From Gemmatimonadota bacterium (GTDB lineage Bacteria; Gemmatimonadota; Gemmatimonadetes; Gemmatimonadales; GWC2-71-9), in assembly GCA_003220855.1 (NCBI GenBank), contig QHTP01000038.1, positions 1 to 44,700 on the forward strand: DNA of 44,700 bases, written 5' to 3'. Both the position numbers and the translations under genes were made by a program. The notes under the pieces are model-generated. The model was not told the origin of the DNA and did no database searches. It saw nothing but the letters and a program-made list of their open reading frames with translations. This document shows positions 1 through 44,700 of the stretch, piece after piece. Position 1 is the first letter of the stretch. Every line of letters starts with the position of its first letter.

Positions 1-527
1 ACGCCATCGATGGGTACCGACTTGGTATCGCGCCACGGCTCCCCGCGCAGGATCCCATCGGTGCCGGTGGGGCGGGATGTCCTGGGAATGACCGCTTCGC
101 GCGATTCGACGTCTCCCGACGACGCGACCGGACGGGGCGGCTCCGGCGACTCGGGGGACGTCAGGGTGACGCGGATGCGGTCGACCCCAGCCGCCGCGAG
201 GCGGCTCGGGACGTCGTCCGCGCCGGGCTGGTCGGCGAGCGCCCTGAACAGCTCGAACAGCTGCGGAGGGGGAGGCTCGGCGGGCAACGCGATCTCGCCG
301 ATGCCGTGGAGGTCGAGCCGCTGCACCAGCCCGGTCAGGCTCTCGCCTTCACACGGGATGCCGTTGATTTCGAGGCGTCCCCCGGCGGCCCGGAGGCTGA
401 CGGCGGCGTCTTTCAACAAGCCGAGCAGCGCGCGGAACTCCGCCTTCTGGTCTTCCCGCGCGCCCGGCTCGCGAAACAGGGTTACGCAGCGTGCGAACCG
501 CGCAGCGAGCGTTTCGTGCGTCGACAT
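1..527 (-). CDS. hypothetical protein, partial (C-terminus beyond left edge of window)
   Basis: Absent from the ORF track because there is no stop in the window. The reverse strand from ATG 527..525 reads MSTHETLAARFARCVTLFREPGAREDQKAEFRALLGLLKDAAVSLRAAGGRLEINGIPCEG... and stays open to position 1 with strong G/C third-position bias. A TAGATT box lies 9 nt upstream. The competing + ORF 10..543 is an R/S/P-rich shadow frame. Confidence 0.5.
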   Translation of the reverse strand, partial: MSTHETLAARFARCVTLFREPGAREDQKAEFRALLGLLKDAAVSLRAAGGRLEINGIPCEGESLTGLVQRLDLHGIGEIALPAEPPPPQLFELFRALADQPGADDVPSRLAAAGVDRIRVTLTSPESPEPPRPVASSGDVESREAVIPRTSRPTGTDGILRGEPWRDTKSVPIDG

Positions 528-536
528 CGGCCGGTC

Positions 537-542
537 AATCTA
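537..542 (-). promoter_or_regulatory. -10-like TAGATT box, 9 nt upstream of ATG at 527 (minus strand)
   Basis: The + strand aatcta at 537..542 is TAGATT on the minus strand. It is an AT-rich hexamer in ~70% GC DNA and matches the motif found before three other starts in this window. Confidence 0.3.
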
Positions 543-598
543 GGGGGAACGGCCACCCCCGGCAACGCGGCCGGCTTCCGTGAGGGCCGCGCCAACGA

Positions 599-604
599 TA
601 GATA
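599..604 (+). promoter_or_regulatory. -10-like TAGATA box, 7 nt upstream of ATG at 612
   Basis: acgaTAGATAtagccgcATG has the same geometry as the boxes at 6951 and 30823. With the 537..542 box it forms a divergent pair. Confidence 0.3.
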
Positions 605-611
605 TAGCCGC

Positions 612-1061
612 ATGCTCGCGATCAGCCCGATCGTGCGCGCGCTGCGGGCGGCGCACGTGCGCGACGCGCCCCGCGCCGAGCTGCTGCGCCTCGCCTGCGA
701 AAAAATCCGCGGCCTGGGCGCGCCGTACACCTCGGTGTACGCCTACATGCTGCAGGGCGACGAGCTCGTGCTGGAAGCGTTCTCGGGCCGGGAGACCGAG
801 CACACGCGCATTCCCGTCGGACGCGGCGTGTGCGGGACCGCAGTCGCGACCGGCGAGGACCAGAACGTCGCCGACGTCGGTGTGGTGGGCAATTACCTCG
901 CCTGCAACCTCGAAACCAAATCAGAACTGGTCGTCCTGATCCGTCGGGGTCACACGATTCTCGGGCAGCTGGACGTCGATTCGGACGTGCCCGCGGCCTT
1001 CACGGTGGCACACCACGAGGCCGTGAAGGCGGTCGCGGACGCGCTGGCGGTCCTGCTCTGA
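612..1061 (+). CDS. GAF domain-containing protein (free Met-sulfoxide reductase/YebR-like single-GAF protein)
   Basis: This is the C-terminal 149 aa of ORF 306..1061, starting at Met103 (ATG 612): MLAISPIVRALRAAHVRD...YMLQGDELVLEAFSGRETEHTRIPVGRGVCGTAVATGEDQNVADV...YLACNLETKSELVVLI...LGQLDVDSD. The G-x-G-x-CG and LACxxxTxSE pattern is typical of small GAF proteins. The upstream part of the ORF is antisense to the 1..527 gene. Confidence 0.8.
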   Translation: MLAISPIVRALRAAHVRDAPRAELLRLACEKIRGLGAPYTSVYAYMLQGDELVLEAFSGRETEHTRIPVGRGVCGTAVATGEDQNVADVGVVGNYLACNLETKSELVVLIRRGHTILGQLDVDSDVPAAFTVAHHEAVKAVADALAVLL

Positions 1062-1064
1062 GAC

Positions 1065-2375
1065 TCACGCCTCGGCGCGGGCGTCCGAGGTGCCATCCGG
1101 CAGCCCGAGCAGGCTCAACCGTCCGGCATCGGCGTCGTGAGCGAGCAGCTCCGCGTACCGCCCCCACTCGACGATCGTGCCGAACAGCGAGTCCGCCGGA
1201 ATGAACGGGAAGTAGATGGTGAGATCGGCCAGGACCTCTTCGTCTTCCACCGCGCCTTCGCTCTCTTTGAGCATCGCCACGAGCCGGGCGAACAGCGGCT
1301 GCTTGGCCAGCCGCGCGCGGGTCGCGTCCTTGTGGGCGGCGTCGTCCATGGCCATCACGTCGCGCCCCGCCTGCGTGAGCTGCACCACCTCGCCCGGCGT
1401 GGTGACCCAGCCGAGCTGCTCCGCGCCGCGCACCACGGCGGACATGCGGTCGTAGTCCACCCCGAGGTCTTCGGCGAGCTCGAACACCGGCCCCTTGCCG
1501 CCGGGTCGCGTCAGCAGGTGGTCCAGGAGACCCGTGACCTCAGAGACGTGGACGCGGGGGAACGGCACCAGGCGCTGCGGCGCGGCCGGCGCGGGCTCGG
1601 GGAGCAGCGTGGCCGTGAGGATCGCGTGCAGCCGGTCCACCATATCCTCGAACTCCGGACTCCGCTCTTGCCTGGGGTACGGCAGCGGGTTCTCGAGCTC
1701 CTCGCGCACGTGCCCGGGATTGGAGCCGAAGACGACGATGCGGCCCGCGAGGAACACGGCTTCCTCCACGCTGTGGGTCACGACGACGAGCGTGTTCACG
1801 CCGGTCGCGGGATCGCGCCACAGGTCCACCACCTGACTGCGCAGGTTTTCCGCGGTGAGGGGATCGAGCGCGCCGAACGGCTCGTCCATCAGCATGATCT
1901 CGGGGGCCACGGCGAGCGCGCGCGCGAATCCGACCCGCTGCTTCATCCCCCCCGACAGCTCCTTGGGGTACGCCTGCTCGAAGCCGTCGAGCCCCACCAG
2001 GTTGACGGCGCGGGCCACGGCATCGCGCCGGGCGGGCCCATCCACTCCCCGCGCCTCCAGCCCCATCGCCACGTTCTCGGCCACGGTGAGCCAGGGAAGG
2101 AGCGCGAACGACTGGAACACCATCGCCGCCGCGCCGAGCACCCCCTCCAGCTGCTGGCCGCGGTACAGCACCGCGCCGTCCGCGGGGCGTGCCAGGCCGG
2201 CGAACAGCCGCAGCAGCGTGCTCTTGCCGCACCCCGATGGGCCGACTAGCGCCACCACCTCGTTCTGGCACACGCTGAGCGAGACGTCGCGCAGCGCCTC
2301 GAGCAGCTGTCCGTTGGGCAGCCGAAACCGCTGCGTCACGTGCCGCGCCTCGAGCAGCAGCGTCCCGGCGGTCAT
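1065..2375 (-). CDS. ABC transporter ATP-binding protein (nitrate/sulfonate/bicarbonate-type) with a ~170-aa C-terminal extra domain
   Basis: Starts MTAGTLLLEARHV. Contains Walker A GPSGCGKST, signature LSGGMKQR and Walker B LMDEPFGALD. The C-terminal part (PRVHVSEVTGLLDHL...VVQLTQAGRDV...IVEWGRYAELL) resembles the AAA-associated C-terminal domain seen in this ATPase family. ATGA overlap with the permease stop (2372..2375). The 857-aa ORF in the track is a run-on upstream extension. Confidence 0.9.
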   Translation of the reverse strand: MTAGTLLLEARHVTQRFRLPNGQLLEALRDVSLSVCQNEVVALVGPSGCGKSTLLRLFAGLARPADGAVLYRGQQLEGVLGAAAMVFQSFALLPWLTVAENVAMGLEARGVDGPARRDAVARAVNLVGLDGFEQAYPKELSGGMKQRVGFARALAVAPEIMLMDEPFGALDPLTAENLRSQVVDLWRDPATGVNTLVVVTHSVEEAVFLAGRIVVFGSNPGHVREELENPLPYPRQERSPEFEDMVDRLHAILTATLLPEPAPAAPQRLVPFPRVHVSEVTGLLDHLLTRPGGKGPVFELAEDLGVDYDRMSAVVRGAEQLGWVTTPGEVVQLTQAGRDVMAMDDAAHKDATRARLAKQPLFARLVAMLKESEGAVEDEEVLADLTIYFPFIPADSLFGTIVEWGRYAELLAHDADAGRLSLLGLPDGTSDARAEA

Positions 2376-4138
2376 GCGGCGAGTCCGAACCGGGCTTGCG
2401 CCCACTGCATCAGCGACCGCCATACGAGTCGGTTCCACCCCACCACGATGAGACTCATCAGTGCGATCCCGCCCGCCAAGAGCGGGAAGTTGGCGTGCGC
2501 CGTCGCCTCGCTGATGAGGCTGCCCAGGCCCTTCGTGGTGCGCAGCGTGCCTCCCGCCTCGATGTACTCGGCGACGATCGACCCGTTCCACGCGCCGCCC
2601 GCCGCCGTCACCCAACCCGTCACCAGGGCCGGAAACGCCGCCGGGAGGTACAGCGCGCGCCAGCGCGCCAGGCGCGGCAGTCGGAACGCGGCGGCCGCGT
2701 CCTTCAGCTGCTCGGGAATGGCGGCCACCGCAGAGATCACGTTGAACAGGATGTACCACTGTCCGGCGAGCACCATCAGCGCCACGGCGCCGAGTCCGAG
2801 TCCGACACCGATTCGCTCGAACAGCAGGATCACGAGCGGGAACAGCATGGGAGCGGGAAACGATGCGACCACCTGGATCACCGGCTGCAGCGCGCGGGCC
2901 AGCCGTGGCGAGCGGCCGATCCACACCCCCGCCGGGAGGGCCCACACGGTCGACACGACCACGGCGGCCATGACGCGGGCGAAGGTGAGCGCGGCGGACC
3001 AGGCGAGCGCACCCCAGTCCCGCGCGCCGAGCTGCGTCAGCAGGAGCCACAAGCTCCGGGCGCCGAGCAGCGCGGCCGCGCCGATCGCGGCGATCAGCAG
3101 CCCGAAGCCGAGCTTGCGCGCGACGGGATGGTCGAAGGCGAACCGCGGCGCCTGCCAGATGACCGGACCCACCGCGCGGAACGGGCGCTCCAACTGCCGC
3201 GCCGCCCGGCGCGCGCGGCGGTAGGCCCGGCGCTGCAACAGCGCCGCGCGGCGCGGGAGCCACGCCCGCCGCAGGAAATCCAGCACCCACGAGCTCGGCG
3301 CGGGACCGCCGCCCGCCGTGTCGTCCAAGCGGAACTTCTCGACCCACACCACGAGCGGCCGCCACAACAGCTGGTCCACGCACACGATCATCAAAACCAT
3401 CGCGAGGATCGCCAGGAAGGCGGCCGTGGAATCCCCCCGATCGAGTGCGACGCTCATGTACGAGCCGATGCCGGGCAGGCGGTAGTCGTGGTCCCCCAGC
3501 CGGAACGCCTCGTTCACCATCAGGAAGAACCAGCCCCCCGCCATGGACAGCATCCCGTTCCACACGAGCCCCTGCGCCGCCGCGGGCACTTCGAGCTGCC
3601 AGAAGGTGCGCGACGCCCTCCAGCCCGCGACCTGGCACGCCTCGCGCAGCGGCGCGGGCAGGCTCTTGAGCGAGTTGTAGAAGGACAGCGCCAGGTTCCA
3701 GGCCTGAGCCGTGAAGATCATGAGAATCGCGGCGAGCTCGAGACCGACGTTGCGCGTGGGGAAGAGCGACATCAAACCGAGCACCAACCCGGGCAGGAAA
3801 CCGAGCACCGGGATGCTCTGGAGGATGTCGAGCAGCGGCAGGAGCAGCCGCTCCGCCGCGCGCGACTTGGCGGCGGTCCAGCCGAAGCTCAGGGCGAAGA
3901 GATATGAGATCAGGAGCGCGAGCACGCCGCGCGCCAGCGAGTACAGCGTGTAGCGTGGCAGCGCGCTGAAGCGCGGGTCGATCGCGACGGCCTGGGAGAA
4001 CGGCGCCTCGAACTCGCGGGCGAACGCGACCACCGCCGCGATCGCACCGCCCAACAGGCAGAGGATCGCGACGTCGGCGAGCCCGAGCCGCCGCACGTCG
4101 GGCGGCGCCAGGGCGGGTGGAAAACGCAGCAGCTTCAT
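2372..4138 (-). CDS. ABC transporter permease, fused double (two BPD-type transmembrane halves, ~12 TM)
   Basis: Start taken at MKLLRFPPALAPP (ATG 4138), giving 588 aa. There are two repeated permease halves (..LDILQSIPVLGFLPG.. and ..ALQPVIQVVASFPAPMLFPLV..). Hydrophobic throughout and translationally coupled to the ATPase. Confidence 0.85.
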   Translation of the reverse strand: MKLLRFPPALAPPDVRRLGLADVAILCLLGGAIAAVVAFAREFEAPFSQAVAIDPRFSALPRYTLYSLARGVLALLISYLFALSFGWTAAKSRAAERLLLPLLDILQSIPVLGFLPGLVLGLMSLFPTRNVGLELAAILMIFTAQAWNLALSFYNSLKSLPAPLREACQVAGWRASRTFWQLEVPAAAQGLVWNGMLSMAGGWFFLMVNEAFRLGDHDYRLPGIGSYMSVALDRGDSTAAFLAILAMVLMIVCVDQLLWRPLVVWVEKFRLDDTAGGGPAPSSWVLDFLRRAWLPRRAALLQRRAYRRARRAARQLERPFRAVGPVIWQAPRFAFDHPVARKLGFGLLIAAIGAAALLGARSLWLLLTQLGARDWGALAWSAALTFARVMAAVVVSTVWALPAGVWIGRSPRLARALQPVIQVVASFPAPMLFPLVILLFERIGVGLGLGAVALMVLAGQWYILFNVISAVAAIPEQLKDAAAAFRLPRLARWRALYLPAAFPALVTGWVTAAGGAWNGSIVAEYIEAGGTLRTTKGLGSLISEATAHANFPLLAGGIALMSLIVVGWNRLVWRSLMQWAQARFGLAA

Positions 4139-4168
4139 GGCCACCCGAACGGTATAAATTGAGACGCG

Positions 4169-5011
4169 ATGGACCAAACGACGGTCGAGCTCAACGGCGT
4201 CCGCATCTACACGCGACGCGTCGGAGACGGCCCGCCAGTCGTGGTGCTGCACGGCGGTCCCGGCGCCCACCACGACTACCTGCTTCCCCAGTACGACCGG
4301 CTCGCGCTGGGCCGCACCCTCCTCTATTACGACCAGCGTGGTGGCGGCCGGTCACCGGTGCCGCGCGATACCCCAGTCGGGTGGCGCGAGCACGTGGCCG
4401 ACCTCGAGGCCCTGCTCGACCACTGGGGCCTCGACCGGGTCACGCTGCTCGGCTACTCCTGGGGCGGCCTGCTCGCGGTGCTCTACACCCTCGAGCATCC
4501 CGCCCGGATCGACCGCCTCACCCTCGTCTCGTCCGCGCCGGTCACGGCGGCGTGGCGCGCCGAGTTCGAGCGCCGACTCGCGGCCCGCATGGCCCAGCCC
4601 TGGCTGGCCCGGGCCCGCGCCGAGCTCACCGCCGCCGGTCTGTCGCGCACCGATCCCGAAAAGTACCGCCGCCTGGCATTCGCGCTATCGGTCGCGGGCT
4701 ATTTCCACGACCCGAGGCGCGCCCGTGAGATGACCCCGTTCCGCGTGACCGCCCGCACCCAGCAGGAGGTGTGGCAGAGCCTGGGAGCCTACGACCTCCG
4801 CGCGCGGCTCAGACGGACCTTCCCGGACGGTGGCGCGCCCCGCTCCCTGCTGCTGCATGGCATCTACGACCCCATGCCCCTGGAATCGGCGCGTGAGACC
4901 GCGGCGCTCCTCTCCACCGGCGTGATCGAGCTCGCCACGGGGCACGCCCCGCACGTCGAGGCCACGGAAGATTTCGTGCGGGCGCTGGACGAGTTCCTGC
5001 CCCGCGCCTGA
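4169..5011 (+). CDS. alpha/beta hydrolase (proline iminopeptidase-like, S33 family)
   Basis: Contains the oxyanion motif VVVLHGGPG, then YYDQRGGGRS and the nucleophile elbow GYSWGG, with a C-terminal His (GHAPHVE). Divergent from the permease across a 30-bp AT-containing spacer (gGTATAAATtg). Confidence 0.85.
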   Translation: MDQTTVELNGVRIYTRRVGDGPPVVVLHGGPGAHHDYLLPQYDRLALGRTLLYYDQRGGGRSPVPRDTPVGWREHVADLEALLDHWGLDRVTLLGYSWGGLLAVLYTLEHPARIDRLTLVSSAPVTAAWRAEFERRLAARMAQPWLARARAELTAAGLSRTDPEKYRRLAFALSVAGYFHDPRRAREMTPFRVTARTQQEVWQSLGAYDLRARLRRTFPDGGAPRSLLLHGIYDPMPLESARETAALLSTGVIELATGHAPHVEATEDFVRALDEFLPRA

Positions 5012-5054
5012 GCGTCGCCCTGAGCGACGCCCTGAGCGACGCCCTGAACGACGA
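5007..5054. repeat. 4 x 12-bp tandem repeat (CCTGAGCG[T/A]CGC), beginning at the hydrolase stop codon
   Basis: The units are cctgagcgtcgc cctgagcgacgc cctgagcgacgc cctgaacgacga. Units 1 and 2 can pair (GCGTCGC/GCGACGC). Each unit carries a TGA in the hydrolase frame. Confidence 0.8.
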
Positions 5055-5077
5055 TCGAAGGACGCAAGCCCGATGCC

Positions 5078-5809
5078 ATGCTTCCGCCGTGCGATCGCAG
5101 TCTGTACGTTCCGGGCACCATCATGCCCACCAGGACGAGAGCCAGGTCGCGCCGCGGCGTGGGAAGCGAGACCCTCGCGGCACGGCGCCTGCGGGTCCGC
5201 AAGATCGTCGCGCGGCTGGAGCAGGCGTACCCCGACCCCACCTGCGCGCTGCGTCACCAGAGCGCCCTCGAGCTGCTCGTGGCGACCATCCTGTCGGCCC
5301 AATCGACCGACGCCCGGGTCAACATGGTCACCCCCGCTCTGTTCGCGAAGTACCGTTCGGCGCGCGACCTGGCGGGTGCCGACCCGGCGGTGCTGGAGCA
5401 GGAGATCCACAGCACCGGGTTCTTCCGCAACAAGACCAAGTCCATCATCGGGATGGCGCAGGCACTGCTCGAGCGGCACGGGGGCGAGGTACCCGATACC
5501 ATGGACGCCCTGGTCCAGCTCCCGGGCGTCGGCCGCAAGACCGCGAATGTGGTGCTCGGCACGTGGTTCCGAAAGAACGAAGGGATCGTCGTGGACACGC
5601 ACGTGCAGCGCCTGTCCACCCTGCTCGGCTTCACGCGGGAGACTGATCCCGTGAAAATCGAGCGGGACCCGATGGCGCTCGTGCCGCGCGACAAGTGGAC
5701 CTGGTTCTCCCACACGCTGATCCTGCATGGTCGGCGGGTGTGCATCGCGCGGCGCCCCCGCTGCGAGATCTGCGTGGTGAACCGGTGGTGCCCGAGCTCG
5801 CGAGTATGA
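5078..5809 (+). CDS. nth: endonuclease III (DNA-(apurinic/apyrimidinic site) lyase)
   Basis: Contains LVATILSAQSTDARVN, the HhH-GPD motif LPGVGRKTANVVLG, VDTHVQR, and the C-terminal 4Fe-4S ligands C-x6-C-x2-C-x5-C (CIARRPRCEICVVNRWC). The start is uncertain; ATG 5123 (MPTRTR..) is an alternative. Confidence 0.9.
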   Translation: MLPPCDRSLYVPGTIMPTRTRARSRRGVGSETLAARRLRVRKIVARLEQAYPDPTCALRHQSALELLVATILSAQSTDARVNMVTPALFAKYRSARDLAGADPAVLEQEIHSTGFFRNKTKSIIGMAQALLERHGGEVPDTMDALVQLPGVGRKTANVVLGTWFRKNEGIVVDTHVQRLSTLLGFTRETDPVKIERDPMALVPRDKWTWFSHTLILHGRRVCIARRPRCEICVVNRWCPSSRV

Positions 5810-5814
5810 TGAGG

Positions 5815-5884
5815 CGTTGCACGTCGCCCGTTGCACGTTCCACGCAGCGGGTAACCTGTAACGTGGAACGTGGAACGTGGAACG
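5815..5884. repeat. hairpin element made of inverted 7-bp repeat arrays (CGTTSCA x4 / spacer / CGTGGAA x3)
   Basis: Left arm 5815..5844 is cgttgca cgtcgcc cgttgca cgttcca cg. The spacer is 16 nt. Right arm 5861..5884 is a cgtggaa cgtggaa cgtggaa cg. By my count 19 of 23 arm positions are complementary. Same design as the element at 28405..28510. Confidence 0.75.
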
Positions 5885-6953
5885 CACCATGCTCATCGCG
5901 GAGCGGCTCAAGGCCCTGGGCTACAGCGTCACGACCGGCGTGGGCAGGACCGGCGTCGTCGGGCTGCGCGACGGCGCGCGGGGATCGTGCGTGCTGGTCC
6001 GGGCCGACATGGACGCGCTTCCGGTCGAGGAAGCGAACGACGTCCCGTACCGCTCGAAGCATCCGGGCAAGATGCACGCCTGCGGCCACGACGGGCACGT
6101 CGCGATCGGGCTCGAGGTCGCGCGCCGGCTGCACGCGGCGTACCTGCCGGGGCGGGTGAAGTTCGCATTCCAGCCCGCCGAGGAGGTCTCGGACGGGGCG
6201 GAGGCGATGATCCGGGACGGCGTGCTCGACGCGCCCAAGGTGGACGCGGCCTTCGGCATCCACCTGTGGAACGACCTGCCTGCGGGAACCATCTCGGTGA
6301 TGCCGGGCCCGGTGATGGCCTCGGTGGACCAGTTCGAGATAACAATCGTGGGTCGCGGCGGCCACGCCGCGGCCCCGCAGCAGGCGATCGACCCGGTGCT
6401 GATCGCGTCGCACCTGGTGACCGCACTGCAGAGCCTCGTATCGCGGCGCCGCAACCCGTTCGAGGAGGGGGTGGTGTCGGTCACGCAGATCAACGCCGGC
6501 CACGCCTTCAACGTGATCCCCGAGCGGGCCGAACTGCGCGGCACGGTGCGCACGTTCGGCGGCAAGTTCTACGACGAGGCGCCGCATCTGGTTGAAGCGA
6601 CCGCCCACGGCATCGCGGGTACGTTCGGAGCGAGCGCGCAGGTGCGCTACCGGCGGCTGTCCAAGCCCCTGGTGAACGACGCGAAGATGGCGGCCCTGAT
6701 GCACGACGTCGCGCAGGAAATCGTCACGCCGGAGCGTGTGATCGACGGGATCCGGACCATGGGAGGGGAGGACATGTCGTACTTTCTCGCGAGCGTCCCC
6801 GGCGCGTTCGCGTTCGTCGGTTCCGCGCCGCCCGAGCGGAAGGGCGCGCCGCATCACAGTCCCACGTTCGACATCGACGAGGACAGCCTGGTCGTCGGGG
6901 CCGAGCTGGTGACGCGGACGGTGGTGAGGTATCTGGAAACGACCAGTAGGTAG
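5877..6953 (+). CDS. M20D family amidohydrolase (N-acyl-amino acid amidohydrolase/hippurate hydrolase-like), N-terminally short
   Basis: Contains ADMDALPV, HACGHDGH, FQPAEE and HLW..LP.G, the M20D signature order. The GTG 5877 start (or ATG 5889) lies inside or next to the heptad repeat. An in-frame TAA at 5859 blocks any longer N-terminus. Confidence 0.8.
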   Translation: MERTMLIAERLKALGYSVTTGVGRTGVVGLRDGARGSCVLVRADMDALPVEEANDVPYRSKHPGKMHACGHDGHVAIGLEVARRLHAAYLPGRVKFAFQPAEEVSDGAEAMIRDGVLDAPKVDAAFGIHLWNDLPAGTISVMPGPVMASVDQFEITIVGRGGHAAAPQQAIDPVLIASHLVTALQSLVSRRRNPFEEGVVSVTQINAGHAFNVIPERAELRGTVRTFGGKFYDEAPHLVEATAHGIAGTFGASAQVRYRRLSKPLVNDAKMAALMHDVAQEIVTPERVIDGIRTMGGEDMSYFLASVPGAFAFVGSAPPERKGAPHHSPTFDIDEDSLVVGAELVTRTVVRYLETTSR

Positions 6954-6956
6954 ATT
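6951..6956 (+). promoter_or_regulatory. -10-like TAGATT box, 7 nt upstream of ATG 6964; its TAG is the stop codon of the M20 gene
   Basis: aggTAGATTtccctcgATGtcc, near-identical in context to 30823 (tgTAGATTcccgccATGtcc) and 35351 minus (TATATTtccatccATG). Confidence 0.35.
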
Positions 6957-6963
6957 TCCCTCG

Positions 6964-8946
6964 ATGTCCAATCTCCTCGTCTCCGAGCCCTCCGCGTACC
7001 TCAAGTCCGCCGCCCACCAGCCGGTGCACTGGCACCCGTGGGGCGACGCGGCGTTCGCCCGTGCCCGTACAGAAGACAAACCCATCCTGCTCGACATCGG
7101 GGCGGTGTGGTGCCACTGGTGCCACGTCATGGACGGCGAGTCGTACGAGGACGCCCGGGTGGCGGAGCTCCTCAATGCGGACTTCGTGTGCATCAAGGTG
7201 GACCGCGACGAGCGACCGGACGTGGACACGCGCTACCAGCGCGCGGTCCAGGCACTCACCGGACAGGGCGGCTGGCCGCTCACCGCGTTCCTCACGCCGG
7301 AGGGCGAGGTGTTCTACGGCGGCACGTATTTCCCGCCGGAGGAGAACCACTTCGGACGGCCGGGATTCCCGTCGGTGCTGCGGCAGGTAGCGGGCATCTA
7401 CCGCCAGCAGCGCGACAAGGTCGCCGAGAACGCCAGGGCGATCCGCCACCACGTCGCCCAATCGCTCGATGAGGCGCAGGGTGGCGACGTGAGCCCCGCG
7501 ACCCTCGAGCGGGCGGCCGCCGACATGGCGCGCCTGTTCGACATCCGCTACGGCGGATTCGGCACCGCACCCAAGTTCCCCCACCCCGCGGCCGCGCAAT
7601 TCCTGCTGGCTCGCTGGCACGACACGGGTGAGGACTGGGTGCGCGACGTGGTTGAGAAAACGCTTACGGGGATGGCGAAGGGCGGGATCCGCGATCACGT
7701 GGGGGGAGGCTTCCATCGCTATGCGGTGGACGAGCGCTGGATCGTGCCGCACTTCGAGAAGATGGCCTACGACAACTCGGAGCTGCTGCACGCCTACCTC
7801 GACGCCTACGCCGCGCTCGGCACGCCGCTCTTCAAGCAGGTGGCGCGGGGGATCGTGGGCTGGGTGCTCGAGGTCCTGTCGGATCGCCAGCGGGGTGCGT
7901 TTCATACGTCCCAGGACGCGGACGTGGCCTTCGGCGATGACGGGGACTACTGGACGTGGACCGTCGATGAACTGCGAGAGGCGTTGCCGGAGACGGCGTT
8001 TGCGGTTGCCCGCCGGGTGTTCGACGTGGAAGAGCACGGGGAAATGCACCACAACCCGCGCAAGAATGTCCTCTGGTGGAAGAGCGATCCGGCGGGCGAC
8101 GACGAATGGCCGGTGCTCGAGGACGCGCTCGTGAAGCTCAAGGCCGCGCGCGATCGTCGTACGGCCCCGTTCATCGACACGACCCCCTACGTGAACTGGA
8201 ACGCCATGATGGCCTCCGCCTTCCTGCACGCCGGCGCCGTGCTCGACCGGCCGGACTGCAATGCACTCGCGCTCCGCGTGCTGCAGCGAATCTGGGGAGA
8301 GGCCTGGGACGGGGGACGCGGGATGGGGCACGTCATCGCGCGGGCCGAGCCACACGGTCTGCTCGAGGACAACGTGCACGCGGCGGCCGCGTTCCTCGAT
8401 GCGTATGAAGCTACCGGCGACGACGCGTGGCTCACGCGGGCGATCGCGGTGATGCATCACTGCCGCAGGGCGCACTGGGACGACACCAAGGGTGGCTTCT
8501 TCGACGTGGCGCGCGACCGCACAGGCTCGGCGTATCTCGCGACGCCCGCCAAGCCGGTGCAGGACGCGCCGACGCCCTCGGGGAACGGTGTGGCCGCGCT
8601 CGTGCTGGCACGCCTCTCGGCGCTGACCGACGACAGGCAATGGCGGAGCCTGCTCGACCGGCAGCTCGCGACGTTCGGGGGCGCGGCGGCGCAGCTGGCG
8701 TTGTACGGGGCGACGCTGTTCCGCGCCGTCGATTGGACGCTCAATCCCCCCACGCGCATCGAGGTCCAAGGGCCTCGGGGCGAGGGAGCGGCCTGCGACA
8801 TGCACCTACTCGCGCTCCAGACGTACCGCCCGCGCCGGCTCGTGATCCGGAGGACCGCCGAGCGGCCCGCTGCAACAGTCTGCGTGGGCACGACGTGCTC
8901 GCTGCCGGTGCCGACGCCCGAAGCGCTGCGGGCCCTGCTCGGGTGA
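6964..8946 (+). CDS. thioredoxin domain-containing protein (DUF255/YyaL family, N-terminal Trx fold + alpha/alpha-toroid)
   Basis: Contains [40 protein letters not shown]...[15 protein letters not shown], characteristic of DUF255. 660 aa. Confidence 0.85.
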
Positions 8947-9914
8947 AGCGGCGGGTGCTCGGCCGCACCGGCCTGGCGGTGAGCCCCATCGGCTTCGGGG
9001 CGTGGGCCATCGGTGGCAATCGCTTCGGCAACTCGTACGGCTCCACCGACGACGCCGAGTCGGGGCGCGCGGTACGACGGGCCCACGAGCTGGGATGCAA
9101 CTTCTTCGACACGGCCGACGTGTACGGACACGGGCACTCGGAGGAGGTGCTGGGCGCGGCGCTCGACGGCATCCGGCCCGATGTCGTCATCGCGACGAAG
9201 GTCGGGGGCAACTTCTACAACCGCGACGTGAATCCGCTGCTCATCCCCCGAATCACCGAGGCGCTGGGCCGGCCGCTCGCCGAGGTCGCGCCCGACGCCG
9301 CGCTCCCACTGACGCACGACGCGTGTTTCTCCCCCTCCTACGTCCGGTTTGCGGTCGAGCAATCGCTGCGCCGGCTGCGCACCGATTACATCGACCTGCT
9401 GCAGCTCCACAACCCCACGCTCGGTCTCCTCGCCGACCCGGAGACCTATCGCGTGCTCGACGATCTGAAGGCGGAAGGCAAGATCCGCTTCTACGGCGTC
9501 TCGGTGCACCCGCCCGAAGAAGGCCTCGCGGCGATCGAGGTGACGCGACCAGACACGGTGCAGATCGTGTACAACATCGTGCGCCGCGCCGCGGAAGACC
9601 GCTTCTTTCCCGCCGCGCGCGCCGCCAACGTAGGGGTGATCGCCCGCGAGCCCCTAGCCAACGGCTTCCTCGCCGGCAAGTACCGGCAGGAGAGCATCTG
9701 GGAGAAGGGCGACATCCGGGCGCGCATGCCGCGCCCCTACGTGGCGCAGCTCGCCGCCCTGGGGACGCGCGTCGCGGAGCTGGCCGGGGAGGCGGGTGTC
9801 ACGGCGGCGCAACTCGCCTTGCGGTTCGTGCTGGACAACGACGCCGTGTCGGTGGTGATTGTAGGCATGAAAACCGTGGCACACGTGGACGAGAACCTCT
9901 CCGTGGAGATCTGA
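8943..9914 (+). CDS. aldo/keto reductase
   Basis: GTG start overlaps the previous stop (GTGA). Reads [25 protein letters not shown]...[18 protein letters not shown]...[10 protein letters not shown]...[17 protein letters not shown]. The longer 495-aa track ORF overlaps the DUF255 gene out of frame. Confidence 0.9.
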
Positions 9915-10363
9915 TGCCGAACAAGCAGGCCGTATTCGAGACCGCCAAGGGACGCATCGAGGTGGACCTGTTCGCCGACGAGGTGCCGGGCACGGTCGCC
10001 AACTTCGAGAAGCTCGCCAACGCCGGCTTCTACGACGGAACCAGGTTTCATCGCGTGATCCCCAACTTCATGATTCAGGGCGGCGATCCCTACTCCAAGA
10101 CCGGGAAGGGACGCGTCGGCACCGGCGGGCCGGGCTATACCATCAAGTGCGAGACCGCCAAGAACGTCCACAAGCACGTGGTGGGCACGCTCTCGATGGC
10201 CCACGCCGGCAAGGACACGGGAGGCAGCCAGTTCTTCATCTGTCACTCGGCGCAGCCGCACCTCGACGGAGTCCACACCGTGTTCGGACAGGTCAGCAAG
10301 GGGCAGGACGTGGTGAACAAGATCGCCCAGAACGACGAAGTGAAATCGATTCGCGTGATGTAA
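9914..10363 (+). CDS. peptidyl-prolyl cis-trans isomerase, cyclophilin type
   Basis: Reads [20 protein letters not shown]...[15 protein letters not shown]...[36 protein letters not shown] 1-nt overlap with the reductase stop. Confidence 0.92.
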
Positions 10364-10379
10364 TCCAACGGAGCCAGCC

Positions 10380-11510
10380 ATGCGCACTCTCGTCCTCGCC
10401 ACCCTGTCCCTCGCGATCCCGCCGGCCCTCGCCGCGCAGACCGGTCAGTTCGTCGTGCGGCTGGGCAACGACACGCTCGCGATCGAGCAGTATACGCGCA
10501 CCCGCGACCGGCTGCAGGGCGAGCAGGCGGTGCGCAGCCCGCGCACCGTGCACCGGCTCTACAGCGCCACCTTCGGATCGGGCGGCGCCATCGCCCGGTT
10601 CGAGCTCGTCACCCACAACGTGTCGGGCGCGCCCGGCCCGGCGGAGACGAGGGCCGGGGCCGAGTTCACGGGCGACTCCGCCGTGGTGACGGTGCCACGC
10701 CGCGACTCGACGGTCACGCTGCGGGTGAAGGCGGGTCCGGGGGCAGTGCCGTTCATCGGCCAGGGATTCGGCCTCATCGAGGAGGTGACGCGCCGGGCGC
10801 GGGCCTCGGGGGACGCCCGCTACACCACGACCATGTTGCCGCTCGGCGACACCGAGCCGATGCAGGTGACCGTCACCGCCCGGGGAGCCGATTCGCTCAC
10901 GATCGTACTGGGCACGATTGGGCCGCTGCGGGCGCGCGTGGACGCCCAGGGCACGCTGCTCGGTCTCAGCGGAATAGGCAGCACGATGCAGGTGACGGTC
11001 GAGCGCGCCCAGGGGCTCGACTTCGCTACGCTCGGGAAGGCGTTCGCGCCACGCTCGCTCGGCGTGCTCTCGCCGCCCGATTCGGTCACGACGAGCGTCG
11101 CCGGCGCCACGCTGGCCGTGCGCTACAGCCGGCCCTCGACGCGCGGCCGCGCCATCTTCGGGAACGTGGTTCCCTGGAACCAGGTGTGGCGCACCGGCGC
11201 GAACCAGGCGACGCTGTTCGAGACGAGCGCCGATCTCGTGATCGCCGGCACGGTTGTGCCTGCGGGCAAGTACTCCCTGTGGACGCTCCCTTCACCCGGC
11301 GGCTGGAAGCTCATCGTTAACAAGAACACCGGTCAGTGGGGCACCGACTACAACGCGCAGTACGACCTCGCGCGGCTCGACATGGGCGTGGAGCAGCTGC
11401 CGCAACCCGTGGAGCAGTTCACCATCGCGATCGAGCCGCGCGGCACGGGCGGCGTGCTCAAGCTGGAATGGGACCACACGCGGGCATCGGTGCCGTTTTC
11501 TCGAAAGTGA
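10380..11510 (+). CDS. DUF2911 domain-containing secreted protein
   Basis: Signal peptide MRTLVLATLSLAIPPALAAQ. The C-terminal part has VPWNQVWRTGANQATLFETSADLVIAG..VPAGKYSLWTLPSPGGWKLIVNKNTGQWG, typical of DUF2911. GGAG lies 10 nt upstream of the ATG. Confidence 0.75.
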   Translation: MRTLVLATLSLAIPPALAAQTGQFVVRLGNDTLAIEQYTRTRDRLQGEQAVRSPRTVHRLYSATFGSGGAIARFELVTHNVSGAPGPAETRAGAEFTGDSAVVTVPRRDSTVTLRVKAGPGAVPFIGQGFGLIEEVTRRARASGDARYTTTMLPLGDTEPMQVTVTARGADSLTIVLGTIGPLRARVDAQGTLLGLSGIGSTMQVTVERAQGLDFATLGKAFAPRSLGVLSPPDSVTTSVAGATLAVRYSRPSTRGRAIFGNVVPWNQVWRTGANQATLFETSADLVIAGTVVPAGKYSLWTLPSPGGWKLIVNKNTGQWGTDYNAQYDLARLDMGVEQLPQPVEQFTIAIEPRGTGGVLKLEWDHTRASVPFSRK

Positions 11511-11514
11511 GCTC

Positions 11515-11952
11515 ATGCATCTCGACTTCGCCGTCGTCGCCGACTACGCGATCGTCGATCAGGCCGGCAAGCTGTCGGTGCTGGGCATGTTCCAGCACAT
11601 CTGGGTGCAGCAGTTCCCGGCGATGCACCCGCGGCTGCACCTGGTGCTGCGCCTCAAAGGTAAGCGCACGGAGGTCGGCGAGCATCACGTACAGATCCGG
11701 CTGTTGGACGAGCAGCACCAGGAGATCCTCGGCGGGACGGGCAACGTGAGTTTTGCCGAGCCGCCCGCGGGCGTGACCGACATCGAGGCGGGCGCGATCC
11801 TGGTGTTCGACGTGCCGTTCCCGCACGCCGGCGCGTACCGTTTCGAGATCACGATCGACGGCCAGGGCAAAGCCGCCGTCCCCCTGACGGTGAGCCAGCT
11901 CCCGGCCTCACCGGGCGCGACGCCGGGCCCCGGGGGCCAGCGACTGCACTAG
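11515..11952 (+). CDS. hypothetical small beta-rich protein (resembles the DUF6941-type family; identification uncertain)
   Basis: ATG 11515 lies 4 nt after the DUF2911 stop. Reads MHLDFAVVADYAIVDQAGKLSVLGMFQHIWVQQFPAMHPRLHLVLRLKG...GAYRFEITIDGQ. Good GC3 bias. Confidence 0.6.
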   Translation: MHLDFAVVADYAIVDQAGKLSVLGMFQHIWVQQFPAMHPRLHLVLRLKGKRTEVGEHHVQIRLLDEQHQEILGGTGNVSFAEPPAGVTDIEAGAILVFDVPFPHAGAYRFEITIDGQGKAAVPLTVSQLPASPGATPGPGGQRLH

Positions 11953-11973
11953 CCCTGCCACCGACCGGGCCAT

Positions 11974-12381
11974 TCAGCGCTCGATGCGGAGCTCCTCCCA
12001 TGCGACCTGACGGGCCCGCACCACATCGCGGACCTGTCGCTCCCGGCCCGTCAACCCGGACCCTCCCGTCTTGATCTCGATGAAGACCACGCGGCGTAGC
12101 TCGCCGTCGTCGAGACCGTCGAACACCAGCAGGTCGACGGGACTGCCGAGAAAGCGGGCGTCCTTGGGATTGAACCCGAATTCCGGGAGGTAGGGAACGA
12201 GCTGCTCGTGCACCTTGCCGGTCGTCACGGCCTGGCTGCGCTGCACCGCGTCCTGACGGATCGCCTGCGTGTAGCGCGCCTTCCACTGCTGGATGTACAA
12301 CAGGGCCACGAGCAGCCCGATCCCGATGCCGAGGATGAGCACCAAGACCAAGAGGGGGAGCAGACGGGTGTCGCTCGGCAT
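11974..12381 (-). CDS. membrane-anchored Holliday-junction-resolvase-like endonuclease family protein (Endonuc_Holl-like)
   Basis: N-terminal TM LLPLLVLVLILGIGIGLLVALLYI, then GKVHEQLVPYLPEFGFNPKDARFLGSPVDLLVFDGL...VVFIEIKTGGSGLTGRERQVRDVV, the pattern I recall for this family. Confidence 0.65.
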   Translation of the reverse strand: MPSDTRLLPLLVLVLILGIGIGLLVALLYIQQWKARYTQAIRQDAVQRSQAVTTGKVHEQLVPYLPEFGFNPKDARFLGSPVDLLVFDGLDDGELRRVVFIEIKTGGSGLTGRERQVRDVVRARQVAWEELRIER

Positions 12382-12394
12382 GAAGGAGTCCTGG

Positions 12395-13771
12395 TCAGGC
12401 GCCGCGATACAAACCGATGCGCAGCCGTCGCGGCGTGGCGACCGCGTCTTGCACCTCGACCCGCACTCTGCGCACCGTCGCGGATTCGAACCGGTCGAGC
12501 TTGCGGTAGCCGACCGTCGTCCCGCGCGCGAGTTCCCGCCAGTCTGCCCCGTCCGCTGCAGGCGCTCCCTGGAGCGCGTAGCGCGCGACGCACTGCCCGC
12601 GCGTGATGTCCTCCTCCAGCCGGCTGACGCCGACCGTCACCGTCCGGCCCAGATCCAGCTCGGCCGCCGCACTGTGCGCGCCGGTGACACGCCAGTCGAC
12701 GGGCCGGCCGGCTGCGAAATCCTCGGCGAAGAGCGCCGTCAGGTGCGTCCGAAGCTCGGCGAGCCGCGCCACGTCGGTCGCGTGCAGCAGACCCTGACGC
12801 GTCGGCGGGACGTTCAAGAGCAGCTTCGAGTTCCGGCCCACCGAGGTGAACCAGATGTCGGTCAGCTGATCCAGCGACTTGACGCGCTGATCCTCGCCGG
12901 GGTGATGGAACCAGCCCGGGCGAATCGACGTGTCCGTCTCGGCGGGGCGCCACACCGAGCCGTGCGGATCGCCGCTTTGCAGGGCGGCGATGACGCCGTC
13001 GCCGGACGCGCCCGGGTACGGAACCGCCGTCGGGTCCATCGTCGACCAGTTCGGGTCGCCGGCCGCGCCGGCTTCGTTGCCGCACCAGCGCACGTCGGGA
13101 CCGGCGTCGGAGAACATCACGGCGCGGGGCTGGAGCCGCCGCACCAGGCCGAAGATACGCGGCCAATCGTACGCCTGGCGGCGCCCGTTGGGCCCTTCGC
13201 CGTTGGCGCCGTCGAACCACACCTCGGCAATGGGGCCGTAGCGCGTGAGCAACTCGGTGAGCTGCGCGCAGTAAAAGTCGTTGTAACGCGGCGAGTCCCC
13301 GTACACCGGCGCGTTGCGATCCCACGGCGACAGGTACAGCCCGGCGCGCAATCCCTCGCGCCGGCACGCGTCGGTGAACTCGCGCACCACGTCCCCCGCT
13401 CCGCCCCGCCACGCACTCCGCGCCACCGAGTGCGTCGTGAGCCCGCTGGGCCAGAGGCAGAAGCCGTCGTGATGCTTGGCGGTGAGGATCAGGGCGCGCG
13501 CGCCGGCCGCCCGGGCCGCACGGGCCCACTGGCCCGCGTCGAGCGCGGCCGGCGTGAACAGCGTCGGGTCCTCGCGCCCGTCGCCCCACTCCCGGTCCGT
13601 GAACGTGTTGACCCCGAAGTGGAGGAACAGCGCCAACTCGTCGCGCTGCCAGGCGAGCTGCGACGGCGAAGGGCGGGGGCGGGCCCGGACCGCACTCGGG
13701 AGTTGCACGGCGCTCCCGCCGAGCGCCGTCGCGATCGTGGTCGCGAAGGCCCGCCGGCTGAGCGTCACCAC
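12395..13771 (-). CDS. alpha-L-fucosidase (GH29) with C-terminal F5/8 type C-like domain
   Basis: GTG start 1 nt after the upstream stop. Tat-like leader MVTLSRRAFATTIATALGG. Contains FLHFGVNTF, LTAKHHDGFCLWPS, YLSPWDR and EVWFDGANGEG. Confidence 0.85.
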   Translation of the reverse strand: MVTLSRRAFATTIATALGGSAVQLPSAVRARPRPSPSQLAWQRDELALFLHFGVNTFTDREWGDGREDPTLFTPAALDAGQWARAARAAGARALILTAKHHDGFCLWPSGLTTHSVARSAWRGGAGDVVREFTDACRREGLRAGLYLSPWDRNAPVYGDSPRYNDFYCAQLTELLTRYGPIAEVWFDGANGEGPNGRRQAYDWPRIFGLVRRLQPRAVMFSDAGPDVRWCGNEAGAAGDPNWSTMDPTAVPYPGASGDGVIAALQSGDPHGSVWRPAETDTSIRPGWFHHPGEDQRVKSLDQLTDIWFTSVGRNSKLLLNVPPTRQGLLHATDVARLAELRTHLTALFAEDFAAGRPVDWRVTGAHSAAAELDLGRTVTVGVSRLEEDITRGQCVARYALQGAPAADGADWRELARGTTVGYRKLDRFESATVRRVRVEVQDAVATPRRLRIGLYRGA

Positions 13772-13772
13772 C

Positions 13773-15123
13773 TTACCGCGCCGGCACTGCGGACACGAGC
13801 AGCGCCAGCGCCTTCTTCAGGCTCTCCGCTCCGATCGCCGCGCCACGGTAGTGCCCCTGCCGCACGACGACGAGATCGTGGGACGGGATGATCGCGGTGA
13901 GCTGGCCGCCGGCGCCGGCCATGAAGTAGGCGTCCCTGGGAATGGGCAAGTCTCCGTCCCCGTTGATCCAGAAGAAGCCGCCGTAGATGAGGCGACCGTC
14001 GGCCGCCCACGCCGGAGCCACAGTGCTCACGAACCGCACGAACCCCTCCGGCAGAATGCGCTCGCCGTTCCACACGCCGTCCTGGAGGTAGAGGTTCCCT
14101 AGGCGGGCCCAGTCGCGCGCCGCAGCGAAGTCGTATCCCTGCGTCAGGAAGTCGCCGTAGGGGTCGGTCTCGATCACCACCGAGCGCATCCCCAGCTTGT
14201 CGAACAGGGCCCGCCGCGGGAACGAGAGGTAGTCCCCCCCCCGCTGCTCGACGGCGAGTCGGATCAGGTAATTCACCAGGGCCCGACGGATCGTAGTCGG
14301 GATCCTGCGGCGCGCGAATGCGCAACCCGCTCGACATGTTGAGGAGGTCGGCGATGCGGATCTTCGCGCGCGGGTCGCCCGGCTGCTGCCACTCCGGCAC
14401 CGGCGCCGGCTGCCACAGGTCGTAGGCACGCTGCCGGATCAAGATCCCCATCAGCGTGGCCGTGATGCTCTTGCCCATCGACCAGCTCTCCAGCGGGGTG
14501 CGCGCGGTGATGCCCTGGCCGTAGCGCTCTCCCACGATCCGCCCCTTCCACGTCACCACGAAGGCAGCCGTCATGGCCTCGGCCGGCTCGAATGCGGCGT
14601 CCACCGCCCGGCCCACCTTGGCGGAGTCGAGTTGGGGTGGCGGCGGGCCCGGCGGCAGCACGTCCCCCATGGGCCACGGCTCGGTCGCGGGATCCGGCAG
14701 CCGGCTGGCGACACGCTCGGGCCTGAAGCTCGGTGCTTGCCCGCCGCGAGGGAGCGTGACGCATCCCTGGTCCCCCAGATAGAGCGCGGTGCGGGTGACC
14801 CCGTTGGGAAGCGTGACGCGCACGGCCTTGCGCGCGCGGTCGATCGCCGGCTTCCCCAGCTTGGCACGCTCCTCGTAGGGCGCCGTGAAGAAGCCGAGGT
14901 TCTCGGCAGCGAACTCGGCCTCGAGGCCAGTGACGAACACGGCGGAGCAGATGATCTTGGCAAAGCCCGCCGCATGGTGCTCCAGCGGATCGCCCGGTGG
15001 CGGAACGTAGGGCGTGCTCAGCTCCAGGGCCTTGGCGCGCGCGATCAGCGTGGGATGCGACTCCTGAGCGCACGCCGAGATCGCGACGATCAGCAAGGCG
15101 GTGGAGGGACGGCCGCGCCTCAC
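13773..15123 (-). pseudogene. serine hydrolase (beta-lactamase/transpeptidase-like), frameshifted
   Basis: The N-terminal frame (from GTG 15123) makes sense up to ...SWSMGKSITATLMG (S-x-x-K)...LLNMSSGLRIRAPQDPDYDPSGP. The sensible text then continues in another frame (ORF 13773..14429): ALVNYLIRLAVEQRGGDYLSFPRRALFDKLGMRSVVIETDPYGDF...AGAGGQLTAIIPSHDLVVV. The frame switch is near 14271..14290. Confidence 0.7.
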
Positions 15124-15124
15124 C

Positions 15125-15346
15125 TTAGACGGCCGCCTCAGTCTGACCGCGCACGTGCAGCGAGCGGAACAACACCCGGCCCGCGGCGGCCACGTCGCTC
15201 ACCGCACGGTCGAACGCGGCCTCGTTGGCCTGGGAGGGGGCGTGGAAGCCGCTGATCTTGCGCACGAATTGCAGCGCGGCGTCGTGCAGCTCCTGGTCGC
15301 TGGGCGGATGATCGGCATGACGCAGCCGTTTGATGTTTCGGCACAT
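15125..15346 (-). CDS. DUF2277 domain-containing protein
   Basis: MCRNIKRLRHADHPPSDQELHDAALQFVRKISGFHAPSQANEAAFDRAV.. is the hallmark MCRNIK...ALQFVRK..G...PS.AN..AF pattern. Its TAA stop lies 1 nt before the next gene's GTG. Confidence 0.8.
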   Translation of the reverse strand: MCRNIKRLRHADHPPSDQELHDAALQFVRKISGFHAPSQANEAAFDRAVSDVAAAGRVLFRSLHVRGQTEAAV

Positions 15347-15544
15347 GGCAGTCGGGCCTTGGTGAGAGGTTCTGCTTCAAGCTGCGGAGCCAGAGCGAGC
15401 GGCGCCAGGGCGGCGCCACTATTCTGACTCGGCGACCTGACCGCGCCGGGGCTCGCCGCGCTCCACCTGGATCCCATCGGCCCGGTATCGGAGAAACTGG
15501 GCCGGTAGACCGCCGCCGTGCGTGGCGAGGCCGCCTCGACCTGC

Positions 15545-15550
15545 TAAGAT
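15545..15550 (+). promoter_or_regulatory. -10-like TAAGAT box, 5 nt upstream of ATG 15556
   Basis: ctgcTAAGATagagcATGgaa. There is no Shine-Dalgarno between the box and the ATG. Confidence 0.25.
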
Positions 15551-15555
15551 AGAGC

Positions 15556-15825
15556 ATGGAACAATACGGCTGGGCCATCGGCGTCGGCATCATCGTCATT
15601 GCGGTGTCGCTGAGCAAGGCCGTGCCCGCACTGGTGCGCGCGTTCGCCGATCGGATTTCCGCTCGTAACGGCGCGCCCGCCGCCGGCAGCGCGCCCTCCG
15701 CCTCCGCCGCAGCCCTCGACGACCTACAGCGACGGGTGGCCGAGCTGGAAGAGCGCGTCGATTTTGCCGAGCGCCTGCTCGCCAAGCAGCGCGAGGCCGA
15801 GCGTTTGGCGAAGCCGCCGTCCTGA
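15556..15825 (+). CDS. small membrane protein, N-terminal TM + C-terminal coiled coil ending in the ELEERVDFAERLLA motif
   Basis: 89 aa. TM WAIGVGIIVIAVSL, an Ala/Ser-rich linker, then LDDLQRRVAELEERVDFAERLLAKQRE. A paralogue lies at 35888..36172. Confidence 0.65.
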   Translation: MEQYGWAIGVGIIVIAVSLSKAVPALVRAFADRISARNGAPAAGSAPSASAAALDDLQRRVAELEERVDFAERLLAKQREAERLAKPPS

Positions 15826-16169
15826 CGCCCCGGTCGGGTATTCACATCACTGCTCCCCCGCCGGCCCGTCCGTTCGCCGGACCGCCGCTGCTCCTGCTCC
15901 TGGCCTGCATCGCGCTGGGCTGGAACCTGAACGGCTACCGCCTGCTCGACCCCGACGAAGGCCGCAACGCCGAGGTGGCGCGCGAGATGGCTCGGACCAA
16001 CGATTATCTCGTCCCGCACCTGGACGGCCTGCCCTACCTCGACAAGCCGATCGTCTACTTCGCAGCCGCCGCCGGAGTCATGGAGCTCGTGGGCTTCACC
16101 GAGACCGCCGCCCGGCTCCCTGCCTACATCGCGACGCTCGCGACCATCGGGTTGCTGGTGTCGTTCGCG

Positions 16170-16301
16170 CGCCGCCGCTGGGGCGATGAGGCGGGCTGGC
16201 TCGCCGGGCTCGCCTATGCCACCATGGTGCTGCCGCTCGCCTACGCCCGCGCGGCGATCTTCGACAGCACGCTCACCCTGTGCACGACCGCCGCCATCCT
16301 G
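16170..16301 (+). repeat. copy 1 of a 132-bp imperfect direct repeat inside the GT39 gene
   Basis: cgccgccgctggggcgatgaggcgggctggctcgccgggctcgcctatgcc...gccatcctg. 122/132 identical to 16769..16900 by my count. Confidence 0.85.
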
Positions 16302-16768
16302 ATCCCGCTGCTCGTGCTCGTGCCGCACGCGCTCGCGACCGGCGCGAGCGTGCGGCGTCTGTTCCCCTGGCGCGGCCTGGTCGCATTCGCCGCGATCGCC
16401 CTGCCCTGGTTCGTCGCCGTCTCGATGGCGCACCCCGACTTCCCGGGTTACGTCTTTTTGCGGGAGACGCTGGCGCGCTTCACGACCCGGAGCTTCCACC
16501 GCACCGCGCCGTGGTGGTACTACCTGCCGATCGTGCCAGTGGCCGCGTTTCCCTGGATCGTTCCAGCGCTCGCTCGCGTGCGACACTGGCGCGTCACCTG
16601 GGCCGCACGCCGCGACCCGGCCACCCACGAGCCGCTGCTCCTCGCCTGCTGGGTGATCGTGCCGCTGTTCTTCTTCACGCTCAACCAGTCGAAGCTGCCG
16701 CAGTACGTGCTGCCGCTCATGCCCGCATTCGCGCTCGCTGCGACGCGCAACCTGCTCGAGGGCGAGAA

Positions 16769-16900
16769 CGCCGCCGCTGGGGCGAGAACGCGGGCTGGCT
16801 CGCCGGGCTCGCCTATGCCACGACCGTGCTGCCTCTCGCCTACGCCCGCACGGCGATCTTCGACAGCACGCTCACCCTGTGCACCACCGCGGCCATCCTG
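16769..16900 (+). repeat. copy 2 of the 132-bp imperfect direct repeat inside the GT39 gene
   Basis: Offset of 599 bp from copy 1 (599 mod 3 = 2, which explains the frame change). The substitutions are mostly non-synonymous (GDE->GEN, TMV->TTV, ARAA->ARTA). Confidence 0.85.
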
Positions 16901-17311
16901 GGAACGATAGAAGATCAGCCCGCCGCCGCCTGGGCCGCCATGGCGGTGGGCGCCCTCACCAAGGGACCCCTGCTCCGCGCCGGCGGTACCGGTGCCGTGC
17001 TCGGCGTTCTGGCCTACCCGCCGTCGCTCCCCTTCTATCTCGGTCGCCCCGTGGCGGTCGCGACTCCCACCGGCGCCGAGCTCACGAGCACCTACATCGC
17101 GGACAACGTGGAGCGGTTGCGTGACGCCCCGGGATCGCCGCTGCTCCCCGCGGGCTACTGGCGCGAGGCACTGGCCCGCTGCCCCGTCCCCACCGTGTTT
17201 CTCGCGGGCGCCGGCAACCGCGAGGTGCGGGAGACTCTCGGCGCCGCCCTGCCGTTGCTCGCCGCGGACAGCCACTACGCGGCGTACGGGCCGTGTCGCC
17301 CTGCCCAAGCT

Positions 17312-17338
17312 CCTCAACCTCCTCAACCTCCCAAACCT
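17312..17338 (+). repeat. 3 x 9-bp tandem repeat (CCTCAACCT CCTCAACCT CCCAAACCT)
   Basis: Encodes PQPPQPPKP at the C-terminus of the GT39 frame, about 30 nt upstream of the asnB start. Confidence 0.7.
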
Positions 17339-17367
17339 CTCCGAGGCCGGGGAGGGGGCGGGCGGTA

Positions 17368-19098
17368 ATGTGCGGCATCTTCGGCGCCGTCTCGCTCTCC
17401 GGCGCCCCGCTCAAGCATCCCGGCTGCCTCGGCGCGATGGCCGCAGCGCTCGCGCACCGCGGGCCCGACGGCGAGCGGATCGTGGGGCACGAGCGCGCCC
17501 GCCTGGGCGCCCGCCGCCTCGCCATCATGGACCTGACGACCGGCGACCAGCCGTTCCAGAGTCCCGACCACACGATCTGGATGATCTGCAACGGCGAGAT
17601 CTACAACGCCCCGGCGCTGCGCAACGAAGGCACGCGCGCGGGCTATCCGTTCCGCTCGTCGGGCGACATCGAGACGATCGTGCCGCTATACCAACGGCTC
17701 GGCCTGGACGCGGTGGCGCGGCTCGAGGGGATGTTCGGACTCGCCCTGTGGGACGACGGGCGCGGGCGCCTGATCCTCGCGCGGGACCGCGCCGGCGAGA
17801 AGCCGCTGTTCTGGACGGAGGTGGCGGGCGAGGTGCGGTTTGCCTCCGAGGTGCAGGCGCTGCTCGTCTATCCCGACCAGCCGCGCCGCGTGAGCCCGCG
17901 CGCCGCCGCCCTGTATGCCGCCCTCGGCTACGTCCCCGCGCCGCTCACGATGCTCACGGGGATCTCCAAGCTCCCGCCGGCGCACCTGCTCGTCGTCGAC
18001 CGGAGCGGCGTCACGCTGCGCCGCTATTGGGATCCCGCCGCCGCGGCCGCCGCTCCGCCACGGCTCGATGGTCCCGCCGCGTTGCGCGACGTGCTGCTCG
18101 CGTCCGTGGAGCGTGAGCTCATGTCCGACGTGCCTGTCGGCGTATTCACGAGCGGCGGGCTCGATTCCTCGCTGCTCGCGGCGGCGGCGGCCCGCGTCAT
18201 GGCGGGCGAGCGTATCCACACCTATTCCGTGCAATTCGCCGAGCCCGGTTATGACGAAAGCGGCTACGCGGAAACGGTGACCCATTCGATCCGCACTATC
18301 CACCATGTCGTCACTGCGGACGGCCCCGCGCTCGCGCGCGCGTTCGACGTCGTCACGCGGTCGCTGGCCGAGCCGATGGGCGATCCCGCCATCCTGCCCA
18401 CCTTCCTCCTGGCCGAGGCGGCCCGCGAACATGTCAAGGTCGTGCTCTCGGGTGAGGGCGCGGATGAGCTGTTCGGCGGCTACCCCACGTACCTGGGACA
18501 CAAAGCAGCCGGGCTGTACCGGAGAATCCCCGGCCGGGCGGCGCTCGCCTGGATCGTGAATCAGCTCCCCACCTCGACGGGGAAGGTCACGATCGAATTC
18601 CTGCTGAAGGAGCTGGTGGCGGCGGCCGAGCTGCCGCCGCTCGAGCGGCATCTCACCTGGTTCGGCGCACTGGGGCCGGACGCGCGCACGGTCGCGTGGG
18701 GGAACGATCTGCTGGACGGGTTCCCCGGCGAGCCGTCGTTGAACCGTCTGCTCGCGGTGATGGAGCTGGCGCTGCCGCTGCCGGCGGCGCTCAAGGTGCG
18801 CGGCTTCACCACCAAGGCGATATTAAAGGAAGCGGCGCGGGGGCTGGTGCCGGGCGACGTGATCCGCCGCCGCAAGCGCGGCCTGTCGGTGCCGGTGGCG
18901 CGGTGGCTCAACACCGGTCTGGCGGCGCTCGCCGAGCGTCACCTCACGGCGCCCCGGCTGTTCCCGGGCGCGCCCACGGCGCGGCTGCTGGCCGAGCACC
19001 GGTCTGGTAAGCGGAACCACGCCCGCAGACTGTGGCCCCTGCTCATGGCGGAGCTGTGGGCGGAGCGCTGGCAGGTGGACACTGAGCCGGAACGATGA
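17368..19098 (+). CDS. asnB: asparagine synthase (glutamine-hydrolysing) family amidotransferase
   Basis: Starts MCGIFGAV (N-terminal nucleophile Cys2) and contains HRGPDG, the PP-loop FTSGGLDSS and LSGEGADELFGGY. GGAGGGGG lies ~11 nt upstream. TAATG overlap with the GT39 stop. Confidence 0.88.
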   Translation: MCGIFGAVSLSGAPLKHPGCLGAMAAALAHRGPDGERIVGHERARLGARRLAIMDLTTGDQPFQSPDHTIWMICNGEIYNAPALRNEGTRAGYPFRSSGDIETIVPLYQRLGLDAVARLEGMFGLALWDDGRGRLILARDRAGEKPLFWTEVAGEVRFASEVQALLVYPDQPRRVSPRAAALYAALGYVPAPLTMLTGISKLPPAHLLVVDRSGVTLRRYWDPAAAAAAPPRLDGPAALRDVLLASVERELMSDVPVGVFTSGGLDSSLLAAAAARVMAGERIHTYSVQFAEPGYDESGYAETVTHSIRTIHHVVTADGPALARAFDVVTRSLAEPMGDPAILPTFLLAEAAREHVKVVLSGEGADELFGGYPTYLGHKAAGLYRRIPGRAALAWIVNQLPTSTGKVTIEFLLKELVAAAELPPLERHLTWFGALGPDARTVAWGNDLLDGFPGEPSLNRLLAVMELALPLPAALKVRGFTTKAILKEAARGLVPGDVIRRRKRGLSVPVARWLNTGLAALAERHLTAPRLFPGAPTARLLAEHRSGKRNHARRLWPLLMAELWAERWQVDTEPER

Positions 19099-19685
19099 CC
19101 CGCGAAGAAGCGCTGGACCTGATGCACGAGCATACCAAATCCGCCTCGTTGCGCCAGCACATGCGGGCCGTCGAGGCGGCGATGCGTGCCTACGCCCGGA
19201 AGCACGGCGAGGACCCCGAGACGTGGGGGGTCGTGGGGCTGCTGCACGACTTCGATTACGAGCAATTCCCCAACCCCGAGCATTCGCCCACCCAGGGCCA
19301 TCCGTCGTGGGGCGTGCGCCTGCTGCGCGAGAAGGGTATGCCTGACGCGTTGTGCCGCGCGATCCTCGGGCATGGGACCTACACCGGCGTGCCGCGCGAT
19401 ACGCCGCTCGCGAAGACGCTGTTCGCGGTGGACGAGCTGTGCGGGTTCCTGGTGGCGTGCGCGCTGGTACGGCCCTCCCGGAGCTTCGCGGACCTCGAGG
19501 TGTCGTCGGTGAAGAAAAAGCTCAAGGACAAGGCGTTCGCGAAGGGCGTGAACCGCGACGAAGTGCGCCAGGGAGCGGAGGAGCTGGGAGTGCCGCTGGA
19601 CGAGCACATCGCCTTCGTCATCCAGGCGCTCCGTCCGGTGGAGGGCGCGCTCGGCATGGGCGCATCGACCGCGCCGGTGGGGTGA
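19095..19685 (+). CDS. HD/HDIG domain phosphohydrolase
   Basis: Reads MTREEALDLMHEHTKSASLRQHMRAVEAAMR...VVGLLHDFDYE...AILGHG. ATGA overlap with asnB. Confidence 0.8.
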   Translation: MTREEALDLMHEHTKSASLRQHMRAVEAAMRAYARKHGEDPETWGVVGLLHDFDYEQFPNPEHSPTQGHPSWGVRLLREKGMPDALCRAILGHGTYTGVPRDTPLAKTLFAVDELCGFLVACALVRPSRSFADLEVSSVKKKLKDKAFAKGVNRDEVRQGAEELGVPLDEHIAFVIQALRPVEGALGMGASTAPVG

Positions 19686-21118
19686 GCGCCTCACCCAGGG
19701 TGGCGGCGGCCGAGAATCGGGTCGCGCCCGCGCCGCCGAACGAGCTGAGCCGGGCGATCGACCGGGCGGCCGGTGCGCGGCCGATCGGCGGGAACCGTCT
19801 GGAGCATTACCCCGACAGCCCGCGTGCGCTCGATGCCATGGTCGCCGCGATCGCCGCGGCACGCGCTACGATCCACTTCGAGAATTACATCATCCGCGAC
19901 GACGCGACGGGCCGGCGCTTCGCGGAAGCGCTCGCCGAACGGGCGCGCGCGGGCGTACGGGTGCGCGTGCTGTATGACGCGCTCGGCTCGCTCGGCACGT
20001 CGCGTCGCTTCTGGCGCGGGCTGCGGCAGGCGGGCGTCGAGGTGCGGGCGTTCCATCCCCTGCTCGCGCCGCGCCCCTTCGAGCTGCCGCAACGCGACCA
20101 CCGCAAGTTGCTCGCCACCGACGGTGGGTGGGCCATGATCGGCGGTCTGTGCATCGGCGACGAGTGGGCGGGGGACCCCTCCCGCGGACGCCGGCCGTGG
20201 CGTGACACCATGGTGGCCGTCTCCGGACCGGCGGCCGCGGCGCTGGACGGCGCCTTCGCCCGCATCTGGACCCGCGCCGGGCCGGCGCTCCCGGCCGAAG
20301 AGCTCGCGTCCGATCCGGCGCCGTGCGGCAGCTCCATCGTGCGCGTGGTGGAGGGCATGCCCGGCCGGGCCCGCGTGTATCGCACCGTGGAGCTGCTCGC
20401 CGCGAGCGCCGCCGAGCGGTTGTGGATCACCGACGCTTACCTGATCGCCCCCGCGCCACTGTACGCCAGCCTGATCGACGCGGCGCGGAGCGGCGTGGAC
20501 GTGCGGCTGCTCGTGCCCGGGGCGAGCGACCTCCCCATCCTCCGCAATTTCACGCGGGTCGGCTATCGCGACTTGCTGCGCGCCGGCGTGCGCGTGTTCG
20601 AGTACGGGGGTCCGATGATCCACGCGAAGACCATGCTCGTGGATCGCCGCTGGGCCCGCGTCGGCTCGAGTAACCTGAACGTGTCGAGCCTGCTCACGAA
20701 CTACGAGCTCGACCTCGCGGCCGAGTGCGAGGCGCTGACGGGCGAGCTGGCCAACCAGTTCCGGCGCGATCTCGCCTCCAGCCGCGAAATCGTGCTGCAG
20801 GCCCGCCGGCGGTTGCTGCCGCCCCGGCTGGTGGACGCGCCGGCGGCGCAGAGCGAGCCCGCCGGAGACCTGCCGCACAAGCGCTCGGGGTACGAGCTCG
20901 GCGCGGTCGCGGTGGTGGCGTTGCGCCGCGTGGCGGGCGGGTTGCGTCGCGCCATCGCCTCGACCGCCGCGCTCGCCTGCGCCGGCGTCGGGATCCTGTT
21001 GGCCGCCTTCCCCCGTGTCATGTCCGGCGTGCTCGCGGCGGGAGCGTTCGCCCTGGCACTGGTGTTCGGGTGGTACGCCTTCGAGCGGCGCCGTGCCCGG
21101 GACGCGGACGATGGCTGA
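19682..21118 (+). CDS. phospholipase D / cardiolipin synthase family protein with C-terminal membrane anchor
   Basis: GTG start in GTGA overlap. Two HKD motifs (RDHRKLLATDG and IHAKTMLVDRRWARVGSSNLN). C-terminal hydrophobic segments AALACAGVGILLAAF and VLAAGAFALALVFGWYAF. Confidence 0.85.
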   Translation: MSASPRVAAAENRVAPAPPNELSRAIDRAAGARPIGGNRLEHYPDSPRALDAMVAAIAAARATIHFENYIIRDDATGRRFAEALAERARAGVRVRVLYDALGSLGTSRRFWRGLRQAGVEVRAFHPLLAPRPFELPQRDHRKLLATDGGWAMIGGLCIGDEWAGDPSRGRRPWRDTMVAVSGPAAAALDGAFARIWTRAGPALPAEELASDPAPCGSSIVRVVEGMPGRARVYRTVELLAASAAERLWITDAYLIAPAPLYASLIDAARSGVDVRLLVPGASDLPILRNFTRVGYRDLLRAGVRVFEYGGPMIHAKTMLVDRRWARVGSSNLNVSSLLTNYELDLAAECEALTGELANQFRRDLASSREIVLQARRRLLPPRLVDAPAAQSEPAGDLPHKRSGYELGAVAVVALRRVAGGLRRAIASTAALACAGVGILLAAFPRVMSGVLAAGAFALALVFGWYAFERRRARDADDG

Positions 21119-21695
21119 TCCCCAACCCCCCCAGCGGGCTGCGCGTATAGCTCAACAGGACGAGGCGGACCTAGTGACCCGGGCGGCCGCGGGGGACCGC
21201 GCGGCCTTTGGCGTGCTCGTCGAGCGCTACGCCGGCGTGGCGCGCCGCGTGGCCCGGGCGGTGCTCGGGAACCCCGAGGACGCGGATGACGCCGCTCAGG
21301 ACGCCATGCTGTCGGCGCTCGTGAAGCTCGACCAGTACGACCCGCGGCGTCCGTTCGGTCCCTGGCTGCTGCGCATCGTCTCCAACGCCGCGACCGATCG
21401 CCGCCGCCGTCGCACGGTGCGGCGCGTCGAGCCGCTCGACCCGGGGCTCGCGGCCGGCGGCCCCCGGCCCGACACGGCGGCCGAGCAGCGGGCGCTGGGC
21501 GAGCGGCTGCGGCAGGCGCTGGCCGAGCTGCCCGAGCGGCGGCGCGTCGCGGTCGTGCTGTTCGACGTGGAAGGCTACTCGCACGCGGAGATCGCAGCGG
21601 TGCTCGGTATCCCGGAGGGGACCGTGCGATCGGAGGTGTTTCACGCGCGGCGTCGGCTGCGCGCGTTGCTCGTGGACTGGAAGGAGGAGGCATGA
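21111..21695 (+). CDS. ECF-type RNA polymerase sigma-70 factor
   Basis: Starts MADPQPPQ. Region 2 is DAEDAAQDAMLSALVKLDQYDPRRPFGPWLLRIVSNAATDRRR and region 4 is LPERRRVAVVLFDVEGYSHAEIAAVLGIPEGTVRSEVFHARRRLR. 8-nt overlap with the PLD gene. Confidence 0.9.
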   Translation: MADPQPPQRAARIAQQDEADLVTRAAAGDRAAFGVLVERYAGVARRVARAVLGNPEDADDAAQDAMLSALVKLDQYDPRRPFGPWLLRIVSNAATDRRRRRTVRRVEPLDPGLAAGGPRPDTAAEQRALGERLRQALAELPERRRVAVVLFDVEGYSHAEIAAVLGIPEGTVRSEVFHARRRLRALLVDWKEEA

Positions 21696-22024
21696 AAGAA
21701 GCGATGCCGTTCGATCACCGACCCGACACGGCGCTCGGGGACGCGCTGCGACGGGCGCTGGACCCGGGTGACGCAGCCCCGTTCGTCGCGCGCGTGCTGG
21801 CGCGCGCCAGTGAGGTGCGTGTCGCCTCGTGGGATGCCGTGCTGGCCCGTTGGGCACGCGCCGGCGTTGCCGCCGCCGTGTTCGTGGCGCTCGCCGCCGG
21901 CTACCTGGTGGGCCGCGCCACCGCGGCGCCCGCCGCGCGGCCGTCGGTGTACGACGCGTTGATGGCGCCCCCGGCGCACCCTGGAGAGGTCGAGATCGTG
22001 CTCGCCTCCGTCATCGGCAATTAG
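21692..22024 (+). CDS. putative anti-sigma factor (single-pass membrane protein)
   Basis: ATGA overlap with the sigma gene. 110 aa with one TM (GVAAAVFVALAAGYLVG). Assigned by position and topology only. Confidence 0.55.
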   Translation: MKEAMPFDHRPDTALGDALRRALDPGDAAPFVARVLARASEVRVASWDAVLARWARAGVAAAVFVALAAGYLVGRATAAPAARPSVYDALMAPPAHPGEVEIVLASVIGN

Positions 22025-22037
22025 AGGAAGGGCCGCC

Positions 22038-22445
22038 ATGTTGAACCGTTCAATCACAAGGGCTGTGGCGCTCCTGGCCGCGACGTTCGGGGCCGGAGTC
22101 GCCGTCGGCGTCGGCGGCCGGGCGCTGTGGGTCCGCTACGCGTCCGCCGCCGCGCCCGAGCGGGCGCACGGCGTCGAGCGTCTCATGGCCGAGCTGAACG
22201 GCGAGCTGCGGCTCACGCCCCCGCAGCGCGACTCGGTGCACGCCATCCTGCAGCGCCACTACGCGCGCATGAGCGAGGCGTGGGAAATGGTGCGCCCCCG
22301 GTTCGACACGCTGCGCGCCGCCATGGATTCCGAGGTCTCGCGCCGGCTCACCCCCGGGCAGCAGGCCACCTACCGCGACCTTGTCGCCCGGCATCGGCAT
22401 CAGAGAGAACGGGCCAAGAGCGATTCGGGCGGACCAAAGAAATGA
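22038..22445 (+). CDS. periplasmic Spy/CpxP-like (LTXXQ motif) protein
   Basis: Signal/anchor AVALLAATFGAGVAVGV, two LTXXQ motifs (LTPPQRDSV, LTPGQQATY), helical and basic. AGGAAGG Shine-Dalgarno upstream. Confidence 0.6.
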   Translation: MLNRSITRAVALLAATFGAGVAVGVGGRALWVRYASAAAPERAHGVERLMAELNGELRLTPPQRDSVHAILQRHYARMSEAWEMVRPRFDTLRAAMDSEVSRRLTPGQQATYRDLVARHRHQRERAKSDSGGPKK

Positions 22446-23761
22446 CGCGCGTGCGGCGGGGCATCGTTGCGGGAATCTTCTCGGCGGCCGTCGCGACGGG
22501 GCTTGCTGGGCAGCAAGCGCCCGTCGTGCCGCAAGCCGCGCTCCAGATCACCCTCCAGGAAGCCGTGCGGCGGGCGCTCGACGTCCAGCCCGCGATGGTC
22601 CAGGCGCGCGGCGATCAGCGCAACGCGGGCGCGAGCGGGCGTAGCGCCTGGGGAGCGTTCCTGCCGACGGTGAACACCAGCGCTTCGGCGACGCGCAGCA
22701 ACCAGGCGCGCTTCGATCCGAACAGCAGCACCCAGGCGCTTCAGCCCGGGTACTCGTACGCAGGGGGTTTATCCGCGAGCCTCATCCTGTTCGACGGATT
22801 CAGCCGATTCGCCAATCTGCGCGTCGCGTCCGCCACGCAGGACGCTGCCGCCGCCGGGTTCGTAAACCAGCGCTTCCAGGTGACCGCAACGACTGCTCAA
22901 GTCTTCTTTACTGCCCTTGCGAATGAGGAACTGGTGCGCGTCGCTCAAGCTCAGGTGGAGCGTGCCAAGGCGGAGTTGCAGACAGCCGTGAACAAGTTCC
23001 AGGCTGGGGCCGCCACACGCTCGGACACGCTGACGTCCACCGTCGACCTCGGCAACGCACTGCTCGCCCTGCTCCAGGGACAGGCCAATCTCGCCACGGC
23101 CCAGGCCAATCTCGGACGTCAGGTCGGCGTGGACCAGCTCGTACGCGCTGTGCCGGACTCGGCGTTTCCACCGCTCCCGGACACGACCACGCTGCGCCCC
23201 TCGGTGCTCCAGACTGCGCCCCTCGTCAGGCAAGCCGAAGCCCAGGCGAGCGCCGCAGGTGCCCAGGTGTGGAGTACCCGATCGCAATACTGGCCGTCCG
23301 TGATCCTGTCCTACAACAACAACCGCACCGGCACCGGCTCCCCCCAGCTGCCGTTCTTCAATGGCTACCTGGAGACCTTCACGTGGCGGTTCGGTCTGTC
23401 GTGGACCCTCTTCAACGGCTTCGGGCGTGAGCAGGCCCAGGTCTCCGCGAGCGTTCTGCATGACGTCGCCCTGGCCCAGGCGGCGGACGCGCGCCGGCAA
23501 GTGAATGCCCAGTACACCCAGCAGCTCGCCGCTCTGTTCACTTCCTGGGCCCAGATCGCCATCGCCGGCGCGGACGTCGCCGCCGCCACCGAAGCCGTCC
23601 GCGTCCAGCAGGAGCGCTACCGCCTCGGCGCGGGCACGCTGCTCGACCTGCTCACGGCCCAGGCCAACCTCACGCAGGCGCAGGTCAGCCAGGTACAGAG
23701 CCGCTACAACTATCTGATCGCCCGCGCGCAGCTCGAGGCGATCGTGGGGCACGCGCTATGA
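22442..23761 (+). CDS. TolC family outer membrane efflux protein
   Basis: Starts [25 protein letters not shown] (signal). Contains [21 protein letters not shown], a duplicated alpha/beta repeat structure, and ends ..[19 protein letters not shown] overlap on both sides. Confidence 0.88.
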
Positions 23762-24501
23762 CGAGCGTCGAGTTGACCACGTTCCGCACCGGCGACACGC
23801 CGCTGCCCGACGTCGTGATCCTCACCCACAAGCTGACGCGCGACTACGACATGGGGGGCGAGGTGGTGCGCGCGCTGCGCGGCGTGAACATCCAGATCAA
23901 GCGCAACGAGTTCGTGGCCGTCATGGGCCCGTCGGGCTCCGGAAAGTCCACGCTCATGAACCTGATCGGCTGCCTCGACACGCCGACGGCGGGAGAATAC
24001 TGGCTCAACAGCCAGAAGGTGAGCGATTTGTCGGACGATGAATTGGCCCGGATCCGTAACAAGGAGATCGGGTTCGTGTTCCAGACGTTCAACCTGCTCC
24101 CCCGGGCAAGCGCCCTCCACAACGTGGAGTTGCCGCTGATCTACGCGGGGATGCCCGCGCGCGCGCGGCGCGAAAAGGCCGCGCAGGCGCTGGAGCACGT
24201 CGGCCTCGGCGACCGCATGGAGCACCGCCCCAACGAGCTGTCGGGGGGTCAGCGCCAGCGCGTCGCGATCGCCCGCGCCCTCGTGAACGACCCGTCGATC
24301 CTGCTCGCCGACGAGCCCACGGGCAATCTCGACTCGGCCACCGGCGAGGAGATCATGAAGTTGTTCGAGCAGCTGCACGACACCGGCCAGACCATCGTAC
24401 TGGTGACGCACGAGTCAGACATCGCCGCGCACGCGCTCCGCCAGATCCACCTGCGCGACGGCCTCATCGCGCGCGACGAGAAAATGGAGCGGGTGACGTG
24501 A
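23758..24501 (+). CDS. ABC transporter ATP-binding protein, MacB/LolD-type (separate ATPase subunit)
   Basis: Contains [46 protein letters not shown] and VTHE. Confidence 0.92.
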
Positions 24502-25958
24502 GCCGTCGCTTCGCAGTCGCTCCCTTCGCGTTGCTCGCCCTCGCCTGCCAGAAGGCGCAGACCGCACCGCTCTACGAGAAGGTCCCCGTCGAGCGCCGCG
24601 ACGTCGTCGTCACGGTGATCAGCCAGGGCCTGATCCGGCCGGTGCTCCTGTTCAGCGTGAAGTCGAAAGCCTGGGGCGAGATCATCAGCCAGCCGGTGGC
24701 GACCGGGGACGAAGTCAAAAAGGGACAGCTGCTCACCACCATCGACCCGCGCCTACCACAAAACAACCTGATCCAGGCGCAGGCCAGCGTCGAGAAGGCC
24801 CACGCGCAGCTCGACAACGCCAAGGCGCAGCTGACGCGGAGCGAGGCCCTGTTCAAGAGCGGGTCGCTCGCCGAGACCGACTACGAGCGGGCCAAGCTCG
24901 CCTTTGCCACGGCCAACGCGGCGGCCGTCGACGCCGAGGCGAATCTGCAGACCGCCAAGGACGCCATGGAGGACACGCACGTGCGGGCGCCCATCACCGG
25001 CACCGTGCTCGAGCTCGACGCCGTGCGCGGCACCGTGATCTCGAGCCCGACGCTGGGCGGCGGCACGGTCATTCTCAAGATGGCGAGCCTCGACAGCGTG
25101 CAAGATTCGGCGCTCGTCGCCGAGACGGATATCGCGCGGGTGCAGCCGGGGATGCCGGCCACCATCAACGTCGACGCCTATCCCAACCGGGCGTTCCAGG
25201 GCACCGTTTCGAAGGTGCTTCCGCAGGGACAAGTCGTACAGAACGTCACCATGTTCCCGGTGCTCATCGCCGTCCCCAACCCCGGCCACCTGCTCAGGCC
25301 GGGTATGAACACCGAGGTGAGGATCCCCACCGGACGGCGGCCGGGCGTGCTGGCCGTGCCCAATGCCGCGCTGCGGACGCCGCGCGACGTCGCCTCCGCA
25401 GCCGGCCTGCTGGGGCTCGATTCGCTCACCGTGGCGCAGCAGATCGCTGCCGGGCAGTCCGCGGACACCGGCGGGCGCACCGGGCGCGACACGGCCGCGG
25501 CCGGCGGGGGCGGCGGGGGCGGCGGCGCGCGGACGGTCACGCTGCCGAACGGGCAGACGGTCACTCTCCCACCCGGTGTGACGCCCCAGCAGGTCCAGGC
25601 GGCCCTCAAGCGGATGCGCAGCGGTGCCGAGCCCACGCCGGCCGACCGCGGGCTGCTCAGCAACGTGTTCGGCCGGGCGCCGAGACCAAAGCTCCGGCAG
25701 CAGCGGCAGACCCGAAACAACCAGAACTACGTCGTGTTCGCGCTGCGGGACGGCAAGGTCGTGGCTGCGCCCATCAAGACCGGGCTCACCGACCAGGATT
25801 ATGTCGAGGTGACGAGCGGGGTGACGGAGCGCGACACCGTGCTGGTGCTGCCGAGCGCCTCGCTGGTGCAGGCGCAGCAGCAGTTCCGCCAGCGGTTCCA
25901 GAACGTGACCGGCGGCGGGCTGCCCGGGCTGCGGCAGCAGAGCGGCGGGTCGAGGTGA
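24498..25958 (+). CDS. efflux periplasmic adaptor (membrane fusion protein, MacA/HlyD-type) lipoprotein, paralogue 1, with Gly-rich insertion
   Basis: GTGA overlap. Lipobox LALAC. Coiled-coil hairpin ([20 protein letters not shown]...[23 protein letters not shown]). Low-complexity insert ..[28 protein letters not shown].. Confidence 0.88.
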
Positions 25959-27184
25959 AGGCCGCCATGATTGCGCTGCTCGCGGGCCTCTCGGCCTGCG
26001 CCAAGGCGCAGCCAGCCCCGCCGTACCAGAAGATCCCCGTCGAGCACCGCGACATCGTGGTCTCGGCCACGGCCTCGGGCGTGATCCAACCGATTCTCAC
26101 GTTGAGCGTCAAGTCCAAGGCGTCGGGTGAGATCCTCGAGGAGCCGGTGCAGACCGGCGATGAGGTGAAGCAGGGTCAGCTGCTGGCCAGGATCGACCCG
26201 CGCATTCCGCAGAGCAACCTGACGCAGGCCGAGGCGAACCTCGGGGTGGCGCAGGCACAGCTCGAGACCGCAACAGCGCAGCTCAAGCGGAGCGAGGCCC
26301 TGTTCCAGAGCCAGTCGATCACGCAGGCGGGACTCGACTCCGCCCGGCTCGCCTCGGCTACGGCGCAGGCCGCGGTCGCCACGGCGCAGGCGAACCTCCA
26401 GACCGCCAAGGACGCCATGCAGGACACGCACGTCCGCGCGCCGATCAACGGCACCGTGCTCGAGCTGGACGCCGTGCTCGGCACGGTGATTTCGAGCCCC
26501 ACCAACGACGTGGGGGGCGGCACCGTCATCCTCAAGATGGCGAACCTCGACACGGTGCAGGTGTCGGCGCTGGTGGACGAAACAGACGTCGGCAAGGTGC
26601 AGCCGGGGGTGGCGGTGACAATCAGTGTCGATGCCTTCCCCCACCGCACCTTCGACGGCATCGTCCTCAAGATCGAACCGCAGGCGCAGGTGAGCCAGAA
26701 CGTGACGATGTTCCCGGTGGAAGTGAACATCCCCAACCCCGAGCACGTGCTCAAACCGGGGATGAACACCGAAGTCGAGATTCATATCGGGCAGCGCCAG
26801 GGCGTGCTCGCCGTGCCCAACGCCGCGTTGCGTACGCCCAAGGACGTCGCGTCCGCGGCGAGCGTGCTCGGGCTCGATTCGCTGGCGGTCGCACGGCAGC
26901 TCGCGGCGCCGGCGGACGCGCCGCGCGCGAGCGCCGACACGACGCGGGACGGCGGTAAGCTGCACGCCGCCGAGGTGCGGCGGAGCGGCGGGCGGCACAC
27001 CGTTTCGGCACCCCCGCCGGCCGCGACGCCCGGTCCCGGCTACATCGTGTTCGCCCTGCGGGGCGGCAAGATCGTGCCCGTGTCGATCGCCACCGGGCTC
27101 ACCGATCAGGATTACATCGAGGTGACGGGGGGCCTGGCGGAGAAGGATACGGTGCTCGTGCTCACGGGCGCAGGGGCGCGCTAG
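25955..27184 (+). CDS. efflux periplasmic adaptor (membrane fusion protein) lipoprotein, paralogue 2
   Basis: GTGA overlap. Lipobox GLSAC. Collinear with paralogue 1 (e.g. [72 protein letters not shown]). Confidence 0.88.
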   Translation: MKAAMIALLAGLSACAKAQPAPPYQKIPVEHRDIVVSATASGVIQPILTLSVKSKASGEILEEPVQTGDEVKQGQLLARIDPRIPQSNLTQAEANLGVAQAQLETATAQLKRSEALFQSQSITQAGLDSARLASATAQAAVATAQANLQTAKDAMQDTHVRAPINGTVLELDAVLGTVISSPTNDVGGGTVILKMANLDTVQVSALVDETDVGKVQPGVAVTISVDAFPHRTFDGIVLKIEPQAQVSQNVTMFPVEVNIPNPEHVLKPGMNTEVEIHIGQRQGVLAVPNAALRTPKDVASAASVLGLDSLAVARQLAAPADAPRASADTTRDGGKLHAAEVRRSGGRHTVSAPPPAATPGPGYIVFALRGGKIVPVSIATGLTDQDYIEVTGGLAEKDTVLVLTGAGAR

Positions 27185-27186
27185 CG

Positions 27187-28401
27187 ATGCTCCTGGGCGA
27201 GATCGTCATGGTGGCGCTCGAGGCGCTGCGGGCGAACAAGCTCCGCTCGCTGCTCACTATGCTGGGCATCATCATCGGCGTGGGCGCGGTGATCACGATG
27301 ATCGCGCTCGGCTCGGGGGCGCAGAAGTCCGTCCAGGACCGCATCCAGGCGCTCGGGCCCACGCTGTTGAGCGTGTATCCGGGCCAGAGCTTCATGCGCG
27401 GCGTCGCCAGCGGTAACCGTGTGAGCCTCACCATGGACGACGACACGGCGCTCGCGAACAACGCGCGCTACGTGAGCGCGGTCGTGCCCGAGCTGAGCAA
27501 CAACCTCCAGGTGCAAAAGGGCGACCAGAACATCAACGTGAACGTCGTCGGCACCACGCCGAACTACGTCACCGTCCACAATTACTCGATCACGGCGGGC
27601 CGCATGTTCACCGCGGGCGACGATGCGGCGCGGCGGCGGGTGGCGGTGATCGGCAGCGCCGTCCCGACGCTGCTCAATTCCAACCGCGACGCAATGATCG
27701 GGCAGCAGCTCCTGATCCGCGGCATCACCTTCGAGATCGTCGGCGCCTTGTCCGAAAAGGGCTCGCAGGGCTCGTTCTTCAACCCCGACGAGCAGATCCT
27801 CATCCCGCTGCAGACGGCCCGCTACCGCGTCATCGGGACCGACCGGTTGCGCTCGATCACGGTACAGGCGAACGATCTCGAGTCGATGAACCTCGCCATG
27901 ATCGAGATCGAGCGCGTGCTCCGGCGCCAGCACAAGATCCGGCCAGGCCAGGACGACGACTTCCAGATCCGCAACCAGACCGACATCCTCGCGACGCTGC
28001 AGCAGACCACGGATACGTTCAAGTACCTCCTCGCGGGGATCGCGGCGGTGAGCCTGCTCGTCGGGGGCATCGGCATCATGAACATCATGCTCGTGTCGGT
28101 CACCGAGCGCACCCGCGAGATCGGGGTCCGCAAGGCGTTGGGCGCCACGCGGTTCAACATCATGTTCCAGTTCCTGGTCGAGGCGCTGGTGTTGTGTCTC
28201 TTGGGCGGTCTGATCGGCGTGGTGCTGGGCTCGGGCGGCGCCATCGTGCTGTCGCGGATCGCACACTGGAATACGCTGATTTCCCCGCTCGCCATCCTCC
28301 TCGCCTTCGTGTTCAGCGCCGCGGTGGGGTTGTTCTTCGGCATCTGGCCGGCCCGCCGGGCGGCGAGCCTCGATCCGATCATCGCGTTGAGATACGAATA
28401 G
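27187..28401 (+). CDS. ABC transporter permease, MacB/FtsX-type (4 TM + periplasmic domain)
   Basis: Starts ALRANKLRSLLTMLGIIIGVGAVI, then a large periplasmic segment, then FtsX-like C-terminal TMs with VTERTREIGVRKALGA. Confidence 0.9.
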   Translation: MLLGEIVMVALEALRANKLRSLLTMLGIIIGVGAVITMIALGSGAQKSVQDRIQALGPTLLSVYPGQSFMRGVASGNRVSLTMDDDTALANNARYVSAVVPELSNNLQVQKGDQNINVNVVGTTPNYVTVHNYSITAGRMFTAGDDAARRRVAVIGSAVPTLLNSNRDAMIGQQLLIRGITFEIVGALSEKGSQGSFFNPDEQILIPLQTARYRVIGTDRLRSITVQANDLESMNLAMIEIERVLRRQHKIRPGQDDDFQIRNQTDILATLQQTTDTFKYLLAGIAAVSLLVGGIGIMNIMLVSVTERTREIGVRKALGATRFNIMFQFLVEALVLCLLGGLIGVVLGSGGAIVLSRIAHWNTLISPLAILLAFVFSAAVGLFFGIWPARRAASLDPIIALRYE

Positions 28402-28404
28402 CAT

Positions 28405-28510
28405 GCGGAACTCGGAACGCGGAGCGCGGAACAGCACGACGCGCTGACGATTCGTAGGTCGGGCCCCGACGTCGGCCCGCCTGTTCCGCGTTCCGCATTC
28501 CGCGTTCCGA
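28405..28510. repeat. hairpin element made of inverted 7-bp repeat arrays (GCGGAAC-type x4 / 46-nt centre / GTTCCGC-type x4)
   Basis: Left arm 28405..28434 is gcggaac tcggaac gcggagc gcggaac ag. Right arm 28481..28510 is ct gttccgc gttccgc attccgc gttccga. By my count 26 of 30 positions are complementary. The centre holds the near-palindrome GTCGGGCCCCGAC (28458..28470). Followed by cttgtatcttttcc. Confidence 0.8.
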
Positions 28511-28514
28511 CTTG

Positions 28515-28520
28515 TATCTT
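28515..28520 (+). promoter_or_regulatory. -10-like TATCTT box, 7 nt upstream of ATG 28528
   Basis: tgTATCTTttccgacATG. TANNNT pattern with no Shine-Dalgarno. Confidence 0.25.
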
Positions 28521-28527
28521 TTCCGAC

Positions 28528-30825
28528 ATGCTCGTTCTCCTCCTTGTGCTCCAGGGCGTCGCCACCGATTCCGGTCCCGTCTACAATGGCCTGGCGAAGC
28601 AGCTCGACGCGCGCATCCCGCGCTTCGAGGTCGAGGCGAAGATCGACGGCGTGTTGGACGAGCCGGTGTGGCGCCGGGCTGCCCGCCTCACGGGATTCTC
28701 GGAGTACCGTCCGGTGGACGGGCGCCCCGCGGAGGACTCGACCGAGGTGCTGGTCTGGTACGCGCCCGACGCGATCTACTTCGGCATCCGCGCGTTCGAG
28801 CGGCACGGCAAGGTGGTGCGCGCCACGCTCGCCGACCGCGATAACATCGACGCGGACGACCACGTCGCCATCCTGCTCGATACCTACCTCGACCACCGCC
28901 GCGCCACGATGTTCGCCGTGAATCCTTTGGGTGTGCAGGAGGACGGCGTGTGGAGCGACGGCGTCGCCGCCGGCGCCGCCGGGGGCCCGAGCGCGGGCGG
29001 CAGGTTCGACGCGACCATCGACTTGAACCCGGACTATGTCTACGAATCGCGCGGTCGCGTGACCGACCGGGGCTACGAGGTGGAGGTGCGGATTCCCTTC
29101 AAGAGCCTGCGCTACCAGAGCGCCGATCCCCAGGATTGGGGCATCCAGGTGCTGCGCTCGGTGCAGCACTCGGGCTACGAGGAAACCTGGACCCCCGCGG
29201 TCCGCGCCAACGCGAGCTTTCTCATTCAGTCGGGCCGCCTGGTCGGCCTCGGGGCGCTGCGGCGGGGCCTGGTGCTCGACCTCACGCCCGAGTTCACCAC
29301 CAAGGTGGACGGGGCGCCGACCACGCCGGGCTACGACTATCGCGGCACGCCCGAAGTCGCGGGCAACCTGCGCTGGGGCGTCACACAGAACCTCGGGGCG
29401 ACCGCGACGGCCAACCCGGACTTTTCGCAGGTCGAGGCCGACGTCGGCCAGGTGACGCTGAACCAGCGGTTCGCCCTGTTCTACCCGGAGAAGCGACCCT
29501 TCTTCCTCGAGGGCCTCGAGCAGTTCGACACGCCCAACAGCCTGATTTACACGCGCCGCATCGTGCAGCCCGTGTTCGGCGCCAAGCTCGCCGGCAAGGT
29601 CGGCGGCACCGGAATCGCCTACCTCGGCGCCGTCGACAACAGCGACCAGTCGGCCACGGGCGCGCACCCGATCTACAACATGCTGCGCCTGCGGCGCGAC
29701 CTGGGACCGACGTCCACGCTGGGCGTGGCCTACACCGACCGCACCGACGGCGATGACTACAACCGCGTACTGGGCATCGACGCCCACGTCGTGTGGCGTA
29801 AGATCTGGTTCTCGGAAGTGCAGGTCGCGAGCTCGTGGACTCGTGACCCGGGCGCCGGCCACGCGGGCAAGCTGTGGACCGTCACCTTCGGCGACCGCAC
29901 CGGTCGCGCGTACGGCAACCACTTCGAGCTGCTCGGCATCGAGCGGAGCTTCCAGGACACGAGCGGGTTCGTGAATCGCACCGACGTCGTTGTCGGCCGG
30001 ACCTACAACCGCTTCAGCTGGTACGGCCGCCCGGGAGCGCTGGTCGAGCAGTTCACCGCCATCGTCGGATTCGCCCCCATCTGGCGCTACGCGGACTTCG
30101 GCCGCTTGCACCGCACGATCGAAGACACGCTGCAGAGCTTCTTCGTGGCGAACCTGCGCGGCGGGTGGCAGGCGCAGGTCACGCTCACCCTCGACCACTT
30201 CGGCTTCGATGCCGCGGACTACGCGGGCTACATGGTCGGCGCCGTTCCCTTCGCCGTCCCGCACGACCTGTATCACCTCCCCGGCGCGGCGTTCATCGTG
30301 AGCACACCGAACCGGGCCGTGTCGGGCAGCGTGGTGGTGGGTTATTCGGCGGCGGCCATCTTTCCCGAGGCATCCGAAGGGCGCCAGGTCGCCGTGACCA
30401 CCGTCGCCGCCCTGCGCCCGACGCCCGCGCTCCGGCTCGAGGCACGCTGGGTGCACCAGCGCCTCACCCGCGCGCGCGACGGCAGCCGCTTTCTGACGGC
30501 GAACATCCCGCGGCTGAAGCTCGAGTACCAGCTCACGCGCGCCATTTTCGTGCGCTACATCGGCCAGTACTTCGCGGAGGATCAGGTCGCGCTCGTCGAC
30601 CCGCATACGGGGCAGCCGCTGCTCGTGAACGGCAGTGCGGCGCCACCGGTGGTCACGAACGATTTCCGCAACGACGTCCTGTTTTCCTACAAGCCGACGC
30701 CGGGCACGGTGGTCTTTCTCGGCTACGGCGCGTCGCTCACCGAGGCGGACGCGTTCCGGTTCCGCGACCTGAGCCGCACCGGGGACGGGTTCTTCCTCAA
30801 GCTGAGTTATCTGTTCCGGATGTAG
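28528..30825 (+). CDS. CBM9-like / DUF5916 domain-containing (predicted outer-membrane) protein
   Basis: Reads IPRFEVEAKIDGVLDEPVWRRAARLTGFSEYRPVDGRPAEDSTEVLVWYAPDAIYFGIRAF...DDHVAILLDTYLDHRRATMFAVNPLGVQEDG, then a long beta-rich C-terminal region ending FFLKLSYLFRM. Confidence 0.75.
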   Translation: MLVLLLVLQGVATDSGPVYNGLAKQLDARIPRFEVEAKIDGVLDEPVWRRAARLTGFSEYRPVDGRPAEDSTEVLVWYAPDAIYFGIRAFERHGKVVRATLADRDNIDADDHVAILLDTYLDHRRATMFAVNPLGVQEDGVWSDGVAAGAAGGPSAGGRFDATIDLNPDYVYESRGRVTDRGYEVEVRIPFKSLRYQSADPQDWGIQVLRSVQHSGYEETWTPAVRANASFLIQSGRLVGLGALRRGLVLDLTPEFTTKVDGAPTTPGYDYRGTPEVAGNLRWGVTQNLGATATANPDFSQVEADVGQVTLNQRFALFYPEKRPFFLEGLEQFDTPNSLIYTRRIVQPVFGAKLAGKVGGTGIAYLGAVDNSDQSATGAHPIYNMLRLRRDLGPTSTLGVAYTDRTDGDDYNRVLGIDAHVVWRKIWFSEVQVASSWTRDPGAGHAGKLWTVTFGDRTGRAYGNHFELLGIERSFQDTSGFVNRTDVVVGRTYNRFSWYGRPGALVEQFTAIVGFAPIWRYADFGRLHRTIEDTLQSFFVANLRGGWQAQVTLTLDHFGFDAADYAGYMVGAVPFAVPHDLYHLPGAAFIVSTPNRAVSGSVVVGYSAAAIFPEASEGRQVAVTTVAALRPTPALRLEARWVHQRLTRARDGSRFLTANIPRLKLEYQLTRAIFVRYIGQYFAEDQVALVDPHTGQPLLVNGSAAPPVVTNDFRNDVLFSYKPTPGTVVFLGYGASLTEADAFRFRDLSRTGDGFFLKLSYLFRM

Positions 30826-30828
30826 ATT
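30823..30828 (+). promoter_or_regulatory. -10-like TAGATT box, 6 nt upstream of ATG 30835; its TAG is the stop of the DUF5916 gene
   Basis: atgTAGATTcccgccATGtcc. Confidence 0.35.
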
Positions 30829-30834
30829 CCCGCC

Positions 30835-32475
30835 ATGTCCGACGCGGCCGATTTCGCCCAGCAGCTCGCCGCCGAAGACCGCACCAAGCAACGCCAGTAC
30901 GTCCTGTCGAGCACGCGGGGGCGCTGGAGGGTGCTCGGTCTCGGCGTCGTGCTGCTCACCGCCATCCGGCTCGCCGGCCTGGTGCCCCTCGCCTGGTCGT
31001 TCGTTCTCGGATTCACCGTCGTGTTCGCCGCGGTCAACTATGCGATGACCCGCGTCGCGCGATCCGCCGAGCTCCCCCCGTGGTTCGCGCACGCCACCAT
31101 CGCCGTGGGCGCCGCCATGATCTCCGCGGTCGTCTACGCCGTCGGACCGACGGGGCATCTCCTGTACGTGGTGTATCTGATCGCCCCGCTCCAGGCCGCG
31201 CTCTCCCTGGGCCGGAACGAAGCCTGGCAGGCCCTGGTGCTCAACCTGACGGGCTTCGCGCTCGTCACGGCCGTCCGCACGAGCCAAGGCGCCCCAGGCT
31301 GGTCGTGGAGCGCGTCTCTGCAGGAGACGCTGGTTCTGGTCGTCACGAGCGCGGCGCTCGTGCCCTTGCTCTCGCGCATCGTCGCGCGGCTGCGCGCCAC
31401 CCGCACCACGTTCGCCCGGCTCGAGACGGGCGATCTGACGGCGCGGGCGCCGGACGACGCTCCCGACGAGCTCGGGTACCTCGGCGTGAGCGTGAACCGG
31501 ACCACCGACGGGATCGCCGCCATCGTGCGGCAGGTGCAGCGCCAGGGTCAGGAGCTGGCCGCCATGGCGCAGCAGCTGTCGGCGTCGGCCCGTGAGCTGC
31601 AGGCCGCTTCGCAGGGAATCTCGACGACCACGCAGGGCCTCACGCGCGGTGCCGAGCGGCAGCGCGAGCTGATTGGACACGGGCGGGCCGACTCCGAGGC
31701 CGCCGCCGCCGTGGCCTCGCAGCTGCATGCCCGCGCCCAGGACGCGGAGCGTCAGATCGCGGGCGTCGCACAGCAGGCGCGCCGCCACGGTCAGGAGATC
31801 GCCCGGGCGAGCGAGCTGCTCGTCACTCTTGTGGATCACCTCGACCAGGTGTCGCGCGCCGCCGCCACGCTCGAGCTGGGCTCGCGCGAGATCGGCAAGC
31901 TGGTGGATGCGATCACCCGGATCGCGAGCCAGACCGATCTGCTAGCCCTGAACGCGGCGATCGAAGCGGCGCGGGCCGGCCAGCATGGGCTGGGCTTCCG
32001 CGTGGTGGCCGATGAGGTGCGCAAGCTCGCCGAGCAGAGCGCCCGCTCCGCGGACGAGGTCCGCTCGCGCGTCCGCCACACGCAGGACCAGATCACCCAG
32101 CTACTCGGCGCCATGGAGGAAGGCCGCCGTACGGCGCAGGGCGTCGGCGCCGTGTCCGCGGCCGTCCGCCAGGCGCTGGACGCCATCTTCGGCGATTTGA
32201 ACGCCACGGTCCAGTTCGCCGCCGTCCTGGCGGGCGAGACCGAAGGCCAAACGGGCCGGATCCGCGAGGTGGCGCGGCGCATGGAGGAGGTCGCCGGCAT
32301 CGCCGAGACGGCGGCGCAGGGGGCGGTCCAGACTTCGGCGGCGACCCAGCAGCAGCTCGCGTCGCTCGGCGAGCTCACCACGACGTCGCAGGAGCTCGCC
32401 GTCGCCGCCGCGAAACTGACCGCTACGATTCAGCGGTTCAACGTGAACGGCGCGAGCCTACCAGCCTCGGAATAG
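30835..32475 (+). CDS. methyl-accepting chemotaxis protein with multi-TM N-terminal module, HAMP and MCP signalling domain
   Basis: ~5 hydrophobic helices in residues ~30-180, HAMP-like [26 protein letters not shown], and the signalling hairpin [40 protein letters not shown]. Confidence 0.88.
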
Positions 32476-33447
32476 CGACGCGTCCCCGAAGTCCCACAAC
32501 ACGAACGCGATCAGCCGTGGGTGGCGCGGCTCGGGGCCAACGGCCGGGAGCTCGGCGCCACACGAGCCCGCCACGTGTCCGAGCCGCGAGAGCCGGATCC
32601 ACACCTGCGGGTAGAACGACAACGCGCGCTCGCCTGTGGTCGGTACGGTCCAGCCGGCCTCGAGCATGGGCACGAAGCGGCCGAGCTCGTGCCCGACCCC
32701 GAGCCGATACGACATCCCGCTGAATCCATCCGACTCTTCCCACGTGCTGACGACTTCTCCCTGCACCACGAGCGCGCGGCGGGGATGGGCGCCGAACGCG
32801 AGGAACGGCTCCACCTCCCACACGTCCTGGCGTCCCAGAGGCGGCGTGGCCTCGAGCCCGAGGCTCACGAGCGCGCGCCGCTCGAGACTGTTCCACACGT
32901 TGTACTTGAGCGCGCCGGTCACGCCATCGAACGCCTGCGCCTGCCCGTCGAGCGCCGTGCGCGCGCTGGCCTCGAACTGGAACCGCTTGCCCAGGCGGTG
33001 CTCGTAGATGTACTCCTGGCCGCGGGCCTGATCGGTGATGACGACTTCGTCTTCCGGGTAGGCCTTTTCCGCGAGGAACGCCCGCGGGAAGTTCAGCTCC
33101 CCCGGCGGCCAGCCCTGCTCGCCGCACAACGAGCGCGCGTAGCGCACGACGGCACGGATCTGGGCGGGCGTTCCGGCTTCCCCAAAGGCCGGCATGTCGA
33201 GCGACAGCCCGAATGCCGCGCCCCCCTGGGTGACGATCCTCACCCAGCGATCTTCGGTCTCGGCCGTCGAGCCCTTGCACTCGTGCAGGTCCGCGGGCGG
33301 CACTTCGAGCCGGGTGCTCGCCGCGGGCGTGCCGCGGCCGTCCGCGCCGTGACACGACTTGCACCACGATGCGAACAGTGCGGCACCGGAGTCTGGGGGG
33401 GGACCCTGCACCGCGACCGTCAGCGCGAGCGCCAGGCCGGCGAGCAT
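32458..33447 (-). CDS. c-type cytochrome domain fused to a beta-barrel-like (outer-membrane-type) domain
   Basis: Starts [15 protein letters not shown] (signal) at ATG 33447 and has haem motif CKSCH plus a distal DMPAF. The C-terminal ~230 aa show alternating beta-strand pattern ending ..[13 protein letters not shown] (aromatic terminus). TAATG 1-nt overlap with the upstream gene. Confidence 0.7.
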
Positions 33448-34802
33448 TACGCGAGCCTCGCCAGGCGATGCAGTTCGGCGGCGGCCCGATCGGCCTCGCG
33501 CACGATGTGGTCGACCGGCGCCGTCAGGAGCTCGTGTCCGAGCACGACCGGGCGTCCCTCGACGAACACGTCCCGGACGTCGCTTGCGCGGGCCGAGTAC
33601 ACGATGCGCGAGACCGGGTCGCCCAACAGCGGATGGAGGTGCGGCTCGGACAGGTCCAGCACCACCAGATCGGCCCGCCTCCCGGGTGCGATGCGGCCGA
33701 TCTCGTCCTCGAGCCCGAGGGCGCGGGCGCCACCCAGCGTCGCGAGCTCGAGCACCTGAGCGGCGGGGAGCGCGCCGGCGCCGAGGCGTGGCTTCTGGAT
33801 CAGGGCGGCGAGGCGCATTTCGGCGAAGGCATCGAGCCCGTTGTTGCAGGGGGCGCCATCGGCACCGATGGCCACGTGGCACCCGGCGGCGAGCATCTCG
33901 GGGATCTTCGCCACTCCGCTCGCGAGTTTCAAGTTCGAGGAGGGACAGTGCACCACCGTGGTTCCCTGACGAGCCAGGCGATCCATCTCGTGCGTGTCGA
34001 TCCAGACGCAGTGCGCGAGGGCTGCCCGTCGGCCCGCGATACCGACCGAGTCCAGGTAGGCGATCTCTTCGAGGCCCGTGGTCCGAAGCACCGTCTCGCG
34101 CTCCACGATCGTTTCCGCCGCGTGGGTGTGCAGCTGCGCGTCGAACCGCTCCGCCAGATCACTCGCCGCGCGGAGCAAGGGACCCGAGCAGCTCGGGACG
34201 AACCGGGGGGCGAAACAGACGCGTAGCCGGCCCTCGGCGGACCCATGCCAGCGCTGGGCCAGCGCCGCGGCGTCCGTCAGCGCGTCGTCAGTCGACTCGG
34301 CGAGGTCGCTCGGCGCGCCCTCGGGGTGCACGTCCATCAGGCACTTGCCGACCGTCGCGCGGATGCCGATCCGCTCCAGCGCGCGGAACGCCGCCCCCGT
34401 GTGGCGTACCGTCTCCATGTCGAGGATCGCCGTGGTGCCGCCGAGCAGCAGCTCCGCGGCGCCGAGCAGGGCGGAGGCATACACCGTTTCTTCCGTGTGT
34501 GCGGCCTCGAGCGGCCAGATGCGGCGCACCAACCAGTCCTCGAGCGGCAGGTCGTCGGCGAGCCCGCGGAACAACGTCTGGCAGAGATGCACGTGGGCCT
34601 GGATGAGACCGGGCATGACGAGGCAGCCGCGACAATCACGGACCTGGGCCTCGGGGCGGAGCCCTTTCCCCTTTTCCGCTTCGCCATTCCCCTTCCCGAC
34701 CTGCACGATGCGTCCCTCGCGGACCGTCACGTCCGCCCGCATCACGCGCCAGGTGCCGTCGTGCAGCAGCACCTCGCCGCCGGCGAGCCGCAAGTCGGGC
34801 AT
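33447..34802 (-). CDS. amidohydrolase, MtaD/ATZ-TRZ family (5-methylthioadenosine/S-adenosylhomocysteine deaminase-like)
   Basis: Contains PGLIQAHVHLCQTLFRGLADDLPLEDWL..IWPLE, HTHAAE, HCV, and VAIGADGAPCNN (metal-ligand Asp region). Confidence 0.82.
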   Translation of the reverse strand: MPDLRLAGGEVLLHDGTWRVMRADVTVREGRIVQVGKGNGEAEKGKGLRPEAQVRDCRGCLVMPGLIQAHVHLCQTLFRGLADDLPLEDWLVRRIWPLEAAHTEETVYASALLGAAELLLGGTTAILDMETVRHTGAAFRALERIGIRATVGKCLMDVHPEGAPSDLAESTDDALTDAAALAQRWHGSAEGRLRVCFAPRFVPSCSGPLLRAASDLAERFDAQLHTHAAETIVERETVLRTTGLEEIAYLDSVGIAGRRAALAHCVWIDTHEMDRLARQGTTVVHCPSSNLKLASGVAKIPEMLAAGCHVAIGADGAPCNNGLDAFAEMRLAALIQKPRLGAGALPAAQVLELATLGGARALGLEDEIGRIAPGRRADLVVLDLSEPHLHPLLGDPVSRIVYSARASDVRDVFVEGRPVVLGHELLTAPVDHIVREADRAAAELHRLARLA

Positions 34803-34819
34803 GCGCCGCCCCGGGGCCT

Positions 34820-35338
34820 TCAGGTAGTGGCCCGCGGTGGAGCGCTGGTCGAGTCGTCGGGGAGGTCGAAGTAGGCGCGCAGCTCGTCCATCAGATCTCC
34901 GTCCTCGTACACGCCCGTCAGGATCCGCTCGGGGCCGCCCGGATCGATCAGGAGATAGCCGTAGGGATAGTCCAGGCCCGACAGGAGGATCGTGCGGCGC
35001 CTGGCGTTGGGGAGGGAGATATAGACCGTGTCGGCATTGGTGGCGACGAGCTGGATGCCGCTCGCCGCGAGGGCGGGCGCCACCTGCGCAGTGTAGTATT
35101 TCAGGTCGTCGAACGTGTCGGCCTGGTCATCCCCACTGAGCGTGTCCGCCGCGCGCAGCCAGAACAACACGACGCTCGGCGTCGTGATCACCCGCGGCAC
35201 GACGAGCGAGCGGTCCGTCGAGTCGTGGGGCACGAGCTGGGTGAGGTCCACCGAGTCGCTTTGCTGCGCCATTCTGGCGAGCGGCCGCGTTCGGCACGCG
35301 GCCACGCACACGAGCGCCACCAGCGCGCCGATTCGCAT
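34820..35338 (-). CDS. hypothetical lipoprotein
   Basis: MRIGALVALVCVAAC lipobox. 172 aa with good GC3. A TATATT box lies 7 nt upstream of the ATG. Confidence 0.6.
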   Translation of the reverse strand: MRIGALVALVCVAACRTRPLARMAQQSDSVDLTQLVPHDSTDRSLVVPRVITTPSVVLFWLRAADTLSGDDQADTFDDLKYYTAQVAPALAASGIQLVATNADTVYISLPNARRRTILLSGLDYPYGYLLIDPGGPERILTGVYEDGDLMDELRAYFDLPDDSTSAPPRATT

Positions 35339-35345
35339 GGATGGA

Positions 35346-35351
35346 AATATA
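35346..35351 (-). promoter_or_regulatory. -10-like TATATT box, 7 nt upstream of ATG 35338 (minus strand)
   Basis: The minus strand reads ggtggaaTATATTtccatccATG; compare TAGATTtccctcgATG at 6951. Confidence 0.35.
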
Positions 35352-35476
35352 TTCCACCGATTGGAGCAGCGGAGCGCAGGTGGCTGTCCAGTGCATGCCC
35401 TTGCGGGAGCGAGCGGTCGTGTTTCTCTTCACAGAGGCGTGAGGTCCACTACGACCACTTCCCGTGCGGAGCTGCC

Positions 35477-35740
35477 ATGAGCAGACGTCGCACCCGGCTC
35501 GTTCGCAGGCGGGGTATCAGTCGCATCGACCAACCATCCACCCGGACGTACGGCTGGTTCGTGCGGGCCGGCTTCGAAAAGCGGCCGGACGGCAGCTACG
35601 CGCCGCGGCACCGGAAGTTCTTCGGCGACGCGGGCTATGGCGGCAAGCGACGGGCGCTGCGGGCGGCGCAGGAGTACCTGGCCATCGTTCAGAGCGGGCG
35701 GCGCAAGGCGAGGGCGCGCAGGGTGCGTCACGCCGCCTGA
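35477..35740 (+). CDS. small basic protein, possibly AP2-like DNA-binding fold
   Basis: MSRRRTRLVRRRGISRIDQPSTRTYGWFVRAGFEKRPDGSYAPRHRKFFGDAGYGGKRRALRAAQEYL.. The G-[IV]-S, W-x-V/A-R, F-G...Y-GG and alpha-helix order recalls bacterial AP2 domains. GGAG lies 9 nt upstream. Confidence 0.4.
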   Translation: MSRRRTRLVRRRGISRIDQPSTRTYGWFVRAGFEKRPDGSYAPRHRKFFGDAGYGGKRRALRAAQEYLAIVQSGRRKARARRVRHAA

Positions 35741-35812
35741 CCCCCGAAGGGCTTGCTCCTTGCCGCGTCCTGCTTGCGCCCGTGGCAATTGCGCCCGCAG
35801 TCCAGGAGCTCC

Positions 35813-35884
35813 ATGACTGATACGTCGACGGAGTTCGAGGTGCGCGATCCGAATGGCTATGTTCTCGTATTCGGTGGGGCGTAG
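35813..35884 (+). pseudogene. possible remnant of the C-terminus of a VOC/glyoxalase-family gene
   Basis: The 23-codon ORF MTDTSTEFEVRDPNGYVLVFGGA* matches the typical last beta-strands of VOC proteins (F.v.DPdG..i.f). No VOC-like sequence lies upstream in any frame. Confidence 0.3.
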
Positions 35885-35887
35885 CCT

Positions 35888-36172
35888 GTGTTCCTGACCG
35901 GTCTCTTCATCGTCATTCTTGCAGGAATCGCCGCGGGCACCATCGCTGAGATCGCGAAGGCGATGGCGCGGCGCGGATCGTCAGCGGCAGAGCTCACAGC
36001 ACTCAAGCAGCAACTGGAGCACACCGCGGCGTCGCTGGAGGATGCCCAAGCCACCCTGGCGAGCCAGAACGCGCAGCTCGCAGAGCTGCAGGAGCGCATG
36101 GACTTTGCCGAGCGTCTGTTGGCCCAAGGCCGCGATCGGTCCGCACTCGGGGCAGGACTGAAGCGCGAATGA
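35888..36172 (+). CDS. small membrane protein, paralogue of 15556..15825 (TM + coiled coil ending in the ELQERMDFAERLLA motif)
   Basis: GTG start, 94 aa. TM LTGLFIVILAGIAAGTIA, then ...NAQLAELQERMDFAERLLAQGRD. Confidence 0.6.
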   Translation: MFLTGLFIVILAGIAAGTIAEIAKAMARRGSSAAELTALKQQLEHTAASLEDAQATLASQNAQLAELQERMDFAERLLAQGRDRSALGAGLKRE

Positions 36173-36206
36173 TGCGTCGACCGACGCGATAGATCGCCTC
36201 CCCTCT

Positions 36207-37058
36207 TCACCTACCCGACGCGTTGTTGTCTCTGTCCCCCAACCACAATAGAGCATCGATGATCAGCCGATCCTGAATCGGATTGTTCAGGGTGTTTGAC
36301 AACGTCCGGTTGGTGGCGCCGTACTTGTGCTCATAGTCGATGTCGTTGTGGCCCATGTTCAGATAGATCATCCTGTACTTCTTGTTCGACCACACCACGG
36401 GATAGTAGCCACTGTGCCAGATCTCGTGCGGCTTGGGGCCGGTGCCCAGCGGAAAGCTCGACGAGTCTATCGAAAGCAGAATGTCGATATCGGGATTCTG
36501 TCTCAGATCGTTTTCCCATCGGTACCACTCACTGGGCGAGGACGTGAACGTCTCAGGCAGGTGGTACGTCGCCGGATGCCGGCGGTCTTCGACACGGAGA
36601 ATGGCCGACGTCGGTCTCCACGTGTTACTCACGTACGATCCTGACCCGAGAAATATCTTGTGATACCAGTCCCAGTTTGCCGGATACGCCGAAGGTGTCA
36701 AAGCAAAACCAGCAAAATGAAAGCCCATCCAGGCTCCGCCATGCTCCATGTACGCCTGAAACGCAGCTCGTTGTGCAGGGTCTTCAGGACGGGTATCCAG
36801 AAAAACCACGACCTGATACTGAGCGAGAAAGTCCGGATTCAGATTGTGCCAATCCGACGTGGCGTCATAGCTGAAATGGTATTTCGCCGCCGTCTCCGGA
36901 AACCAGCGCTCGGCCTCATGCAAGAAGCTGATGTGTGCCGGATCTTCTTTGCCCGTGTAGAACGCGATCACGCTAAACGCCGGCTTGCCCCTACCGGCGG
37001 TCAGACCTGCACAACAATAAACCAGCGCACCTATCCTCAAGGTCTTGAGGGCAGTCAT
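36207..37058 (-). CDS. ThuA domain-containing protein (secreted)
   Basis: Starts MTALKTLRIGALVYCCAGLTAG. Contains VIAFYTGKEDPAHISF..., QYQVVVFLDT, GGAWMGFHFAG, HPAT and MGHND. Markedly lower GC (sampled lines ~47-53%). Confidence 0.7.
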   Translation of the reverse strand: MTALKTLRIGALVYCCAGLTAGRGKPAFSVIAFYTGKEDPAHISFLHEAERWFPETAAKYHFSYDATSDWHNLNPDFLAQYQVVVFLDTRPEDPAQRAAFQAYMEHGGAWMGFHFAGFALTPSAYPANWDWYHKIFLGSGSYVSNTWRPTSAILRVEDRRHPATYHLPETFTSSPSEWYRWENDLRQNPDIDILLSIDSSSFPLGTGPKPHEIWHSGYYPVVWSNKKYRMIYLNMGHNDIDYEHKYGATNRTLSNTLNNPIQDRLIIDALLWLGDRDNNASGR

Positions 37059-37074
37059 GGGAGCCCCGACACCT

Positions 37075-39201
37075 CTAGCGGTCCGCCTTGACGTCGTTCG
37101 GCACACCGAGCTGCTGCCAGAGATAGACGTAGCTCAGGGCGTATTCCTTCGCCACTTGGGCATTGGTGACGCCCGCCCCGTGTCCGCCCTCCGTGTTCTC
37201 GAAGTAGTAGAACGGAACGTTCATCGATTCCATCTTCGCCGCCATCTTGCGCGCGTGAGCGGGATGGACGCGGTCGTCGCGCGTGGTCGTCGTGAACATG
37301 ACCGTCGGGTATTTCGTGGCTGACTTCAGGTTCTGGTACGGCGAGTACCTCGAGATGTAGCCCCACTCTTCGGGCTTATCCGGGTCGCCGTACTCTGCCA
37401 TCCAGCTGGCGCCCGCGAGCAGATGGCTGTAGCGCTTCATATCCAACAGCGGGTTCTGGATCAGCACGGCGTTATACAGCTCGGGATGCTGGGTGAGCGC
37501 GACGCCCATCAACAGTCCACCGTTGCTGCCGCCGCGAATTCCCAGGTGTTGCGGACTTGTAATGCCCTGCTTGATCAGCTCCTGGGCGACCGCCGTGAAA
37601 TCGTCGTAAATGCGCTGCCGATGCTCTTTCAAGCCGGCGCGGTGCCACGCCGGCCCGAATTCCCCTCCGCCGCGAATGTTGGCGAGCACGAAGACGCCAC
37701 CGCGCTCCAGCCACACCGCCCCCGTGTGGCTGCTGTAGTACGGAGTGTTCGAGATCTCGAATCCGCCGTACGCGCCCAGCAAGGTTGGATTGCTGCCGTC
37801 GTGCGCCATGCGCTCACGATGGACGACGAAAAAGGGAATTCTCGTGCCGTCCTGCGACGTGGCGTCCATCTGTTCGACGACAAGCCCCTTTGCATCAAAC
37901 ATCGCCGGAAGCCGCTTGATCTCCGAGACGGAGCCATTCTCAGCGGTGGCGTACAGCGTCGTCGGCTGGATAAAGTTGGTGAAGGTGAGAAAGTAGCGAT
38001 TCGATCGCGGCGAGCGGGCGACGACCCCGACGGTGCCGAGATCGGGGGCGGGAACCTTCTCGAACGTCCAGACACCGCCCTGGTGGCGATAGCGGCGCAG
38101 CTCGCCGCGCACGTTGTTGAGAACGTTGATCACGAGGTAGTCTCGCGTCGACGAAATGGTGTTGATGGTCTCGCGTGGCCTCGGCTGCATCACCAGTTGG
38201 AGATCGCGCTTGCCGGCCATGAAGTCAGCGAACGACATCGCGACCAGTGATCCCGTCGGCCAGGTTTTGCCGCCGAGTGTCCACGGATCTCGCACGTACA
38301 CGATCATCTGATCGCCCACGAGGTATAGATCTGCGTCTTTGAGCACATCAATCTTTACGACGTTCCCCTTGTCGTACAGATACTGGGCGCTCTCATAAAA
38401 GTTGATCGCGTCGATGATCCGTAAATAGCGACGGTCCCCGGCATCCACGCTCACGCTGAACGCGCCCACATGGTCGGCTGGAGCCTCAAACACGGTGATC
38501 GCAGACGCGAGCGGGGTACCGCGCTTCCATAGCCTCACGATGCGCGGGTAGCCTGACGTCGTTACGGTGCCCGGCCCAAAATCGGTGCCGACGAACAGCG
38601 TGCCGTCATCCACCCAGGCGGTGCTGGTTTTTGCCTCGGGAATCTTGAATCCATTGCTGACAAATGTCCGGGTGTTCAGATCGAACTCGCGGGTTTCGGC
38701 TGCATCGGATCCACCCCGTGAGAGCGCGACAATACAGCGCCGGTATTCGGGCTCGAAACAATCGGCGCCGCCCCAGGACCACGTCACACCCTCAGCTTTG
38801 CTCAGCGAGTCCAGGTCGATCACGGTCTCCCATGTCGGATTCGCGGTCGCGAAGCTGGCCCAGGTCGTTCGCCGCCAGATACCACGCTCATGCTCCGCGT
38901 CCTGCCAGAAGTTGTAGAGCGAGTTCCCGATGATCTCGGGGTTGGCGATCTTGTCTTTGGAATCGAGGATCTGCTTGATCCGAGCGTAGAACGACTGGTA
39001 GAGCGGCGACCGAGTGAGCGCCGCGATCGTCGCCGCGTTGTGGGCATTGACCCACTCCATCGAGCGCTGGCCTTCGACGTCCTCGAGCCAGACGAAGGAG
39101 TCGGGCGATTGCTGGGGTGGTGACGACTGCTGCGCGGCAATCGGGGAGATCGCGAGCAGGGAGAGAAGTCCTACCGCCGCGCGACTTGTACGCTGGTTCA
39201 T
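37075..39201 (-). CDS. prolyl oligopeptidase family serine peptidase (S9A), secreted
   Basis: Signal MNQRTSRAAVGLLSLLAISPIAAQQ, N-terminal propeller region, catalytic GGSNGGLL, DDRVHPAHARKM and GGHG. AGGAG Shine-Dalgarno 10 nt upstream. GC ~58% in sampled lines. Confidence 0.9.
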   Translation of the reverse strand: MNQRTSRAAVGLLSLLAISPIAAQQSSPPQQSPDSFVWLEDVEGQRSMEWVNAHNAATIAALTRSPLYQSFYARIKQILDSKDKIANPEIIGNSLYNFWQDAEHERGIWRRTTWASFATANPTWETVIDLDSLSKAEGVTWSWGGADCFEPEYRRCIVALSRGGSDAAETREFDLNTRTFVSNGFKIPEAKTSTAWVDDGTLFVGTDFGPGTVTTSGYPRIVRLWKRGTPLASAITVFEAPADHVGAFSVSVDAGDRRYLRIIDAINFYESAQYLYDKGNVVKIDVLKDADLYLVGDQMIVYVRDPWTLGGKTWPTGSLVAMSFADFMAGKRDLQLVMQPRPRETINTISSTRDYLVINVLNNVRGELRRYRHQGGVWTFEKVPAPDLGTVGVVARSPRSNRYFLTFTNFIQPTTLYATAENGSVSEIKRLPAMFDAKGLVVEQMDATSQDGTRIPFFVVHRERMAHDGSNPTLLGAYGGFEISNTPYYSSHTGAVWLERGGVFVLANIRGGGEFGPAWHRAGLKEHRQRIYDDFTAVAQELIKQGITSPQHLGIRGGSNGGLLMGVALTQHPELYNAVLIQNPLLDMKRYSHLLAGASWMAEYGDPDKPEEWGYISRYSPYQNLKSATKYPTVMFTTTTRDDRVHPAHARKMAAKMESMNVPFYYFENTEGGHGAGVTNAQVAKEYALSYVYLWQQLGVPNDVKADR

Positions 39202-39246
39202 GCGTGCTCCTGGTGACAGCGTTCCGGATGGTGTGTTACGCCGCGA

Positions 39247-41268
39247 CTACCTCTTCCGCAAGATGGCCCTCGCCGGCGCCGCTTCGTGCCCTCGCACCTT
39301 GAGCGGGAGCACGATCAAATCGTAGTCACCGGCTTGCACCGGGCGCAGGTCCAGCCCCTCCACGATGGGAATCCCGCGCCCCAGCAGAATCTGGTGCGTC
39401 CTCGGCGCTGGAGCGCCGAATTGCTCCGCCGAGATGTAATCGACGCCGACCAGCACGACGCCGGCATCCGCCAGGAGCTGCGCCGCGTCGGGCGCGACGT
39501 AGGCGAAGTCCCGATGGAACGTCACCGAATCCATCCAGCCGCGCAGTGTGCTCCGCGTCCGGAACAGCACGCGCTTCGCGCCCCTCCAGGCGTGGCGGTT
39601 CAGCTCGCCAGAATCGATCGCCCGGACGCTGTCGGGGATATCGATGACCCGCGCGGTACCGATCAGCGGGTCCAGCGGCACCTGATCGATCGGTGCGCCA
39701 TTGGCGACGAAATGCATCGGGGCGTCAATGTGCGTCCCGCTGTGCGCGCCGAGGGAGTAGCCCGACAGCGTCAGGACATCGCCCTTTCGCATATCCTTGA
39801 GAAAATCGAACTTCATGGGCGCGTCGCCCGCGTAGACGGGAGTCGTCGCCGGGTCGAGCATCGCCGTCACATCGATCCACCCTCGAGCGCCCACGTCTCC
39901 CGTCCCCTGTTCGCGGGGAGCACACCCCACGACGAGGCTGAGCAACAGCGTGAAACCCAACCCCGCGACACCGATGATCGACTCGGCGACGGTCCACGTC
40001 TTCAGCGTCTGCTGGACGGTCATGTTGAAGAACTCCTTGATGAGCCAAAACCCCGAGTCATTCACGTGTGACAGCACCAGCGAGCCCGCGCCCGTCGCGA
40101 GCACCAACAGTTCGGTGTGCGAGCCCGGCGTCGTCAGCGCGATGGGAGCGACGATGCCGGCGCTCGTGGTCATCGCCACGGTCGCCGAGCCGGTGGCCAC
40201 ACGGATCAGTGCCGCCACGGTCCACGCGAGCAAGAGCGGCGAGGCGTGCGATCCCACTGCCACGCCGGCGATCGCTTTCCCCACGCCGCTCTCCAGGAGC
40301 ACCCTGTTGAAGCCGCCGCCGGCGCCGATTACCAGAAGAATGGCGGCGGTCGGCGCGAGGCAGTCGTTGGCGAACTTGAGGATCTGATCCCGCGTGAAGT
40401 GTTGCTGGTGTCCCAGCGACCAGAGGGAGAAGAGCAGCGCCACGAGCAGCGCGACGATCGGGCTACCGACGAAATCCACGCCCGAGCGGAGGGTGCTCGC
40501 CGCGTCGAGCGCGACGTCGGCCGCGCTCGCGCACACCATCAGAATCACGGGAAGCAGCACGGTGAAGAGCGAGATGCCGAAGCCAGGCATGGCGCGGGGA
40601 ACACCCCCCACGAACTGCGCGGCCAGCGGGTTCTCCTCGGGCAGCGCAATGCGGGGCGCAATCCAGGTGGCGAAGATCGGGCCGGCCAGCGCCGCCGTCG
40701 GCAGCCCGACCAGAAGGGCATAGGCGACCGTGCGCCCCACATCGGCCTGATAGGCGACGACCGCGAGCATCGCCGCCGGATGCGGCGGCACCATCCCGTG
40801 CACCACCGACAGCCCCGCCACCAGCGGGATGCCGATCTTGACGAGTGACATGCCGGTGCGCCGCGCAATCGTGAACACGAGTGGAATCAGCAGCACGAAG
40901 CCGACCTGAAAAAAGACCGGGATGCCCACGATGAACGCGACGACCATGACCGCCCAATGCACGCGTCGCTCGCCGAACAGCGTGATGAGGGTGGTCGCGA
41001 TGCGCGTCGCGCCGCCGGACTCCGCCATCATTTTGCCCAGCATGGTGCCGAGCGCCACCACGATCGCGATGAATCCCAAGACGCCGCCGACCCCGTCTTC
41101 GAATGCCTTCACGACACCGCTTAACGGCATTCCCGCCGCCGTCCCCAGGCCGAGGGAGACCGCGATCAACGCGATGAAGGGGTGCAGCTTGAAGCGCGCG
41201 ATCAACACGATCAGCGCCACTACCGCACCGAGCGCGTAGAGCAGCAGCAGCCGTGCGTTCGGGCTCAT
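39247..41268 (-). CDS. GntP-family permease fused to a C-terminal putative cyclase / arylformamidase (KynB-like) domain
   Basis: Residues 1-~448 are GntP-like (..GIPVFFQVGFVLLIPLVF.., ..VHGMVPPHPAA.., ..SHVNDSGFWLIKEFF..). From ~Cys449 (near nt 39922) a soluble domain carries the HSGTHIDAPMHF motif and ..GVDYISAE... One uninterrupted 673-codon ORF. Confidence 0.8.
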   Translation of the reverse strand: MSPNARLLLLYALGAVVALIVLIARFKLHPFIALIAVSLGLGTAAGMPLSGVVKAFEDGVGGVLGFIAIVVALGTMLGKMMAESGGATRIATTLITLFGERRVHWAVMVVAFIVGIPVFFQVGFVLLIPLVFTIARRTGMSLVKIGIPLVAGLSVVHGMVPPHPAAMLAVVAYQADVGRTVAYALLVGLPTAALAGPIFATWIAPRIALPEENPLAAQFVGGVPRAMPGFGISLFTVLLPVILMVCASAADVALDAASTLRSGVDFVGSPIVALLVALLFSLWSLGHQQHFTRDQILKFANDCLAPTAAILLVIGAGGGFNRVLLESGVGKAIAGVAVGSHASPLLLAWTVAALIRVATGSATVAMTTSAGIVAPIALTTPGSHTELLVLATGAGSLVLSHVNDSGFWLIKEFFNMTVQQTLKTWTVAESIIGVAGLGFTLLLSLVVGCAPREQGTGDVGARGWIDVTAMLDPATTPVYAGDAPMKFDFLKDMRKGDVLTLSGYSLGAHSGTHIDAPMHFVANGAPIDQVPLDPLIGTARVIDIPDSVRAIDSGELNRHAWRGAKRVLFRTRSTLRGWMDSVTFHRDFAYVAPDAAQLLADAGVVLVGVDYISAEQFGAPAPRTHQILLGRGIPIVEGLDLRPVQAGDYDLIVLPLKVRGHEAAPARAILRKR

Positions 41269-41363
41269 ATCGCCGCCCCAAGATGCTCACACTTTGAAGA
41301 AGAATCGAGGCACGACCGAACGCCGGCCTGGACATCGTGGCCCGTGGGGGTCTACTCTCTCGC

Positions 41364-43862
41364 ATGCGCAACCGACTCCTTCCTGCACTGCCTGCCCTCT
41401 TGCTGGCCCTCACGTCCAGCACCGGCGCCGCCCAGACCACCCTGCAGCTCCGGTGGGAACTCCTGGGGGACAGCATCGCCAACGACCGGGGCGCCTCGCG
41501 CGCGGCCTTCACGCTCACGAACCGCGGCGCGAAGCCACTCCCGTCGGGCGGTTGGGCGCTCTACTTCAGCGCGCTCCACTCGCCGCAGCCCGGAAGCGTG
41601 GGCGGCGGGTTCTCGAGCGAGGACCGGGCGGGCGACCTGCACCGCCTCGTGCCGGCAGCAGGCTTCGCTGGACTCGCCCCGGGTGCCAGCATTCGGATCC
41701 CGTACCTGACCGACCTCCTCCTCAACCGCAGCTTCGTTCCGAAGGGTCCTTACATCGTTTTCGACGACGCGAAGGACGTGGGCGTGAGCGTGAACGATTA
41801 TGTCGCCCTCCCCTTCGAACGGCCCCCGCAGGGCGCTGGGCGCGATCCCCGCGTGGTGGCACCCGAGAACCAGTTCGCGCTCGACTCCGTGATCCGCGCG
41901 CTCCCCGCGAGCGAGCTGCCACCCGTGTTCCCGACGCCGGTGGAGGTGACCCCGGGAACGGGAGCGCTGCGCCTCACGGCCATGCCGCCGGTCGAAGCGC
42001 CCGAGCCTCTCAGGAACGAGGCGACGTTCGCCGCGGAGTACCTGCGCCCCTACTTCGGCACCACCCGGAAGGCCGGTGTCCCGCCGCTGCGACTCGAGGT
42101 AGGTCCCGTGGCAGGTCAGGCGTCCCCCGAGGCGTACACGCTCGTCGTGGATTCCGTCCGGGGCGCACGGATCGTAGGCGCCTCGCCCGCCGGCGTCTTC
42201 TACGGCCTCCAGTCGCTGCGCAGCCTGCTGCCCCCCGGGCCCACTCCGCGCGCCGGTGTCGTCCTGCCGGCGATCAGCGTGGTGGACGCTCCTCGCTTCG
42301 CCTACCGCGGGTTCATGCTCGACGTCGCCCGCAATTTCCACCCGAAGCCCGTCGTGCTGCGGACGCTCGATCTGCTCGCGCGCTACAAGGTCAATGTCTT
42401 TCACATCCATCTCACCGATGATGAGGGCTGGCGGGTCGAGATCCCGAGCCTCCCCGCGCTCACCGCGGTGGGCGCGCGCCGCGGTCACCCGCCCGACTCG
42501 GACCGGCACCTTCCGCCCGCGTTCGGCTCTGGCCCCGACGTCGATCGGCCATTCGGCAGCGGCTTCTATTCCCGCGCCGACTACGTCGAAATCCTGCGCT
42601 ACGCGGCGGCGCGGCATATCGAAGTCATTCCCGAGCTCGAGATGCCGGGCCACGCGCGCGCCGCGATCACGGCCATGCGGGGGAACCCGCAGTACGTGCT
42701 CAGCGATCCTGACGACCGCTCGGCGTACAGCACACCCCAGGGCTACCACGACAACGTGATGAACCCGGCGCTCGAGTCGACCTACCGGTTCATCGAGCGC
42801 GTGGTCGGCGATCTGGTGGCGATGCACCGTGAGGCGGGCGTGCCGCTGCGCCACATTCACATGGGCGGCGACGAAGTCCCGGCCGGTGTCTGGGAAGGGT
42901 CGCCGGCCGTGCAGGCGTACTTGCGGGCGCACGATCTCCCGAGTGTCGATGAGCTGTGGTTCGTCTTCTACGGGCGGGTCGAGCAGATCCTCAAGGCGCA
43001 GGCCCTGCTCCCGTCGGGCTGGGAAGAAATCGCGGTGCGTAAGACGAGCCGCGACGGGCAACGGACGAACATCCCCAATCCCGACTTCGCCACGCGCGGC
43101 TGGCGCGCCTACGTCTGGAACAACGTCCTCGGCTGGGGCAACGAAGACCTCGCCTACCGCCTCGCGAACGGGGGTTACGACGTGGTCTTGAGTCCCGTGA
43201 GCAATCTTTACTTCGATCTCGCGTGGAATCAGAATCCGGAAGAGACGGGGCTCGACTGGGGAGGCTACGTCGACCTGCGCAAGCCCTTCCAGTTCATCCC
43301 GCTCGACTACTACCGCAACGCCCCGGTCGATCCCTCCGTGTTCGTCGGCAAGGACCGGCTCACCGACTACGGCCGGGCCCACGTCCTGGGGATTCAGGCC
43401 AATCTGTGGTCGGAGACGCTCGGTGCCGAGGGGCGGGTCGAGTACATGCTGCTGCCGCGCCTGTTCGCCCTCGCCGAGCGGGCGTGGGCGCCCGACCCGG
43501 ACTGGGCCAGGGAGCGCGACCCCGCAAAGTCCCAGTCTCTGTACCGCGAGGCCTGGTCCCGTTTCGTCAACGTGGTCGGCCAGCGCGAGCTGCCCCGGCT
43601 CGATCGCGAGCTCCCGGGCGTCGGGTACCGGATCCCTACCCCGGGCCTGAAGGTCGACGGCGGGATGGTGCGCTGCAGCGTGGAGCTGCCCGGCTTCACG
43701 CTGCGTTACACGACCGACGGCAGCGAGCCGACCGTGCGCAGCTCCGAGGTGCGCGGCCCGATCCCCTTGCGTGGGGCCGTCCGCGTCGCCGCGTTCAACA
43801 CCACGGGCCGCAAGGGCCACACGGCCCGCCTCTCGGCTCCCCACGACAGCCAGGACAAATAG
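41364..43862 (+). CDS. beta-N-acetylhexosaminidase (GH20), secreted, with N- and C-terminal accessory domains
   Basis: Starts MRNRLLPALPALLLALTSSTGAAQ. Contains PRFAYRGFMLDVARNFH, the catalytic HIHLTDDEGWR, HMGGDEV and LWSE. GTG 41337 is an alternative start. Confidence 0.9.
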   Translation: MRNRLLPALPALLLALTSSTGAAQTTLQLRWELLGDSIANDRGASRAAFTLTNRGAKPLPSGGWALYFSALHSPQPGSVGGGFSSEDRAGDLHRLVPAAGFAGLAPGASIRIPYLTDLLLNRSFVPKGPYIVFDDAKDVGVSVNDYVALPFERPPQGAGRDPRVVAPENQFALDSVIRALPASELPPVFPTPVEVTPGTGALRLTAMPPVEAPEPLRNEATFAAEYLRPYFGTTRKAGVPPLRLEVGPVAGQASPEAYTLVVDSVRGARIVGASPAGVFYGLQSLRSLLPPGPTPRAGVVLPAISVVDAPRFAYRGFMLDVARNFHPKPVVLRTLDLLARYKVNVFHIHLTDDEGWRVEIPSLPALTAVGARRGHPPDSDRHLPPAFGSGPDVDRPFGSGFYSRADYVEILRYAAARHIEVIPELEMPGHARAAITAMRGNPQYVLSDPDDRSAYSTPQGYHDNVMNPALESTYRFIERVVGDLVAMHREAGVPLRHIHMGGDEVPAGVWEGSPAVQAYLRAHDLPSVDELWFVFYGRVEQILKAQALLPSGWEEIAVRKTSRDGQRTNIPNPDFATRGWRAYVWNNVLGWGNEDLAYRLANGGYDVVLSPVSNLYFDLAWNQNPEETGLDWGGYVDLRKPFQFIPLDYYRNAPVDPSVFVGKDRLTDYGRAHVLGIQANLWSETLGAEGRVEYMLLPRLFALAERAWAPDPDWARERDPAKSQSLYREAWSRFVNVVGQRELPRLDRELPGVGYRIPTPGLKVDGGMVRCSVELPGFTLRYTTDGSEPTVRSSEVRGPIPLRGAVRVAAFNTTGRKGHTARLSAPHDSQDK

Positions 43863-44384
43863 ATGGGCAACATGGCTTCGGTCATGAGCGCTTCCGTCAA
43901 GGTAGCCATCGTATGCCTGGGCATCGCATGCCTTGCCTGTCCGCAGTCGCCTCGGCCGTCCGCCGGCCAGGCGACGACTGGCATCGACTCGTTGAACGCC
44001 GCGTTAGTCCACGCGTACCGCAGTCACGACCCTCTGGCGTATGCCGCGCTGTACACCGACACGGCGGTGTTCGAGTGGCCGGCGTTCAACACGGTTCGGG
44101 GTCCGACTGAGCTGGCGGCGATGGCGCGCAGCAACTGGGCCTCGTTGCACGACATGGACCTGCGTCTGATCGTCTCGACTCGCCGCGTCGCGCCCGACCA
44201 TGCGCCCGACCATGCGACGGAGTTTGGCGCCTTCCAGCAGTCCTGGCGCGACTCGAGCGGCGTCCGCATGACGGAGTACGGCAGGTACGTCGCCTTCCTG
44301 CTTCGGCAGCAGGACGGCAGCTGGCGGATGGACCGCTTCTTCGGCTTCGAGGACTCGACGCGGCGGGCGCCCACCCGGCGTTGA
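43863..44384 (+). CDS. NTF2-like (SnoaL/DUF4440-type) lipoprotein
   Basis: Lipobox-like LGIACLAC, then LNAALVHAYRSHDPLAYAALYTDTAVFEW...GRYVAFLLRQQDGSWRMDRFF. The ATG follows directly after the GH20 stop. Confidence 0.6.
   Translation: MGNMASVMSASVKVAIVCLGIACLACPQSPRPSAGQATTGIDSLNAALVHAYRSHDPLAYAALYTDTAVFEWPAFNTVRGPTELAAMARSNWASLHDMDLRLIVSTRRVAPDHAPDHATEFGAFQQSWRDSSGVRMTEYGRYVAFLLRQQDGSWRMDRFFGFEDSTRRAPTRR
44190..44213 (+). repeat. perfect 2 x 12-bp tandem duplication (GCGCCCGACCAT)
   Basis: Encodes APDHAPDHA inside the NTF2-like gene; in-frame. Confidence 0.8.
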
Positions 44385-44400
44385 GCGCGGCGGCGGGCCT

Positions 44401-44700
44401 CTACGACGGCGGCCCGGTTTCGCTCGGACTCCCCCCCGTGAGCGAAGTCACCAGCTTCATGGAGTAGAACAAGGCGCGGCCGCCGAGACTCTCGAGCTCG
44501 TGACGCTCCTCCTTCGAAATGAGATTCATCGCGCATCCCACCTCGAGGTAAAACGAGATCTCGGAGAGCGCGGCGAGCGTCCGATCGACGCATGACGCGA
44601 ACATCCGGCGATTTTGGAAACCCGATCCGCGCGCGACGCGGCTCGAGGCGCATAGGGCGGCGGTCCACAGTTGCGCGGCGAGCGTCGCGTCCCGCTCTTC
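44401..44700 (-). CDS. four-helix-bundle protein (23S rRNA-intervening-sequence-protein family), partial (N-terminus beyond right edge)
   Basis: The reverse frame is open from 44700: EERDATLAAQLWTAALCASSRVARGSGFQNRRMFASCVDRTLAALSEISFYLEVGCAMNLISKEERHELESLGGRALFYSMKLVTSL.. This matches the QL.RA..S...N.AEG..R...F..A.GS..E....L pattern loosely. The track lists only the internal Met (44604). Confidence 0.55.
   Translation of the reverse strand, partial: EERDATLAAQLWTAALCASSRVARGSGFQNRRMFASCVDRTLAALSEISFYLEVGCAMNLISKEERHELESLGGRALFYSMKLVTSLTGGSPSETGPPS

Follow-up and report, generated by a model that had tools for sequence, protein, structure and literature searches.

Inverted heptad arrays at a permease–DUF5916 junction in Gemmatimonadales: one spacer hairpin whose architecture is held while its repeat unit is replaced

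Among the long simple repeats of many bacterial genomes, heptamers have been described as the most abundant (Mrazek et al. 2007, cited by both PMC4679880 and PMC4692102). In Xanthomonas, about 186 arrays of the unit GGGAATC have been reported, mostly of four units, and 70–75 inverted pairs of them occur per genome, mostly between aligned ORFs; their gene context is kept between two species, and their length and sequence vary (Rehm et al. 2015, PMC4692102). The TAACTGA heptamers of the Beggiatoaceae are almost all direct, with one inverted set in 170 (MacGregor 2015, PMC4679880), and repeats of this unit are also present in Cyanobacteria and Bacteroidetes; the arrays frequently stop a few nucleotides short of start codons that lack a canonical ribosome-binding site (PMC4679880). 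Heptamers have also been found next to a long stem. In the intervening sequence of the Coxiella burnetii 23S rRNA, which carries an S23p ORF, terminal inverted repeats pair into a 28-bp stem that RNase III cuts (Warrier et al. 2016, PMC4990558), and beside the stem strains have either two or three GACAGAT heptamers in tandem (PMC4990558).

The window analysed here is a stretch of 44,700 nucleotides from a soil bacterium of the Gemmatimonadales (Gemmatimonadota; contig QHTP01000038.1). Within it, a hairpin of about 105 bp, overall an imperfect palindrome, occupies positions 28405–28509 between the gene for an efflux permease and the gene for a DUF5916 protein. It starts 3 nt (‘cat’) after the TAG stop codon of the permease (28399–28401), and 18 bases separate its 3' arm from the DUF5916 ATG. 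The features of this junction are as follows:

27187–28401, plus strand: gene for a MacB-type efflux permease (Pfam matches to MacB_PCD and FtsX)
28405–28434, no strand: purine-rich 5' arm, made up of the heptads GCGGAAC, TCGGAAC, GCGGAGC and GCGGAAC (28405–28432) followed by AG
28435–28480, no strand: loop or centre of 46–48 nt, which folds as two small sub-hairpins
28444–28458, plus strand: loop box CTGACGATTCGTAGG, 15 nt, an imperfect dyad (ACGA-T-TCGT)
28459–28471, no strand: near-palindrome GTCGGGCCCCGAC in the loop, corresponding to the second sub-hairpin and particular to the window allele
28481–28509, no strand: pyrimidine-rich 3' arm, CT followed by the heptads GTTCCGC, GTTCCGC, ATTCCGC and GTTCCG(A), which start at 28483
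28515–28521, plus strand: T-rich box TATCTTT, 6 nt ahead of the DUF5916 ATG
28528–30825, plus strand: DUF5916 gene, whose start codon and N-terminus are kept in orthologues

The preliminary description of this DNA had read the element as four heptads and four reverse-complement heptads around a 46-nt centre, with arms complementary at 26 of 30 positions by hand count. The reading matches the sequence, and both arrays are called by Tandem Repeats Finder, the 5' array with a period of 7, 4.0 copies and 80% matches and the 3' array with a period of 7, 3.9 copies and 90% matches; the hand count agrees with an inverted-repeat search, which returns arms of 29 nt (28406–28434 and 28481–28509) that are 90% complementary at a spacing of 46 nt. 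When folded as RNA, the plus strand reaches −70.1 kcal/mol (z = −5.3, 0 of 200 shuffles equal) and the minus strand −71.0 kcal/mol (z = −4.7), whilst the single-stranded DNA fold of the element gives z = −5.1, and the predicted stem is about 29–33 bp long. The hairpin and its 7-nt period are real and lie beyond chance. No ORF is present in the 46-nt loop, in which positions 28459–28471 read gtcgggccccgac directly, and eight of the 12 nt immediately 3' of the stem are T.

The permease is the last gene of an efflux cluster arranged in the order ECF sigma factor, two small ORFs, OEP, ABC ATPase, two HlyD adaptors and permease. Looking up the permease returned ten contigs from various soil samples, in which the element is identical except for one C-to-T change; because they belong to the same population and differ by this one SNP, these contigs are uninformative for covariation. 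An exact-protein lookup of the DUF5916 protein returned no record, and its named orthologues all come from metagenome-assembled genomes of Gemmatimonadales from soil.

Arrays of this kind are widespread. A scan of one genome per species (GTDB), with three perfect GGAACGY units as the query, found at least 118 loci; 42 of the matches listed are from Gemmatimonadota, and the other hosts among them are Acidobacteriota, Planctomycetota (Gemmata), Verrucomicrobiota, Chloroflexota, Bacteroidota, candidate-phyla-radiation bacteria and a few others. Among the matches listed, GGAACGY arrays are strongly enriched in Gemmatimonadota genomes. An inverted partner array lies within 130 nt at 45 of the 123 sites among these matches (25 of 44 sites, or 57%, in Gemmatimonadota and 20 of 79 elsewhere), with the purine-rich arm first in 29 pairs and the pyrimidine-rich arm first in 13, and the loops of the 45 inverted-pair hairpins, which sit at separate loci, are every one different. 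With these numbers, the proposal that the element belongs to a repeat family, and is neither a one-off nor a chance hairpin, is borne out. Around the Gemmatimonadota copies among the matches listed, rough calls of gene orientation from third-position GC content give about 16 co-directional, one to four convergent and one divergent arrangement, and the flanking genes are mostly about 100–130 nt apart; the hairpin of one locus (L034) apparently lies between what we take to be rplB and rpsS, genes recognised by eye from their N-terminal sequence. The inverted heptamer-array hairpins form a class to which the element belongs; Gemmatimonadales hold many of them, and other phyla have them as well. 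Two broader generalisations were rejected, namely a phage feature, as viral contigs give only 9 matches, and a rule of one unit per genome, as other units share contigs (for example, the GACGTCT arrays in L165 and L170).

The window itself holds a second copy:

5814–5884, no strand: second element, inverted arrays between nth (endonuclease III) and the gene for an M20 amidohydrolase

Its left arm (5814–5844), which is pyrimidine-rich and comes first, consists of the degenerate units GTTGCAC, GTCGCCC, GTTGCAC and GTTCCAC, and its right arm (5860–5884) of 3.6 perfect AACGTGG units; complementarity is 83% over 23 nt, the fold has z = −4.9, and the element terminates 4 nt before the M20 ATG. At orthologous sites the hairpins are built from other units. 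The two copies had been described as having the same architecture; the second is real and of the same kind, but its arm polarity is opposite and it is less regular. The preliminary description had also noted short N-termini in the genes downstream of both copies, which is correct for the M20 gene, truly short because of a 96-nt in-frame deletion immediately after its ATG, but not for DUF5916, whose start is kept in all orthologues.

A REP- or MITE-like identity had been considered for the element. REP units are imperfect palindromes of 20–40 nt, and the spacers of REPINs are conserved within a family. The defining features of these elements fail here: the arms are direct heptad arrays without self-complementarity and there is no conserved doublet spacer, which rejects REP and REPIN membership, and the flanks (‘cat’ and ‘cttg’) hold no target-site duplication while the internal sequences are unique to each locus, which rejects a MITE. 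Nor does an Rfam family match in a comparison at two thresholds: at the gathering threshold there was no match in the whole window, and at the relaxed threshold only generic microRNA-precursor hairpins matched, with scores well under threshold (24 bits vs 137).

The same junction was then compared across relatives, using 80 metagenome loci fetched with a DUF5916 orthologue (56–100% identity). A permease lies 5' of DUF5916 in 64 of these loci, which represent 61 distinct spacers, and all of them are long inverted heptad-array hairpins; the 61 alleles span about 60–100% DUF5916 identity. The spacers have a median length of 124 nt (range 87–168 nt) and the ungapped arms a median of 24 nt, with 93% complementarity, and the self-identity of the arms is 0.84 at a period of 7 compared to 0.30 at periods of 5, 6, 8 and 9. 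In the 5' arm, purines make up a mean fraction of 0.69 and in no allele less than 0.4. At least 12 consensus heptad units are found at the junction, including GCGGAAC, GCGGATT, GCGGAGT/GCGGAAT, GGTGCGY, GCGGGAT, GGGAGAA, GTGCGGC, GCGGGAA and GTGGGGA, and no allele has an ORF in the spacer, the longest of which is 168 nt.

In a covariation alignment of 29 alleles, the consensus fold contains 16 stem pairs, of which 13 show two-sided changes. Stem cells are paired in 90.2% of cases, compared to 72.7% in shuffled alignments (0 of 500 shuffles as high), and sliding the partners by 1–3 columns lowers pairing to 31–57%. One spacer is therefore present in 61 forms, in which period, pairing, polarity and size are held while the unit is replaced. 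That the unit is replaced and the structure held argues that the stem, rather than its sequence, would matter. Conservation in relatives, which the preliminary description had proposed to look for, is present as conservation of position: a hairpin of the same design stands at the permease–DUF5916 junction in all 61 alleles. DUF5916 relatives with another gene upstream have no hairpin, with the exception of L155, which has a hybrid cassette; since the hairpin is absent where the permease is not upstream, it appears to be tied to the end of the upstream operon.

Unit types are scattered across the DUF5916 tree, where sister sequences differ in their unit. Loci L162 and L164 are 97.4% identical over 6.4 kb, with the hairpin cassette as their sole low-identity segment, and L142 and L140, as well as L184 and L189, likewise differ at the cassette against backgrounds that are 95–97% identical. 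The divergence between alleles begins just after the stop codon and stops just before the ATG. Alleles with the same unit in distant lineages have nearly identical arms and alignable loops, as illustrated by the window and L164, whose same-type arms are nearly identical at a DUF5916 identity of only about 68%; different unit types within one lineage have loops that are unalignable. These patterns fit recombination that carried old allele classes from lineage to lineage at least as well as they fit rapid change in place.

The loop box, CTGACGRTTCGTAGG, is the only block of the spacer that is conserved across alleles. It mostly lies 41–44 nt from the stop codon and otherwise at 22, 29, 36 or 50 nt, in steps of 7, and in this series (22, 29, 36, 43, 50) whole-heptad slippage becomes visible. 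The box is inverted in six alleles, in which arm polarity is unchanged. Among the loci compared it is confined to the DUF5916 junction, apart from a 10-nt core shared by the hairpin loop of L035, and as a feature of one locus only it was rejected as a family-wide one.

Variation of this kind could also mark a contingency locus, at which array copy number or allele swaps near the promoter would tune or switch the output of DUF5916, an outer-membrane-type protein, and the alleles would be kept by diversifying selection. Such a locus would account for the whole-heptad differences between alleles, for a hairpin cassette that is the only hypervariable segment in contigs of 95–97% identity, for the scatter of unit types over the DUF5916 tree and for the hybrid cassette in L155. 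However, the ten contigs of one population share their allele (with one SNP) and show no copy-number variation, and the T-rich box and ATG keep a constant distance from the 3' arm, so that slippage would leave promoter spacing unchanged. In addition, the loops of same-type alleles are homologous even between deep lineages, which speaks for old alleles, and we regard a contingency locus as highly improbable.

In the alleles inspected, the 3' arm is followed by a T-rich box 5–6 nt ahead of the ATG; in most cases the box fits TAnnTTT. The window contains five TAnnTTT boxes, three of which lie exactly 6 nt 5' of the ATG of a long ORF, and in the related loci (0.97 Mb) 42 of 81 such boxes have an ATG 5–6 nt downstream, a count that represents only about six independent genes. 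The spacing between box and ATG is that expected of a −10 box before a leaderless mRNA. By this analogy, we infer that the T-rich box is a −10-like box of a leaderless DUF5916 transcript, and it might double as a U-tract after the stem.

A scan for classical terminators makes no call at the element, because the 46-nt centre far exceeds the 3–8-nt loops of classical terminators. Related hairpins are found within operons and abutting start codons (the second element and L034), and therefore not all of them can be strong terminators. The repeat family described above favours the earlier judgement that this is not an ordinary terminator, but the T-rich sequence behind the stem, in the window and in the alleles inspected, recalls the U-tract of one.

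On the sequence evidence, we give about an even chance to a structural double-stranded RNA stem that would serve in termination, processing or message stability and whose upkeep would depend on slippage combined with arm correction or selection for pairing. The spacer would be transcribed at the 3' end of the efflux operon and the two arrays would pair to form a double-stranded RNA stem of about 29–33 bp. This stem would act as punctuation, most likely as a 3'-end or terminator hairpin, or else as an RNase III-type processing site or an exonuclease-blocking site, and would set the operon message apart from that of DUF5916, which would itself be leaderless and start from its own TAnnTTT box. 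By analogy with RNase III-cut stems, it is a candidate RNase III substrate. The 7-base period would reflect the origin and upkeep of the stem and not its function: replication slippage would lead to the gain or loss of whole heptads, and the complementarity of the arms would be kept by selection for pairing, by arm copying (through template switching or gene conversion), or by both. If the stem is structural in this sense, the unit could be replaced without functional loss. Against it count the outcome of the terminator scan, the hairpins within operons and the equal folding of both strands described below. In addition, same-unit arms are nearly identical at about 68% protein identity, which hints at sequence constraint or exchange, and the conserved loop box is left unexplained by a stem.

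The alleles were also compared by strand. The plus strand folds better in 32 alleles and the minus strand in 28, G-U and A-C cells in the stem occur at about equal frequency, and neither fold energies nor G-U cells reveal a strand asymmetry as a sign of selection at the RNA level. As the two strands are equal, nothing favours selection on one RNA strand, and a DNA palindrome would look alike; as nearly all pairs are Watson–Crick, the comparison neither proves nor rules out an RNA role.

Pairing without strand bias is what would be expected of a site that works as DNA, either because the arrays and/or the dyad loop box bind a regulator of the DUF5916 promoter or because the palindrome extrudes as a cruciform. 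The omega repressor of plasmid pSM19035, a ribbon-helix-helix protein, binds 7-bp units that are arrayed as direct and as inverted repeats. At the junction, the 3' arm runs up to the TAnnTTT box and occupies the would-be −35 position, the loop box of 15 nt resembles a dyad and is conserved in both orientations, and same-type arms are nearly identical in distant lineages, all of which would suit such a site. However, the units differ between genomes that are 95–97% identical, so that the specificity of a binder must shift equally fast; hundreds of arrays with differing units occur at unrelated loci and in unrelated phyla; and the arrays are about 50 bp apart here, compared to the contiguous operators of the omega type. 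The iterated protein binding sites that the preliminary description had suggested are likewise disfavoured, as close relatives swap the unit wholesale and retain its pairing, period, polarity and size, and we consider a DNA-level site quite improbable.

Three further identities were examined and set aside. An ECF-sigma promoter, with GGAAC as the −35 element and the ECF sigma gene at the head of the cluster as its source, was rejected because GGAAC is missing from most alleles, and a Chi-site array, whose purine-first polarity would present Chi to RecBCD from a break in the loop, was rejected because the units have no common core. The third is an integron attC-like recombination site. attC sites are 57–141 bp long, conserve structure over sequence and have the core sites R'' (RYYYAAC) and R' (GTTRRRY), and the element recalls them in its position after a stop codon, its size, its structural conservation and the AAC...GTT polarity of the window allele. 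The likeness ends at the core consensus, whose YYY and RRR positions are broken by GCGGAAC and GTTCCGC; most other alleles, such as those with GCGGATT or GGGAGAA, are without AAC/GTT, the genes on either side belong to the syntenic core rather than to cassettes, and no integrase was found among the window genes looked at, which were part of the window ORFs. The failed core-consensus test effectively refutes attC, and the chance that the element is such a site is vanishingly small.

One locus of the family connects the arrays with a protein gene. In L033, from Gemmatimonadota, a GTTCCGC array and a GCGGAAC array precisely bracket a gene that matches PF05635 (23S_rRNA_IVP) and TIGR02436 (‘four helix bundle protein’). 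A survey of all PF05635 copies in the loci compared, extended by seven more found through homologues, gave 13 independent copies, of which 10 lie between inverted short-period arrays with locus-specific units:

L033: unit GCGGAAC
L213: unit GAGGAAC
L214: unit TCGGAAC
L115: unit GTGGAAC / GTGAAAC
L068: unit GTGAGAA
L215 and L231/232: unit TTGAGAC
L216: unit GTTGAAA
L217–219: unit GTTYAAA
L229/230: unit GGTCTGAT, an octamer

At L049 only one side has an array, and no arrays surround the PF05635 gene fragment of the window (44404–44700) or its orthologue in L161. The association between arrays and PF05635 is observed in these 10 of 13 copies. L033, L213 and L214 share one gene context and have three different units, which echoes the pattern at the DUF5916 junction, and several PF05635 copies are squeezed into tight spacers of conserved clusters, such as between suf genes. 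Through this association, the window element is plausibly an ORF-less relative of such cassettes, and the likeness to the intervening sequence also lends some weight to a stem that RNase III would cut.

This kinship admits a reading in which the element is a selfish or neutral by-product, an ORF-less member or relic of the PF05635 cassette family that persists because it is harmless. It gains from the 10 of 13 PF05635 copies that lie between inverted arrays, from the PF05635 cassettes wedged in tight spacers such as those of suf, from the PF05635 fragment at 44404–44700 in the window and from the precedent of the Coxiella intervening sequence, which has been called a selfish element (PMC4990558). 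However, size, polarity, loop box and pairing are kept over about 40% protein divergence, which is hard to square with neutrality, and no allele at the junction has an ORF. Most PF05635 cassettes have the GTT arm first, whereas the AAC or purine-rich arm comes first at the junction, and signs of mobility are missing, with no target-site duplication and with loops unique to each locus. We think a selfish or neutral relic unlikely.

A wider proposal, which we put forward tentatively and hold to be possible but doubtful, is that inverted 7-nt (occasionally 8-nt) arrays are the terminal repeats of a widespread and undescribed class of operon-spacer cassettes. Full-size cassettes would carry a PF05635 gene, the 23S intervening sequences would be a special case, cassettes that had come to lie in rRNA, and the window element would be an ORF-less form; the arrays would provide about 30 bp of double-stranded RNA cut by RNase III, and the concerted rewriting of both arms would possibly depend on the four-helix-bundle protein. 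If upheld, the link between PF05635 and the arrays would join three problems so far treated apart, namely heptamer repeats, S23p function and where rRNA intervening sequences come from, and it may matter more than the hairpin itself.

A literature search for the unit GCGGAAC/GTTCCGC found no mention of it, and a search for four-helix-bundle proteins together with heptamers found nothing. Compared to the REP, BIME and REPIN elements of proteobacteria, the element and its relatives are alike in being extragenic, predicted to be transcribed, placed mostly in co-directional or convergent spacers, dispersed, lineage-specific and able to form stable stem-loops, and in both cases orthologous spacers may hold different variants in related species. 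They differ from REP and REPIN elements in that arms of the window type pair only with each other and that loops are unique to each locus. The TAACTGA and cyanobacterial STRR heptamers are likewise intergenic and near start codons (the second element ends 4 nt from one), but they are nearly all direct, and a single unit dominates each genome.

The Coxiella intervening sequence resembles the element in combining a stem of about 28 bp, formed from inverted repeats, with tandem heptamers whose number varies between strains. In contrast, the element has no ORF in its loop and lies in an mRNA spacer, not in helix 25 or 45 of the 23S rRNA, and it is an RNase III substrate only by analogy. The GGGAATC arrays of Xanthomonas share more with it: in both, intergenic heptamers of about four units form close inverted pairs with a co-directional bias, and the gene context is kept. 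They differ in unit and phylum, and the G3 tracts belong to the Xanthomonas/Nostoc subfamily only; a G-quadruplex reading is inapplicable here because GCGGAAC is without a GGG run. The Xanthomonas work does not report a complete exchange of the unit in both arms of one orthologous site, a conserved loop box or a fixed arm polarity.

The preliminary description could not assign the element to a known family; its kind has nevertheless already been described, in the inverted pairs of Xanthomonas (PMC4692102) and in the heptamers beside the Coxiella stem (PMC4990558). The junction, with 61 allelic forms of one spacer, offers an unusually clean natural experiment on the over-representation of heptamers. 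The element belongs to the same described and unexplained kind as these systems, the inverted heptamer-array hairpins.

The loop box of the hairpin at the DUF5916 site, a 15-nt block (CTGACGATTCGTAGG, window 28444-28458) in the centre between the arms, is kept whichever heptad unit the arms use, and its distance to the stop codon is fixed, at 41-44 nt in most alleles. In one clade (comparison loci L157-L159, L163 and L198) the box is inverted with arm polarity unchanged, and an unrelated hairpin from Gemmatimonadota carries the 10-nt core of the box within its own loop (L035:3386-3395). A hybrid cassette at a further locus combines two arm types; its loop box is flipped and its upstream gene is other than that at the usual site, and it looks like a recombinant of allele classes with the junction within the loop. 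This cassette, together with a related hairpin and arrays of other heptads, is located as follows.

L155:2700-2970, hybrid cassette, GCGGAAC-type left arm and GCGGAAT-type right arm
L034:2850-2950, GGAACGY-family heptad hairpin between putative rplB and rpsS
L165:8847-8867 and L170:7026-7053, GACGTCT / GTCAGAC arrays

The neighbours of the L034 hairpin were identified by eye as ribosomal protein genes from their N-terminal sequence, and the hairpin sits within what is expected to be a single operon; given this position, such hairpins cannot all be strong terminators. The L165 and L170 contigs bear the DUF5916-site hairpin as well as their different-heptad arrays, which indicates that one genome uses several units, at separate loci.

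Inverted arrays of a 7-nt unit were also found on both sides of genes for PF05635 / TIGR02436 ‘four helix bundle’ (S23p) proteins, in 10 of the 13 copies inspected. The unit around these genes is locus-specific, and 8 nt long in one case. Array-enclosed copies are present in Gemmatimonadota, Acidobacteriota, Bacteroidia, Kiritimatiellae and others, and many PF05635 genes are squeezed into the short gaps between genes of conserved clusters, suf being one example. The PF05635 loci are listed below.

L033:2265-2783, PF05635 locus
L115:3093-3735, PF05635 locus
L068:410-1050, PF05635 locus
L213, L214, L215, L216, L217-L219 and L229-L232, PF05635 loci, each the gene with about 150 nt of flank
window 44404-44700, minus strand, PF05635 four-helix-bundle gene, truncated where the window stops

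The window gene differs from most copies in having no adjoining heptad arrays, and none adjoin its orthologue in L161 (8902-9405). Most PF05635 homologues in the hit table lie on very short contigs (1-3 kb), as would be expected if flanking arrays break short-read assemblies.

The window holds other tandem repeats, of which the two weak period-7 arrays were reported by Tandem Repeats Finder; those with 12-nt and 32-nt units are probably coding-sequence repeats.

8306-8332 and 34662-34694, two weak period-7 arrays, GGGACGG × 3.9 and CCCTTTC × 4.7 at 65% matches
5007-5053, 12-nt unit CCTGAGCGACGC × 3.9, close to where the ORF region of nth (endonuclease III) begins
24998-25066, 32-nt unit × 2.2, within the first HlyD-type gene

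The M20 amidohydrolase gene of the window (start region 5889-5895) lacks 96 nt (32 codons) immediately 3' of its ATG, an in-frame deletion of a stretch that is present in all orthologues and in which the conserved segment RRDLHQHPELGFEE lies. Either loss of activity of the gene or a collapse of the assembly at this point may lie behind it.

Three of the five TAnnTTT boxes in the window lie exactly 6 nt upstream of the ATG of a long ORF.

28515-28521, plus strand, TAnnTTT box 6 nt before ATG
6951-6957, plus strand, TAnnTTT box 6 nt before ATG
35345-35351, minus strand, TAnnTTT box 6 nt before ATG

Across 0.97 Mb of related loci, an ATG follows 5-6 nt downstream of the box in 42 of 81 cases, the 42 amounting to about six independent genes. 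Judged by its spacing, TAnnTTT appears to be a −10 box for leaderless mRNAs in the lineage of the window.
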